A stretch of 64,000 nucleotides of DNA, taken from an uncultured virus (IMG/VR IMGVR_UViG_3300042349_000638). Its lineage: Duplodnaviria; Heunggongvirae; Uroviricota; Caudoviricetes. Location: IMG/VR virus record IMGVR_UViG_3300042349_000638, one strand, 5' to 3'. Every line of letters starts with the position of its first letter. Position 1 is the first letter of the stretch. The translations under genes were made by a program, and so were the position numbers. This document shows positions 1-64,000 of the stretch, one piece after another. The notes below the pieces were generated by a model. That model had not been told where the DNA came from. It saw nothing but the letters and a program-made list of their open reading frames with translations, and ran no database searches.

Positions 1-1672
1 CCTTTTCATAGTCAACAGTACCTGCAGATCTAACAAGAATCGGTGTTTTTGCGATAGACGTTGTTCCCACGCCAGAAATTACTGGAGATGGTTTAACAAT
101 TGAGATTGTTCCCGTTTTAAGATCTGAGTTTGGAGTATCTGTAAAGTAAACTGTATCTGGATCACCACTAATAGTAAAACCAGTAGATTTGATATTATAA
201 CCAGATGATTTTACGTGAAACTGATTACCGTAACAAATTTCATATTGAGTTGGAGTATTAAGTTTTACTTTTAAATCTCTTCTGATTCTAACTTTAGTAA
301 TGTTAGATGTAATAGCAGAATCAGTATTATCAATGACTTGCAAGACTTTACTATACTTAAATCTTCCACCAAAAGCATTTAGGTTTGGTGATTTTGCATA
401 AGTTGTAAGAGAATTCTTAACATTGGTTTTTAAATCCTCTACGGTAGAAACTTGTGCATAGTTATAATAAATGGATGAATCAATTTCAACATAAAGAACT
501 TGAAGATCGATGATTTCTGGTTCAATGCCAGCAATTGTATATTGTTTTAGTTTATTTTTAATTTGCTGCTTGTCAAAATCTGATACGTATGTCCCATTCT
601 TAGGTTTAATACTAATTAAAACTTTTCCAAATCGTGGCGGAGTTAATTCTTCACCACCAATTACAGAGACTGACTCAGTATCTGGATAAACTTTTGATTT
701 GATAATTGCCTCATAATCTCTTCCAGTTACTGCCCGATACTGTGATGAATATATTCTTGGTGCAAAATACTTAATTGAATCTAGACTTTCAATATCGGAA
801 CCATTTTGTGATTTTTGATTTGTTGTAACTGTAATGGTGTTTGTTGGAACAATGGTATTATCACTCGAATCTTTCAGTGTTCCTGCAAAAGAAAAGTCGC
901 TGGCACCGTTACCATCTTTGCCATCAGTAACAATATAACTTACTGTAATAATTGACCCATTTTCAAGTTTTTTACCAAATCTACCATCACCAAAGAAAAT
1001 TTGATATTTTTCGTCTTGAACTTCTTGTAATAAGAAAATTTCTGAATTTGAATCAATATCAAAAATATTTTCTACAAGATTATATTGTCTGCCCAGTCCA
1101 CTATCACTCGTTCCTTTTACATAAACAACAATTGTTGAAGAATCTATAAAGGAGTTATCCAATATAAACTTTTGATCTAATGATCCATCAACAGTAAATT
1201 GCTTCTTAAGAAATGTTCCTTCTTTAACCTGAATATTATTAAAAGATGCTGTTCCATTTACAACAGTCGCAGAGACATTTTGTGGTGATGAAAAGACATA
1301 TGAAGTTCCATTCGCTGTACCAACGCACACCAGACCCGCCTGTAAGGTCAATGTAGATGTGCTTGCTGATGTACTAACATTAAAAGATATAGACGCTGTA
1401 GAGGCGGTTCTAGAGCGTGGTACATATCCAATGTTTCTTGCGAGAGAAACAACATTTTCTCTTACGGTTGCTGAATCTAAGAAAGATTCGTTGACAACCA
1501 AGTTTGAGTTAAAAGCAGTAATATATGTGTTATACGCTAACGTGTCAATCAGAACAGAAAAATTAGACCCATCAAAGTCAAAATCCGTAAACGTAGAGTT
1601 TGCACGGAGATAATCTTTGATGGATGTCTTAATCTGATCAAAATCTAGATTGGTAAATTTAGTAAAAGGCAT
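1..1672 (-). CDS. gp6: T4-like baseplate wedge subunit gp6 (3' end outside window)
   Basis: Manual translation from ATG at 1672 gives MPFTKFTNLDFDQIKTSIKDYLRANSTFTDFDFDGSNFSVLIDTLAYNTY...SATVRENVVSLARNIGYVPRS, the gp6 N-terminus, and later FAPRIYSSQYRAVT; adjacent to gp25. Confidence 0.92.
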   Translation of the reverse strand, partial: MPFTKFTNLDFDQIKTSIKDYLRANSTFTDFDFDGSNFSVLIDTLAYNTYITAFNSNLVVNESFLDSATVRENVVSLARNIGYVPRSRTASTASISFNVSTSASTSTLTLQAGLVCVGTANGTSYVFSSPQNVSATVVNGTASFNNIQVKEGTFLKKQFTVDGSLDQKFILDNSFIDSSTIVVYVKGTSDSGLGRQYNLVENIFDIDSNSEIFLLQEVQDEKYQIFFGDGRFGKKLENGSIITVSYIVTDGKDGNGASDFSFAGTLKDSSDNTIVPTNTITVTTNQKSQNGSDIESLDSIKYFAPRIYSSQYRAVTGRDYEAIIKSKVYPDTESVSVIGGEELTPPRFGKVLISIKPKNGTYVSDFDKQQIKNKLKQYTIAGIEPEIIDLQVLYVEIDSSIYYNYAQVSTVEDLKTNVKNSLTTYAKSPNLNAFGGRFKYSKVLQVIDNTDSAITSNITKVRIRRDLKVKLNTPTQYEICYGNQFHVKSSGYNIKSTGFTISGDPDTVYFTDTPNSDLKTGTISIVKPSPVISGVGTTSIAKTPILVRSAGTVDYEK

Positions 1673-1673
1673 T

Positions 1674-2075
1674 TTATCTTGCTGCCTCTAAAATGAACGA
1701 ATAGTCTTGTGTGGGAAGTTCTTGTCCAATAATGTCATAAACAACAGTCACATCAAATTGATTTAAATCTGGAAGAGGATTAACATCAACTGAAACATTA
1801 TTAACTCTTGGTTCAAAATTTGAAATTGTGTTCTCAATTTGATCTTTAATCAATGAAGCAGTACCATAATCTACAAAATCAAATAAACTTGAACGAACGT
1901 TTGATCCAAGAAGTGAATTAAAGAATCTTTCTGTTGGAATTGTTTCAACTAAGTTACGAATTGAACGCATAATTGCACGTTCATTTTTCAAAACAGCAAG
2001 ATCCTTTGTCACCGGATGAGGTTCAAAGGATAAACTAATATCTTTAAACGATCTAGATATCCTTGTAACAGACAT
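1674..2075 (-). CDS. gp25: T4-like baseplate wedge subunit gp25
   Basis: FKDISLSF.PHPVT.DL...NERAI.RSIRNLV.T...ERFF...LGS and FEPRV motifs; next to gp6. Confidence 0.92.
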   Translation of the reverse strand: MSVTRISRSFKDISLSFEPHPVTKDLAVLKNERAIMRSIRNLVETIPTERFFNSLLGSNVRSSLFDFVDYGTASLIKDQIENTISNFEPRVNNVSVDVNPLPDLNQFDVTVVYDIIGQELPTQDYSFILEAAR

Positions 2076-2087
2076 GGGACATAAAAT

Positions 2088-2103
2088 TTCTTTATTTATT
2101 TAT
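2088..2103 (-). promoter_or_regulatory. T4-like late promoter (ATAAATA) for gp25/gp6
   Basis: Minus strand reads CATAAATAAATAAAG just upstream of gp25. Confidence 0.6.
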
Positions 2104-2348
2104 GTTGATTTCCAGGAAGAACCATAGGTTGGTTCAGTTCCATAATCCCAATCATCATAATCTTCATCATTTCTAATTTTTTCATGCAACTCGACTTGTT
2201 TTCTGAAGTCATGTTTTGGTGCTCTGTCATGCATTACTTCCTGAATGACTCTTTTTTTGGGTGCATTGTCATAATCAGTGATTAGTTGGTTTGTGCCCCA
2301 CATTTCATACATGTAGTCTTTGTCCCTATCTACTGGTAAATTAGACAT
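2100..2348 (-). CDS. Conserved cyanophage hypothetical protein
   Basis: ORF track; typical position beside gp25. Confidence 0.7.
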   Translation of the reverse strand: MSNLPVDRDKDYMYEMWGTNQLITDYDNAPKKRVIQEVMHDRAPKHDFRKQVELHEKIRNDEDYDDWDYGTEPTYGSSWKST

Positions 2349-2385
2349 TTTAGCTCCTGTTTTAAAAATAAAACAGAACTTTTAT

Positions 2386-2407
2386 AAAGGAGGTTGCTAT
2401 CTCCTTA
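2386..2407 (-). terminator. Probable intrinsic terminator after speD
   Basis: AAAGGAGGT-TGCT-ATCTCCTT inverted repeat with short T-run on minus strand. Confidence 0.5.
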
Positions 2408-2414
2408 TTTCTAT

Positions 2415-2756
2415 TTAACGTTCGACTTCCCGAAGAGAATAATTATCTGAATCCAGATATTTGAGAATTTCTAGAGCGATTAAGCGTGGGTTTCCTTCGC
2501 CACAAGTGTACACATCGACTGCCAAACACCCATTTTCTGGCCAAGTATGACAAGAAACATGACTTTCTGCTAACGCAATCACGACTGTACACCCTTGTGG
2601 GAGAAAACAATGCGAAAAAGTGTTCAAGATTGTCATCTTTGCACGTTCAATTCCCTTAATCATGACGTTCTGTAGAGATTCTACGTCATTGATTAAGTCA
2701 AACTGAACATCATACACCTCTAAAAGTAGGTGTTTCCCCATTGAAATCTTTTTCAA
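2415..2756 (-). CDS. speD: S-adenosylmethionine decarboxylase proenzyme (start probably at MGKH)
   Basis: GKHLLLE...F.PQG.T.VIALAESHVSCHTWPE.G.LAVDVYTCG signature including the E/SH self-cleavage site. Confidence 0.93.
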   Translation of the reverse strand: MKKISMGKHLLLEVYDVQFDLINDVESLQNVMIKGIERAKMTILNTFSHCFLPQGCTVVIALAESHVSCHTWPENGCLAVDVYTCGEGNPRLIALEILKYLDSDNYSLREVER

Positions 2757-2779
2757 CTCAATTTTTAGTAAAAATTTAT

Positions 2780-3370
2780 TTATTCCACATAAAAACCCTT
2801 GCGTAGATAATCAGAGTCTTCAATAAATCTCATATTTTCAACTTTTTCATCATCCCAAACTGGAATCGCAACTGAATTATCATAGCGAAAGTCTGGATTT
2901 CGACGAAAATGAACTTCGATTAACTGATTACCAATAAATTCACAATTAATCCAGTCATAATCACCCTTCAAGTTCTTTAATACATCAGGGAAAACGATTT
3001 TTCTATCGATCTTTTCCCATCTCTTCCACTTATAATAAGGATCCTCTTGGTCACGAGTGCCTAATACAACGAGTTCTGAGGTCTGATGATAAAAATCAAC
3101 ACTCAAATGCTCACCTTCAAAGATCTCACACCAAAATTCGCCAGGATGAAATGTACAGGTGTACTTTTCAATCCATTCTTTACGAGCAAACCGCCCCATT
3201 CCCAAAATATTAACCATCGGACGCACAATATAAAAGTCGGGTTGAGGAACTGTAGTCCCAACAGGACCACATTTATACCCCAAAACCCGACTTAGAAATA
3301 ATTTATTATAGATCCAAAGGTCTTCAGAATGAATATGATTCCATTCTTCATCACCTTCGATTAGATACAT
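2780..3370 (-). CDS. Conserved cyanophage protein, possibly ATP-grasp-like
   Basis: YIVRP..N..GMG, FWCE.FEGEHLSVD, INCEFIG..LIEVH.R.NPDF. Confidence 0.6.
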   Translation of the reverse strand: MYLIEGDEEWNHIHSEDLWIYNKLFLSRVLGYKCGPVGTTVPQPDFYIVRPMVNILGMGRFARKEWIEKYTCTFHPGEFWCEIFEGEHLSVDFYHQTSELVVLGTRDQEDPYYKWKRWEKIDRKIVFPDVLKNLKGDYDWINCEFIGNQLIEVHFRRNPDFRYDNSVAIPVWDDEKVENMRFIEDSDYLRKGFYVE

Positions 3371-3525
3371 TAACCTTTACCTTGTCCGCGATACTTTTTA
3401 CGTGCTACGTTACGAGAAGACGCAGCATATTTAGTTCCATTACCACATCCCTGACGAGACTTTTTAGGAGGACCTGGATTATAAGAACTATTCTTATTCA
3501 ATCCAACTTTTGATTTTGCAGCCAT
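3370..3525 (-). CDS. Small basic hypothetical protein (51 aa)
   Basis: Manual translation MAAKSKVG...PKKSRQGCG...ARKKYRGQGKG; stop overlaps next start. Confidence 0.65.
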   Translation of the reverse strand: MAAKSKVGLNKNSSYNPGPPKKSRQGCGNGTKYAASSRNVARKKYRGQGKG

Positions 3526-3692
3526 GTTGTATTCTCCAATAAAATTTCAGTTTCAAGATCTTCAGGTTGTGGAGAACCTGTCCGATAATACTCAATCGAC
3601 AGGTCCTCCATTATATTGAAATATTCTTCCTCTGTGAGCGACGTATAAATTCTGCGCCCTTTACAAAGAATATTGTAACATTCGTTAGACAT
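3498..3692 (-). CDS. Hypothetical protein (MSNECYNILCKGRRIY...)
   Basis: ORF track with downstream ATG; coupled in operon. Confidence 0.65.
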   Translation of the reverse strand: MSNECYNILCKGRRIYTSLTEEEYFNIMEDLSIEYYRTGSPQPEDLETEILLENTTWLQNQKLD

Positions 3693-3696
3693 TCTA

Positions 3697-4455
3697 TCAA
3701 ATGATTCTTGACTTCTCGTGCCCGACTCTAATACGAGGATCGCACCAGATTTCAAATCCTGCTTCTTTAGCATCTAAACAGAACGATACATCTTCACCAC
3801 ACATGTCTTGAACCTCACCAGACTCAAAGACTTGCATCTTTGGCGCAAACCAAGGATATTTCATTTCTGAATTTTCAAAAACACCATGCTTAATTAGAAG
3901 CCAACCAAAACCTGTATAATCAACAGTAAATGGTTTACGACGCTTTGAGATACTTTCAACAGTTTCATGATTCATCACTCCACCATTATTTCTGAAATCA
4001 TCTTCTTCTAACCAATGAGCAACTGATGTCGTGTGCCCGTCTTCAGTTGCATACCAACCAGCAGCAATGTCTTTATCCATTAGAATCAATTGCCAAAACT
4101 TTTCAGTATTGAAAACGATGTCTGAATCAATCCAAAGTTGCCAATCATACTTAAGTTTGCCGTCCCAAGGAATCTGGTCAGGTCCACGCAGTACATTCGC
4201 ACCTAAACATTTGCATCTTGCAAAGTTTACCATGGATGAATAGTCTTGCGAGATTTGAATACTTGCACCTGATTGTACAAGATCAAAACAAAGTTGTACA
4301 AAGTTTTTGAGATAGGTATAAGAAACACCTCTGCCAGGTAAGCAGAATACGATTGATTTTCCCCGCACCATTTCTTTTGCCAGATCAAAGTCCCATTCTG
4401 GTGCATTTGAATCGGTCACTGGCGATTTTGCTTTTACTGTAAATCCTTTAGCCAT
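3697..4455 (-). CDS. Conserved cyanophage glycosyltransferase-like (GT-A) protein
   Basis: WIDSD (DxD), TGFGWLLIK.GVFE, GEDVSFC...GFEIWCDP.IRVGHEK. Confidence 0.75.
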   Translation of the reverse strand: MAKGFTVKAKSPVTDSNAPEWDFDLAKEMVRGKSIVFCLPGRGVSYTYLKNFVQLCFDLVQSGASIQISQDYSSMVNFARCKCLGANVLRGPDQIPWDGKLKYDWQLWIDSDIVFNTEKFWQLILMDKDIAAGWYATEDGHTTSVAHWLEEDDFRNNGGVMNHETVESISKRRKPFTVDYTGFGWLLIKHGVFENSEMKYPWFAPKMQVFESGEVQDMCGEDVSFCLDAKEAGFEIWCDPRIRVGHEKSRII

Positions 4456-4502
4456 AAGATAAGTTGTTTACTTCAGTATCATACTCTATTATGTATTACC
4501 TG

Positions 4503-4703
4503 TCAATCAACTCTTTCTGACAGAATAACTTCATTGCCCTCTACATGTATTTGAATTTCTGTATCCTCGTACCAAGAAAGATCATTGATAACTTGCTCAG
4601 GTATAATCAAATAATAATCGCCCGAAATTGGATCGACCTGTAGAGACTCAAAAATATCACCGGAATTTTTTTTCATTTCTGTATTATCATTGACCTTTTT
4701 CAA
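4503..4703 (-). CDS. AbrB/SpoVT-like small DNA-binding protein
   Basis: GDYYLIIPEQVINDLSWYEDTEIQIHVEGNEVILS swapped-hairpin pattern. Confidence 0.6.
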   Translation of the reverse strand: MKKVNDNTEMKKNSGDIFESLQVDPISGDYYLIIPEQVINDLSWYEDTEIQIHVEGNEVILSERVD

Positions 4704-4894
4704 ATTTATATATTCTTCCGGGATTTTTGAATCAGGGAGATATTTAGAGGTCGATCTGGGTCGTTTATAGCTTAGGGTAGTGGTGCGTTTTTATAACACG
4801 GGGGCGCCCCCGATCGGGCGCGGCGGCGGGGCACTGTCGATCACGAACGAACGAACTGCCCCCCACGAACGAACGCAGGGGGCAGGGGATGGGG

Positions 4895-5104
4895 TCACCG
4901 CAGGGCAGGCGACCCGTTGCGGATGTGGCGGTTGGCGTGACCCGCAGCAACAGAAGGGCGCCACGCGGTGCCACCACCACCAACACGGTTAGCAGTCGCT
5001 TCGCCCTTACGGGGACCACGACGGGGCAGACGGGTCAGGCGCATGGCACCCGATGCGATGGCAGCATTCAGTTCGGCGGCGGTCATCACGGTGGGGGTGT
5101 TCAT
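4895..5104 (-). CDS. Small basic hypothetical protein of the GC-rich island
   Basis: ATG at 5104, downstream of a canonical promoter. Confidence 0.6.
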   Translation of the reverse strand: MNTPTVMTAAELNAAIASGAMRLTRLPRRGPRKGEATANRVGGGGTAWRPSVAAGHANRHIRNGSPALR

Positions 5105-5125
5105 CGGGTGGGTTGCGGTTGAGAG

Positions 5126-5155
5126 AATTCTACAGGGTCGGCGGCAGGGGGTCAA
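5126..5155 (-). promoter_or_regulatory. Sigma70-type early promoter
   Basis: TTGACC-17 nt-TAGAAT on minus strand. Confidence 0.7.
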
Positions 5156-5328
5156 CCCCACTGCGCCTGCCGAACGTCGGCGGCGTGTACTTCGGCGAAC
5201 TGGGCAGCGTACACGGTGGCGGGGATGCCCCATTCAGTCGTCAGGCGGTTAAAGGGGGTGTCGTCATTCTTACGGGCAACCCACACGGTCTGGCGATCAT
5301 GCAGGCGGGTGGCGGGAGAAAGAATCAT
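5152..5328 (-). CDS. Small hypothetical protein (58 aa)
   Basis: Manual translation MILSPATRLHDRQ...; preceded by TACAAT and the shared CTCAGTTCA leader. Confidence 0.55.
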   Translation of the reverse strand: MILSPATRLHDRQTVWVARKNDDTPFNRLTTEWGIPATVYAAQFAEVHAADVRQAQWG

Positions 5329-5376
5329 CGGTCGGTGTCGGTTGAACTGAGAGTATTGTAGCAGATCAGCGGGGGG

Positions 5377-5538
5377 TCAGCGCCCCTCAGTGTAGTCTCC
5401 GATGATCACCCCGTTGCAGCGGACCTGGGCGTAGCCGTACTCCTCAGAGAGGTCCAGGCAGAGGTCCCATGCGCGGTCGGCATCGGTGGTAGTGTTCTCC
5501 CAGGGAGCGGAGGGGCAGATCACGTCGTAGCGGGTCAT
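5377..5538 (-). CDS. Small hypothetical protein (53 aa)
   Basis: Manual translation MTRYDVICPSAPWEN...WDLCLDLSEEYGYAQV; own promoter cassette. Confidence 0.6.
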   Translation of the reverse strand: MTRYDVICPSAPWENTTTDADRAWDLCLDLSEEYGYAQVRCNGVIIGDYTEGR

Positions 5539-5605
5539 CAGGTGTCGTTTGAACTGAGATCAGTATAAGGGGTCGGTGGGGGCGTCTGCGCCCCCCTTGT
5601 GCCAA

Positions 5606-5815
5606 TCAGAGAACCGTCAGCGCCTGAACCTCCACCGCGCTGTAGACGGGCTCATCAGGGCAGCCATACTCTGCCTCCGTCATGGCGCGGAGTTCGGATG
5701 CCAGGCGGTCAGCATCGGCAGGGTCAGCGTAGAGGGTGTGCAGCACCAACTCAGAGTCGTAGTAGTCGGTGCCCATCGTGAACACACCGTAGACGGTGGC
5801 GGTGGCGGTGGTCAT
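5606..5815 (-). CDS. Small hypothetical protein
   Basis: ORF track; own promoter cassette; stop lies inside next palindrome. Confidence 0.6.
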   Translation of the reverse strand: MTTATATVYGVFTMGTDYYDSELVLHTLYADPADADRLASELRAMTEAEYGCPDEPVYSAVEVQALTVL

Positions 5816-5905
5816 CGGGTTGCCTTGTGAACTGAAAGTATTGTAGGGGGCAAAGGGGAGGGAGGAACCCTCCGCTGTGCCACCTATCGAAGTGGCACAG
5901 TATGA

Positions 5906-6040
5906 TCAGAAGTCGATAGGGTCTGAAGTAGGTTCGGCGTTGCTGATACTATCATCGGAGGCGATTGTTTCCAGGATCTGGAGAATGCTGTCGCCGTCGT
6001 TGCCAGAACGCAGCAGGGAGATAGCAAGGTCGCGAGTCAT
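5906..6040 (-). CDS. Small hypothetical protein (MTRDLAISLL...)
   Basis: Internal ATG of track ORF 5906-6094. Confidence 0.55.
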   Translation of the reverse strand: MTRDLAISLLRSGNDGDSILQILETIASDDSISNAEPTSDPIDF

Positions 6041-6099
6041 TTGTAATTTGAAAGTGTACGGTTTGCGGCAGTCTTTAGGGCGCTGCCGTTCCAATTGGT

Positions 6100-6360
6100 T
6101 TAGAAATCGAACACGTCGCCGTTAATCTCAGCGCGGTTGATCTTAGGGTCGTTCCACTTCACACCATCAGGAGTCTCTTTAGTGCCGAATTCATAGAATG
6201 CCTCCAGCAAATCTTCATAGCAGGCGATTTCATTCTCCTGAATGAAGTTGTAAATGCTCTCATCATTCTCAATCCAGAGCACAACATTCCAGGTCTCATA
6301 ATTAGTCCAACCGTTATAGGTGCGGTCAGTCAGGTTGGTCTGGTAGGTTGCGGTTGCCAT
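6100..6360 (-). CDS. Conserved phage protein of the YNGWTNYETW family
   Basis: YNGWTNYETWNV.LWI.ND...TPDGV.W motif. Confidence 0.75.
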   Translation of the reverse strand: MATATYQTNLTDRTYNGWTNYETWNVVLWIENDESIYNFIQENEIACYEDLLEAFYEFGTKETPDGVKWNDPKINRAEINGDVFDF

Positions 6361-6398
6361 CGGGTTCGCTTGTGAACTGAGAGTATTGTAGGGTGTGC

Positions 6399-6617
6399 TC
6401 AGGGCATCTGGCGTTGCAGGTATGCCAGTTGCTCAACTGCCCCACGGTCCCAGGAACTGAAATGGGTCACCGCTTCCAGGATACGTTGAGCATCATAGGG
6501 CACCTGATCACAGTCATCGTAGACGCTGAGCAGTTCATCCATACGGTCCGCTGCCAGCTTCTGAATGATGGCGTAGGTCTCCTCACTCATCACAACCGTC
6601 ATCATGGGAGTGCTCAT
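6399..6617 (-). CDS. Small hypothetical protein
   Basis: ORF track; promoter cassette upstream. Confidence 0.55.
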   Translation of the reverse strand: MSTPMMTVVMSEETYAIIQKLAADRMDELLSVYDDCDQVPYDAQRILEAVTHFSSWDRGAVEQLAYLQRQMP

Positions 6618-6650
6618 CGGTGTCGTTTGAACTGAGAGTATTGTAGCGGG

Positions 6651-6815
6651 TCAGTGGGCGATCAGGTCGGCAGCGGTGTCCAGTGCCTGAGCTGTCACAT
6701 TGCGGATGGGGCGTAGCGGTTCCCAGAATCCCCAGAGCAGCAGAGCGGTGACCAGGAGGCGCAGCATCGTGGCGCGGTGAAATTCGGGGGAGCGTGAGCG
6801 GGTTAGGGTTCTCAT
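6651..6815 (-). CDS. Small membrane protein (54 aa)
   Basis: Manual translation MRTLTRSRSPEFHRATMLRLLVTALLLWGFW... Confidence 0.5.
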   Translation of the reverse strand: MRTLTRSRSPEFHRATMLRLLVTALLLWGFWEPLRPIRNVTAQALDTAADLIAH

Positions 6816-6961
6816 CAGGGTGCCAGGTGAGCGGGGGAACCACAGGAGCGATAGAAGTCTACCATACGCATCGCCTCCTCATAGGTGCTGAACCATTGCG
6901 ACCGCCACTCACAAGCATTGTAGGGGGTCTGGTAGCGAACTTCGTAGCGGGTCAGTGCCAT
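6815..6961 (-). CDS. Small hypothetical protein (48 aa)
   Basis: Manual translation MALTRYEVRYQTPYNACEWRSQWFSTYEEAMRMVDFYRSCGSPA. Confidence 0.6.
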   Translation of the reverse strand: MALTRYEVRYQTPYNACEWRSQWFSTYEEAMRMVDFYRSCGSPAHLAP

Positions 6962-7085
6962 GGGGTTGGTTGCTGATGAGATCAGTATAAGGGGTCAGCA
7001 GGGGGCATCAGAGGGGGCAGGGTGACAGTTCAGGAAGTGGCACAGGATGCCTGGTCTGGGGTGCTCTGGGCTCTATGATAGGTTC

Positions 7086-7140
7086 ACAAGGGAGAGAGGG
7101 GCAGGGTCGCCCTGATGACGCAAACGGTCGCCACTGGGGC
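7086..7140 (+). ncRNA. Candidate small RNA, copy 1
   Basis: Plus-strand TATGAT 30 bp after palindrome 7022; sequence similar to 9684-9735; no ORF. Confidence 0.4.
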
Positions 7141-7167
7141 AGCTTTGAAATAGTAGGATAAAAAGTA

Positions 7168-7197
7168 TAAAAAAGGGAGGCAACTTGTGCCCCCCTT
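7168..7197 (-). terminator. Intrinsic terminator
   Basis: A6-GGGAGGCA...TGCCCCCTT hairpin giving a U-tract on minus strand. Confidence 0.6.
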
Positions 7198-7201
7198 AAG
7201 T

Positions 7202-7519
7202 TCAATTCAAACGCATTCCAGAGAAGAAAGGAATCGTGCCGAATTGTGCAGAGTGAAAGAACCATTGAAAGTTCTTCTGAAATACACTCTCATCACCAAT
7301 TCCGTGCTCGCGCAGAATAGCATTCAAACGGGATTTGGTGGTGGTGGATCGTTTCCCACCATCGAACAATTCGATCCAGGTTTCGCCAATTCGGGCGATC
7401 AGATTACCGTGCAGAAAGACATCAGTAACGTTAGAACATGCAACCACTTCAGTGTTATCAAGTTTGAAGTCTTTGCCTGCAGTGATAGCAGCATTCATCA
7501 GGCGTTCGATCTTACGCAT
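7202..7519 (-). CDS. Conserved phage protein of the TTKSRLNA family
   Basis: MRKIE...VFLHGNLIA...TTKSRLNA...VFQKNF.WF. Confidence 0.75.
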   Translation of the reverse strand: MRKIERLMNAAITAGKDFKLDNTEVVACSNVTDVFLHGNLIARIGETWIELFDGGKRSTTTKSRLNAILREHGIGDESVFQKNFQWFFHSAQFGTIPFFSGMRLN

Positions 7520-7592
7520 GGGGGGTCTCCCTCTCAACAAACGTAGTATGGCACGGGCAGGGGGTCAGCACAAGGGGTCTTGTGCCACTTGT

Positions 7593-8498
7593 TCATCTGG
7601 CACACTGAAAGCGCCCAGCGTTGAAATTGTGATAAGAAAAGACCTCACGATTCACCAGTTTAAACATACCAAACTCATTGGTCATCACATAACCTTCGGC
7701 ATCAATTCGGTTGCCGTTGATATAAGCGGCAGGACCATCATTGCGGCAGAGGAACAAACAATCATCCTTGATAGATTTAACCAGTGCCCACAATCCAAGC
7801 AGGTTAGGGTCACAATCAAACTCATTCACATTCTCCACAGTAACCTGCTCACCAGCACGAATGAAAGCGTTAAGTTGCTTCTTAATGTCTGCTGCTTTCT
7901 TATCAGTCACGAACCGAACAGCAGTAGACATCTGACGGGCGAACTTTACCACTTCCTCAACATCAGCAAAGGATTCCTGATTGTGAAGGATGTATGCTTT
8001 AGGTTGAACGAATCGAACGTGAGCAGTAGACTCCAGGCGAATGTTCAGCGGTTCGGCAACAGCATCGCGCAGGTCATTCTCAGCACGGTAGAGTGTATGA
8101 GGAGCAACAATGATGCTCTCAGAAACTACCTCTGGGAACTGATAGGTGATTGTGTTTGGAGTGTATTCGTTACATCCACCAAACCCGATAAAATCACCTT
8201 GGATGATAGAATCGACCCGAGGCAGAGAATCCAGGCAGCAGTGAAGAATTTGTGCAACATTACCCTCATGGTTTGTATCAATGTCCTCGTGAGATTCGTT
8301 GATCTTAATCTTCTTTTTGTTGAACACACTTTTAGTGCCAACGAAGAAGTTTCCAGTGGCAGGATTCGTGCCCCAAACAATAGCAGGCGCACCGTCAATC
8401 TTAACACTCAGGGCGCCAGGATTCACGAACCAATCCAGAACAGAAAGGTCACCCGTGAGAATGGTATCTTCGGGGTGCTCAAGGTGTGTGTTTTTCAT
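7593..8498 (-). CDS. Conserved cyanophage protein with ligase-like nucleotidyltransferase motifs
   Basis: NTHLEHPED, SVKIDGAPA (KxDG), QGDF, EGYV, FKLV. Confidence 0.7.
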   Translation of the reverse strand: MKNTHLEHPEDTILTGDLSVLDWFVNPGALSVKIDGAPAIVWGTNPATGNFFVGTKSVFNKKKIKINESHEDIDTNHEGNVAQILHCCLDSLPRVDSIIQGDFIGFGGCNEYTPNTITYQFPEVVSESIIVAPHTLYRAENDLRDAVAEPLNIRLESTAHVRFVQPKAYILHNQESFADVEEVVKFARQMSTAVRFVTDKKAADIKKQLNAFIRAGEQVTVENVNEFDCDPNLLGLWALVKSIKDDCLFLCRNDGPAAYINGNRIDAEGYVMTNEFGMFKLVNREVFSYHNFNAGRFQCAR

Positions 8499-8549
8499 GA
8501 GACTATTGTAAGGGGTCAGCGGTGCCTCTGGGGGGGTTCAGTGTGCCAC

Positions 8550-8741
8550 TTAGTCTACTGTCACATCCTCCAGCAGTTCGGGATTGTATTCTGTAACCTC
8601 TTTAATCAGTTCGGCATCATCATAGGACTCAAGATTTGAAACCAAAGTATCATAAGCGAACGAAACCAAAGTATCCACATCCATCCCCTCTACGATGAGA
8701 GAGGCATAATCTTCGATGAGTTGTTCGCGGTTGATTGTCAT
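8550..8741 (-). CDS. Small acidic hypothetical protein
   Basis: ORF track; stop inside palindrome 8543. Confidence 0.6.
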   Translation of the reverse strand: MTINREQLIEDYASLIVEGMDVDTLVSFAYDTLVSNLESYDDAELIKEVTEYNPELLEDVTVD

Positions 8742-9347
8742 TTGATGTTAAGATACTTTTTGTTGTTAATCATATGATCGAGAATCTCACCGATAAATTG
8801 ACGGTAAGTTTCATCATAATTCTTAGAACACTCTTCATACGCATCGTAGAGTTTGGTATAAAGAGTGTCCCAATGTTGCCGACTGATTGTGTTCATCAGT
8901 AATCGTAGTTTGCGTTCAGGTACTCATTGACATCAAACTTCTCAGTATCACGAAGTTCGGGAATGTCCATATCAAAAATCTCACCAGGCATATCTTGAAT
9001 CTCAGACCAGAGTTCGTCAAACATGGTGTGCCTCTCAGGAACAAATGTAATGTAGAACGAATCGGGGGGCATTGCAACCCCCCCTTGTGCCAGTTAATCA
9101 GGTGTCACACATCATAGAGTTTGTAATGACGAATCTCGCTTTCATAGTACATACGATCCTCATAATCTTCCTCACGTTGAAAGTTCAATACAAAGTTTGC
9201 TATTTCAACACGATGAGCACAAATATCTTGCAGAACTTCAAAATTACGTTGAAGACAGTTGTTGAAATCGACGATCATCAGTTTCCCTCAGCAACGAATG
9301 TAGTATGGCATGGTATCAGCAATTAATCAAGTGCCCTTGTGCCACTT

Positions 9348-9551
9348 TCACACCTGGCACATATCAACCAAGCGGTTACGAATATCAAACAATTCCATCT
9401 CATCCATATCAGCAGATTCTAAATCAACAGGTGCAAACTCTCCCAGGTTTACACTACCATCAGCGTAGATTGGGGCATAATACAATTCATCACCATCTTC
9501 CTGAGAAAGTGTAAAGATGCAACCATAATGCGGCAGAGTGAGAAACACCAT
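9348..9551 (-). CDS. Small hypothetical protein (MVFLTLPHYG...ELYYAPIYADG)
   Basis: ORF track; promoter cassette upstream. Confidence 0.6.
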   Translation of the reverse strand: MVFLTLPHYGCIFTLSQEDGDELYYAPIYADGSVNLGEFAPVDLESADMDEMELFDIRNRLVDMCQV

Positions 9552-9683
9552 CGGGGTCAATTGCGACGACGAAGGTAACATAACCCATCACGTGGCATGT
9601 TGCAACCACTCTTGTGCCACTAGACAAACTGGCACAAGACCCCTTGATCAGGAACCGATTTGCTGATATCTTATAAGAAATTC

Positions 9684-9740
9684 AATGAGGGGAGAGGTAT
9701 CCCTGCTGACGAAAATGCATCGCCACTCCTCCTACCATAA
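9684..9740 (+). ncRNA. Candidate small RNA, copy 2
   Basis: Plus-strand TTGATC-17-TATCTT promoter after palindrome 9614; similar to 7086-7140. Confidence 0.4.
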
Positions 9741-9994
9741 AATATTCATTCTCAATAAGAAACCCTTATTGAGAATGAGGGTCTTGTGCCAAGCTTATAA
9801 CTGGCACATTACTCGAACGGATCGAACTCTTTTACCTTACAATGGAGATCTTCCCCAGGTTCGAGTTGCAATAACTCACGCCATTTAATATCATCTAGAT
9901 CTAGATCATCATAACACATGATGTCTAGTGTAACCTGTATGATGCGCTTTTGTGCTAGCATAGGTGTCTAGATGTGTATGTGTACTAGATTATA

Positions 9995-10135
9995 TCATGC
10001 ATAATGACGATATGCAAGTGCTTCGAGATCATGTGTATCTCGTGCATAATCCTCGTCGAGATCTTGTGTATACTCGTCGAGATCTTGTCCATAATCGTTA
10101 CTGTATGTATAGTCGAGATCGTAGTCGTCGTACAT
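9995..10135 (-). CDS. Small Asp/Tyr-rich protein (MYDDYDLDY...AYRHYA)
   Basis: Internal ATG of track ORF; overlaps the CTCGTCGAGAT repeats. Confidence 0.5.
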   Translation of the reverse strand: MYDDYDLDYTYSNDYGQDLDEYTQDLDEDYARDTHDLEALAYRHYA

Positions 10136-10291
10136 AGCTCGTCGAGATCCTGTGAGTGACTGTATGAGTATAGCACAAATCTCGACGAGATGCAATCTAA
10201 TCTAGATGTGAGTCTCGTCGAGATTTATAAGAGTATATATGTATTCTCGTCGAGATTGTGTTATAATACTAACATTATATCTCGACTAGAT
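10052..10291. repeat. Cluster of pseudo-palindromic (AT)CTCG(T/A)CGAGAT repeats
   Basis: Copies at 10052, 10073, 10138, 10179, 10214, 10246 and variant at 10279; related CTAGAT hexamers extend left to about 9895. Confidence 0.85.
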
Positions 10292-10337
10292 CTTATAAAA
10301 CTGTGTGGGTCGGGGGAAATTTTCGCCGCCGTGGGGC

Positions 10338-10366
10338 TTGACAAACTGCGCGTCTTATGATATACA
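10338..10366 (+). promoter_or_regulatory. Sigma70-type promoter on plus strand, opposite to gene direction
   Basis: TTGACA-17 nt-TATACA with extended -10 TG. Confidence 0.6.
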
Positions 10367-10385
10367 GGTAAAGGTCACAAGACCC

Positions 10386-10494
10386 GAAGGGATTTATAAG
10401 CACTTAGAAGGGATTTATAAGCACTTAGAAGGGATTTATAAGCACTTAGAAGGGATTTATAAGCACTTAGAAGGGATTTATAAGCACTTAGAAG
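10386..10494. repeat. Perfect tandem repeat, 5 x 21 bp GAAGGGATTTATAAGCACTTA
   Basis: Read directly; units start at 10386, 10407, 10428, 10449, 10470. Confidence 0.97.
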
Positions 10495-10621
10495 ACTCTA
10501 TTCTCAACAATAATACTCAATTGATTCTCAATAACATAACACTTATTGAGAATCAAATAAAACAGCAATATATGTTTTTTAATACCTTTTTAATTAAATT
10601 TAACCTTTTTTTATTGATTTT

Positions 10622-10810
10622 TTAACCTTTCATACCCTTTTTCTCTTGTGCTGCTGTCTGTGCTAAATGCATTGTAGTATGAAGACGTTGAAGATTAGCA
10701 TAACGATTATGTTGCCTTGTTGCTAAAGCATTTGACTTAATCTTTGCAGCATCAACTTTTGATTGTTGTGGTGTAGGAATCTGCTCCATAAACTGAAAGA
10801 ACGTCTTCAT
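10622..10810 (-). CDS. Small late-type protein (MKTFFQFMEQ...)
   Basis: MKTF.QF.E N-terminus typical of T4-like virion/internal proteins. Confidence 0.55.
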   Translation of the reverse strand: MKTFFQFMEQIPTPQQSKVDAAKIKSNALATRQHNRYANLQRLHTTMHLAQTAAQEKKGMKG

Positions 10811-10915
10811 CTTTATACTTGAGAATGTAATGATATTTAGAATACAGGTACGATCTCAGTATGAGTGCATCCTTGTTGTTTAATATACTTCTCCCAATGA
10901 GTAGCATCTTCAATA

Positions 10916-12436
10916 TTATAGAAAGTTGCGATTTGTTTTGATTGACTCTTTTTCTTGTTCTTGAGGTAAACGACTTGGTACTTCATAAGGTGATTCAATA
11001 AAAACTTCAATTTCTGTTTGATCATTCCAATGTCTTATAACACCTGCAACAATAAAAGCATTAGTGATTAAGTATGTAAGAAAGATAAATGTACGAATAC
11101 CCGCAATAATATCACTTTCCTTATCACACTTGGATGCTTTCTCTCCTAATGCTTTTGCAAAGTACCTCCATAATGATTTATTACTTTTCATAAGACTGTC
11201 GATTACCATGAATAAGTTCTACTTCTTTCCAATGTTCTGGATATATCAATACACACACATCCTTTGCTTTTACGTTAAATGATCTCATGCAAATAGTAAT
11301 ATAACTTGAAGAGATAAAACGTACTGTCCCTGTCATATTACGATAGGTCACTTCTAAACCTTCGGCAAATGATTCATACTTCATACAAATGCAGATTCAA
11401 GTGGAGTAAGTTTAGGTATCATAGCAGAGTATGGACTTGTTTCCTTTATACTAACAACGTTCCCAACTGTACTTGAGTTGATGGGGGCATGATATACTCT
11501 TTTCTTGGAATCATAGAATCCCCAAATTGACCGCACAGACTTACCAAGGTTATAATCAAAAGTAGCAGAGTTGCGAATCCAGATGGCAATGAGATTTCTT
11601 TTGAACTGTTCATACTCATAAGAATAACCTTTCGGTGGTTTGTGAGGAAACTCAATTGTCACGGACTGCACGGAGATACTTTGGATTGTAACCTAAAGAC
11701 AAATAATTATTGAGAAGCAGATCACACTGTTCTTTTGTTAATTGCTTGGCATCTTCTTCAATCAATGCCCAACCACTTGAGAATAATTCTTCAATACGAT
11801 AAAGTTGTGTCACGTTGTAAATGCCTCCAGAAGTCCAGACTCATAATCATCCTGTAGGGCAAACTTCTGTGCATTCACAACTCTTTCCATAATCAGATGA
11901 GTATAACGATCATCAAACGATTGCTCCTTTGATAGAAGAGTAAATGCTTCAGTATCAGATTCTGCAATCAGATTAATTAAACCACCATACTCAGAAGATG
12001 GAAATGGAACCCAGTAGTCTACAATATAAAGAGATTTCATTTTTTGTGTTTTAGGACTCCTCAATTTTAGTGTAATAGTTGGTCTTTGTCAAGAGAGACA
12101 TTTGCCGATCAATCTCAAATTTAACTGGTAATAAATGAGAAGCAAAGAAAGCAGCATAAGGTCCATCACTGAGAAGTTCATAGATGTTCTCAACCTGCAT
12201 TTGTGCCAGAATTAACTTTGTCTTCTGATTCATTAGATAAACTCTGCCATGTAATAATCAACAGTCACTTCTAATTCTGCTGCTTTTGATTCATAAGAAG
12301 CAATCAGTTGATTCTCTTCTGGGATAACAACATTTACATTATCAATTCGAACCTCATACTTCAATTGCTCTACTTCAGAATGTTTCATAAAGTCCTCAAA
12401 TGCTTTCATAAATTGTGAAATGTCTTCGTCGTTCAT
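10916..12436 (-). other. Block of small coupled hypothetical ORFs, copy A
   Basis: ORFs 10916-11209, 11181-11384, 11381-11671, 11652-11813, 11810-12064, 12051-12233, 12233-12436; collinear paralogs at 35469-37197. Confidence 0.75.
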
Positions 12437-13217
12437 TTTGAACAGGACTGAGCAGAAAGGCAGCGATTGTAAGAATCAAACATTGCTTGATCACGTTGAA
12501 TGAGAGATACATTCCAACCAATCACAACTGCAACACCAGTGAGAATCCAAACTTTTAATTTCATCAGCAGGCACCTGCCATGGGATTCACTTTGACTGCT
12601 TCAGTGTTGAATCCAGTCACTTCATAACCCATACCAATACGCTCATCACACTCACGCTCAAAGTCACGCTTGGTGATACACTTGGTGCTCATGGTATCAA
12701 CACCTTGAAACTTGAGCACTTTGAATATAAACTTGGTGCTACCTTCGATGGGGTAGTAGTCCACAACCATCGTGCCAGTGGTGGAGGTCAGTTGCATGGG
12801 GTGTCTCCCTCGATTACTTAAGTAGTATAGATCAAAAAGACGGCACCACATCGTACCGTAGTCCAGTTTGCGAAGTGTCCATTCGCTCCCAGTAACCGTA
12901 GAGTTTGTGATACAGTGCTGAAACACTTCCATACTCTCTTGCAATAAGATTTTGTTCAGCAAGTTCAAGATTTTGAAGTGCAGATAGAATCACACCAATC
13001 TCTTGCACATTTAAACTTATAGGAATTTCTGTAATTCTAATTTCAATATTAACATTTGGTTGTGTCACTTAATTCTCCATCATTGAATGAATTTTATCAA
13101 TAATAATGCCACATTCATCGGCATAGTCTTCCTCTTCTAACATGCCTTCTTGCTCAACAGCGTCCAGAATGATTCCCCATTCGCGTTCAGTAAAGAACTC
13201 TTTGATTGGTTGTGTCA

Positions 13218-13592
13218 TCAGTCCCATGATACGTTTTCAAGTAGAAAACCTGGCATCACATATGTCCACCCAGATCCACCAATTTTATACTCCCACTTAT
13301 ATTCATATTTGTTATGAGAATCCCAAGTCATATAACCTTTCTCTTTATCAAATCGCCCCTTGATAGTAAGTCCAAACCTATTAGAGAAAATGTTGCGTGT
13401 GCGAAGTGCTCCACTCTTTTCACGAGTTTCAACTATCTTGCACACATCCGATATTGATTGAGTCGGTGTTTCTACTGCACACGGAGTTTCGTATGTAAAA
13501 GAGCGATATTCTTTCTTTTGTACAACAGTCTGAGACTGTGCAAACACTGGAGAAGGACACAGCAGGAAAAGAATAGAAAGAAACTTTTTCAT
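13218..13592 (-). CDS. Secreted hypothetical protein with signal peptide
   Basis: MKKFLSILFLLCPSPVFAQ signal-like N-terminus. Confidence 0.65.
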   Translation of the reverse strand: MKKFLSILFLLCPSPVFAQSQTVVQKKEYRSFTYETPCAVETPTQSISDVCKIVETREKSGALRTRNIFSNRFGLTIKGRFDKEKGYMTWDSHNKYEYKWEYKIGGSGWTYVMPGFLLENVSWD

Positions 13593-13713
13593 TTGAGATG
13601 TTTGATCAATTCAGTAAAGTTTGCCTTACCGTGCCATAATAGTCCAACTACTATGGCAATGTCAAGTAGTAACAATACACCAAGAGTGATTGTAAGATAA
13701 AGGCGGTCTTTAT

Positions 13714-14028
13714 TCATCCAACGACTCTCCAACATACAGTAGCGTTGCCCTTGCGTGGAGAAGAAATGTGAGCAAAGGCAGCATAAGACAGATCCAGGTC
13801 AGCATGAGAATATGGACCACGATCATTCACCCTCACAATCACTTGTTTTCCGTTGTCCTGATTTGTGACTCTAATTTTACTTCCCATAGGAATGTATGGA
13901 TGAGCAGCAGTCCAACGGTAAGCATCAAATCGTTCTCCATTTGCGGTGGTGTTGCCATGAAAACCATCCCCTACACCATAGAATGTGGCGATGCCACATG
14001 TAAGTCCAGCGATCAGTGTTTCAATCAT
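13714..14028 (-). CDS. RlpA-like double-psi beta-barrel protein (lytic transglycosylase family)
   Basis: GIATFYG..FHG.TTANGERFD...TAAH...GS.IRVTN..NGK.V.VRVNDRGP....LDLS.AAF. Confidence 0.88.
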   Translation of the reverse strand: MIETLIAGLTCGIATFYGVGDGFHGNTTANGERFDAYRWTAAHPYIPMGSKIRVTNQDNGKQVIVRVNDRGPYSHADLDLSYAAFAHISSPRKGNATVCWRVVG

Positions 14029-14214
14029 CAGTCTTCGGGATAAAGTTTCCAACCATCAGGGCGAATACCCAGTTCTTCACAACGCACCTCATAAACAATG
14101 CGCTTTAGAAGTTGCAGCGGCATTTCTTGCTCAATCGTTTTCTGAATGGTGCGGCGAAGTTGTGCGTCCTGGGTGGTGTCGGTGACCATTGTGGTTCCCT
14201 TGATTACCTTGTAA

Positions 14215-14727
14215 TTATAGGGCAGAGCAGAGGCGATTGGGGAAATATGAGACCACTTGCTGAACTGGCACAGTCTCTTCAGGTTCATCTTGAAAATGCT
14301 CTACAAGTGTAGGACCATTGTGAATAAAACGATCAGGATACAATGAATACAAACCATCGCGCAGTTGTCGAGTTACACAACTCATTCCATCAGCATTGTA
14401 CCACTTATCCACATTCTTCATTTGATTCACCATAAATTCAAGAGAAGCATCGGTGTGAGTATCAAATTGCTTGCGAAACTCTCCAATAATCGTCCAACGA
14501 TTATCAGAATTATTAGTAGGATCTGTGTGCTTTACATACAAATGAATTAGCAGATATATTTCATCTTTTGTATAGTATTCCTTTGGTCCTTGTGGTTTTC
14601 TCATAAAGCAGTTAATAGGAAATGCTTTGACAATCTTAGTATTGGAATTATACTCCATTCCTTTGCGAATTTCAAGCACTTTGTTTTTAATAATACGCTT
14701 GCGATTTTGAATTGCAACAAGTTTCAT
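14215..14727 (-). CDS. Hypothetical protein
   Basis: ORF track, 170 aa. Confidence 0.55.
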   Translation of the reverse strand: MKLVAIQNRKRIIKNKVLEIRKGMEYNSNTKIVKAFPINCFMRKPQGPKEYYTKDEIYLLIHLYVKHTDPTNNSDNRWTIIGEFRKQFDTHTDASLEFMVNQMKNVDKWYNADGMSCVTRQLRDGLYSLYPDRFIHNGPTLVEHFQDEPEETVPVQQVVSYFPNRLCSAL

Positions 14728-14739
14728 GATGATTAGTGA

Positions 14740-15216
14740 TTATGAAGTGGAACAAAGGCGATTAGAGAAGAACTGTGAGACTTGATGATCTGTCCACCCA
14801 TTCTTCTCAAATAGGTACTCAAGATACAGGGTTTCTTCTTGCTCCCGTGCTTCAATTTCGTGTGGTTGATGCCAATAGTCGTACTTTTCAACGGGTTCTT
14901 TAGAATAACACAATTTTCCGTATCGAAACCGCAGTGAACCAACTACCCACTGCCGCAGGTGGGTCAGTTCATGCAAAAGAGTTTTTATATACAACTCCTC
15001 ACACATATAGGTGTTGAGTTCAATCATAAACTCACGGGGGCGATAAGATTCTCCCACAACTTCACAATAACCATAAACATGCTCACGACGCAGACCACGA
15101 TGAAGAATCTCCACCTCAATCTTATGTCGTGGAAGAAACTTATTCAGAAACCAAGTGGTAACATCCTGACAGGTGCGTTTAGAGTAACCATATCCAGACA
15201 TTTCAAAGTAAGACAT
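14740..15216 (-). CDS. HExxH zinc metallopeptidase-like protein, copy 1
   Basis: TLLHELTHLRQ...QPHEIEA; paralog at 46620-47075. Confidence 0.75.
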   Translation of the reverse strand: MSYFEMSGYGYSKRTCQDVTTWFLNKFLPRHKIEVEILHRGLRREHVYGYCEVVGESYRPREFMIELNTYMCEELYIKTLLHELTHLRQWVVGSLRFRYGKLCYSKEPVEKYDYWHQPHEIEAREQEETLYLEYLFEKNGWTDHQVSQFFSNRLCSTS

Positions 15217-15581
15217 TGCCCCCAGTGCAAGAAATAAATGAATGAAGAGATGAAGATCATCTTATGAGTTAATGTCATCGAGCAATCACATCAAGAGTTT
15301 CCATAAGCATCATAGCAAGATCCATACGAGTGTCTTCATCAACCACAGGAATATTTGCTTCAACAAATTCAGTCACAAGTTCGTGAAGCAACTCAGTCAT
15401 ACGATGGTCAGCATACACAAAGGTAGCAAGTTCACTTTTGAAACCATCACGCAGAAGACGCAGAGACTTGGTAACAGTCAGTTCTTGAACGGTGTTGTCC
15501 ATTGTGGGTGTGTTGAACATAAGGTTATTATAGGGCATCTGGAGGGGTCTGTGCAACCCCTTGTGCCAGTTCTCCAAGTGG

Positions 15582-16082
15582 TTAGCGCACAAGGCGATAA
15601 CCTTTACAAGTTGTTCCAGGATTGCGTAAAGTCCTTAACATAGTTCCAGAAGAAGGGTGATTTAAAACCTCACGGCACCATTTTGTGAGATTTGTGATTT
15701 CAATAGTTTCGCCAGTTGGTGTTTCAATCAGTCGGGTTTTTGCTTGTGAATATTCTACATTATCAGCATTACTCATCCACTCCAAGTTTTCAACTCTATT
15801 ATCAGTTTTATCCTCGTTAATGTGATTAACTGTATCATAGTTGTGAGGATTTGGAATGTAAGTCTCTGCTACTAATCTATGAATACTTGTATGTTTCATT
15901 CTGTTTGTATTTTGTTCCAGAATGATTTTCAGATAACCTTTTCTATCTGTTTGTGGTTTTAGTTCTCTTTCATAAGAGTAATCAAGAACTTTTCCTCTAC
16001 CATTACCACCAGGTTTTTTGTGTGAGAATACTCTACCATCAGGTGTGATAGAGTATTCGGGGTAGTTTGGAATAAGTTTCAT
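15582..16082 (-). mobile_element. Free-standing NUMOD4-HNH homing endonuclease
   Basis: IPNYPEYSIT.DGRVFS (NUMOD4), IHRLVAETYIPNP...VNHINEDKTDNRVENLEW (HNH). Confidence 0.9.
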
Positions 16083-16139
16083 AACTGATTGGAAGTGATT
16101 TATCTTTATTTATAAGTATAACACCTCCAATCATACTAG

Positions 16140-16571
16140 TCAACGAGCGTATAAATATTGCCCACTCCAATCGGCATTCTCAAGCAACCATTCACGCTGC
16201 TCAATCAGTCGCAAATCGTAACGAACACCTTTGGCAGGGGATTTCCAACTGGCACTTTTATAAATTTGTCCAGTCTGTTTGTCGATGAAGCAATGGACGC
16301 TCCTGCTCCCGTTAGCATTCATAATAATTTTATGATACTTGCGACCCGTTTCAGGGTAGAACTCATAGTCACAAGTGCCTTGCTTCAGTTTTTCAATGCA
16401 AACATCGTGATACTCTTGATTTTCAGTACGAAGTGCGTGGGAGCGAATGCTATAATCAATATAGTTCTGCTTGAGTGCATCACACAGCATCAGAGTCCAT
16501 TTTGTAACATTCAACTGGATGGTATTACGGGCGTCTTGCTGGGCAGCGTAGTCAGCGAAGGTTGTGGTCAT
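16140..16571 (-). CDS. Conserved phage protein (GRKYHKI...KSASWKSPAK family)
   Basis: ORF track; start at MTTTF after promoter cassette 16629. Confidence 0.75.
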   Translation of the reverse strand: MTTTFADYAAQQDARNTIQLNVTKWTLMLCDALKQNYIDYSIRSHALRTENQEYHDVCIEKLKQGTCDYEFYPETGRKYHKIIMNANGSRSVHCFIDKQTGQIYKSASWKSPAKGVRYDLRLIEQREWLLENADWSGQYLYAR

Positions 16572-16790
16572 CGGTTGGTTGCGTATGTGCTTATTATAGC
16601 GGCACCTAGGCACCACTGAGGGGTCAGTATGCCAGTTCTGGATCTGGCACCCATGAGTCGTCTTCACCCAAATAACCTAACCAATCTGCTGGTTCAGACC
16701 CATAGATTTCAATTTCCCGCAGTTCCTCAATCAATTCGGACAGATCCATAAGAAACCCTCAATTACCTGAATATTATAGCAGAAAGTAGA

Positions 16791-17204
16791 CTAAACTGCC
16801 AGTGCTCCAGAAGGAATTTCTACAACTTCAGGCAGTTTGGTATCATCAAACTGGTGCATATTATAGCATACCCACTCACCACTTCGAAAGACATATGCGT
16901 ATTCTTCGCTATTATCAGGCAGAAGATATTCACACAGGTCAGCATCAAGGCGAGGAGGGCAATTCTCACCACGCTGAGAGTAGTATTCGGGTCCATAAGA
17001 ACCATCAGTATTGTCATCACAGTGCCCATCAGTCCAAGGAGAACTCATATCTCCACCATCAATCAGCTCAGCAACTTTCTCTTTGGTATTATAGTGAGTG
17101 CGAAGAATGCGACCCATCCATTCGGGATAACCATCCCAGTGCGAATAAGCAGACAAGATAGAACCATCAGCAAGTTCAAAACCAATGCGGGAACGAGTGG
17201 CTAT
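16791..17204 (-). CDS. Conserved phage protein (ATRSRIG...HWDGYP family), copy 1, with ATA at the expected start
   Basis: Aligns end to end with paralog 37194-37607; both 137 aa if started at 17204. Confidence 0.75.
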   Translation of the reverse strand: MATRSRIGFELADGSILSAYSHWDGYPEWMGRILRTHYNTKEKVAELIDGGDMSSPWTDGHCDDNTDGSYGPEYYSQRGENCPPRLDADLCEYLLPDNSEEYAYVFRSGEWVCYNMHQFDDTKLPEVVEIPSGALAV

Positions 17205-17286
17205 GGGAGGTGCCTCAAATCAACAAATGTATTATAGGGTCTCCTGTGTCTGTGGTGATGATGCTTGTGCCAGTTTTAGAACTGGA

Positions 17287-17862
17287 TCACTCTACACCAG
17301 CATTGGAAGAAAGGATGGGAAAGTGACCAGTCAGTTGCTTGTATTTTTCACACAATGCAGACTCATACTTGTAGTAAGTCTTGGCATTATAGGTCACTTC
17401 TTCACCCCAAACATTGATTGTTGCCTCTGCAAGAGGAACATCAAACACATACCATTCTACAGTCTTTCCATCACAAATAGCAGCATACTGTGCTTCAGTG
17501 ATGTTGAAATTAGTGACAGAACAAGTACCTTTGGCACGTGCTTTGCGAGTGCCACAGTTATAGGACTGATGACGACCTTTCATGCCAACATAGGTGCCAC
17601 CAATCTTAGCAACCTTACCATCAATGGCAAGAATATAGATCAGTTCACGATATTCATCGTATTTCTGCTCCAAACCAGGAAGAACACGATAATCGACAGG
17701 GTTGACTTCAGGATTCTTGATGAACCTCTCTTCAGGTTTCAGGACTGCATCAGCAATCTTGTAGAATCCGTACTTAAGAAACTCCTGAATAGACAATTCT
17801 TGACTGAGATTGATACGATACTCAGGAAGAAGTTCAGGAAGGTAAGACATAATTAACTCCAA
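17287..17862 (-). CDS. GIY-YIG-like endonuclease
   Basis: LIYILAIDGKVAKIGGT...R..SY resembles the T4 endonuclease II (DenA) motif; directly downstream of MTases. Confidence 0.55.
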   Translation of the reverse strand: MELIMSYLPELLPEYRINLSQELSIQEFLKYGFYKIADAVLKPEERFIKNPEVNPVDYRVLPGLEQKYDEYRELIYILAIDGKVAKIGGTYVGMKGRHQSYNCGTRKARAKGTCSVTNFNITEAQYAAICDGKTVEWYVFDVPLAEATINVWGEEVTYNAKTYYKYESALCEKYKQLTGHFPILSSNAGVE

Positions 17863-17955
17863 TAGATTTGGTGTGAAGTTGGTCTCTCAACGTCACGAAT
17901 ACACTATATGGCACAAAAAAGAGGGTGTCAACCCCTCTACAATAAAAATATTTTA

Positions 17956-18846
17956 TCAGTCTACAATTTTCAATTCTTTCTTCTTATCTGTATATGCCTT
18001 GATTAACAAAGACTTTCCACCTACATTTGGGGCACCCATGTTAGACACATAGTTTTTCCAATCAATTTGCTCAAAGATAGATCGAACATAATCTTTGTTA
18101 GATTTAATGAGATAATGTGTTGTAGTTTCTGGTGGTACGTCACTAAATTCACAAACACGTATTTGACCCCAGTATTTGAGTGCAAAGTCCCAATACTCTT
18201 GATTTTTAATTTGTTCTCGAATTGTGGGCAGTTTAGGAACATTATCACAAGTCAAAAACATCTCAAAGTCATTATGCTTTGTGGGTGGTCTCTCTCTTAT
18301 TCTTAGGTCATTATGATTACCTAATTGAACTTTAGACCAAATCTGCATACAACAAGGGACATCATAGGGTTCTCCATTAAAAACAAAACTATTTTTTGGT
18401 AACAGTTCTGTGAAATAAAGACCAAAAGATTTGTCCAATTGAAACTGCACTTTCCATGATGTTTGCCACTTTGCAGGCACAATGAATGCGATTACTTCAC
18501 TGAATGTAGCAGCATGATTAAAAAATGCCTTTGCCAATGGATTCATATAACCAGAACCAAATGGTGGATTTCCCACGCAAGCAATTCTAATATTATTCAG
18601 TAGAGGATGATATGGTGAAACATAGTTAAAAAAATCTTGCTTGATAATATTATCCGCTTCAGGTTCTAAATCTAAACCTACAGCACTATCAGGAAGATAT
18701 TTTAATATATTACCACAACCTGCTGATGGTTCTAAAACTAAATCAAATTTATCCAGTGGACAATATTGATCAATGATCTCAACAAATCGTTTTGCAATAT
18801 CTGGATGAGTATAAAACTTATCCAGATCCTTTGATTTATTTTTCAT
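17956..18846 (-). CDS. DNA adenine methyltransferase (gamma-class motif order)
   Basis: DKFYT (X), LEPSAGCG (I), GNPPF (IV). Confidence 0.88.
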   Translation of the reverse strand: MKNKSKDLDKFYTHPDIAKRFVEIIDQYCPLDKFDLVLEPSAGCGNILKYLPDSAVGLDLEPEADNIIKQDFFNYVSPYHPLLNNIRIACVGNPPFGSGYMNPLAKAFFNHAATFSEVIAFIVPAKWQTSWKVQFQLDKSFGLYFTELLPKNSFVFNGEPYDVPCCMQIWSKVQLGNHNDLRIRERPPTKHNDFEMFLTCDNVPKLPTIREQIKNQEYWDFALKYWGQIRVCEFSDVPPETTTHYLIKSNKDYVRSIFEQIDWKNYVSNMGAPNVGGKSLLIKAYTDKKKELKIVD

Positions 18847-19307
18847 TGAAAATACCTTTCAACACCAACGTTTTCACCGAAACTGTAATCATAAGTGAGA
18901 GCATCGTGGCAGACATAGTGAGGGTGATTTGTGGGCACGCCCAATCTTTCACACATTTCGGCGTGATTATCTTCCATCAACTCAATTGCATACAGCATAT
19001 GATTAAGAATATGATCCAGATTATGATATTCTAGCAATTTATCGCGCAAAGAAATCATAAAGTTGCCAGAACCAGCAGAATTATCTAAAAACTTAGAATT
19101 TGGGTTCTTTAACTTCTCTTCTGGCAAACTCCCCACCATTTGCCTACAAACTTCAAGAGGTGTGAATACTTCTTGGGTTACCTTGATTCTTTCATCAGAT
19201 CTTTCAACCGAAGAACCAACTTCCTTGTTGTGTTTGTTCTTTTTGTTTTTCGTAGAGGTCGCAGATTTCTCCTTTTGAAACGTGATTTCTTCCATTTGTA
19301 TTTGCAC
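18843..19307 (-). CDS. Methyltransferase SAM-binding half (motifs X, I-III only), copy 1
   Basis: QEVFTP, FLDNSAGSGNF, LYAIEL, HDAL; no NPPY motif. Confidence 0.8.
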   Translation of the reverse strand: MQIQMEEITFQKEKSATSTKNKKNKHNKEVGSSVERSDERIKVTQEVFTPLEVCRQMVGSLPEEKLKNPNSKFLDNSAGSGNFMISLRDKLLEYHNLDHILNHMLYAIELMEDNHAEMCERLGVPTNHPHYVCHDALTYDYSFGENVGVERYFQ

Positions 19308-19818
19308 TAAGTTTAATCAATTCTTCTTCTAAGGTCAATAGTGTTTCAATTACTTTATCATCTCTTGCATTGATAAAGTAATGATCAAGTTGTGTAGTAC
19401 TCTTTGGTAAATATTTCTCAAAGTCTTCGGTAAACATCTTGCCAGCATTACCAGTTCGAATGATTACAAGATTTGCACGATGTCGAGTCTCATAAGTTAA
19501 AAACTCAAAATCAGGATGACTTGTAGTTTCTCTTATGATTGCTCTTGGTTTATCACCTAAAGACCAAGATTGAATCGATGCATGAATACCTTGTGGAAAT
19601 GTTTTCTCATCACAATCAACATCATTTACACAATGAATATATGGATTACCCTTGATTATTTTATTTTGAACTGATGTCTTACGAAGAGAATTTGGTAGAA
19701 TTTCAAGAATCAAACCATCTTTCTTGATGTGAAAAGAAGATTTGATAAGAAAATCAATGGCAAGTTGTCCACAGTTGCCATAGGGAAAATTACCAATTAT
19801 TACATCAAAGTCACTCAT
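19204..19818 (-). CDS. Methyltransferase catalytic/TRD half (begins at motif IV)
   Basis: N-terminus MSDFDVIIGNFPY; no SAM-binding motif. Confidence 0.75.
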   Translation of the reverse strand: MSDFDVIIGNFPYGNCGQLAIDFLIKSSFHIKKDGLILEILPNSLRKTSVQNKIIKGNPYIHCVNDVDCDEKTFPQGIHASIQSWSLGDKPRAIIRETTSHPDFEFLTYETRHRANLVIIRTGNAGKMFTEDFEKYLPKSTTQLDHYFINARDDKVIETLLTLEEELIKLSANTNGRNHVSKGEICDLYEKQKEQTQQGSWFFG

Positions 19819-19882
19819 ATCTTAAATCAAAGTATGCTTCTATTATAAAACCCCTTACACAAAAACGCAAGGGGTAATGCTA

Positions 19883-20095
19883 TCAATCATCATAGACTCT
19901 ACATTCTAATGCTCCAGGATGTAATTCACAATAGAGTTCCAATGCTGTAGGATCGTGCGAGTCTTCTGGATGATGTTCTTTATAAACTTTAAGTGCTTCT
20001 AATTCTTCTTCTGTATGCCTTCTAGACTGTGGAGAAATTGTCGGATCATTTAGGAGATCCACATCCTTTTGAATGTGTTGGTCGATGTTATCCAT
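19883..20095 (-). CDS. CP12-like small protein
   Basis: C-terminal DPTALELYCELHPGALECRVYDD matches the CP12 C-terminal motif found in cyanophages. Confidence 0.75.
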   Translation of the reverse strand: MDNIDQHIQKDVDLLNDPTISPQSRRHTEEELEALKVYKEHHPEDSHDPTALELYCELHPGALECRVYDD

Positions 20096-20125
20096 AGTTT
20101 TGTAACGTGATGATATATTTATTTT

Positions 20126-22352
20126 CTATTCACTTAAAGTATAACCTCTCCAGTTTTTTGGGGGTGGGGGATCACACTTACCTTCAAGTGAACGAACCAT
20201 TAATTCTGTAAATTTTTCCATTTTTTCCGCAGAAACTGATTGTGGGGCGTAGGTAATAGCATCTTTAAGTGCAACAAGTTCGTCCCATTCTTCTTTTGTA
20301 AGAACTTCGGTGCCAGTTTTTGCGAGGGTCATAAGTTTCTTGCGTTGGTTCTCAATATTAGCATTTCAATACACAACTATCTAGAAACTTAATGTTTTCT
20401 TTGGGATCGTGTCACATTACTTAATGAAATTATCAAGAGTATCTAGATCATCTTTAAATTCTTTTTCTTTCTTTTGATCGTGATAATAAGACCACAGAGC
20501 ATTGTGAACATCCATCAAATGATCTACCCAGAAACCAGCAGGATAGATTCCAAGTGAATCTTGAAGACCACGATGAGAAGTTCCTTCACTCTCTGCCTTA
20601 CACATAATGTAACAGATTGCTTGAACCATATCCATCTTATCAGATTCTGAAAGCATAAAATACTTTCCTACTGCACGTTGTTTTGCTTCTTCATTATCCT
20701 TTTGAAGTTGTTTGCAAGCATCAGAATCCCACCAACCTTGTAGTACCTTTCCAAGTTCATTAGGTTTAGTCATTATTCACCAAAGATAGTTCCAAAGAAA
20801 CCAGAGTCACCAGATTTACGATTTTCAAGTTTATCTAACAGTGCGTCAGTGTGCATCACATTGTCGATACGAGAAATCATATCAGCAATTGTACTACAAA
20901 CCATTGGACGTTCTTGACGAGCAGCATATGCTAGTGCGTTACGCAGAGATTGTTCTGCTTCTTTCAAAGATTCTTCAACTGATTGTGATAGTGCCATTAA
21001 AATTCACTTCTCCTTCTAGGTTTTTTAATTTCAGGTTTATAAAAGCAATAGTCGGGCAGTTTTACATTTTGCCCTTCAAAGTAGTAACAGAGTTGTTCTA
21101 CGTCTTTATGATATTTTGAATTATTGATTTTAGATTCAATACTATCTAAATGGCAAACAATATTATATCCACACAATAAAAATTCAAACATTAACAGTCA
21201 TCCATTCCCAGGGGTTGTACTACTTTACGGAGAAGATAAGACCCATCACCATTATCTATCCATTCAACTTTATCACCTTCTTTTAGGTTTGCTGCTTCCA
21301 GAAGATCATCAGGGAAATTTACATAACAATCTCCAGTCAAACCATCAAGTTGAACAGGAAGTTGCCATTTGATTACTTTATTTTTTTTATATTCTTCAGG
21401 GTAATAATTTTCTTCCCAGAAGGAAGTCCAAGACCTTTTACATTCTGGTGACGAATCTTCCTTATCACATACAAGGTTTTCTTTCCCCTTAACATACTCA
21501 TCATAACCTTCAATATGACCCTTACCATTACCATTCAGGAGTGTAAGTAGTTCATAGCAACGACCAGTGTGATGCTTATAGTAATGATACTGCCCATCTA
21601 CAACACCTTTGATGACATCATAGATTTCTTGCGGGGATGCATCACCACTTACAGCATCATGCACCCAGGTTTCAAGTTTTTCAAGTGAATACTTTTTGTA
21701 GTCAAAGTCCATTAGTAAAGTCCTTGATTGCTTCTTCCATAATAACCTGAATTTCCTTTGAAGTCAACCCATTCAACCACTTCCAATTAGGATCTTCCTT
21801 ATCCCAATCCATTGTGAAGGATCCATCCTCATTTTGTGTTATTTTTAGGGAATCATTCCCTGGATTTTGGTTTTGAGCATTCATTGCAGTAATAAGAGTA
21901 TCCTTCACGAAAATGTTTTACTTTTTGAAAGTTATCAGCATTCAATGGTTTTTCTTCACCACATTTATCACAAATCCTTGTCTTTTTTGATAGACTTTCT
22001 GATTCTTTTGAGTTCTTTAAGTTCAGTTTTAATATTTTTGTAAGCAATGTCAGCATCTAATTTTCCTCCCATTTCCAGTGCAATGATTATATCAACTCTG
22101 GTTCCAAAATGTGCAAGTGCTTTTTCGAAGTCGTCTAAATCATACATCGAAATCAATTCTCATATGCTCGGCAAGAATATCTATACGAGCATCAAGAGAA
22201 TTTTCCATGCGATAAAGTTCATTGGTCAACCCTATATTTTCTTCCTCCAGTTTGAGAACTCGGTTTTCAAGTTCAACCAGTCGATCATAGATATCATCGA
22301 CAGGAACATTTGGTTTAAGTCCCCACTTTTTATGAAACCAATAATCACTCAC
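20126..22352 (-). other. Block of small hypothetical ORFs including an AbrB-like C-terminal domain (21191-21712) and a CxxC zinc-finger ORF; several have paralogs at 35671-39237
   Basis: ORF track; GDCYVNFPDDLLEAANLKEGDKVEW motif; paralog pairs 20126/38237, 20773/38495, 22140/38848. Confidence 0.7.
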
Positions 22353-22609
22353 AATACACCAACCTCTTTCAAATAATTTCTATATCGCATAAAACGATTC
22401 CAGTTTGGTTGACCCTGAACATTTAAACTTTCACAACATTCAACATACATATTCCATTCATACCAGGCAGTGGTGGAATCATGTGCTGGAAATTCTAAAG
22501 AGTAATGTCCGATTATGTTGCGGAAGTCAATTTTAATCATTAGTAAAAACTTTCCACCCTTTACAACATGGTAAAATTTTACCAGTTTTTTTGAAATTTT
22601 GCAACCCAT

Positions 22610-22747
22610 AATAAGATATATTATTCTATTTTTTGGCGGAACTTTTACATTATGTCTTTCTTTTTCTAAGATTCTACCACTTTTACCCTTACCAATGTAA
22701 TAAGGTGTGCCATCTTCACGCAAATAAGCGTAAGTGTAGTATTCCAT
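22610..22747 (-). pseudogene. Truncated GIY-YIG homing endonuclease
   Basis: MEYYTYAYLREDGTPYYIGKGKSGR... loses similarity after about 45 aa and runs in frame into an unrelated small ORF ending at 22349. Confidence 0.65.
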
Positions 22748-22844
22748 CTGCTTTTTGTTTGTGGTAATAGTATTTATACAAGAAAAGGAGCATTTCTGCT
22801 CCCACTCTTTGCTTCTGAATAACCACAAACAAAAGCATTATTAT

Positions 22845-23075
22845 TTATAGTTTATAATCCATACTACCAGAATACTTACTTACATTTTCTTCATTATTTT
22901 GGGATTCAAACTGATTTTCTTGCCTGAGTTTAAGATAGTAACGGGTCGCTGAGATACACTGTTTTTCAGTGAGAGAGGTGATAAGTCCATTACCATCCTT
23001 GTCAGTGGAATACCAGAGTCCATACTTTTTCTGTTCAACGTAGAAAACATCATCAATTAGTTTCTTTTCTATCAT
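22845..23075 (-). CDS. Hypothetical protein, paralog of 33163-33438
   Basis: Shared FY.EQKKYGLWYS...GLITSLT..QCISATR.YLK.RQE. Confidence 0.75.
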   Translation of the reverse strand: MIEKKLIDDVFYVEQKKYGLWYSTDKDGNGLITSLTEKQCISATRYYLKLRQENQFESQNNEENVSKYSGSMDYKL

Positions 23076-23180
23076 TTACTTTTTTTACAGTTTCATGGAG
23101 TTGTTTGAGTGCTTCAATGGTCTCGGGAGTTTCTTCCCAATACCAAGAATTATTATTCTTATCTACAAAGGTACGTTCAG

Positions 23181-24209
23181 TCATAGAGTAATCCAGCGTT
23201 CGTTTTCAAGAGTCCATTTAGTTACTTCTGCGATACGTTCCCGAACAGATTTGGCAGGTTCCCATCCCAGTTGCTTCATTTTATCACCACACAAGGCATA
23301 ACGCAAGTCGTGACCTGGGCGCGAAGAATGAAAATCTACAAGATTATATTTCAATTCTTTTCCCTGGGATTCGGCAATGATTTGTGCCAGTTCCAAATTG
23401 TTAAGTTCTTCCGCTCCAACAATGTTAAACTTAGGACATTTAGCATTACCCCAAGTAGGTTCAAACTCACCCTCATAATTTACCAAAAATAGGACAGCAG
23501 ATGCAACATCTTCGGCGTGAATATAGTGCCGAGAACCAGGAATAGTACGAGTGCTATCACTATGAATGGTCACAGTTTCACCGTCACGAATCTTACGAAT
23601 ACACATTGGAATGTATTTTTCAGGGTGTTGACGCTCTCCAAACACATTCATCGTGTGAGTAATATAAATGGGAAGACCATAGGTATTCTCATATGCCACT
23701 GCAAGTTCCTCACCACCCGCTTTAGTTGCGCTGTAAGGATTGGTAGAATTATATCGATCATTCTCTTTGTATTTGATACCATTTGGTGCAGGACCAAACA
23801 CTTCATCGGTGCTGAAATAAACAAATCTTTCAAGATTGTTCTTTTGAATACGTGCAAACTCAAGAATATTGCAGGTTGCAACTACATTATCAAGCACAAA
23901 CTCCATAGGATACTCGATACTGCGGTCAACATGAGAACCAGCAGCAAGATGGAGAATATAATCAACAGAACCAATTTCAGATCGAACAAGTGGATTAAGT
24001 TCTGCTTTCAGATCATGATGTACAATTTTGACACGTTTGCGGGTTTCAACATCAAAAGAAAGCATTAGATCATGAAGACGATTTAGATTACCACTGTAGT
24101 CTAAACGATCCAGTGTAACAACTTCCCAATCAGTATTCTTTAATACTTGTCCAATCAAGTGGTGTGCGATAAAACCTGCACCACCAGTGATAAGTGCTCT
24201 TTTAGTCAT
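23181..24209 (-). CDS. NAD-dependent epimerase/dehydratase (dTDP-glucose 4,6-dehydratase-like), copy 1
   Basis: ITGGAGFIA, HLAAGSHVDRSI, STDEVFG, YSATK, RPGHDLRY. Confidence 0.92.
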   Translation of the reverse strand: MTKRALITGGAGFIAHHLIGQVLKNTDWEVVTLDRLDYSGNLNRLHDLMLSFDVETRKRVKIVHHDLKAELNPLVRSEIGSVDYILHLAAGSHVDRSIEYPMEFVLDNVVATCNILEFARIQKNNLERFVYFSTDEVFGPAPNGIKYKENDRYNSTNPYSATKAGGEELAVAYENTYGLPIYITHTMNVFGERQHPEKYIPMCIRKIRDGETVTIHSDSTRTIPGSRHYIHAEDVASAVLFLVNYEGEFEPTWGNAKCPKFNIVGAEELNNLELAQIIAESQGKELKYNLVDFHSSRPGHDLRYALCGDKMKQLGWEPAKSVRERIAEVTKWTLENERWITL

Positions 24210-24548
24210 AGTTATTCTTCAAATTTGTAACCAAGTTTGACATCTTTCTTTTTTAGTTTGTAACGATCAATGTGTTTTTGGCGATTATGTTCACTATCAA
24301 AGTAACATTTGCGAGTTTCTTTTCCATCTTGGTAAACAAGTTTCCAAGGAAATTGATCAAAAGGAAATTCTTCTTCGTTAGATGCCATCAGGTAGGTTGC
24401 TCAACACGTTGAGTATACACGGAATAAAACAGTTCGTCAAGTATCTCACCACACTCTTGATACTCTTTGCTTTCCAGTACAGTTTTCTCAAACTGATACC
24501 AACGAACCGCAGTAAAAATCAGTTTATATTGTTCATGGGTAAAGTTTG

Positions 24549-27500
24549 TCATTTAAATCCTTTGCTTTTCCTTTTATCCAAAACTTCAATATGACTCAAA
24601 AAGTTTCCACCATTTTGAAACCAAGTGAGTTGGACATCCTCATAGTTATCAAAGATGACTTCTTTGCCATCTCCAAAAACAACCTTATAATCGTGGCGAT
24701 TATAAGGTTTATCACAAGTTTGTTTAAACGTTGAAGTCATTTTAAGTAGTTTCTTTTTTCTGTATCAAATTGATTCCACTTTGCTATTTTAAGGCACATC
24801 AGCAAAGTTTGGTGTTCACGGTTATACAGTTCCCAATCTTGTTTGAGTTTCGCAGCATAACGACGACGATAGGCACAAGACCAGACATTTTTGTATATTT
24901 TATCTTTTTCAGTCATCATCCCAAGGTGCAGGTTTGTTCATAAGTTCTTTAATTCTCTCCACCACAGCAGGGTCTGGTGGTTCATTGATTCGTCGCACAA
25001 GTTCATCATATGCTTCTGCGGATACAATAATCCTTTCTGGTTTTTGTCCCAATCTCAACCTACGTTCTGGACTGATAGTTAGATTGTATGGGTCATCATA
25101 AGGAAAAATATATTCCTGAAACCATCCAATACTCAAACTCTCCCAGAACTCACCATAACCCCATTCATCACCGTCATCATAACAGTCAAGAATATACAGG
25201 ACATTACGAAATCCATCAAGGAAATCTTCCCATTTTGATTGAGTTTCAAATTTCATTATTCTTTCTCACTCTTTCAAGAAACTCATCACTCTGTTGATAC
25301 AATCGTGCAATCAAATCCTTAATATCATCAATAGCAATAGAATTATACTCCACATTCATATTCTCGCAACGGAGAGCATCAACCATACATTCCAGTGTCA
25401 TTGCTTGCATATGTTCTGGTGTGATTGGTGTCCCGTGAGGCATACCAGAACACTCATCATTATAGAAGGCATTATACCGTGCCAGCACAGTATCACTACG
25501 TTCTCTACGTTCCCACTCATCTTTTTCAATCTCAGCAAGTTTCAACATAGCATCACCGTGCTTCTCATAAAGTTCGTCAAGAGCAGCAAGTGCCTTATTT
25601 TCTGCTTCTCTTCGTGCTGCTTCTTCTAGCATTTCTTCGTGCGTGAGTTCTTTCTCTTTGATAGCATCCATAACTTTATTGAAATCTTCTGTGGATACTT
25701 TTGCTTGAATAGGTTTGCTCATAAGTTCTCTCAACCTCTGTTTGCCGTATTCAGTGAGTTCGTGTTTTTTGTTGCGGAGTTCTTCTACTTCTTCTTGTGT
25801 GAGATTAACCCAAGGCATATCATCGTTCATCGTTCCCAAGCATAAGATTTTAGAAATTCATTATCTCTTTGAAGTGTTTCAATTTTATCATACAAATCAT
25901 CAATAATTTCAATCAAGGCATCATAATCAATCGTTTCAATTGTTCTACCATCCTCCATATCCTCATAGTAAGAATACTGGAGTTGTTGTTTTAGGTTTCG
26001 TTCAGTCATCGTAGCATCTCCTTGATTTTACGCAAACAATCATTAAATCCATCTACAAGTAGTTCTGTATCTACATTCTGACTTCCAGCAGCACTTTGCG
26101 GGTCAGGCAACCAGTCCTCAACAACCGACACAATATCATCACAAACCATAATATCAAAATCAAGTTGAACTTTTAGCATATTGCGAAGTTTTTGAGATTT
26201 GCGTTCCTCTATCATTTTATCAATAATTTTTTGAAGATTTGGAGTTAACTCTTTCTCATCCCACTCCACTTCATCTACTTCATCATCATACTTCCCCTTC
26301 TTCACATCATTAAACCATACACCTTCAAGCAGACGAAGAGTTTCACCATCAGTAATAGCAACCATTACCACACCATCAACAGTATGCTTTCTCTTAGACC
26401 AATTATGACTTCCATCATTAAATTCAAGACGAAGATATTCCTCATAATTATAAGAGACAATCTCAAACTTTCCACCATAATCAAAAGTCATTTTGGGTTG
26501 AGATTTATGTGTTTCAATCTCTTTGAGGAGTTCCAGTTTCTTTTGAAGCACTTTGATTTCTGCTTCTGTCTTTTCAATATCAGTCATTTTCTTTACTTCA
26601 AGTTTAGTTTTAGGAGTTTTCGGCAAATCATAATAATTATTTGAAAATGGTGAAGGTATGCGAAAGTTTTCTTCTCCATCTGTTTTGAAGATTAAGTCAC
26701 TCATTATTCGTCAGTCCTACTTCAAATCCTTCCATTCTTCCCATATTATACCCCACAACAAACGCAGAGTGCAACCACTTATACATCAAATCCTTACGAG
26801 TATTCACATCCTCTACCTCGCAATCACCAAAGAAGTGCTCACTACGAAGTGAATAACCACCATAAAGGTCGTGAAACCAATCAACAAATGCGTCTTCAAT
26901 TGTATCATCAAAGTCCCAATTGTTTGCAGGATGTTTCATAGTTGTACAGGTTGTTGTGCGTCTTGATACCATACTCTACTAAAACACAACCATTTCTCTG
27001 TGTCGTGCTCCATCTGTGCCATCCAATGATTCCCATATTCATCAATCGCATCAAGATAATGAATACGGGTCTTAGGGTCAATCACTCGTGATACTTGTGT
27101 GAATTTTAGTTTGTTAGTCATTTTCTTTCATACAAGGGTATTCAAACTTTTCACCAATACATTCTAACATAGTGCGGGCAAAGGTAATCTCACCATAAGC
27201 ACAACCATCTTCAAAGGCATCATCATAACTACCAGCACTTGGAGTATAATCATCTCCATCTACATCATAGCAGTGTTTTACCTCTGCGTATTCTTTGAGA
27301 ACCTTGAGGAGAAGTGTGAGTTTTTCTTCGGTAGTCATTTCAGTTCCTCAATAAGTTTCATAAGAGTTTTGACGGATACTACTTGAGATTTCTTATCAAC
27401 TCGTCCAGTTCCTCTAACTTCACTATGTTCATCAATCAAGTGTTGAAGAACAGCAGAAGCAATTGTTTGTGGGGAAGATTGTTCCATTGAAGACCAATCC

Positions 27501-30046
27501 CAACTCACTTCATTCAGTGTTTCAAGTAAAGTCATCAGGTGTCTGTGTGTATGAGAGTATTATAGGGCAAAACACACCCCATCACAAGGAGGAGTGTGCC
27601 AGTTTAGGGAGTGTCCTGATAATACATCTCCTGTACATAACGGACATAATCACTTTGAAGATAGTTAAAGAACTCTCCGTCTTCACTTCTCATAGTATAG
27701 CACCATTCATCAAAGATTTCTCCAATCCACCACCAACCAACTTCAATTTTCTCAAAGAAGTCCATAGGACGATCGTAGAGTTTCATACTACCTCATCATT
27801 TACTTTACACATCGTTGCTTCAAAGATAATGTCCTTTTCCAGTTCGTATGGTGATGCTACTTTGAGATAGGTTTGATACTGATACTCGTTGAGGTCTTTG
27901 GATGGAATACAACCATTACAAGAGATTGTTTCTTGAATTGCTTTTTCAATTGGTTCTTCATAAACCCATTTGAAGATAAACATCAGTCATTCTCCAAATC
28001 TCCATCAAAGTTGTTTAGATACTGCCAGAACCAAATTCTATTTACTCTCTCTTCACTATTATCACTATTAAGGTGTGGAAACATTAGATTTTGCCAAGCA
28101 CAAAAAGTCCATTCCCACATTCTTTGTCTCAACCAGAATTGTTGAAGTTTATATGGGAGTTTCATTCATCCACCTCAATCTCAATCATTTCATAAGTAGT
28201 ATAAAATTTTTGTCTTTCTTCCTGAAGTTTCACAATCAATACCTCATTTGCTTTGTCTTTGGAAGTGGAAGCATACTCAATATGATAACCCAAATCAACA
28301 TTATCAACCACACAATAGATTTTCATTCTTGCCACCCCTCAAAGTATTCTGTGAAAAAGTTAAAACTCAAATCATATTTACCAATCTGAAAATCTACTCC
28401 AAATAAAGAACTGGTAAAAAATGAGAGTAGAATGTGTAATCCTTTATATACACTAATAGATAGATCTTGATAATGAACCCAGAGTAATGAACGATTGTTG
28501 ATGATACCAAACTGCCAAGTGTGGTCGGCAATACCATCGTCCCAAACTTTCTTATCGTATTGGAAGAGTTTCATTCTTCACCTTCCCAGTCAATCTCAAC
28601 GGTTTCAAATTGTTCTACATTAGTATAAGGCATAGGATTTGCTGGTCCTCCCATCTCATAATGGATTTTATCAAACAATTCTTGAAGCACTAAACTCTCA
28701 AATCCTTCTTGGTCTGGATAATCCTCCCAGTCCTCAAACATTTCAGTTGTGGGAGCAACTGTGAGAGTTCGGGTGTAAGTTACTGTGACAGCTTTGAGTG
28801 GGATTTTAGTCATTTCAGTTCATCAAGTTTCTCATTCACAAAACCAGTCATATCAATTGTGCGAGGATCTACACCTTCATCAAGGCAATCAAGGTGAAAC
28901 TCCATAACAGCACCCAGAATCAAACATGCTTTGCGTTTATCATCCAGTGGTTGAGCAATGTAATTGACAATGTGCTCGTAGAGTTGGTCGTAGGTCATCG
29001 GTTTGATGTGTATGAAGTCATTATAAGGCAAAAAGGGCACCTGTTGAGATGCCCTGTGCCAGTTCTTCAGGTGTCCTTGTATTTCTCTTCTACTTCTTTC
29101 ACACGCTCTATGAAACTATCATCACCATGATCACCACTATACAGATAATCAATGTGACGCATAATCTCTGACATCTTACGCATTTTGGGCAGTTGTTCTT
29201 TCAGATACTCAATTACATCAGGATCATGGTTAGGATACCATTTCTCACCATAGTATCCACTATCATCTTTTACTTTACCGTTGTTGAGGATTTCTTCTTC
29301 CAACTCATCAGCAAACTGTGATACCTTGTAGTAATCGTAACCACAATCTCCAAAGTGGCCTCCGCTCATGGTTGCTCCTCCGTCGTCACAGGCGGTGCAG
29401 GGGGTGCCACAGGTGGCAGTGTGGTAGTTTGAGGTTCTGGGGTCAGCACAGACGCTTCTGGGGCGGTCTCAGGCAGCGTCACGGGTGCTGGTTTGGAAAG
29501 GTCTTCGAGTTTCTGATCCAGTTGGATCAGTTTCTGATCTAATTCAGTTGATGATTGTTGTGAGCTTGCTTCAGTAAGTTTCCATCCAGCAGCAGCAGCA
29601 GCAAAAATACTCGCAAGGGCAGCAACAGTTGAAATGGTCTTTGTGAAACTCATTCTTCCTCCAATTCTTCTTCTACAGGGAACATAGCATCATACTCTTC
29701 GTCAGTTAGAGTAAGATACTGGACATTAGCATCTCGGTGTTCTTCGGCATAAACCAATCGGTAATGATCAAAGTCATCAAGATCGGTGCTGCCATATTCT
29801 ACAACACCATCAACCAAACACAAGTAGTTCATTTTAAGAAACTGTCTCAGGATTCCAATAATAGTAATATTCTTCTTCAGTCATAGCAAATACTTTTGCC
29901 ATTTCTTCAAGATCTTCATCAGAGATGTCGAAGATTTCACCAGGCATGTCTTGGATCTCTTCAAGCATTTGAGGCGTTCCCTTGACTACCTTTATAGTAT
30001 AGAGCAAAACACACCCTCCACAATAGAAGGTGTGCCAGTTTTTCAA
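24549..30046 (-). other. Run of small tightly coupled hypothetical ORFs (accessory region)
   Basis: About 20 minus-strand track ORFs with overlapping stop/start codons; includes Pro-rich membrane protein 29366-29653. Confidence 0.65.
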
Positions 30047-30288
30047 GTGTCACTTGATCATGTTCTTTAGTTATTCAACATTACAATCAGAATGCCATTT
30101 TGCTTGAGATTTGCAGAACTTTTCTTTTGCAGAATAACCAATTTCAGAACTTGGTGAACTCTTAAGATTTTCCATTGCTTGTTGTTTATAATATGATTTG
30201 TAAAGATTGTCATCACGCTGGATTAAAAATACATTCCAACCAATAATAGATAAGAATCCAATCAATCCAGCGATAACATACTTACGAT

Positions 30289-30696
30289 TCATTTGTTCAT
30301 TTGGAGAGTAGGGACGGGCATTCCACCTTCTGTGGGAACATAGATGGTCACGTTACCATTCTTACTGCCATCTTCCAAACCAGTGATATACAGATACTGA
30401 AGATACTCACGGTTATCTTTCAGCGAATCACCGATGATTTGGTTTGCTTTAGCAACACCAGTAGCACGGATAATTTCAGCATCAGCAAGTTGTTGTGCTG
30501 AATCTTTCTTTGCCTGAGCTTCAAGAACTGCTACCTGGCGAGTATATTCTGCCTTCTGCAGTTCTGCTTTACCAGCAAGAGATTGTTGCCACACATTATA
30601 GAGTGGTCCACCAAAGAATAACAGAGCAACAACAACTACAACTCCACCACCAAGAGCAATAGCAACAGGAGTGTTGGGATCATTATAACGAGTCAT
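30289..30696 (-). CDS. Membrane-anchored coiled-coil protein (band-7/SPFH-like)
   Basis: TM segment, P.YNVWQQ..AG.AEL, GVAKAN.IIG.SL, IYVPTE.G.P. Confidence 0.7.
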   Translation of the reverse strand: MTRYNDPNTPVAIALGGGVVVVVALLFFGGPLYNVWQQSLAGKAELQKAEYTRQVAVLEAQAKKDSAQQLADAEIIRATGVAKANQIIGDSLKDNREYLQYLYITGLEDGSKNGNVTIYVPTEGGMPVPTLQMNK

Positions 30697-31612
30697 AATT
30701 CAAATCTTAACGTAATTCAGATGTTCTTGTTTTGTGAAAAGTTTATTATAAAGGGAACTTACAGATCCATATTGATTTGTAAGGGTATTTTCATTTCTTT
30801 TATCAAGACTATTCAGTGCAGATAGAAGAATTTGTAGTTCATTCTCATTTAAAGAAATGAGAGTATGAACATTAACGGTAGTGTCAGTCATCAACTTTTT
30901 TCCTTCGGTTTTGTGGAAATTGGTTCTTCCCAATTGGGACTATTTGCATTGAGCACATAATTGATGAATATTCCACCAATCATAGATCCAGTGAAAGCAA
31001 AAAGGAAAGTAATCAAGATTCTTCTCCAAATTTCAAAAAGTTTTTAGCAGATTCAACACCAACATCAAAGTTTAATTTAAAAGTTTGCCAGTCTTCATCT
31101 TTTTCATCTGGTTCTTTTTGAAAGTATTGAACATATATTTCATATGCTGGGTGCTTTTTGTCTATCATACATCATATCCTTCTGATTTTAGAATTGCTCG
31201 TCGGGCATCGTATGCTTGAAATTCAGAAGCAAACTCAGCAATCTTTTGGAAAGGATTGCGCCTATACAATCCCCAACGTGATGTGCCAATCATACCACGA
31301 ATAACATACGGATTGTCAACACCAAGAGGATAGGGTTTCATTTGATTTCACCTTCAGCGATAAGATTCAAAATTTCACGGCATGTTACTTGCAGTACATA
31401 AGGATCATTAAGTTTATGATCTTCATAAAGATCAAACATGTCAGTATTGCAGTAAGTATCAATAATCAGTTTACATGCATCGTAGAGAGCAGCAACGTGA
31501 TGTGCCCGAGAAGGAAATGAAACAGTCATTGGTTTTCTTGACTACCCCTATATTATAAACTCACTGAGACCCATCCAGGAGCGCCTGTGTGCCACTTTTA
31601 AAAGCGTCTACT

Positions 31613-32044
31613 TTACTCTATATGATCAGTCATTAATATACCATCAAGATGCTCTATTTCATGTTGAACGATCCTTGCACTTAATCCACTATAAGTCTCA
31701 AAATGAGGTTTTCCTTTTGTATCTCTATACTTTACTACAACCTCTTTGTGTCTTTTAAGATCAATGTATGTTTCTGGAATTGATAAACAACCTTCATTTC
31801 CATATTCAAATTCTTCAGAAATTTTAACAATTTCTGGATTTATCATTACAATTGGAACATCTTCGTGAAGAATAATGATTATACGTTTTAAAATTCCTAC
31901 TTGATTTCCTGCAAGACCTATTCCTCCAGAGGAAAGCATTACTTCAACCATTGATGAACAAATTGTTCTTATACTATCATCAACCTTTGAAATTCTTTTA
32001 GATTTTTGCCTTAGGACTCTCTGATTGCCCGTTAGTATTTCCAT
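31613..32044 (-). CDS. def: Peptide deformylase
   Basis: GGIGLAGNQVG, EGCLS, QHEIEHLDG motifs. Confidence 0.93.
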   Translation of the reverse strand: MEILTGNQRVLRQKSKRISKVDDSIRTICSSMVEVMLSSGGIGLAGNQVGILKRIIIILHEDVPIVMINPEIVKISEEFEYGNEGCLSIPETYIDLKRHKEVVVKYRDTKGKPHFETYSGLSARIVQHEIEHLDGILMTDHIE

Positions 32045-32137
32045 ATGTCTGATGCAAATTTTTAAGAGCCTCCAAAACTTCTGGAGTCTCTTCCCATTCA
32101 TATGTATCCCCAGATTTAGTTACATAAGTTCTTGTTG

Positions 32138-33166
32138 TCATAATTCAATCCACCTATCGTTTTTAAGAGTCCAGTTTACAACTTCTGAAATGCGTTCTTT
32201 AACTGATTTTTTAGGAACCCACCCCATAACTTTCATTTTATCACCATCAAGTGCATAACGCAAATCATGACCAGGACGTGAAGAATGAAAATCTACAAAT
32301 TGATACTTAAGTTCTTTATCTTGAACTTCAGCAATAATACGCGCAAGTTCAAGATTATTAAGTTCCTCAGATCCAACAATATTAAACTTGGGGCACTTTG
32401 CACCTCCCCAAACATTTTGTGTAATTTCAGTTTTGTTTATTAGAAACATAATAGCAGACGCAACATCCTCTGCATGAATATAATGCCTTGATCCAGGTAC
32501 TGTTTTTGTAGAGTCGCTATGAATAGTGACAACTTCACCATCACGCACCTTACGAATACACATTGGAATATATTTTTCAGGATGTTGTCTCTGCCCAAAT
32601 ACATTCATTGTATGGGTAATATAGACGGGTAGATTATATGTGTTGTGATACGCTACTGCTAATTCTTCTCCACCTGCTTTTGTTGCACTATAAGGATTTG
32701 TTGAATTGTACCTATCATTTTCTTCAAACTTAATACCATCTGGTGCTGGTCCAAATACTTCATCAGTACTGAAATATACAAATCTCTCAAGATTGTCTTG
32801 AGTTCTTGCATATTCAAGAATATTGCAGGTTCCCACAACATTATCAAGAACAAACTCCATAGGATAAAGAATGCTGCGATCAACATGAGATCCTGCGGCA
32901 AGATGAAGAATGTAATTAACTTCTCCAATATTTGCTTTTACCAGTGGATTGATTTCTGCTTTCAGATCATGAAAGACAATCTTTACCCGTTTACGTGTTT
33001 CTTCATCATGATTCGTCATAAGCAAATCATGAAGCCTGTTTAGATTTCCACTATAATCCAAACGATCAAGACTAACAACTTCCCAATCAGTAAGTTTTAG
33101 AATCTGACCAATAAGATGATGGGCAATAAAACCAGCACCGCCAGTTACCAATACACGTTTACTCAT
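32138..33166 (-). CDS. NAD-dependent epimerase/dehydratase (dTDP-glucose 4,6-dehydratase-like), copy 2
   Basis: Same motifs and length (342 aa) as 23181-24209. Confidence 0.92.
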   Translation of the reverse strand: MSKRVLVTGGAGFIAHHLIGQILKLTDWEVVSLDRLDYSGNLNRLHDLLMTNHDEETRKRVKIVFHDLKAEINPLVKANIGEVNYILHLAAGSHVDRSILYPMEFVLDNVVGTCNILEYARTQDNLERFVYFSTDEVFGPAPDGIKFEENDRYNSTNPYSATKAGGEELAVAYHNTYNLPVYITHTMNVFGQRQHPEKYIPMCIRKVRDGEVVTIHSDSTKTVPGSRHYIHAEDVASAIMFLINKTEITQNVWGGAKCPKFNIVGSEELNNLELARIIAEVQDKELKYQFVDFHSSRPGHDLRYALDGDKMKVMGWVPKKSVKERISEVVNWTLKNDRWIEL

Positions 33167-35465
33167 AGTTTTCCTCCAACTTTCCCCTCATAAGTTTTGG
33201 ATTCAGAGAAACCTTCCTGCCGCCCTTTAAGGTAAAAACGGGTTGCTGAAATACATTGCTCTTTAGTGAGAGATGTGATAAGTCCCTTCCCATCAGTGTC
33301 AACCGAGTACCAAAGTCCATACTTTTTTTGTTCAATATAAAAGCAATTGTCAATCAGTTCTCCTTTTTGTTTTAAATCTTCGGATCCCAATTGCTCCAGT
33401 TCCTTTGAGTTTTCTTGCGTAGTTGTCTCGGTAGTCATCGTATGGAAAATATGCGTTGTGTTGTAGTTTTTTCTTTCCGTCCTTTATAAACCATTCTAAG
33501 GCATATGGGAAAGTTTCATGAAAAGGTTTTACTTCAAGATTTTGATCACTGACCCTTTTGTTAATCATTTTTGCCTTCCGTGAATTGAACACTCGACGTC
33601 AATCCATTTTTTATCATCGGGCATTTCTTCATTATCAAGAATAGGGCAGATACATCCTGCTTCTCTTGCCTCAATAGATCCAGGAATAAGACCATTCCAT
33701 GCTTTAGCGGGTTCATTAGTAGTGACTTTCATCATACCCTGATCCCACATATCTTTGTTGGAGATGTCCTCTTCCCAGTAATCATAACCACGCTTTACTT
33801 TTTCAGTGATGGGTTCCTGATCAGGAGTGGTCATATAATATTCTGCTTCACGCAGATTATACTCATGACACTTTTGCTTTTCTTCGTCAGATGCCGCTTT
33901 GTCGCACATTGCATCCATTTCAGCGTCAGTATATTTCAGTGCTTCTATATCACTATGTCCTAATGAAGGCATGGTATCATTTGCCCTTTTTTCATTTTCA
34001 AGAGATACCAGTTTATGATAAACTGCCCAATATCTTTCTTCCCAATGTGGATTATTTTTTTCAATCCATTCATTATCCAACTTTTTACGATCTTCAATGA
34101 TGTCAGGAAGTTGTTCTGACATAATCAGTTCATATTCTTCAGCAACTTCACGCATGGTTTTCTCATCATTCATTTCATTGAATGCGAGATTACAGGCACC
34201 CTGCATAATGTTCTTTTCACTGAAACCAACAGACATCAAGAACTTTCTGAACAGTCCAAAATACTGATGATAATTCATCTCAATGTTAGGTGTCTGAATG
34301 ACAATACTCTCATCATCAAGAAGTTCTGGAAATGAATTTTTGCTATAGTAAGGAGGAACACCCTTACTAAAGTATTCAAATTTGATGTAACCTTCAGTTG
34401 CCATTGCGAAGTTCATCCAAAGTTATGTTAGTATCATAGCACCAGTTCCAGTGCCGCGCAAGCAGGTCAAGACAGAATCCAAACCGCCACAGGGTCATAA
34501 GAAAACTAAAGATTCTACCATTCCCTGACGTAATTTGTACATATGGCCAACCACCATATTCATTATAATCAAAGGACACTTGAAGGAGAGAGTACTCTCC
34601 AAGTGTCAGAAATGAAAAATAAATCTCATGTCCAAAATCATATCTTTTATTAAATTGAAATAGTTTCATCGTCCTGTCACATCTTCATAATCTTTTAGCA
34701 CACCATTTCTAAAATGTAGATTTAAACGTGGCCAATCTTCCCATTTACCCTTCCAATTTTCGGGATATACCTCAACATATTTGGTAATATGATGTGGTAC
34801 ATATTTACCATGCTCACCTGTTGGAATCCATTCAAAGTTTAAAAACTTTCTATCATGATTATAACGAGGATCATTTTCCCTAATGATCTCAAAAGTATTT
34901 GTGCCAGTATAATTTGGATACCACAATTGGCCACTGGGATCTAACCAGTAGTGAGTCATTGTTCCTCCAATACAATCTTCAATATCTTTGGTTTGACACA
35001 CTACATTTGTAAACTGTTCTCCAAGATTGTATGAAGATCTAAAATAGTCGAACATTCCCATCAGTCTTCGCCCTCCAATCCCAAGTAATCATCTAATGAT
35101 AATTCTACATCATCAGTGAGATCTTGCAAACGTTTCATGAAGTCTTCATCAATTGGAATTAATTTTTCTTTACCAGTTTCAACATCATATGCTAACTGCA
35201 TCAGATATTCAAGAAACTCTTTAGGGTAACATTCATCCTCTCCAAGAGATACCCAGAACCACTCATAACATTCTTCGAATGGATCATCAGTATGTATCAA
35301 AGAATAATCGGAATAATTATCCGTCATCAGATCGCACCAAATACGGAAAGATCCTCGAATATTTTGCCATCCAGTCATCCAACAATGACCAATCCAATAT
35401 TCCCACCAGTTTAACTTGGTAGATAATTTTTTATCTGTAGACAAAACTGCTTTAGAGTGAATCAT
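33163..35465 (-). other. Run of hypothetical ORFs (33163-33438, 33350-33592, 33565-34416, 34394-34669, 34666-35061, 35061-35465)
   Basis: ORF track; coupled; MGMFDY family at 34666. Confidence 0.7.
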
Positions 35466-35468
35466 GAT

Positions 35469-37197
35469 TTAGGTACTTTTTATTTCTTCCTTTATGTATA
35501 TTTTGGACGGTTCATCATTCCAATGTCTTACTGCGTTAGCAACAATAGCAACATTAGTAATAAGATAAGTGAAGAATATAAAAGTTCGTACAATAGCAAT
35601 TATATCTGCTTCTCTATCACATTTAGACCCCTTTTCCCCAAGTGCCTTTGCCCAAATTCTCCATATTGTTTTATTTTTTTTCTTTTTCATCTCTTTGCTT
35701 CGGTTTAGAACACTCCAAACAAACTGTAGAATATCCAGATTTGAATGATTTTACTGTTTGAAAATTATCAGAGTCTAAAGGTTTTTCTTCCTTGCAAAAC
35801 TGACAAGTATATTTACTTGGGACAGATAATAATATCTTTTGCCCCATTATTTTTAATGTAAGATTCCCAAAAAATTGCATCATCTAATTTCAGAAACGTT
35901 GCTACTTGTTTAGAAAAACCTTTTTTCTTAGGTTGAAGGTAACGGACTTCAAAGATCATTTTTCACTATCCTTAAGAACTTGAATTTTAGAATAATCAGA
36001 AGGGTACACTATAACAAGTGGAGGTTGTCTTCCCTGTGCAGGAGTAAGAGAAATTACAACATATGAGGAGCAAATAAATTTAATTGTCCCATATAATCCT
36101 TTATAGGAAACTTCTGATTTTTCAGCAAACATTTTTAAAGTAAGGAATAAACAACCATTCTTCAGGTTCTTCAGAATCAATTACAAACTCTTCAAAAAGA
36201 GAGTGTGCATCGTCAAAAAGTTCTTCTTCAACAAGAACTTCTAAACGATGACAATAATTTTCTTCAATCAGATAGATTGTATAATCTTTATCTGTACTAA
36301 GATGCATAAAGAAGAGTCTCCAGAGGATTTTGATTGAGAGGCATTGCAGTATATGCCCTCGTGTTTTCAATGTTTACTTTGCTACCAACCTTTGATGAAT
36401 TAATTGGTGCGTAGTATTCTTTTTTCTTTGGACTATAAAATCCCCAGATTGTTTTTGTCAGTTTCCCATTATTATAATCAAATTTTCTATGACACATTAA
36501 CCAGATTGAAATCAATCTTGTATTGTATTGCTCATAGATGTATGAGTATCCTTCTGGAGGATTGTGGGGAAAATCAATCATCAGAAACTGCACGAATACG
36601 ATCAGGACTGCAACCTTGACCCAAAAAACTTTCCAATTTTTGTACAGTTTCAGATTTAGTTAGTTTACAAGCGTCATGCTCAATAAGTTCCCAACCAGTT
36701 GTTCCCAACTCTTCAATGCGATACAGTTTTTCCATAGTTATCAAGTTGTAAATGCATCAACAATACCACATTCCTCATCATTATTCGCAAGTTCAAACCG
36801 TTGAGCAGTTGCAACCTTAGGGGCAATTAGATGCTTATATTTTTCCGCATCAATCTCCCCAAACTCGGAAGATGCTTGAGAAAGGATGTCAAAACACTCA
36901 TCGTCATCATGGGCAACTACAGAAATAGTCCCACCATACTCAGATGCAGGAAAAGGAACCCAGTAGTCAATAAGATAAAGAAATTTCATTGTAGTAAGTG
37001 ATACCTCCGTAATTGGTAGTTATGTAGTTAGTATAGTATGTTCAGGACTTTTTGTAAAGAGAAAGTTGCCTCTCGATCTCATATTTAATGGGAATGAGAT
37101 GAGAAACAAAATACTTTTCCCATTCATTGCCTGCCATCAAACTGACAATATTATCCACTTGCATATTCGCAAGGATCAGTTTTGTTTGATCATTCAT
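35469..37197 (-). other. Block of small hypothetical ORFs, copy A-prime
   Basis: 35469-35690, 35956-36180, 36297-36593, 36574-36735, 36741-36989, 37042-37197 match the order and motifs of 10916-12233. Confidence 0.75.
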
Positions 37198-37607
37198 ACG
37201 GCAAGGGCAGCAGAGGGAATTTCAACGATTTCGGGGAGTTTGGCATCGTCAAACTGATTCATATTGTAGCAAACCCATTCGCCATTACGGAACACATAAG
37301 CATACTCTTCACTGTTATCAGGAAGAAGATACTCACACAGGTCAGCATCAAGACGGGGAGGGCAATTATCACCACGCTGAGAGTAGTATTCGGGACCATA
37401 CTCTTCATTAAGTTTAGTATCCCAACGAGAAGTAGTCCAAGGAGAACTCATATCTCCACCATCAATCAGTTCAGCAACTTTCTCTTTGGTGTTGTAATGG
37501 GTACGAAGAATGCGACCCATCCATTCAGGATAACCATCCCAGTGAGAATATGCAGACAGAATGGAACCATCAGAAAGTTCAATACCGATGCGGGAGCGGG
37601 TTGCCAT
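37194..37607 (-). CDS. Conserved phage protein (MATRSRIG...HWDGYP family), copy 2
   Basis: ORF track; promoter cassette 37669. Confidence 0.8.
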   Translation of the reverse strand: MATRSRIGIELSDGSILSAYSHWDGYPEWMGRILRTHYNTKEKVAELIDGGDMSSPWTTSRWDTKLNEEYGPEYYSQRGDNCPPRLDADLCEYLLPDNSEEYAYVFRNGEWVCYNMNQFDDAKLPEIVEIPSAALAV

Positions 37608-37858
37608 GAAGCGTTTTGTTGATTACCTTTATATTATAAGGGGTCCCCTAGAGAACCAGGAGACCCAGTGGACAGTTTTTAGAGTGTCTGCTAAGCATTC
37701 ATTACTTTTTCATACAAGGAATCTAAAATATCTGTATCATGCTCAATAAACAAACCTTTTTCATCAATATCAATCATAATTTGCTGAAGAAGAACAATTT
37801 CTTCGTAAGACAAGTTAGTAATCATGAGATTTGCTTTCATTTTTTTCCAATAAAATCT

Positions 37859-40800
37859 TTACATCATACCATAAATTGCCAATGCGACTAGAAGAGCAAT
37901 TATGGGAAGTGCAATATACCAGTATTGAACAATTAGACCTATTCCAAAAAGAATCAAAAGAATCCAAACAAAAGGTCCAAGATCAAAAGAACTCCCACCA
38001 GAAGATCCAGATCCCCTAACTTCTCTCAAGTTTATAATTTGTTCAGCACCATATATGCGTTGCAGTTGTTGCTTTGCTCCACCAATAGTTGCAGCATCAA
38101 CTTCACATTCTTGGTATCCAGCTTGGGATCCCAACCAACATTTTGCAACCCAACGTGCCATGACTGTTTTGAAACTTTTTAATATTATACACAAAAAAAA
38201 GAAGGTTGTCACCCTAATGTGACAGTTCTAAAACTGTCACTGTCCTTTTTCTTTAAGACTTCTAACAAAATATTCAGTAAATTGCTCCATTTTATCTGGA
38301 GACACTGATTGTGGAAGTTCATTAATTGCTTGCCTCAGTGCATTCATTTCCGACCATTCTGAATCAGAAAGTCTATTCAGTTTTCTTTCAGAGTAAGTCA
38401 TAGTGATGCTCCTGTATATGTGAGCGTATCCTAACAGTATTTACCACGAAAACTAGATTGCTTAATATTGTTTTTAGACTGTTGTAACATTTCTTTACTT
38501 ATCAAAGAATGATCCAAATGATCCACTATCGCCAAACTTCCTATTCTCCAATTTATCAAGAAGAGAATCAGTAGTCTGTAAGGATTCAATACGACTGATA
38601 AGATCAGCAATGACGCTACAGACCATAGGGCGTTCTTGTCTTGCAGCATACGCAAGTGCATTGCGAAGACTTGCTTCTGCTTCTTTTAACGATTCTTCAA
38701 CTTGCGATCCCAGAGCCATCTAATTCATCCTCAATTAACATACAATTTACGCATGATTGTAATTCTAACATATCTTCTTTAGAAAGTCCATCAATAGTTG
38801 TTGTATGAAAGTTATTATATGAAATTGTTATGCTATAAAATTCACCATCAAAACTTCCGCACGTTTGTATTTTGGTCTTTTTCATTAGATATCCAGTCTT
38901 CTGGGTTTGCTTCTATATTATTAGATTTTACATATTCTTCAGTATAATCTCCATCATACGGATAAGAAAGACTATCATTTGGCAAGTTCAACTTTGAAAT
39001 TAAAATATCTATTCTCGAATCTAAAGAATTTTCAAGCCTATAAAGTTCATTGCACAATGAAATATTTTCATCTTCTAATTTTAGAACTCTAAGTTTAAGA
39101 TCGCAAATTTGATCATAAAGGGAAGACATTTCAAGTTCATACTCATGATCATATCTAACATAATCATTCAGTAGTGAATTAAACCATCGCTTGATTTTTT
39201 TCATTATGTACGCTTTTATAATATTTTTGATATGCAAAGAACCTAGTTAAAGATACTGGAATTTCTAGGCTTTCACAACACCTAATGTAAGAAATAAATT
39301 CAAACCATGGTGAGGTTGGATCAGTATCAGACATTTATTTTCTCATGTCTTTTTCAAGTTCTCTTAACATTTTAGCATGTTCAATCTTTCTAATCAAGTT
39401 AGTAATTGGATTTCTTGGATGAAATTTAACTAACCAATAAAATCTATTAATATTTAAAATCAATATCTTTCTTTGCAAATCAATATATTCCGCAACATTA
39501 GGGTCTACAATTATCATGTAGCATATAACTGCGAATACAGTTAAGAGAATATAATAGTACATAAATTATTTTTCATCTCTCTTTTCTATAAGATGATTTA
39601 TAATATAATTTTTAATATCTTCTAATTCACTTTCGCATTCCATTTCCTTTGCAAGGAAGCGAATATCTGTATGTTTTTTATGAAGATCCTCAATCATTAG
39701 ATCAAGAGCCTGAATTTCTTTTTGATTCATTATTAGAATCCTTTATCGTTATTGGACAAGATGGAACTACCTTTTTCAACTCATTGATAATTTCATACTT
39801 TTGTTGCAGAGAGAGTCCATTAAATTGACTAAACAATTTATGTCCAATTTCTTTAAATTGAGTGCATGATATAATGGTTGCTAAAAACAATGATCCCATG
39901 TCTTCATGGCTTTGTTTGGTCTTATTTATATCTCAAATGATTATTTCTTTCTATCTTCTACTGTAATATACTTTAAATATTTTTCTTTATCGCAGTTATC
40001 AAACCAATAATCCTGAACATCTTCCCAATGTTCAAATTTCATGGATTTTTTATTAAAAAAATGAACCTTATAATAGTGTCTAATGTAAGGTTCTGCGGAA
40101 GTGCAATTAAATCTTTGCGTCATTGATTAAACCTTTTAATTCAACACTACTATTAACCTTATCCAGATGAGTTTCTATTTTTTCATTTAAAATATCCTCA
40201 ATGTCAATATAGACACTCTTTGCGGATAATCCAGCGTCAAAGTAACTTTCAATTGCCTCAGCAAGATACCTCCTGCGAGTCCACTCTGCCGAATATGGTT
40301 TGTAGTGAGCCATGATGTGATGTTTATGTTGTTTGAGTATAGGGTATCTATTCCTGTTTGTCAAGAGATTCCAAATAGTCAACCCACCACTGAGGATCTT
40401 TATTCATTTTCCAGTTTGGAACTTCCAATCCTTTTTCGAAATAATATTTCCAGAGAGTTTCATCTATAATCTGAGCGACTTCCATACTCTTCATCCTCTT
40501 CATCAAGATCCTCATATGGGTTTTCCAAGTATGGTCCATGTGGTCGTTTGGAATCTTTTCTGACATAATCGATTTCTGTTAGACTAGAAGACAACCATAC
40601 CGATACTTTCATAATAACATAAATTATGGCCAGAGGTAAGAAGCATAATGATAGTATTAAAGCGTGTTTCATTCTCCAATTTCCCAGCACTTTTCAAGTT
40701 TATATCTCGACTCATTAGTTTTCATCTCTTCCCAATAAGTTAAAAGATGTTGCCCTAATTCTTTTTCTTCGTCAGTAAAATCAAGATCATACTTATTTTT

Positions 40801-41679
40801 AATTGAGACAAGTTTACAAAGATCATCAACAACCGATGTAGGAAGATCAAGAAACTCTTCGTATGTCATCAGTCTCTTTGCCTCCAATCATCAGGTTTAT
40901 CTCTTCCGTCACTGAAAAAATCTACAATATCATCAACACTATTAAATCCCCTTAGACCAAATCTTTCATTACCAAGACCACCAATGTCAAGTTGATTTAA
41001 AAAGTCATCCATATCACCATCTTGCATATCTGGATTTTCAGATTTACGTCTCGCTTGACGTAGCATAGTTCCAGCTGATCTATTTGCTTTAGCAAGTTTC
41101 TCTGCCCAAATCATATCCTCTAACCCTACGGATTCATGTAGGACGATCTTTCTACAGATTTCCTCCAATCGCAGGCGATATTGAGTTGATAGCATAATGA
41201 CCCAAATATTTTCTATATTTAGGTCATTATAGCACTTATATTCTATTTTTCAATCTTCCAATGCTCATTTCCAGACTTTTGAATCCAGAAGCAGTATTGT
41301 CTGTTTAGAGAGACCAAAAAGAGTTTATCATTCGTTTCCTGTTCAACTTCACATGAATGAAAGTTATTCATGATGTTAACAAAACGATTCTTTGCTTTTG
41401 AACTCAACGGAGTAACATTTACAAATTTGCGTTTCATTTTTGTCACGGTTTTTGTTGGACTGGATTTAGTGTAGGATGCCATTGATACTATTTAACAAAT
41501 ACTGTGCCAGTTTGGGGAGTGGTTCGGTGCTTTTTAATAAAATTGCGGGCGGAACTGACGGTGCGGCACAGTTGCAACTGCTCCCCATTGAAAATCACGA
41601 TTAATTGGTTTCCATAAGGAACCGCCGCATATCCATCATCTGTGATAAAACCTTCGATGAACTTAGACTGTTTTGCCAT
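37859..41679 (-). other. Run of small hypothetical ORFs
   Basis: ORF track; includes MLSTQYRLRLE family (40869-41195) and small membrane proteins. Confidence 0.65.
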
Positions 41680-41715
41680 AATTTATCTGCATTTATAGGG
41701 GAAAATGGACGATAA

Positions 41716-42958
41716 TCAACGCTTGATCACGGAAACTGCCGCCTCACCGCGCTCAAAAATGGTATCCACCACTGCCTGAACCTTCTTAGCGGTGCTGATC
41801 CCGACCTTGTTGAAAACGGGGACGCACACCAGACCAAAGGATTTGGAATACTGATCCAGGTTGCCAGGTTGGATTGAACCATCACGAAGACCCTTTGCGT
41901 CATCATGATGCAACCTGATCACACGCCCAATAGTCTGACTGATGCCAATGTAATCCATAGAGCGCATGAAGACCACCGCCTCAAGACCAGACACGTTGAT
42001 ACCTTCACTGAGGATACTGTGGTGAAGAACAACAAACTTCTTGTCGTTATCCTTACCCCAAGCACTTAGAGTGTCAAAGAAGACTTCACGGTTGACCTTT
42101 TGACCATCAATCACACCACCAGTCTTAGCACTGATATACATGTAGGAATACCCACGATCAGCAAGTTGCTGACAGAAATCAGACTCAGAGACAAGACTGA
42201 CAATTTGCTTGACTGCCTTAGCACAGATCAGGATCTTACCAACACCATGCTCATCAATGGTTTCCAGCAGATTCTCAGAATCAACCTCAGCAACTTGCAT
42301 ACCCTTAGGAACAAGGGGAAGTTGCTTGACTGCAACCTTAGGAGGAACAATGAAACCACCCTGCACAAGTTCAGGAGCAGGAACTTTACAGATCACTTGA
42401 CCATAGACAGCAGCATCATTCATGCCAGGTTTGAAAACAGTGGCAGAATGCTTAGGAGTAGCAGTGAAGAAATAGCAGCGGTCAGCAGCAGAAGAGAAAT
42501 GCTCGGTGGCAGGGAAGAAATGACGTTGAACAGAGTTATGTGCCTCATCAAAGTAAATGGTATCAACATGAATGTCTGCTGCCTGCAGACGGTTCAGAGA
42601 ATGATAGGTCGTAAAGATCAGTTTGTGAGCAGAAGAATTGCTCTCAACCCACTGACGGATCACATAAGGGCGAGTAGAAGACTCGTGATGAGTCTCGCCA
42701 CTGTGAACGTGGAAAACATGAGCATTGGTAACATGCTCAAGAAACTCACTAGACAGTTGCTCAGCGAGCAGAATGCGCGGAGCAACAACTACAATAGTTT
42801 TAGGAGTCTCGGACTCAAGCAGGCGTAGCGTATCAACAATCATCTTGAGAGTCTTGCCACCGCCAGTGGGCACGATGATCTGACCCTTACGGTGCTGCAG
42901 CATAGCAGCGGTGCCACGTTCTTGATGGGGGCGGAGGAGAGGAATCACAGCGGTCATC
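41716..42958 (-). CDS. Superfamily 2 DEAH-box helicase (type III Res-like)
   Basis: LRPHQ, PTGGGKT, DEAH, TAT, LSEGINV, QTIGRVIR. Confidence 0.92.
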
Positions 42959-43014
42959 AATTCAATAAAGTTATTATACGGCAAAAAGACCCCCCATAGA
43001 GGGTCTATGTGACA

Positions 43015-43428
43015 CTAGAAGAACTGGTCCAGTGTCACCTCAGCAGGTGTTCCGTCAAAGCGGTAATGATAAGTTAGAGCATCTGCTTTTACATAGTGAG
43101 GATGAGTTATTGAAACTCCCAGACGCTCACATAGTTCTTTATGATTATCTTCTTGAAATTCTATCACATAAAGCATGTTATCCAAAACATGCTGTTCATC
43201 ATGATATTGACATAAAAGTTCTTTGAGTCTGATAGAAAAATTGCCAGATCCAGCACAAAGATCCAAAAATTTAGCATTAGGATCTTTTAGTTTATCCAAT
43301 GGAATCTGATCAAGCATATCATTGACAAGATCTGGAGGAGTAAAAACCTCTCCAGTATTGTCAATTCTATCTTTTGTTCTTTCAATATCAGACCCAATGT
43401 TTTTTACCTTAGTTTGCTTTGTTGACAT
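43015..43428 (-). CDS. Methyltransferase SAM-binding half (motifs X, I-III only), copy 2
   Basis: GEVFTP, FLDLCAGSGNF, ADAL; no NPPY; paralog of 18843-19307. Confidence 0.8.
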   Translation of the reverse strand: MSTKQTKVKNIGSDIERTKDRIDNTGEVFTPPDLVNDMLDQIPLDKLKDPNAKFLDLCAGSGNFSIRLKELLCQYHDEQHVLDNMLYVIEFQEDNHKELCERLGVSITHPHYVKADALTYHYRFDGTPAEVTLDQFF

Positions 43429-46400
43429 AGTAAGGATTGGGGATGACATTTAACATAGAGCAAACAGTTCGGAAACCACCACTCAACTGACATGCCTCGC
43501 GGTAGGTGTTTGCCTCCTCAGAGTTGAGAAACTCCATAATAGCATGACCCTCCTCCTCACTGTCAACTAGTATGTACATACTATTATCTGTCACACCATA
43601 CTTACCATCATCATAGTAGGGGTAAAAGTTACCACCTTCCTTAAAGATGACTTTCTTTTGCTGATAGTATGGTTGAGGTTTCTTATCATAAACAAACTCA
43701 GGTTCTCCGTTAGGAGTAGTTTTGTTTACATTTACATAGCAACCTTCAAAGTAAACAGTAGGATCAAACTTATTGGGATTTTTCTTATCTTTGAAACGTG
43801 GAGCGCGTCCAACAGCAGCATTCAGACGGGGAATAGATGCATCAGTATTCAGATACTTTTGAAGTAGATCTAGACTGTGATTTGGTACAAAAGGATAATC
43901 ACGGAAGTCTACATCAACCCACTCTTCAGATGCTTGAAAGCGGACTTTAGTAGGACCAGTGCGCTCCTCTTTGCAGTATGAATACCAATCATAAGAAGTG
44001 TTAGCATTGAAAACTTTAACACCTTCCTTAGAAGAATGAATAGAAAGTTTTTCTACCTGAACATCACGCATCAGATAGTGACGCTTATTGGTAGGTTTCC
44101 GTAGACCAGGAGGATGCACCATGATACCATAACCACCCTCTTTCAGCAGATTGTAACCAAGTTCCGCAAAATCTCCATAAGCAGACTTACCTGTTTTGTG
44201 GGAATTGATTGAATACGGAGGATTTGAAATTACGCCATCAAATTGGATTTTACCCATCAGACCCTCCAGGTCAGAGACCACGTTGATTGCACTATCCACA
44301 CATTCTACCCTAAACAGGTGAGTTTGGCAAGACTCCCAGACCCAGATATTCTGGGCAGGGACGCCACACTTCTCAATCAGATAGGCAACTTGCGACCCAG
44401 AAGGATCACAAATCACAAGAATTTTGTGGTGAGGTTGAACATAATCTCCGATCATTTCAGAGAACATGTCATAAGGAATGCTGCGATGTTCTTTTGATGA
44501 GACTGAAAGTGTATCCAGAGTATCTGCGAAGGAATTCTTCATAGCAAGGGCAATATCTGTCGATACCTGAGAGATACGATGCATTAGACGATTGTAGTTC
44601 AGAAGACCGTCATCAAGGCAACGTTCAATAATATTCTGATTATCACCAGTAGAACTGATGTAATAATCAGACTTCAGAACGTTATCAACAGAATTTACAT
44701 TTTTACCATTACGCATTTCATAAAGAATTGTCAGAGGAATTGCTTCCAAAATAGACTTAATGGATTCTTTTTTGCGACTGAGTTCTTTATTATGAGCAGC
44801 AGGAGATTTACCTTCTACTTTTGTATTTGTCTTACCATTTGCACCATTATCATTCACTTCAGCACTTTTTGCGAGGTCTGAAGTAGAAGATTTGAGATCC
44901 AAGTTCATCTCAAATTCATTCAGTTTCTCCATATCAATATGATACACCGCACTTGCGATCAAAGAACGTGTATCAGCAATATCACATGCAGTGATCTGAT
45001 TGATTTGATCTTGAGTCATATGAACAAACTTATCTGCCCACTCTGAAATTGCAACAAATTCAATTGACTGATAGTTCAAAAGTTCTGGATTACTATCGCA
45101 AGCAATAGAATAAGATAAACGAATAGATTCTAGACACTTTTGGGGGGAAAATTCAATCACATTGTAATCATGATCACCCGACCCACCACGCGATGCACCT
45201 TGAATCCAAAACTCAGTAGATTTGCCATCAGAGCAATTAATAACCGTATCAATATCTTTGACAGTTACCCCAAGAACATTTGCCCAACGAGTAATAATCA
45301 TAGTCTTAGTATTCTCAGCAACATGCTTGCGAATCATGTCCGCATCAACACCAGACTCACCGATTGCAACAAGAGGAGAATAGTCCTTAATATAGTCTGC
45401 AATCAGTACACATGCTTCTGCACTAGGCATCAGCAAATATGCATGTTGAGTATCATTTAGAAGGCGATCTTTTGGATTACGAATGTGACGCTGAGTAGAA
45501 AGATAGTTATGCACAAAGTCAATTACCAGACTCTCATGTTCAAACTTACCATCTTTAATAGAAAAGATGTTGTTCATTGCATCAGGCAAGTCACCAAAGA
45601 TTTTACGATACTCTTGAGACTCATACTTTGCGAGGATTACATGCATTTTGCCACGATGAAAAACACCGCGCTGAACGTCAAGTTGCTCATCAAAGTATGT
45701 GTAAATGAAAGTGTTCTCTTGAGAGAAATCAGATGCTAGTTTGAAAGCAGTTCCAGACACATACATGCAAGGAACGTTCTTTAACTTAGAACGAATCTCT
45801 TTCCACTGCTTAGCACCATATCCGATATGGCATTCATCATAACAAAGAAAATCTACTTGATGAATGTCTTGGATTTTATTCACAAGACCCTGAATTGTAG
45901 ACCAAAGAATAACTTGAATACCTTCAACTTGCGACCAGTATTCTAATTGTTCTTTCCAATTTTTATCAGCAAGACAGATATATCTAAAGTGATCAAAGTC
46001 TATAAAGTTCTCAGAATCTTCTTTCCAAGATTGTTCTGGAGACTTGCTACGAGAAACAATCAAAGAAATCTTAAACTTGCGATCTAGAATGTGGGAAAGA
46101 ACCATCACTGATTTACCTGCGCGACACTTTGCCCACAAAAGAAACTCACAATATTCCTTATTTGCTTTCTTAATAAACTCCACTTGATAAGGACGAGGAG
46201 TAAACTTTACTTTCTCATCAAGAATTTTCCCATCAAGAGAAAACTGCTTACAGCACATATCTACAATAATTTCTTCAGTGTATGAGTGATCTCCACGAAA
46301 AGCAAAAATTTCTTTATGCTTTTTTGAATATGGAAGAGTCTTCAAAAAAGCATGGATATCGTGATCACGACCATCAAAGTCTTTAAAGAAAGCAATAACT

Positions 46401-46567
46401 CTATAATCCCCATTACCATCAGGTGAAATTGCTTCAAGCATTGCCCTTGCTTTGGAGTGATCCCCCATAGAAAGACGACCATTCACAAGATCTTGTTCAG
46501 TCTCACCGCATCCGATAATCAGATGAGGCATTTCAAAGTTGGGAGTGATAAAGTAAATGTTTTTCAT
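43409..46567 (-). CDS. Multidomain restriction-modification-like protein: putative nuclease + SF2 helicase + adenine MTase catalytic domain/TRD
   Basis: N-terminal IY...GET...R...DHDIH..L...EIF (T5orf172/GIY-YIG-like), PRPYQ, AKCRAGKS, YDECH, SGT, FDGVISNPPY. Confidence 0.82.
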   Translation of the reverse strand: MKNIYFITPNFEMPHLIIGCGETEQDLVNGRLSMGDHSKARAMLEAISPDGNGDYRVIAFFKDFDGRDHDIHAFLKTLPYSKKHKEIFAFRGDHSYTEEIIVDMCCKQFSLDGKILDEKVKFTPRPYQVEFIKKANKEYCEFLLWAKCRAGKSVMVLSHILDRKFKISLIVSRSKSPEQSWKEDSENFIDFDHFRYICLADKNWKEQLEYWSQVEGIQVILWSTIQGLVNKIQDIHQVDFLCYDECHIGYGAKQWKEIRSKLKNVPCMYVSGTAFKLASDFSQENTFIYTYFDEQLDVQRGVFHRGKMHVILAKYESQEYRKIFGDLPDAMNNIFSIKDGKFEHESLVIDFVHNYLSTQRHIRNPKDRLLNDTQHAYLLMPSAEACVLIADYIKDYSPLVAIGESGVDADMIRKHVAENTKTMIITRWANVLGVTVKDIDTVINCSDGKSTEFWIQGASRGGSGDHDYNVIEFSPQKCLESIRLSYSIACDSNPELLNYQSIEFVAISEWADKFVHMTQDQINQITACDIADTRSLIASAVYHIDMEKLNEFEMNLDLKSSTSDLAKSAEVNDNGANGKTNTKVEGKSPAAHNKELSRKKESIKSILEAIPLTILYEMRNGKNVNSVDNVLKSDYYISSTGDNQNIIERCLDDGLLNYNRLMHRISQVSTDIALAMKNSFADTLDTLSVSSKEHRSIPYDMFSEMIGDYVQPHHKILVICDPSGSQVAYLIEKCGVPAQNIWVWESCQTHLFRVECVDSAINVVSDLEGLMGKIQFDGVISNPPYSINSHKTGKSAYGDFAELGYNLLKEGGYGIMVHPPGLRKPTNKRHYLMRDVQVEKLSIHSSKEGVKVFNANTSYDWYSYCKEERTGPTKVRFQASEEWVDVDFRDYPFVPNHSLDLLQKYLNTDASIPRLNAAVGRAPRFKDKKNPNKFDPTVYFEGCYVNVNKTTPNGEPEFVYDKKPQPYYQQKKVIFKEGGNFYPYYDDGKYGVTDNSMYILVDSEEEGHAIMEFLNSEEANTYREACQLSGGFRTVCSMLNVIPNPYYVNKAN

Positions 46568-46603
46568 TAGTCTTAAAGAATGGTCATCAACCTTGACAAG
46601 GCA

Positions 46604-46633
46604 GATTATAAGGGAAATCTTAGGGGTGTGTCA
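46604..46633 (-). promoter_or_regulatory. Sigma70-type promoter for the RM-like gene
   Basis: TTGACA-18 nt-TATAAT on minus strand. Confidence 0.65.
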
Positions 46634-47075
46634 AGCGGTTTGGAAAAGAATACACAAAGTCATTTAAACCAAGATATTCGATATACAAAAGTTCTTCCAT
46701 TTGTCTTGCTTCAATTTCCCATGGTTGATTTTCATACTCAGTTTCAGTATAATCTATACCTCTCCAAAGACGTTTACCATGTTTGTCTTTAAGATTGCCC
46801 ATAACATGCTGATAGACATGCCATAGTTCATGAAACAAAGTTTTGAGATAGTGATCTGAATTCATACGATTATGAATCTCAATTTCAAACTCTCTAGGAC
46901 GGTAATTGCAATCCATAACCGTACACCATCCATAAACTCCTTCACGCATCAATCCGCGATGATTGATTTCTATCTCAAGTTTATGTCTTGGTAGATACTT
47001 TGCAATAAACCACTCTGTAGCGTTAATACAACGTTTCTTGCTATAGTTGCGTCCAGAGATATACAATGTAAGCAT
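46620..47075 (-). CDS. HExxH zinc metallopeptidase-like protein, copy 2
   Basis: TLFHELWHVYQ...QPWEIEA. Confidence 0.75.
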   Translation of the reverse strand: MLTLYISGRNYSKKRCINATEWFIAKYLPRHKLEIEINHRGLMREGVYGWCTVMDCNYRPREFEIEIHNRMNSDHYLKTLFHELWHVYQHVMGNLKDKHGKRLWRGIDYTETEYENQPWEIEARQMEELLYIEYLGLNDFVYSFPNRLTHP

Positions 47076-47254
47076 TAGACCAGACCATCAAGAATAATAT
47101 AAGTTAAACGGACTCCCCAATTCATTAGTAGCATAAGAGATCCTACAAAAATCAAACGTTCTAAGTTTGAAAATTTCATGAGAAAGATGAAACTCCACAT
47201 ACAATAACCCCACCCAGAGATATCTGAGCGGGGTGTGTGACACTTTCTAAACTG

Positions 47255-47614
47255 TCATTGATATATTTTTATTTCACGAAATTCTGAATTATATGAATTA
47301 TTAATTTCTTTTTTAATCTTTGATCTTTCATCGTTTAATTTATAGACCGAACGTGCAAGTTCAATGAACCTAGCACAAAAATTTTGAGAAGATTCAAATC
47401 TTCTTACTTCATTCTCAACCTCCCAAAGATTTTTGTTTACATTCTTTAGTTTATAAATTAAACTTATCTCATAAACATTATTTGCTATTGCAATGTTTAT
47501 GAGTTCATTTAATTCTTTTTCTACATATTCACTTGAGGTTTTTTGAAACTTTATTTGAAGTATGCTTATTTTGTCTAGAAGTTCGCCAACCGAAATTGGA
47601 ATAGTTATTTTCAT
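47255..47614 (-). CDS. DUF6165-like protein
   Basis: PISVGELLDKISILQIK...LWEVE...FIELARSVY.LNDER..IK..IN. Confidence 0.7.
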   Translation of the reverse strand: MKITIPISVGELLDKISILQIKFQKTSSEYVEKELNELINIAIANNVYEISLIYKLKNVNKNLWEVENEVRRFESSQNFCARFIELARSVYKLNDERSKIKKEINNSYNSEFREIKIYQ

Positions 47615-49152
47615 AATGGAGCATCAAGATTAATATTAGTTTTAATGAACTCAATTAATTTTTCATTCTTAGAAACTATTCCCAATCCAAATGTATGAGT
47701 AAAATTGACTTTTGGTAAGTCTAATTCCTCAAAGAATCTTTTTACCCCATATTCATTACCGTTAATATTTTCAACCATAGTATCATGAAATAGAATAATA
47801 CCATCATCGTCTAAGAATTTACTCCATGTCTCATAATCATTCTTTACTGATTCATATGCATGATCCCCGTCTATATGGAGCAGATTAATCTTTTTATCCC
47901 AAGTCTTAGCAACATCATCAAAAGTACCTTTAATGAAGGTTACAGAGTCATCTAGACCAGTCTCACGCGCTTTCTGAGTGACAAATTCAAACAGTTGGTT
48001 AGAATCTCTTGCGCCCGCATATTGATCACCTTCGAAGGTATCAACTCCATATACTTTTTGTCCAACCTTAGGTGTTCCAAATACAAATGTAGAATATCCA
48101 TGATCAACACCAAGATCGACCACAACCTCAGGTTTAATTGTAGATACCAACCACTTTGCAAAATTCTTGTGTCCTTTCCAGCAACTATGAATATCCTCAT
48201 AGTTTTTTCTGCTCAACTCTTTGATTGCCTCACTTCTTGCTGAAGATTCTCTTAATTCTGGAATAAAAGCAGTTGAGAATACAGTAAGATCCAGATTTCC
48301 AATTTCTTTACTGAAACCAAAAAGATTTTGGAAAGATTCGATTGCAAACGGTTCCCCAAGCATCAAAGACTCACTCATTGAATGAATAAGATAATTTGCA
48401 GATCTTTGAATATCTCCATTCTGGAAAAATATTTTACTACATTCAACAAACACTTTTACTCTAAAACTATTAAAATATGCTTGAGTGCAAGTTAAGAATT
48501 GCTGTCCATAATCTAAAGCTAGTTCATAATTTTTTACAGTTAGATGATGATTGAAAACAAACCAAATGTAATACCAATTTGTAGGATTAGTCTTAAGTTC
48601 TCTCTCACAAATTGAAAGGTAAAAAAGTTCTTTATCTACACTTTTATTAATTAACTTTGTAATTTTCGTAGTGACATCTACTACATTTTCTTTTGGAAAG
48701 TTTTCCGTTGCTACAAAAATTGGAGTTTCATGAACAGCATTAACCCACTTATAATTTTCTTTTCTATGAAAACGAATGTGAACTTCATTTGATGGATAAA
48801 TTTGTCCGTCTTTATCATCAAATCTAAGATGCTTAAATGCGCTGAATTGATCTTCAATCTGATCTAAACCATCTGCAAAGTAATCGTCAATATCTTCATT
48901 GAAATCTAAACTCAAGCACCAATCATTTGTTGCATATGAAAGTGCCTGATTTCTTGCTACTGAAAAATCAAACTCATCTCTAGATTGTGGATGCTCATAA
49001 ACAGTAATTCCAGCATCCCTCAGCAACTGAACTGTATTGTCAATACTACCAGTATCAACTACAACAACCTCATCAAATTTTTCCGCATTCTTTAGAAACT
49101 TTTCAATATTCTTTTCTTCATTTTTTGCGATAGAATATAAACTTACTTTCAT
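47611..49152 (-). CDS. Glycosyltransferase family 2 + TPR-like + class I SAM methyltransferase fusion
   Basis: IAKNEE...VVDTGS.D...FDFS.ARN...LDFNE; VDLGV..GYS, LLHIDGDH.YE.V..D, FHD. Confidence 0.85.
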   Translation of the reverse strand: MKVSLYSIAKNEEKNIEKFLKNAEKFDEVVVVDTGSIDNTVQLLRDAGITVYEHPQSRDEFDFSVARNQALSYATNDWCLSLDFNEDIDDYFADGLDQIEDQFSAFKHLRFDDKDGQIYPSNEVHIRFHRKENYKWVNAVHETPIFVATENFPKENVVDVTTKITKLINKSVDKELFYLSICERELKTNPTNWYYIWFVFNHHLTVKNYELALDYGQQFLTCTQAYFNSFRVKVFVECSKIFFQNGDIQRSANYLIHSMSESLMLGEPFAIESFQNLFGFSKEIGNLDLTVFSTAFIPELRESSARSEAIKELSRKNYEDIHSCWKGHKNFAKWLVSTIKPEVVVDLGVDHGYSTFVFGTPKVGQKVYGVDTFEGDQYAGARDSNQLFEFVTQKARETGLDDSVTFIKGTFDDVAKTWDKKINLLHIDGDHAYESVKNDYETWSKFLDDDGIILFHDTMVENINGNEYGVKRFFEELDLPKVNFTHTFGLGIVSKNEKLIEFIKTNINLDAPL

Positions 49153-49865
49153 AGGTACTTCTCCCAATCAATACAAGGTGATAGAAATTCTGAGTGACAA
49201 TGTGTGGAATATCCAGGTATAGATGATGCCAAATATTTTCCTTTTTGACTTAATTCAAGAAATTTAATATGATCATTGGATGGTTCAACATCCGTTGAGT
49301 ATTTAACATGGATATCTAAGTCATCTTTTAAATTACCAAAGGTAGTAGCGAAGGTATTTGTAGTTGAAGGAACAGGTCTCCAATGAGAATTTTCTGTGAT
49401 TAAAACTCTGGACATTAGACTTGAATACATTCCACTGTATTTGTCCCCATGATCATACAATGTAATGTATTTCACCGTGTCCTTTTCATTCACTTTAATA
49501 TCAAATCCTTCAATTAAAACTTGAGTCCAATTATCTCTATGAACATAATCATCTTCTAGAAAGTAAATGATTGTATTATCATCAAAGTTTTGACTATCAA
49601 CATATTCTAAGGTTTTTAGGAAACTTTTTGCTTCTCCACCTTCGTTAATTTTTACTAAACCTTCTTCATCTTTTAAAAATGTATCTTCAATTTTTCCATA
49701 ATGTTCATCATATATGATGGTATAATTGATCAGTTCTGGATCAAGAGTTCTTTTAAAATTTTCAAATACTTTTTCTTTATCCCACCAAGATGGTCTAGAT
49801 CTTGATGGTTGCTCTTGCAACTTAGAGTAAAAGCAATGACGTAAAAATACTTCAACCTTTTTCAT
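49149..49865 (-). CDS. Putative glycosyltransferase
   Basis: IYFLEDDYVH motif; cluster context. Confidence 0.6.
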   Translation of the reverse strand: MKKVEVFLRHCFYSKLQEQPSRSRPSWWDKEKVFENFKRTLDPELINYTIIYDEHYGKIEDTFLKDEEGLVKINEGGEAKSFLKTLEYVDSQNFDDNTIIYFLEDDYVHRDNWTQVLIEGFDIKVNEKDTVKYITLYDHGDKYSGMYSSLMSRVLITENSHWRPVPSTTNTFATTFGNLKDDLDIHVKYSTDVEPSNDHIKFLELSQKGKYLASSIPGYSTHCHSEFLSPCIDWEKYL

Positions 49866-50548
49866 TTTGCCATGTTCCCAAAAAATTCTTTTGCTGTTTG
49901 AATAGTTTTTTCTTCTTTAGATACTTTCATCACATACTTGTCTTTGAAACTTTCTTTTTCAAAGACTATCATTGAGTTGTAAAAAGATAATCCTGATAGG
50001 TTTTCTATTACTGGATTAAATGGTTCTTCCATGTATTCAATATTCATGTTATGAACAAAGTTACTAAAAACAGAAATTGAATTTGTATTAGATCTCAATC
50101 CTCCTTGAAATATATTAAAATAAGCGGTGTGAGTATCTTCTACAATATAACATCCACCATTATTCAGAGTTGGATACAAAAAGAAAAAAGAATTTAGAAC
50201 ATCGGATTGAATGTGACTTCCATCATCAATGATAATATCAAAAGGACCATGCTCTTCGCATATTCTTTTTAGAAAAATCTCATCTGATTGGTCTCCAATC
50301 TCTACAGTAATTTGATCCTCAGCAAATTTAAATTCTTCATGAATATCAATTCCTAAAATTTCAGAGTCGGGTCCAAAATACTGTTTCCACATTTGCAGGG
50401 AACCACCACCTTGAACGCCAATTTCAAGTAATTTTATAGGTTTATTTCTATACTTAGATAAGTGCCTCTCATATAAGTCGAAATAATGTAACCATTTATG
50501 AATTGGTCTATCATTATTTTGCTTAAAGATTTCAATTAATGATTTCAT
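49862..50548 (-). CDS. Class I SAM-dependent sugar O-methyltransferase
   Basis: KW.HYF..YE, LLEIGVQGGGS..MW, GDQSD, FDIIIDDGSH, YIVED. Confidence 0.85.
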   Translation of the reverse strand: MKSLIEIFKQNNDRPIHKWLHYFDLYERHLSKYRNKPIKLLEIGVQGGGSLQMWKQYFGPDSEILGIDIHEEFKFAEDQITVEIGDQSDEIFLKRICEEHGPFDIIIDDGSHIQSDVLNSFFFLYPTLNNGGCYIVEDTHTAYFNIFQGGLRSNTNSISVFSNFVHNMNIEYMEEPFNPVIENLSGLSFYNSMIVFEKESFKDKYVMKVSKEEKTIQTAKEFFGNMAK

Positions 50549-51336
50549 AGATTAATATTAAATTTGTCAAAGAGATCTGTATTTTCTTTTCCTATAACTT
50601 CTTCTGGTGGAAGATTAGTTCTACCAAGTTTGGAGCGGATTTTATGAAGATTTTCTAATCCCCAAGCAGCATCTTTTTCTTCTGCACATGTATTTAGAAT
50701 GTTATTAAAGTCGTGGTCAAAGGATTCTATCTGCAAAAAATTATAAATCTTTTCTAATTCTTTCTGTGGATCGTTAGTTAGGTTATTATAATCAACCAAA
50801 TGAATATTGCTACGAAAGTTACTCAGTCCAAATACTGTACTTTCATATGGGTCAGAAATATAATTTCTCCATAGACATTCAACTCTATTGTCTAGTGTAA
50901 TTTCTTTTCCAATTGATCTTAGATAATTGTCAACAAAATTATCTTGTTGATTATTTTTTTTAATTAATGTAATGTATGAAGCAATTACTTCACTAATTCT
51001 TCTGTTTGTGCAGATAATTTTTGGATCTTTTCCTAAGAATTTTTTAACTGAATTTACATTTCTAGGCCATGCTCTATGTTTATCAATCACATATTCTTTA
51101 GGTATATGGGAATAAAAATTATTAAGTATAGATGAATATGTATTATGAGTAATATTTATTTTATCATAAGTATATTGAATATCTAATCTAGAAAAGTTTT
51201 CATCAACTAGACAAAGTAAGTCTGATAATGGACTTGTTGGAGTTACATGAATATCTGGGTGCTGATTTAAAATCGACCCAAGAAGTGTAGATCCTGATCT
51301 TGGAAGACCAGATAGAAATAACAAAGAATTTTTCAT
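50545..51336 (-). CDS. Sulfotransferase family protein
   Basis: GLPRSGSTLL..ILNQHP PAPS-binding loop. Confidence 0.85.
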   Translation of the reverse strand: MKNSLLFLSGLPRSGSTLLGSILNQHPDIHVTPTSPLSDLLCLVDENFSRLDIQYTYDKINITHNTYSSILNNFYSHIPKEYVIDKHRAWPRNVNSVKKFLGKDPKIICTNRRISEVIASYITLIKKNNQQDNFVDNYLRSIGKEITLDNRVECLWRNYISDPYESTVFGLSNFRSNIHLVDYNNLTNDPQKELEKIYNFLQIESFDHDFNNILNTCAEEKDAAWGLENLHKIRSKLGRTNLPPEEVIGKENTDLFDKFNINL

Positions 51337-51339
51337 AAT

Positions 51340-52572
51340 TTATGGGTATAATACTGTTCCGTCATATTTGTTTGCTAGAGTCCATTGTGACATTGGACCA
51401 ACTGATATCTTTCTCCAATCAGTATTTGTTGTCACTTGTGTTGGGAATGAAACTCTTTGAATTAAAGTATTGCCAATACCAACTTGACCGTTACTATTTA
51501 ATCCCCATGCCCATAATGTGCCATCTGATTTCAAAGCAACGGTATGATATTGTCCACATGAAACATCTTTCCAATTACCTGATCCATAATTATTATTAAA
51601 ATCAGCTCCATATAATTGGAATGGTGATGTATAAATTGAGTTATTTGTTACGCCAACGCCTAACTGACCATCACTGTTTATTCCCCATACCCATAAAGAA
51701 CCATTATCTTTAATTGCAGCACTGTGAGATCTTCCCGCTGATGCTGTTCTCCAAACAAATCCTGGTTCAACTTCAGTTGGAATAGTTACAAAAAGGATTG
51801 ATGGATTTTTTCCACATTGAGCTCCATCATTTACTCCCCATGCATATAATTTTCCATCATTTTTAATTGCTAATGCGTGTCCGTAACCACAATCAACTGA
51901 CTTCCAATCATTTCCACCAGCAAATGTGGTTACTGGAGTTGATCTAATAAGATCTGGTCCAGGAAATGTATATGTTCCTATTCCAAGTCTTGCTCCATAA
52001 TTATTTCCCCAAACCCACAAACTTCCGTCAGTTTTAACAGCTGCTGCAAAATGTCTTCCACAAGAAACTTGCTTCCAGTTATTTCCCCCAGCAAATGTTG
52101 TAACTGGAGTTGAACGTGTAACAGTGATTCCTATTCCTAATTGTCCAAACTGATTTTGTCCCCAAGTCCATAGGGAACCATCAGTTTTAATTGCAGCAAC
52201 AAATGTTTCTGCTCCAGTAGAAAGACTTCTCCAAGTTTTATCTCCACTAATTACAGTTGGAGTTGTTGCTTGAACAGGAACCCCATTTGTCCCTAATTGT
52301 CCATAACTATTGTTTCCCCAAACGAACATTTGTCCGTCAGCCGCTATTCCATATCCACTAAAACGACCATTGCATATATCATTCCAATATTGTGCTCCAG
52401 ATAACATAATAACTGGACTACTTCTGGTTATTAAATCATTAGTTCCCAATTGCGCGTTTACATTGAGTCCCCAGTTCCAAGCAGTTCCCTGCTGAAACAA
52501 TCTTGCTGATACAAAGACATCATCAAATGCTACTTCTTGTCCGTTTTGTGTGAAATTAAATTTACCTGACAT
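51340..52572 (-). CDS. RCC1/BLIP-II repeat beta-propeller protein 1
   Basis: Repeats of AIKTDGSLW.WG.N..GQLG...STPV. Confidence 0.9.
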   Translation of the reverse strand: MSGKFNFTQNGQEVAFDDVFVSARLFQQGTAWNWGLNVNAQLGTNDLITRSSPVIMLSGAQYWNDICNGRFSGYGIAADGQMFVWGNNSYGQLGTNGVPVQATTPTVISGDKTWRSLSTGAETFVAAIKTDGSLWTWGQNQFGQLGIGITVTRSTPVTTFAGGNNWKQVSCGRHFAAAVKTDGSLWVWGNNYGARLGIGTYTFPGPDLIRSTPVTTFAGGNDWKSVDCGYGHALAIKNDGKLYAWGVNDGAQCGKNPSILFVTIPTEVEPGFVWRTASAGRSHSAAIKDNGSLWVWGINSDGQLGVGVTNNSIYTSPFQLYGADFNNNYGSGNWKDVSCGQYHTVALKSDGTLWAWGLNSNGQVGIGNTLIQRVSFPTQVTTNTDWRKISVGPMSQWTLANKYDGTVLYP

Positions 52573-52573
52573 T

Positions 52574-52945
52574 TTAGAGCTCTATCCAGTTATTTTCTTT
52601 CAAGTAAATGACTGGAGTATTCATTAAAGAACTCCAGATTTTAAACCAATCTAATGTATTAGTATTTATTTCCTGATTCTCTATAGGTAAAATTTTTAAG
52701 TATTGTTTTTCTTCTTTGTTTTCAACTGAAACTAAAAACTTACATCTATCAGGTCTCATTTCAATAGGTAACACTTCTTGAGCCCAAGCACAAAAGTAAT
52801 TCATGCAAACATTTGGTCTTGCTTTATGGACACTGCATCCAGACCCGCATAAAAACTTGCAGGATTTTCCATTGCCAAAATCATAACCATAAGCATTACC
52901 AATTAACCAAGTGCAACATGCTGTGCAATCTCCACATTCTCTCAT
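52574..52945 (-). CDS. YkgJ-like Cys-cluster protein
   Basis: CGDCTACC...C.FL...GC.VH..RP.VC..Y.C. Confidence 0.75.
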   Translation of the reverse strand: MRECGDCTACCTWLIGNAYGYDFGNGKSCKFLCGSGCSVHKARPNVCMNYFCAWAQEVLPIEMRPDRCKFLVSVENKEEKQYLKILPIENQEINTNTLDWFKIWSSLMNTPVIYLKENNWIEL

Positions 52946-53613
52946 AGCATGTATTCTTTCTCTGAAAAATAATAAGTATCTAGATCATTTTCTATACAAT
53001 AATTATCTTTCCACTTGTTCAATGATTTTGCCTTATGGTTTTTATTTGAACCTATCCAAAATTCACGATCAAGACGATAACCACTTTCCAAATACTTATT
53101 ATCTAGTGTATTAATATAAGATGCATTTGCCCACCAAAAGTTTCCTGGATAAAATCCTACGCCTTCATTTGAAGTTCTAGATCCATCAGACCATACAGTA
53201 TCTCCCAATGGTTCCCATGTTTGTCCAGCACAATCATATCCTTCTTCTAGTGCTGTGACACATTCTTTCCAACGGTCAATGACAAAATATTCCATCATAA
53301 GTCTCCACGAATCGTGATGGAGAGTTTGTTTACTTCCTCCCTTTAAATGAAAATAAAGAACTTTATAATCTCCATTTTCCTTACAAAAATCTCTTAAAGA
53401 GCACAGAGTATCTGTCTCTTCTTTTTGATTCTCATTATAAACAACTCTCGCATTATCTGGAATATTGAATAATTCATTTGAACCATTAACTCCAATATGA
53501 ATTAGGTCTGCTGCTTTAACAAGACCAGATGCACATAAACGATGGATTTGTTGTTGGTAAATAAATGCACTTATTCCATTCTGAAATACGTGATAGAAGA
53601 TTGCAATTTTCAT
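52942..53613 (-). CDS. Putative glycan-related enzyme (YFH.KG / GNFWWA family)
   Basis: LYFHLKG, WR..MEYF, GNFWWA, E.WIG. Confidence 0.6.
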   Translation of the reverse strand: MKIAIFYHVFQNGISAFIYQQQIHRLCASGLVKAADLIHIGVNGSNELFNIPDNARVVYNENQKEETDTLCSLRDFCKENGDYKVLYFHLKGGSKQTLHHDSWRLMMEYFVIDRWKECVTALEEGYDCAGQTWEPLGDTVWSDGSRTSNEGVGFYPGNFWWANASYINTLDNKYLESGYRLDREFWIGSNKNHKAKSLNKWKDNYCIENDLDTYYFSEKEYML

Positions 53614-54380
53614 AGTGAATATGAATCTCCATCCATTCCTTTAAGAACATCTAGACCCAAAGTTGGAATGTTTAAAATTTTATTCCTATCTAAGAAATGA
53701 TAAAGAGAATGTTCTATATCAATTCCTGCAGTATATTGAATTGCTCTTTCCATATAACCAAAACTTTTTTCTAAAGCATCAACAACATCACCAAAAAGGA
53801 ACCGATCAAATGACCATAATCCAGTTACAACCATTCCTTTTGCTGCGTAAAGATCTAAGTATATATTTTCAGTATCTTCAAATCTCTTACTATCATAAGA
53901 ATAAAGTTTGGCGACATAATAATTTTGAAGGAAACTGGTCTTATAATCTTCAATGTTGAAATAATTATTCAGAGTGTAACGTCCGCTGATTTTAAAGACA
54001 CGAGTTACATCTGAGAAAATATTATGAGTCTTCATGTATTCAAACACGTTTAAGAGTGCTCTACACTCAAGCATTGACTTGCCATAAACAAAGCGGTCTG
54101 GTTGCTTGTTTAGATTATCATAAAGAAGTTGGATTCCTGGCTCTCCATAAAATTCTAAAAATAGATCAGACTCTTCAATAAATCTTTCTCTATACTTTTC
54201 ACTAATCTTTATTGGAGATACTTCATAAACACAAATGTAAGCATCTGGAACTTTTTCTTTTACTGATCTGATTGTTTCTAAAGTTTGTTCAAAACGTTGC
54301 TCAGCAGTAAAATAACTAAAATCATTTGATTTAAAATGCTCAACGGCAGAACCAACTAAAAATAAAAATTTATAGTCCAT
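53610..54380 (-). CDS. Hypothetical protein, possibly glycosyltransferase-like (KISGRY)
   Basis: ORF track; cluster context. Confidence 0.55.
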   Translation of the reverse strand: MDYKFLFLVGSAVEHFKSNDFSYFTAEQRFEQTLETIRSVKEKVPDAYICVYEVSPIKISEKYRERFIEESDLFLEFYGEPGIQLLYDNLNKQPDRFVYGKSMLECRALLNVFEYMKTHNIFSDVTRVFKISGRYTLNNYFNIEDYKTSFLQNYYVAKLYSYDSKRFEDTENIYLDLYAAKGMVVTGLWSFDRFLFGDVVDALEKSFGYMERAIQYTAGIDIEHSLYHFLDRNKILNIPTLGLDVLKGMDGDSYSL

Positions 54381-55056
54381 AGAATGATGAAAGATAATTT
54401 GGTGATGTTGAATGATCATTTAGAAAATCTTCAACTCTGTTTGACCAGAGTTCTGGGATTTCTTCTTTAAACTTACTAATTCTAAAATAATGCCATGCTC
54501 CTGGATACCAAGTCCCAGTTCCATACATTCCGTATCCTGATAGTTTATAACCTTCTCCCTCATCCCATCCGTAAGGATACATGAGTTGATAGTTCATTCC
54601 TATTTGATTTGCTCTCAAAGTTAGTATTTGTGCGGTATCAATTTGATTTTCATTCTGAATAAACCAAGAAAGACTTGGCGATCCTAGTGATTGCCACGCA
54701 GTTTTATTCACAAATAAACATGAAGCCGCAGCATAAATGTGATTTCTCATATTAGTGTGAGAAATATTTTGAGCATGACCAACAAAAGATTTATTGATTT
54801 TTGCCCAGTTATATGCTTTTTCTAAGACTTCCTTTTTATATGGAAGGCAATCAATATCTAAAAAACAGGCAGTATCTTTTTCTTCTTCTAAAATAGAAGT
54901 CATGAAGTTGCCATGTGCAGTATAAACTGCATTGTAATCATCATAAAACTTTTCTTTGTGATAGACTACTTCTAAGTCAAGTTTATCACAACATTTTTTA
55001 TGATCTTCTAAGATTTGATTTGGAATATTTTCTGTACAAAATGTATGAAATCTCAA
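54370..55056 (-). CDS. Putative glycosyltransferase
   Basis: FLDIDC DxD motif. Confidence 0.55.
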   Translation of the reverse strand: MRFHTFCTENIPNQILEDHKKCCDKLDLEVVYHKEKFYDDYNAVYTAHGNFMTSILEEEKDTACFLDIDCLPYKKEVLEKAYNWAKINKSFVGHAQNISHTNMRNHIYAAASCLFVNKTAWQSLGSPSLSWFIQNENQIDTAQILTLRANQIGMNYQLMYPYGWDEGEGYKLSGYGMYGTGTWYPGAWHYFRISKFKEEIPELWSNRVEDFLNDHSTSPNYLSSFYGL

Positions 55057-56405
55057 GTTAACCCTCTATTCATTAAAAATTCACTCAACTTATTTATTGG
55101 ACCTTTCCAATCTCTAGGTTTTACTTGCTTAAATATATGAACATTGTCTCCATACCAAGCAGACTTTCCTGATTCATGTATCCAAACATAATATTCCATA
55201 ATAGGAACAAATACACAAACTTCTTTTCCTAAAGATGCTGCAACATGAGCAGTAAAACTACATGATGTGATTATAAGATCTAGGTTATTGATGATTGAGA
55301 AAGTATCCGCATATTCTCTATCGGGAATAGATAAAGATTGTTTTATTTCTGGATATTTGTCTGCGTCTTTATTGTCAGCATGTGTTTGTAATGAATAGAG
55401 TGAAATGTTTTTGTTCTTAAGAACACTCATATAATCATCAAGACTTACGCTTCTAAACTGATTCTGTTCATATCCAGAACTTGATGCCCAAAATAATCCT
55501 ACTTTAAAACCTTCGTCTTTATGCATCCATTTCCACTTCTCATCAATTTCTGCAATTGGTTTCAGATAAGGATGCTTTCCAAGTTCTTCAACATTCAAGT
55601 CTAGATGATAAGGCAGTGCTAGACCATAAACCCAACAAGAATCTTTAGGAAATTGTGGTTTATCCCAACAACAGACTGCATCATATCCATTGTAATTGAA
55701 TAATTCTACAAGTTCCCTTCGGGTAGAATTCCAAATTGGTTTCATTCCCAATTCTTTAAGATGTTTCATGAAGCGAATATGAATCACTTCATCACCAGCT
55801 CCGCATTGGTTATCAATAATAATAGTTCTTCCTGGAGTAACAGTTCCGTCCCACTTTTCATATTCGGGTAGTTTTTGATTCTTATATGCTTCAATTTCAC
55901 CAGCTCTTAAAAAATGCTTTAATGCAGTTTTTATATCATTCTTTCTAAAGTAATGTCCAGATAGATTGTGATATGCTTTTCTTTCAATCTCTTCTGGCAG
56001 TTTCTTTTGAAGAAGATTGAATAATAGTTTTTCAGATTTATCTTTCTGTCCTAATGCCGAGTATGCAAAAGTTTCTTCCAATAATAATTCTGAATCCTGT
56101 GGATTTATTTTCTTACAAAACTCTATTTGAGTAAGTGCTTTTTCTGGATAATTTGACTGATTATACGCATTAATTAAATTTTTTGAAAGGATATATCTTT
56201 CTTGTTTTGTCTTTGCTTGTTGAAGTGCCTTTTCCCCATATTCAATTGCTTTGGGAAAGTTTTTGACTTCAAAAAATATCTTTGCAACATCATCATATTG
56301 TTGGACTGTTTGCGCTCTTTTCCCAAAGGCATCCAACAATTGATAAGTTAGTTCTTTTTCACTAAACGAATGTAATGTTTTTGCTACCAACTCAAGTGGA
56401 TTCAT
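55053..56405 (-). CDS. TPR-repeat + GT9-like glycosyltransferase
   Basis: N-terminal TPR-like helices; WDG, GAGDEVIHIRF, LDLIITSCS..AHVAASLGK. Confidence 0.8.
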   Translation of the reverse strand: MNPLELVAKTLHSFSEKELTYQLLDAFGKRAQTVQQYDDVAKIFFEVKNFPKAIEYGEKALQQAKTKQERYILSKNLINAYNQSNYPEKALTQIEFCKKINPQDSELLLEETFAYSALGQKDKSEKLLFNLLQKKLPEEIERKAYHNLSGHYFRKNDIKTALKHFLRAGEIEAYKNQKLPEYEKWDGTVTPGRTIIIDNQCGAGDEVIHIRFMKHLKELGMKPIWNSTRRELVELFNYNGYDAVCCWDKPQFPKDSCWVYGLALPYHLDLNVEELGKHPYLKPIAEIDEKWKWMHKDEGFKVGLFWASSSGYEQNQFRSVSLDDYMSVLKNKNISLYSLQTHADNKDADKYPEIKQSLSIPDREYADTFSIINNLDLIITSCSFTAHVAASLGKEVCVFVPIMEYYVWIHESGKSAWYGDNVHIFKQVKPRDWKGPINKLSEFLMNRGLT

Positions 56406-56432
56406 AGATATAAATCAGTTTTATCTATTTAT

Positions 56433-57638
56433 TTAATCCTCGTAGGATCTGATTGCAAAAACAGTTGCATTGTCATTAAAACTCACAGATTTCCAATTAT
56501 TTCCACCTATGAATGTTGTGACTGGCGTTAATCTTAAAGTTGTATTATTAATTCCAAGTTGTCCAAAATTATTAAATCCCCAAATCCATAACGTCCCATC
56601 TGTTTTAATCGCTGCAGTGCTATTCCCTCCGCAAGAAATCTGTTTCCAATTGTTTCCTCCAGCAAATGTTGTGACTGGAGTTAATGCGTTAGATACAGTA
56701 TTAGTACCAAGTTGACCACTACCATTCAATCCCCAACCCCATAAAGTTCCATCAGTTTTAATTGCTGTGGTATGGTAATACCCACAGCTAACCTGTCTCC
56801 AATTATTTCCCCCACCAAATGTTGTTATTGGAGTTGAACGGTTGGGTTGAGGGGAAGGTTGTCCAAGTTGTCCAATAGCATTACTACCCCATAACCATAA
56901 AGTTCCATCAGTTTTAACCGCTGCAGTATGAAGAGATCCGCAAGAAACTTGTTTCCAATCATTACCTCCAGCAAATGTAGTTACTGGTGTAGATCTATTT
57001 GCTGCAGTATTATTTGCTAATTGTCCATTAGTATTTTGACCCCATAACCATAAAGATCCATCAGTTTTTACTGCTGCAGTATGATTAAATCCACAACTCA
57101 CTTGTTTCCAATTATTACCCCCCGCAAATGTAGTAACTGGTGTAGAAACAACAATATTGGAATTTATTCCAAGTTTTCCATAAGAGTTGTTTCCCCATGA
57201 CCATAGAGATCCATCCGTTTTAATTGCTGCATTATGAAAAGGACCGCAACTTATTTGTTTCCAATTTGTTCCTCCAGAAAATGTAGTGATTGGAGTTCTA
57301 GAATTGCCTATATTATTTGTTCCAAGACTAAGATAAAGAGAATTATTTCCACCCCAAATCCATAAAGTACCATCATTTTTTATTGCAGTTGTATGGTGTC
57401 TTCCGCAAGCAACTTGTTTCCAGTTGGCACCACCTGCAAATGTTGTGATTGGAGTAGATTTGGATTCTATATCATTTGTCCCTAATTGCCCATCAACACC
57501 AAATCCCCATCCCCATAACTCTGGGGTAATATATCGATTCGCAATGTTTAAATAAACACTATTAAAGTATTCTTTCTCTAGGAGTTTAGATCCTACATCA
57601 ACTCCATCTGATCCTATGAAATTAGTTGTTGAGATCAT
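56433..57638 (-). CDS. RCC1/BLIP-II repeat beta-propeller protein 2
   Basis: About 7 repeats of TPVTTFAGG.NWKQVSCG..HTAAIKTDGTLW.WG. Confidence 0.9.
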   Translation of the reverse strand: MISTTNFIGSDGVDVGSKLLEKEYFNSVYLNIANRYITPELWGWGFGVDGQLGTNDIESKSTPITTFAGGANWKQVACGRHHTTAIKNDGTLWIWGGNNSLYLSLGTNNIGNSRTPITTFSGGTNWKQISCGPFHNAAIKTDGSLWSWGNNSYGKLGINSNIVVSTPVTTFAGGNNWKQVSCGFNHTAAVKTDGSLWLWGQNTNGQLANNTAANRSTPVTTFAGGNDWKQVSCGSLHTAAVKTDGTLWLWGSNAIGQLGQPSPQPNRSTPITTFGGGNNWRQVSCGYYHTTAIKTDGTLWGWGLNGSGQLGTNTVSNALTPVTTFAGGNNWKQISCGGNSTAAIKTDGTLWIWGFNNFGQLGINNTTLRLTPVTTFIGGNNWKSVSFNDNATVFAIRSYED

Positions 57639-57641
57639 TTC

Positions 57642-58295
57642 TTAATCCTCGTAGGATCCGATTACTACTGGAGGTCTAATGACAACTTCATAAACCTCAT
57701 CTATTGTTTGACATGCATCAATCTCTTGGTTTTTTGCAAGTTCCCAATCAAATGCTTCTTGTACTTTTAGATCAATTTGCTGTAAAATATATTCAATATC
57801 AGTTTTTGTAATCTCCACCCAAGTCTGATTATCAAATTTAAAATTGTAAGGACCAACACCACTCATTGCTTTTGATGCTAATGAGAGACGATTATCTCTG
57901 CTGGTTGATATCTTTACTTCCGTTCCGTTTATAGTTAGATTAATCTCAGTATTTTCTTTCTCTTTTCTGACTGGAGCAATTTCTACTTTTCTTTCCGCTT
58001 TTACTTGATCAATAGACTTATCTCTTGTACCATAAAGAAATACCACTTCATTTTGGAAAATTCCTACTGATGGTCCCGTATGCTCATGATATTTGGCATT
58101 ATAAAACGGAGAGTACTCATTTTTTGCTGGAACAATTCTTACAGTGTCCGTAATATTAAAAGGAACTCTTGCCTCGTCAATTGAAGATACACGCTGATCC
58201 AATTCTAGATCATCTTCTAAAACAGAATTAATCATTCTGTAATTAAATGGAATTGGTCCTAACAAGACCATTGAACCGTCTACTAGAGCGTACAT
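57642..58295 (-). CDS. Tail-fibre-associated protein (DUF4376-like C-terminus)
   Basis: K.EIA..R.EKE...NFKF...WVE...VQ.AFDWE......IDAC.T; context. Confidence 0.6.
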   Translation of the reverse strand: MYALVDGSMVLLGPIPFNYRMINSVLEDDLELDQRVSSIDEARVPFNITDTVRIVPAKNEYSPFYNAKYHEHTGPSVGIFQNEVVFLYGTRDKSIDQVKAERKVEIAPVRKEKENTEINLTINGTEVKISTSRDNRLSLASKAMSGVGPYNFKFDNQTWVEITKTDIEYILQQIDLKVQEAFDWELAKNQEIDACQTIDEVYEVVIRPPVVIGSYED

Positions 58296-58312
58296 ATACT
58301 TTTTTTAATTAT

Positions 58313-59509
58313 TTAGTATTCTGGTCCTGATGTTACTACCATAGTATGTCCTTGTCCAGTAGATACTTGTTTCCAATTATTTCCGCCAGCAAATGTTGTA
58401 ACTGGAGTTGAACGGTTTACAGTATTACCATTTCCCAATTGTCCAGTATTATTTTGACCCCATAACCATAATGTTCCGTCAGTTTTGATTGCTGCAGAAA
58501 AATTAGTTCCACAACTTACTTGTTTCCAGTTATTTCCTCCAGAAAATGTTGTTACAGGGGTTAAAATACCTCCAGGATTATTGTCATTAATGCCCAGCAT
58601 TCCACTAAAATTACTTCCCCAAGCCCATAAAGTTCCATCTGTTTTTATTGCTGCCATATGCAAAATGCCACATGAAACTTGTTTCCAGTTGGTATTTCCA
58701 GCAAAAGTTGTTACTGGCGTAGATCTATTATTAAATTGATTATTTCCAAGTATTCCAGCAGTTCCATTTCCCCATGCCCATAAAGTGCCGTCTGTTTTAA
58801 TTGCTGCTGTAAATTCAGATCCACATGCAACTTGTTTCCAATTAGTTCCTGCAGCTGATGTTTCTACTGGAGAAAATCTATCCGTTGTATCATTGACTCC
58901 TAGTTGAGCATAAGAATTACGTCCCCACCCCCATAAAGTTCCATCAGTTTTAACTGCTGCAGTATGATTAAATCCTCCACTAATTTGTTTCCAATTATTA
59001 CCTCCAGTAAATGTTGTAACTGGAGTTGAACGATCTACAGAATTGTTAGTTCCCAACTGACCAAATTGATTTCTCCCCCAAGTCCATAGGGTCCCATCAG
59101 TTTTGATTGCTGTAGTAAAAAGTCTTCCACAAGAAACTTGTTTCCAGTTAGTTCCTCCAGCAAATGTTGTGACTGGCGTGGATCTATTGGCAGTTCCTGC
59201 ACCTGTTCCTAAATTATTTCCCAATTGTCCATAAGAATTTAATCCCCAAGTCCATAAAGTTCCATCAGTTTTGATTGCTGCACTGTGACTTTCTCCACAA
59301 GAAATCTGTTTCCAATTATTTCCACCAGGAAGCGTTGTGATTGGTGTTGATCTGCTGGATGAAATTAAATTTTGCCCAAGCTGTCCAGAAGTATTGTCTC
59401 CCCAAACCCAAAGTTGATCACCAATCCATTGGTCTACTAACCAGGATTCGGTAATGTAAGTTTGGTTTTCTAAGTCTCCTTCTGGAGTTCTAAAGTTGTT
59501 TATTGGCAT
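58313..59509 (-). CDS. RCC1/BLIP-II repeat beta-propeller protein 3
   Basis: About 7 RCC1 repeats. Confidence 0.9.
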   Translation of the reverse strand: MPINNFRTPEGDLENQTYITESWLVDQWIGDQLWVWGDNTSGQLGQNLISSSRSTPITTLPGGNNWKQISCGESHSAAIKTDGTLWTWGLNSYGQLGNNLGTGAGTANRSTPVTTFAGGTNWKQVSCGRLFTTAIKTDGTLWTWGRNQFGQLGTNNSVDRSTPVTTFTGGNNWKQISGGFNHTAAVKTDGTLWGWGRNSYAQLGVNDTTDRFSPVETSAAGTNWKQVACGSEFTAAIKTDGTLWAWGNGTAGILGNNQFNNRSTPVTTFAGNTNWKQVSCGILHMAAIKTDGTLWAWGSNFSGMLGINDNNPGGILTPVTTFSGGNNWKQVSCGTNFSAAIKTDGTLWLWGQNNTGQLGNGNTVNRSTPVTTFAGGNNWKQVSTGQGHTMVVTSGPEY

Positions 59510-59510
59510 T

Positions 59511-60734
59511 TTAGTAATCTGGTCCTGATGTTACTGCCATAGCAAATTCATATCCACATGCAACTTGTCTCCAATTATTTCCTCCAGCAAATGTAGTGAC
59601 TGGAGTGGGTCTATATGAAGTTGGATTGATAGTGCCTAATTGTGAATAATAATCTCCACCCCAAGACCACAAAGTTCCATCGGTTTTTATTGCAGACTTA
59701 AAAGAATATCCACATGCAACTTGCTTCCAATTATTTCCTCCAGCAAATGTTGTGACTGGAGTAGATCTACCTATTATTGTATTGTCACCTATAGATCCAG
59801 CTCGATTTACAGTATTATCTCCCCAAGTCCATAGGGTTCCATTAGTTTTAATTGCTGCAGTTTGGTCTCTACTTACAGCAACTTGTTTCCAATCATTAGT
59901 ATTTCCAAATACTTGTACTGGTATAGATCTATAAAGATTGTCATTTGTTCCCAATTCTCCTGAAATATTTGTTCCCCAAGTCCATAAAGTTCCATCAGTT
60001 TTGATTGCTGCTACATGATATGCTCCAGTATTTCCAGCAACTTGTTTCCAATTAGTTCCTCCAGCAAATGTAGTTATTGGAGTAAGTCTTTGAGTTACTG
60101 TATTGTCTCCAAGTTGCCCAAAATCTCCAGAACCCCAAGTCCATAAAGTTCCATCAGTTTTGATTGCTGCTGTATGATCTGAAGAACATACAACTTGTTT
60201 CCAATTATTTCCTCCAGCAAATGTTGTTACTGGAGTAGAACGAGCTGAATTTGGAGCCGCTGGAAATAAATTAATTCCCAGTTGTCCAACACTATTACTT
60301 CCCCACATCCATAATGTTCCGTCAGTTTTGATTGCTGCAGTATGATAATTGCCACAAGAAACTTGTTTCCAGTTGGTTCCTCCAGCAAATGTTGTTACTG
60401 GAGTAGAACGTGCTGCATTTGGGTTTACTCCACTTAAGTTAATTCCAAGTTGCCCATTACTATTATCTCCCCACAACCATAAAGTTCCATCAGTTTTAAT
60501 TGCAGCAGAATGCCCCAATCCACCATCAACTTGTTTCCAATTAGTTCCTCCAGCGAGAGTAGTAACTGGAGTTGATTTTGTTACGACAATATTATTAATT
60601 CCAAGTTGTCCATATAAATTATATCCCCAAGTCCAAAGTTGATCACCAATCCATTGGTCTACTAACCAGGATTCGGTAATGTAAGTTTGGTTTTCTAAGT
60701 CTCCTTCTGGAGTTCTAAAGTTGTTCGTGGGCAT
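59511..60734 (-). CDS. RCC1/BLIP-II repeat beta-propeller protein 4
   Basis: About 7 RCC1 repeats; start overlaps the tail-fibre stop. Confidence 0.9.
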   Translation of the reverse strand: MPTNNFRTPEGDLENQTYITESWLVDQWIGDQLWTWGYNLYGQLGINNIVVTKSTPVTTLAGGTNWKQVDGGLGHSAAIKTDGTLWLWGDNSNGQLGINLSGVNPNAARSTPVTTFAGGTNWKQVSCGNYHTAAIKTDGTLWMWGSNSVGQLGINLFPAAPNSARSTPVTTFAGGNNWKQVVCSSDHTAAIKTDGTLWTWGSGDFGQLGDNTVTQRLTPITTFAGGTNWKQVAGNTGAYHVAAIKTDGTLWTWGTNISGELGTNDNLYRSIPVQVFGNTNDWKQVAVSRDQTAAIKTNGTLWTWGDNTVNRAGSIGDNTIIGRSTPVTTFAGGNNWKQVACGYSFKSAIKTDGTLWSWGGDYYSQLGTINPTSYRPTPVTTFAGGNNWRQVACGYEFAMAVTSGPDY

Positions 60735-62730
60735 CTAGACGCGCCTCCAGATCATCAATTCTCTTCTGCTGATCTTTAATCGCCTCTATCAGAACACCAA
60801 TCAGCATATCATAGCAAACTGATTTCATTCCTTCTGGGTCTGTCTTAACTGCTTCTGGTAGAACCTTTTCTACATCTTGTGCAATTACACCAACCGAAGG
60901 ATCTCCACCATCTTTCCAATTAAATCTTACACCTTTAACTTCATTTAAGATCACAAATGGATCATCAATTCTTTCAATATTCGCTTTGAGTCTTTCATCG
61001 GAGGTTGAAGTAAATGTATTTGCATACATTATACCTGAAGTATCAAGTCTTGCTGTAATAGGTTGCTCAGTTCCTAATGTTCCAATACCAGTTCTGAATA
61101 AAAGTTCTCCTGGATAAGTTGATGACGCTCCACCAACAAAATCAATTTGACCACCTCTTTGTGAAGAGGAAGTCATTCCTCCAGCAAAGATTGATAATCT
61201 TCCTCCATTACTTCCCGAAAAAATTGTCGTTGGTATATCAGTATTATTAGAAGTTACTAAAAGATGCCCAACACCACCAGAATTACTTACTCCTCCAATA
61301 AAATTAACTCTTGCAACGTTCGCTAAAGTAATTCCCAATCCAACATTAACATATCCACCAAAGTAAGCGTTACTATTTCCAAAATCTACTTGTGTAGAAC
61401 CATTAATAATGGTGGTATTAAATCCTACATTTCCATTAAAGTAAGAATTCCCTTGAACATGAAACTTTTCAACTGGATTTGTGGTTCCTATACCCAGATT
61501 GCCAGAAACATAAGCACCACCACCAACTTGAAGATATTGATTTGCAGTTCCAGTTCCCTGTGTAGTTCCAATACCAACAAATACTGTTGTAGCATTTGTT
61601 AAGTTTCTGGTTTGAAGATAAATTGGTCTGGACTGTCCTGTTTTTGCAACATTAATATAACCAGCATCAATATTATCATCATATCCCATCCACATAGTTC
61701 TTCCAGTATTTCCAGAAGAAAGCGCAAATGCGTGTGCTCCAGATTCACCAGCAGTAGAAGGATTTGTTCCTGATTGTGTTACAAAAAGTCTAGATGTTGG
61801 ATTTGTGGTTCCTATACCAAGATTATTACTTACATAAGCACCACCAGTAACTTGAAGTGTTTGTGATGCGGTTCCAGTTGAAGTTCCAGAACCAATCAAA
61901 ATTGGTCCATTTGTAAATGTTGAAATTCCTGCAGATCTTAATAGAGTAACATCTACAGTTCCGTTTACTGCAGTTGAAACTCCAGATGTAGTTGAATATG
62001 TTGTTTGTGTAGCAAATCCAGCAGTTACTGCGTAAGTTGCTGATGTTGCTGATGTTGCTGATGTAGAAAGACCTGCAACAGTCGCATAACTGGATGTTGT
62101 AGAGAATCCAGTTGATGCTGCATAAGAAACACTACCAACTAATGTTGTTGCTGTTAAAATACCAGTAACAATTGCACCACCAGCAGTTGTTTGAAATTTC
62201 TTTACATTATCATGATAAAGTTCTACTGAACCATTTCCATTAAAAATTGCTGAGTTTTCTCCGCTAGGTGTTATAATATTAACGCTAGTATTACTGATTA
62301 AATATAAATTTGCAGCAGCATTTGTAATATAACTATTATTATTTGCTCCGTTATGGAAAATTTGAAGATCATTTCCATCACCAAAGTATAAAGTATCATT
62401 ATCACCAAAATAAGCGTGATTTTGGAAGGTTGAAACGCCAACTACCCTTAAATTTTGTGCAGTGGCAATACCAGTGACATTTACATTAACTGATGTGATT
62501 ATTCCAGTAGCATTTAAATTCCGTAATGTATTAGTATTTGAAGAAACAATAGATTGTGCTGTTAAAATACCAGTAACATTAACATTACCAACAACTTCAA
62601 CTTTTGCATTTGGAATAGTAGTTCCAATACCAATATTTTGTCCCTCTTGACTTTTAATATTGATATGTTTACTGGTATCTAATACCTCAATAAGATTTGC
62701 TATTTGCGATAACTCTCTATTATTAGTCAT
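60715..62730 (-). CDS. Tail fibre protein with C-terminal intramolecular chaperone (peptidase S74)
   Basis: Repeated GIGTT.P motifs, Thr/Gly rich; SDERLK.NI...GVIAQDVE.VLPEAV...LIEAIK coiled coil. Confidence 0.88.
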   Translation of the reverse strand: MTNNRELSQIANLIEVLDTSKHINIKSQEGQNIGIGTTIPNAKVEVVGNVNVTGILTAQSIVSSNTNTLRNLNATGIITSVNVNVTGIATAQNLRVVGVSTFQNHAYFGDNDTLYFGDGNDLQIFHNGANNNSYITNAAANLYLISNTSVNIITPSGENSAIFNGNGSVELYHDNVKKFQTTAGGAIVTGILTATTLVGSVSYAASTGFSTTSSYATVAGLSTSATSATSATYAVTAGFATQTTYSTTSGVSTAVNGTVDVTLLRSAGISTFTNGPILIGSGTSTGTASQTLQVTGGAYVSNNLGIGTTNPTSRLFVTQSGTNPSTAGESGAHAFALSSGNTGRTMWMGYDDNIDAGYINVAKTGQSRPIYLQTRNLTNATTVFVGIGTTQGTGTANQYLQVGGGAYVSGNLGIGTTNPVEKFHVQGNSYFNGNVGFNTTIINGSTQVDFGNSNAYFGGYVNVGLGITLANVARVNFIGGVSNSGGVGHLLVTSNNTDIPTTIFSGSNGGRLSIFAGGMTSSSQRGGQIDFVGGASSTYPGELLFRTGIGTLGTEQPITARLDTSGIMYANTFTSTSDERLKANIERIDDPFVILNEVKGVRFNWKDGGDPSVGVIAQDVEKVLPEAVKTDPEGMKSVCYDMLIGVLIEAIKDQQKRIDDLEARLDAHEQL

Positions 62731-62772
62731 TCTGCTGAGGGTTTCTTATAGATTTATTTATTAGATGGTAAA

Positions 62773-63828
62773 TTAACTTAAACGTGCAGTGACAAATGAG
62801 GTTACTTGATCTGTCAACTTATTTGTTGTTGCTCCTAAAGATAAAGCATTTGCATCTGGATTGATTGCGATAGGTGGATCATTTACATCACCAAGATAGA
62901 AATTTAAATCTTCATGAGCATATATTTCTGCAGTTGCAACATCAGTACTATTCAAATATAGAGCAAATGTAGAATTAGATTTAATTTCAGATGGAAGTGC
63001 ATCGTAAAATGTTCTTGCGCGTTCAAATCTATCTGTTGCTCCTCTAGTGACAACCAAAAAAGGACAAAATGCCGAAGAAGCACTTCTAAAGGGAGATGCT
63101 GCTTGATAAAAAATCAAACAATTTTGTCTTCCTGTTGTTGAATTTGGATAATCTGTAGTATATGTTGTTCCTCCAATTGGTATTGGTGGAATTGCAAAAG
63201 CGTTTGCATATACAATTTGAGATTTAATATTAGATCCACCTACATCAGTGTTAGTATCCCGAATAATTGTTTCAATATCATATCCATCAGTATCTAAAGA
63301 AATGCATCCTTTAATAGCAGATCTCAAAGCATTTCTCTGTGCAGTTGTAGTATATGCACTATTAATATAAGTTGTATTTGTGCATAATAGTGAAACTAAA
63401 TGTGCTCCAGCACTATGCCCAGCAGCAACAATTTTGTTTGGATTTCCTCCAAAACGATTAACATTTTCAAAAGTCCACCTCAAAGCAGTAACCACATCAT
63501 TTATATGATTTGGATGACGTACTCTATTTGTCGCCCAAGTTCCAATATTTGTAGATGGTATTGGGCTTAATCTATAATTTACCGTTACAAAAATATAACC
63601 CAAAGAATTGAAAAATCTCGCTTTAGAATATGTTGATGATCCTTTATCACCAACTGTCCATGCTCCACCATGAACCCAGAAAATGACAGGTCTATTTCCA
63701 TAAATTCCTTCATTTAGATGATATACATCTAGATTTAATAAATTTTGAGTAACTCCAGAAATAGTATTATGAGATATATTTAATATCGGAGAATTATCCT
63801 CAGATAAAAACAATCCTTGAATTGACAT
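62773..63828 (-). CDS. Alpha/beta hydrolase (GDXG esterase/lipase family)
   Basis: VHGGAW..GDK, VNYRL, GHSAG nucleophile motif. Confidence 0.85.
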   Translation of the reverse strand: MSIQGLFLSEDNSPILNISHNTISGVTQNLLNLDVYHLNEGIYGNRPVIFWVHGGAWTVGDKGSSTYSKARFFNSLGYIFVTVNYRLSPIPSTNIGTWATNRVRHPNHINDVVTALRWTFENVNRFGGNPNKIVAAGHSAGAHLVSLLCTNTTYINSAYTTTAQRNALRSAIKGCISLDTDGYDIETIIRDTNTDVGGSNIKSQIVYANAFAIPPIPIGGTTYTTDYPNSTTGRQNCLIFYQAASPFRSASSAFCPFLVVTRGATDRFERARTFYDALPSEIKSNSTFALYLNSTDVATAEIYAHEDLNFYLGDVNDPPIAINPDANALSLGATTNKLTDQVTSFVTARLS

Positions 63829-64000
63829 TAGGTAACTCCCGCACCAGTAAGAGCAAAACTATTCGTCCCAACGCATAAAATAGTTGCCAGAGCATATGAA
63901 TTTAATCCTCTTGGTCCTGTATCGCCAATAGCAGCTCTTCTTAAGGTTACGCCAGCAGATGGAGTTAGCATTTGAACAGAAGCACTATTGTTGTATATGG
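63828..64000 (-). CDS. 3' end of a probable tail-fibre-like protein
   Basis: Open frame ending ...GVTLRRA...TG.R.L..YALATILCVGTN.F..TGAGVT*, stop overlapping the hydrolase start. Confidence 0.55.
   Translation of the reverse strand, partial: IYNNSASVQMLTPSAGVTLRRAAIGDTGPRGLNSYALATILCVGTNSFALTGAGVT

Follow-up and report, generated by a model that had tools for sequence, protein, structure and literature searches.

The 64,000-nucleotide window, the whole stretch of uncultured caudoviral DNA that was analysed, comes from a T4-like cyanobacterial virus and carries, in its early region, two related copies (A and B) of a small element on the plus strand, opposite to the strand of the neighbouring genes. 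Membership of both copies in a wider family, conservation of their promoters, a covarying hairpin, the strand of the element and the paralogy of its two types are established here. The best explanation, which we regard as somewhat probable, is that the copies are independent small genes whose shared product would act as an RNA. Transcription, the 5′ and 3′ ends of the RNA, its timing, its mode of action and its translation are discussed below as predictions from the sequence.

Two copies of the element in the window

A covariance model built from homologues (R1) finds the element at two places in the 64 kb window, at 76.1 and 65.4 bits against 11.1 bits for the third-best match, and so recovers the related plus-strand pair that the initial annotation had proposed. 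The coordinates and motifs given there for both copies agree with the sequence and with the palindrome list on re-reading (Table 1). The downstream stretches of the two copies align in 33 of 42 columns with 3 gaps, and their resemblance is far above chance. At both copies the palindrome has the form GTGCCAC-N8-GTGGCAC, and the surrounding 5.9–9.8 kb region has a repeated layout of promoters and stem-loop terminators among small genes.

Table 1. Positions in the window of the two copies and of the features around them.
Feature	Position	Strand	Remarks
Copy A, conserved core (A-type)	7087-7147	+	R1 76.1 bits, E 1.7e-16
Copy B, conserved core (B-type)	9678-9739	+	R1 65.4 bits, E 7e-14; one additional base relative to A-type; A-type frame absent
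Palindrome common to back-to-back promoters of copy A	7022-7043		Sequence reading, palindrome list
Palindrome common to back-to-back promoters of copy B	9614-9635		Sequence reading, palindrome list
Further palindrome just past copy B	9786-9807		Minus-strand GAGAAT 32 nt away, within the 9746-9778 hairpin
-10 box of copy A, TATGAT	7074-7079	+	30 nt past palindrome
Promoter of copy B	9643-9672	+	TTGATC (9643-9648), 18 nt, TATCTT (9667-9672)
-10-like hexamer TATACT	6984-6989	-	Leftward promoter of the 48-aa gene 6815-6961; 32 nt from palindrome
-10-like hexamer by copy B palindrome	9577-9582	-	31 nt from palindrome
Putative start of copy A, ACAA	7086-7089	+	7 nt past -10 box
P1 of copy A	7098-7113	+	GGGGC, loop AGGGUC, GCCCU
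P1 of copy B	9689-9704	+	GGGGA, loop GAGGUA, UCCCU
12-codon ATG...TAG frame	7115-7153	+	MTQTVATGAALK, then stop; same start and length in 51/80 A-type variants
67-aa ORF over copy B	9685-9888		Length differs among homologues
Intrinsic terminator of converging gene 7202-7519	7173-7197	-	Possible hairpin 3′ end of RNA A
AT-rich 15-pair hairpin, terminator-like for converging gene 9809-9961	9746-9778	-	Possible 3′ end of RNA B

Promoters and the predicted start site

The minus-strand -10-like hexamers mirror the plus-strand boxes in their distance from the palindromes, which places both palindromes between back-to-back promoters. On the plus strand, the TATCTT of copy B lies 31 nt past its palindrome. 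The -10 hexamer reads T71 A71 t50 A57 a50 T74 in the 80 A-type variants, with variable flanks, and B-type homologues retain TTGATC, TTGATT or TTGCAA together with TATCTT. In nearly all homologues, the right half of the palindrome precedes the -10 box by a constant distance. A duplicated plus-strand unit with its own promoter had been postulated, and the -10 box kept in homologues supports it. The ACAA that follows is conserved as well (A77 C75 A79 A78 in the 80 A-type variants), and we infer that transcription starts there, at about 7086 in copy A and about 9679 in copy B. The weak -35 box of the 80 A-type variants counts against the best explanation. A generic promoter scan of the window lists neither plus-strand promoter. 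The very early expression suggested by the initial annotation would be in keeping with the promoter-plus-palindrome layout that the element has in common with the neighbouring small genes.

An uncatalogued family with two paralogous types

Three rounds of pattern scans of viral metagenome contigs yielded 49, 108 and 115 stretches, and about 92 distinct 205-nt variants (80 A-type and 12 B-type) were extracted. The element also occurs in the cultured phages S-SRM01, DSL-LC03 and P-SSM2, in whose genomes it is unannotated, and is absent at E up to 1 from four of seven cultured Kyanoviridae genomes searched (S-CRM01, S-CREM1, SynMITS9220M01 and S-RSM4). In 596 Gb of bacterial genomes, the 19-base invariant pattern is found at 4 places that score 11–24 bits, against 59–84 bits for members of the family, which is chance level; none of the 4 is in a cyanobacterium, and a host origin was rejected.

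The element is independent of any one neighbour. The gene adjoining it changes from locus to locus, while all 160 tblastn matches of neighbouring genes, at 45 of the 49 loci, lie on the strand opposite to it. Of the 11 contigs with two copies, 10 pair an A with a B in a common orientation, A coming first, and the copies of S-SRM01 follow the same order. Judged by this arrangement, A and B are two old paralogues, usually one each per genome.

The Rfam search that the initial annotation had called for was run, and the element matches no family: Rfam 15 gave 0 matches over the whole window at the gathering score, no match at the elements (6900–9900) at E up to 10, and, for the elements in 9 homologous loci, nothing with an E of 1 or less. 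Literature searches returned no description of the element, and the available part of the P-HM2 RNA-seq paper (PMC5082946) makes no mention of it. The family is uncatalogued and most likely makes small RNAs.

A covarying hairpin on the plus strand

Each copy has a short 5′ hairpin, P1, whose loop-closing pair is C-G in copy A and A-U in copy B, a compensatory change. Over the alignment, all 375 cells of this 5-bp helix are paired, 20 of them with changes on both sides, and its covariation score was reached by 0 of 500 shuffles. Three pairs vary (GU66/GC9; GC66/UA8/AU1; CG60/AU9/UG4/GU1/UA1) and the remaining two are invariant (GC75). With distant copies added, in an alignment that had been fitted to the model, 396 of 397 cells are paired and three of the five pairs change on both sides. 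Copy 1 of S-SRM01 has a wholly different stem (GGCAGC/GCUGCC) around an unchanged loop, and the stem of P-SSM2 is AGGAG/CUCCU. Read on the minus strand, 71 of the 375 cells would become A.C or C.A; the G.U pairs of P1 fit the plus strand only.

Homologues with compensatory changes, which the initial annotation had asked for, were therefore found. Its description of the RNA as structured holds for this one 5-bp hairpin and not beyond, since RNAalifold predicts P1 as the sole helix of the alignment and no second conserved helix. A single 5-bp helix is little structure for a structured RNA, which counts against the best explanation. So does the folding of single sequences: in all 40 C-tailed A variants and all 12 B variants, the G-rich 5′ part pairs with the C-rich tail in preference to P1, with an advantage of about 5.5 kcal/mol. 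As a conserved helix, this pairing was rejected because half of the A variants (40 of 80) have a G-rich tail that cannot form it and because, by eye, it is uncompensated in variants with a GUGC stem. The UGGCG/CGUCA hairpin of the single folds was likewise discarded as a second helix, as it shows no covariation.

A 12-codon frame in the A-type copies

The initial annotation had seen no convincing ORF in either copy and called both sequences non-coding. For copy B, the 67-aa ORF is of variable length in homologues and matches no protein family, and B-type members lack the A-type frame. For copy A, a conserved 12-codon frame, present in 51 of 80 A-type variants, qualifies the first statement and leaves the second uncertain. 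A possible, though doubtful, reading is that copy A is foremost a micro-mRNA for a 12-residue peptide (MTQTVATGAALK). P1 would draw an upstream GGAG near the AUG, or the GGGU/GAGGU loop would serve 7 nt ahead of it, and copy B would be related to it but have a shifted frame, no coding role or a regulatory one.

Several patterns in the A-type variants speak for translation. The frame starts at one position in all 80 (ATG in 62, TTG in 11 and CTG in 7), and three of the seven variants that begin with CTG have acquired an ATG as their fourth codon. Its length is exactly 12 codons in 51 of the 80 variants and 11 codons in 4, and the stop at codon 13 is kept in 12 of 20 clusters with divergent tails, where 12 codons is the modal length; the commonest length of the sole other open frame is found in only 14 of 68. 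DSL-LC03 has an 11-codon version with the frame unchanged. Variation at codon 7 (ACT/ACC/ACG) and codon 10 (GCT/GCC/GCA/GCG) is nearly all at the third position, and differing codons have a mean BLOSUM value of 0.48 in this frame versus 0.00 and −0.03 in the other two. The 12-codon frame thus looks to be under selection, which counts against the best explanation.

Other features of the same stretch do not fit a gene whose product is the peptide. Codons 1–6 vary at positions 1 and 2 and hardly ever at the third, with zero third-position entropy in codons 1, 2, 3 and 5, which is the opposite of coding drift. The synonymous share of single-base differences (0.338) is lower than in frame 1 (0.399). 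In 16 of 80 variants, all of one tail cluster, the frame overruns the terminator, with 26 or 32 codons or no stop in the segment. None of the 12 B variants has the frame, nor do the two copies of S-SRM01, P-SSM2 or copy 2 of locus L023; in locus L281 a stop at codon 3 cuts it, and copy 3 of L023 has a 10-codon frame in another register. We know of no function for a 12-residue cytoplasmic phage peptide. The B variants, the S-SRM01 copies, P-SSM2, L023 copy 2 and L281 all keep the nucleotide sequence, including P1 and UCGNCAC...CCUGC...AAAUA. Because the sequence is kept where the frame is gone (B, S-SRM01 and P-SSM2), the function common to A and B is probably exerted at the RNA level rather than through a peptide.

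Other roles considered for the region

The plus-strand promoter might be a by-product of a two-way cassette and the block behind it kept as a recombination joint rather than for its RNA, much as T4-type phages exchange genes at promoter-early stem-loop (PeSL) cassettes. Such a joint would suit the position of the element, between a terminator and a promoter where neighbour genes differ among phages. We find it improbable: the compensatory changes and G.U pairs of P1 point to selection on an RNA, the plus-strand -10 box and start are conserved while their flanks are not, and the other palindromes in 7582–9360 manage without this block.

The 3′ region bears on a further reading. Of the two hairpins downstream of the copies, the one at 9746–9778 is conserved in B-type homologues. 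In a terminator scan both score on the minus strand only, which counts against the best explanation. On the plus strand, 51 of 67 measurable A-type copies have at most 3 U in the 10 nt past the stem, by a measure that undercounts because the fold takes up some U. With no clear plus-strand terminator for the RNA, the unit could be a primer promoter of the kind found at replication origins, where a G-rich transcript (GGAGGGGCAGGG), with some 30 nt of A/T-rich DNA after it, would stay hybridised to the DNA and prime its synthesis, as at the T4 origins oriF and oriG. The order of promoter, G cluster and A-rich tract of roughly 25–30 nt, and the usual two copies per genome, are in line with it. This role is nonetheless quite improbable: P1 covaries as RNA, and the 35-nt core has a conserved sequence, for which an element that only unwinds would have no need. 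The A-rich tract belongs to the terminator of the converging gene, as its U tract, and is accounted for without an origin.

A functional minus strand, on which the element would be untranslated (3′ or 5′) or encode a small protein in the neighbours' direction, is very improbable indeed: although the UGGCG...CGUCA hairpin pairs fully only on that strand in both window copies and one frame there reads through the core without a stop in 73 of 80 A variants and all 12 B variants, the bases of this hairpin never co-vary and its variable position shows all four bases (C41, T12, G6, A5 of 64), so that the pair is unsupported, P1 loses 71 of 375 pairs, and a minus-strand terminator stands upstream of the element. 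Minus-strand coding was rejected because the ORFs are inconsistent in start, frame and length, are missing in 18 of 80 A variants and, over copy A in the window, have no Pfam or PHROG match. A hammerhead ribozyme, brought to mind by CUGAUGA...GAAA in copy A, was discarded: the base after CUG varies (A46/C7/T11 of 64), one conserved helix stands against the three needed, and there is no Rfam match. A tRNA or tmRNA was dismissed with 0 ARAGORN genes in the window.

Proposed mechanism

On the preferred reading, that of an independent small gene acting through its RNA, each copy would be transcribed from a host-type (sigma-70-like) promoter that shares a palindrome, some 31 nt away, with the neighbouring leftward promoter. 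The RNA would begin at ACAA (about 7086 in A, about 9679 in B) and carry the short 5′ hairpin P1, whose G-rich loop is Shine-Dalgarno-like. It would continue through a conserved stretch of about 35 nt outside any conserved helix into an A-rich tail that runs into the terminator hairpin of the converging gene, and would be roughly 100–120 nt long if it ends at that hairpin. The RNA common to A and B would act by pairing or binding, for which the conserved unpaired stretch with its C-rich tail is the most likely site. The roles offered by the initial annotation, a primer RNA, a protein sponge or an anti-defence RNA, are conjectural. Among the relatives of this phage, the A lineage bears the superimposed 12-codon frame, which may be translated and would make A a dual-function RNA. 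Pairing of the A and B cores with the start regions of the 204 minus-strand ORFs of the window is no better than that of shuffled cores; the strongest duplexes, at −35.4 for A and −30.8 for B, lie within the spread of the shuffled cores (means −35.2 and −28.7), and in-window targets were rejected.

A more specific scheme, which we consider rather unlikely, is that the A/B pair forms a phage RNA circuit that times early-gene translation, with the C-rich tail as an anti-Shine-Dalgarno seed. The tail (CUCCUCCU / CCCCCUGCC) would target strong GAGGGA-type ribosome sites of neighbouring early mRNAs. Whether it is exposed would depend on which of two competing structures forms, P1 or a helix between the G-rich 5′ part and the tail. 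In copy A, ribosomes on the 12-codon frame, which covers the tail, would also mask and unmask it.

Comparison with known systems

PeSL cassettes of the T4-type phages RB49 and phi1 consist of strong host-type early promoters and stem-loop terminators, and recur in a hyperplastic region of small uncharacterised genes where related phages differ in content (Arbiol et al. 2010, PMC2839356). The available description of these cassettes (PMC2839356) includes neither conserved opposite-strand transcribed blocks nor a palindrome that precedes the -10 box by about 31 nt. The 5.9–9.8 kb layout of the window and the changing neighbours of the element resemble what is described. Both parts of such a cassette are present, namely sigma-70-like promoters (the A-type -10 box and the B-type TTGATC-18-TATCTT) and terminator-like stem-loops (the minus-strand hairpins 7197–7173 and 9778–9746). 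Unlike PeSLs as described in that part, the element places about 130 bp with an outward promoter, a covarying hairpin and a conserved core between terminator and promoter.

Yfr1-type trans-acting small RNAs of cyanobacteria have a conserved unpaired motif between two hairpins. The element is of similar size, has its own promoter and combines a 5′ hairpin, a conserved unpaired stretch and then a hairpin; this stretch is C/U-rich in many variants (e.g. CUCCUCCU in copy B), as in the Yfr1 type. It differs in having no Rfam match, in the G-rich tail of 40 of 80 A variants and in being borne by phages.

Among cyanophage RNAs, the literature available to us describes the CfrI antisense RNA of S-PM2, about 225 nt long and antisense to the psbA/endonuclease region, and the abiF, wcaG, manA and glnA motifs in S-CREM1 (PMC12197685). 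Like CfrI, as far as it is described there, the element is an RNA element of T4-like cyanophages read against neighbouring genes; in contrast to CfrI, it overlaps no coding sequence up to its conserved core. The other four, in the same account, are cis-regulatory Rfam motifs, none of which the element matches, and S-CREM1 lacks the element.

Dual-function small RNAs that encode a short peptide include SgrS/SgrT, RNAIII/delta-haemolysin and SR1/SR1P. With the SgrS/SgrT type the A-type element has in common its own promoter and a short conserved frame combined with RNA-level constraint, both judged here from sequence. Its frame differs in having only 12 codons and in lying over the part of the RNA that is conserved best; the B paralogue and remote relatives of A are without it. 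In T4 genes 38 and 25, a hairpin lies between the Shine-Dalgarno sequence and the start codon. P1 is similarly located between an upstream GGAG and the AUG, and its folding would bring both close, which would explain covariation in a translation-start region. Unlike the T4 hairpins, P1 is compensated in copies without the start codon (B-type, S-SRM01 and P-SSM2).

Significance

What is new is an undescribed family of elements, present in no RNA database, with a 12-codon frame in 51 of its 80 A-type variants. If translated, this frame would be among the shortest conserved phage genes, to our knowledge. Were the A/B circuit real, it would be an RNA counterpart of an early-gene translational repressor. 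According to the available part of one report, T4-like cyanophages are without the T4 middle-promoter system (PMC5780444). The presence of the element in at least three cultured phages makes bench testing possible. In lakes and oceans, T4-like cyanophages rank with the most abundant viruses, and the control of the first minutes of their infection is poorly known. With a conserved promoter of its own, selection at the RNA level and two paralogues retained over a long time, and wired as it is to the palindrome that the early genes use, the element makes a good candidate regulator of this early phase.

Genomic setting of the two copies

The window covers part of the genome of a T4-like cyanophage. 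Baseplate-type genes stand at its start in the ORF list, its DNA matches among cultured phages are to Synechococcus myoviruses only, and the gene adjoining copy A (7202-7519) matches Pfam Kyano_Gp96 with an E value of 1.3e-37. At approximately 4.5-9.8 kb, an island built of small minus-strand genes has a G+C content of 0.42-0.61 per kb, compared with 0.374 for the whole window, the rest of the phage genome being A+T-rich, and this stretch (4500-9800) has the appearance of a block that was acquired or evolves separately. The palindrome GTGCCAC-N8-GTGGCAC lies ahead of each small island gene, in eight copies between 5877 and 9807. Those at 7022, 7582, 8543, 9087, 9339, and 9614 each have a minus-strand -10-like hexamer at 31-32 nt, a regularity which suggests that the palindrome would be a docking site for a regulator of these promoters. 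Looser matches to the palindrome occur elsewhere in the window, for example at 30032 and 38219.

The minus-strand gene at 7593-8498 encodes a DUF6267 / PHROG 455 protein of 301 aa. In 13 of 45 loci it is the recognised gene closest to the element, as we call the small plus-strand unit present as copies A and B, lying upstream in 8 and downstream in 5. Because its ATG is located only 6 nt past a TACAAT box (8498-8515), its mRNA may be leaderless. A VKIDG stretch near residue 33 of the protein is reminiscent of the KxDG motif of nucleotidyl-transferase ligases. In the plus-strand ORF at 10305-10625, the seven-residue unit EGIYKHL is repeated five to six times in translation, which points to a 21-bp tandem DNA repeat around 10.35-10.47 kb.

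A duplicated element with its own promoters

Re-reading of the sequence placed every feature listed in the initial annotation where it had been reported. That annotation had proposed a duplicated plus-strand RNA fired divergently from palindromes, and the -10-like hexamers at similar distances on both sides indeed put the two palindromes midway between outward-facing promoters.

Features of the two copies of the element in the window
Feature	Position	Strand	Remark
Copy A, palindrome	7022-7043		then 30 nt to the -10 box
Copy A, -10 box TATGAT	7074-7079	+	30 nt past the palindrome
Copy A, -10-like hexamer	6984-6989	-	32 nt, other side of the palindrome
Copy A, P1 hairpin	7098-7113	+	
Copy A, 12-codon frame	7115-7153	+	ATG...TAG
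Copy A, downstream hairpin	7173-7197		
Copy B, palindrome	9614-9635		
Copy B, TTGATC	9643-9648	+	downstream of the palindrome
Copy B, -10 box TATCTT	9667-9672	+	31 nt past the palindrome
Copy B, -10-like hexamer	9577-9582	-	31 nt, other side of the palindrome
Copy B, P1 hairpin	9689-9704	+	
Copy B, downstream hairpin	9746-9778		

The kinship of the two downstream stretches was borne out as well, with 33 of 42 aligned columns identical and three gaps. R1, a covariance model made from homologues, matches both copies with filters off, at 7087-7147 (76.1 bits) and 9678-9739 (65.4 bits). No third copy was found in the window with all filters off, the best other R1 score being 11.1 bits.

To collect relatives, viral metagenome contigs were scanned with a 19-base pattern of the shared core (49 stretches), two further patterns (108 and 81 stretches), and a pattern of invariant positions (115 stretches), and segments of 205 nt were taken. 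Together, the first three scans yielded 105 distinct segments. A motif test applied to the 5' half accepted 80 of them as true members, comprising 68 A-type and 12 B-type sequences, the latter having one extra base. Among the 25 segments failing this test, three were missed members (L009, L175, and L233) and were added back; the other 22 were judged by eye to be chance matches of the short third pattern. The fourth scan contributed nine new variants, bringing the A set to 80 sequences.

In these 80 variants, ACAA is preceded at 7 nt by a hexamer with the base counts T71 A71 t50 A57 a50 T74 and is itself retained in 75-79, while the 13 columns preceding the hexamer vary freely. The -35 region is weak in A variants and good in B (TTGATC, TTGATT, or TTGCAA), and the right half of the palindrome keeps a constant distance in nearly all loci. 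Just past copy B, the palindrome at 9786-9807 has a minus-strand GAGAAT 32 nt away, within the downstream hairpin of that copy; if active, it would give an RNA antisense to copy B.

Distribution and the two paralogues

In 596 Gb of bacterial and archaeal genomes, the invariant-position pattern occurs just 4 times and never in a cyanobacterium, a count at the level expected by chance; these matches score 11-24 bits, compared with 59-84 bits for family members. Neither the window nor nine homologous loci matched any Rfam family. Three cultured phages carry the element unannotated: S-SRM01 with two copies, DSL-LC03 with one (E 7e-12), and P-SSM2, whose R1 match is weak (E 0.09) but which shares the palindrome, the 31-nt spacing, TATAAT, and the hairpin. 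S-CRM01, S-CREM1, SynMITS9220M01, and S-RSM4 gave no match at E up to 1. In P-SSM2 (locus L359, 890-1210), the 400-nt gap between PSSM2_099 and PSSM2_098 holds three palindromes. All three have a TATAAT about 31 nt further on, oriented against the genes, but the element follows only the first.

Besides the inserted core base, three features set B apart from A: the loop-closing pair is A-U, the promoter has a sequence of its own, and the downstream hairpin is AT-rich. Ten of 11 two-copy contigs have an A copy followed on the same strand by a B copy, a few kb apart in contig coordinates, and S-SRM01 has an A-like and then a B-like copy 1.5 kb apart. This conserved pair and order argue for an old duplication of which both copies have been kept.

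A conserved hairpin on the plus strand

RNAalifold on 83 sequences predicted a single helix, the 5-bp 5' hairpin P1, and no other conserved helix. In 75 distinct sequences, 375 of 375 P1 cells are paired. At the closing pair, 66 sequences have G.U and 9 have G-C; the middle pair is G-C in 66, U-A in 8, and A-U in 1, and the loop-closing pair C-G in 60, A-U in 9, U.G in 4, G.U in 1, and U-A in 1; the remaining two pairs are G-C in all 75. Changes on both sides affect 20 cells, with a covariation score reached by none of 500 shuffles, and sliding the partner by 1-3 columns lowers pairing to 45-71%. When distant copies are included, 396 of 397 cells are paired and three of the five pairs change on both sides, in an alignment that is model-fitted and biased towards the model. 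Copy 1 of S-SRM01 has the entire stem replaced (GGCAGC/GCUGCC) around an unchanged AGGGUC loop, and the P-SSM2 stem is AGGAG/CUCCU.

The plus strand proposed initially is set by the G.U pairs of P1 together with the promoter, since 71 G.U or U.G cells become A.C mismatches when P1 is read on the minus strand. All 160 tblastn matches of neighbouring window genes lie on the strand opposite the element (45 of 49 loci), and the adjoining gene varies among loci. The sole exception is L023, with one copy co-oriented with its flanking ORFs. This G+C-rich viral contig has three copies in 700 bp (1487-2157), two in tandem; copy 3 combines a GCGC/GCGC stem with a 10-codon frame in another register.

Single-sequence folds prefer, by approximately 5.5 kcal/mol, a pairing of the G-rich 5' part with a C-rich tail over P1. 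All 40 C-tailed A variants and all 12 B variants show this preference, whereas the pairing is impossible in 40 G-tailed A variants, including window copy A, and no compensatory change for it was seen. A switch between P1 and the tail pairing is a possibility raised by these predicted folds and no finding.

Scored as terminators, the hairpins downstream of the two copies serve only the converging minus-strand genes, and most A variants have a poor U tract on the plus strand. The RNA, which we estimate at about 100-120 nt, may end at the hairpin or continue as antisense to the converging gene.

RNA or tiny protein gene

In A variants, a reading frame opens directly after P1, starting with ATG in 62, TTG in 11, and CTG in 7 of the 80. 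It has 12 codons in 51, 11 in 4, 10 in 1, 15 in 1, 26 in 2, and 32 in 10, has no stop inside the segment in 10, and is cut at codon 3 in L281 (2 codons read). The modal length is 12 in 12 of 20 tail clusters and 11 in 2, and codons 7 and 10 vary almost solely at the third position. Start conservation, the 12-codon length, and the pattern at codons 7 and 10 speak for translation. Evidence against a shared peptide function comes from codons 1-6, whose changes fall at the first and second positions and almost never at the third, and from the synonymous share of differences, which is not highest in this frame (0.338 vs 0.399). Moreover, the frame was not found in any of the 12 B variants, in either S-SRM01 copy, in P-SSM2, or in copy 2 of L023; these copies and L281 all retain P1 and UCGNCAC...CCUGC...AAAUA, and AAAUAA, which supplies the stop, is conserved in frameless copies too. 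On this evidence, the favoured reading is an element that would act as RNA and that has gained, in this lineage, a frame which may be translated; a tiny protein gene ranks lower.

Comparison with known elements

The layout of the element is similar to that of Yfr1-type cyanobacterial small RNAs, in which a hairpin, an unpaired conserved stretch, and a hairpin follow one another, and its 12-codon frame recalls dual-function small RNAs, which combine an RNA with a reading frame. The setting in the window resembles the promoter-early stem-loop cassettes where T4-type coliphages shuffle small genes; the portion of the source available describes these cassettes without mention of an outward-reading conserved RNA, whereas the window element is predicted to have one (PMC2839356). 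The cyanophage RNAs named in the available part of a 2025 review, CfrI, abiF, wcaG, manA, and glnA, are distinct from the window element (PMC12197685). Copies A and B are a real, conserved, and uncatalogued pair of small plus-strand genes, and, judged from comparative sequence data, they most likely encode small RNAs.
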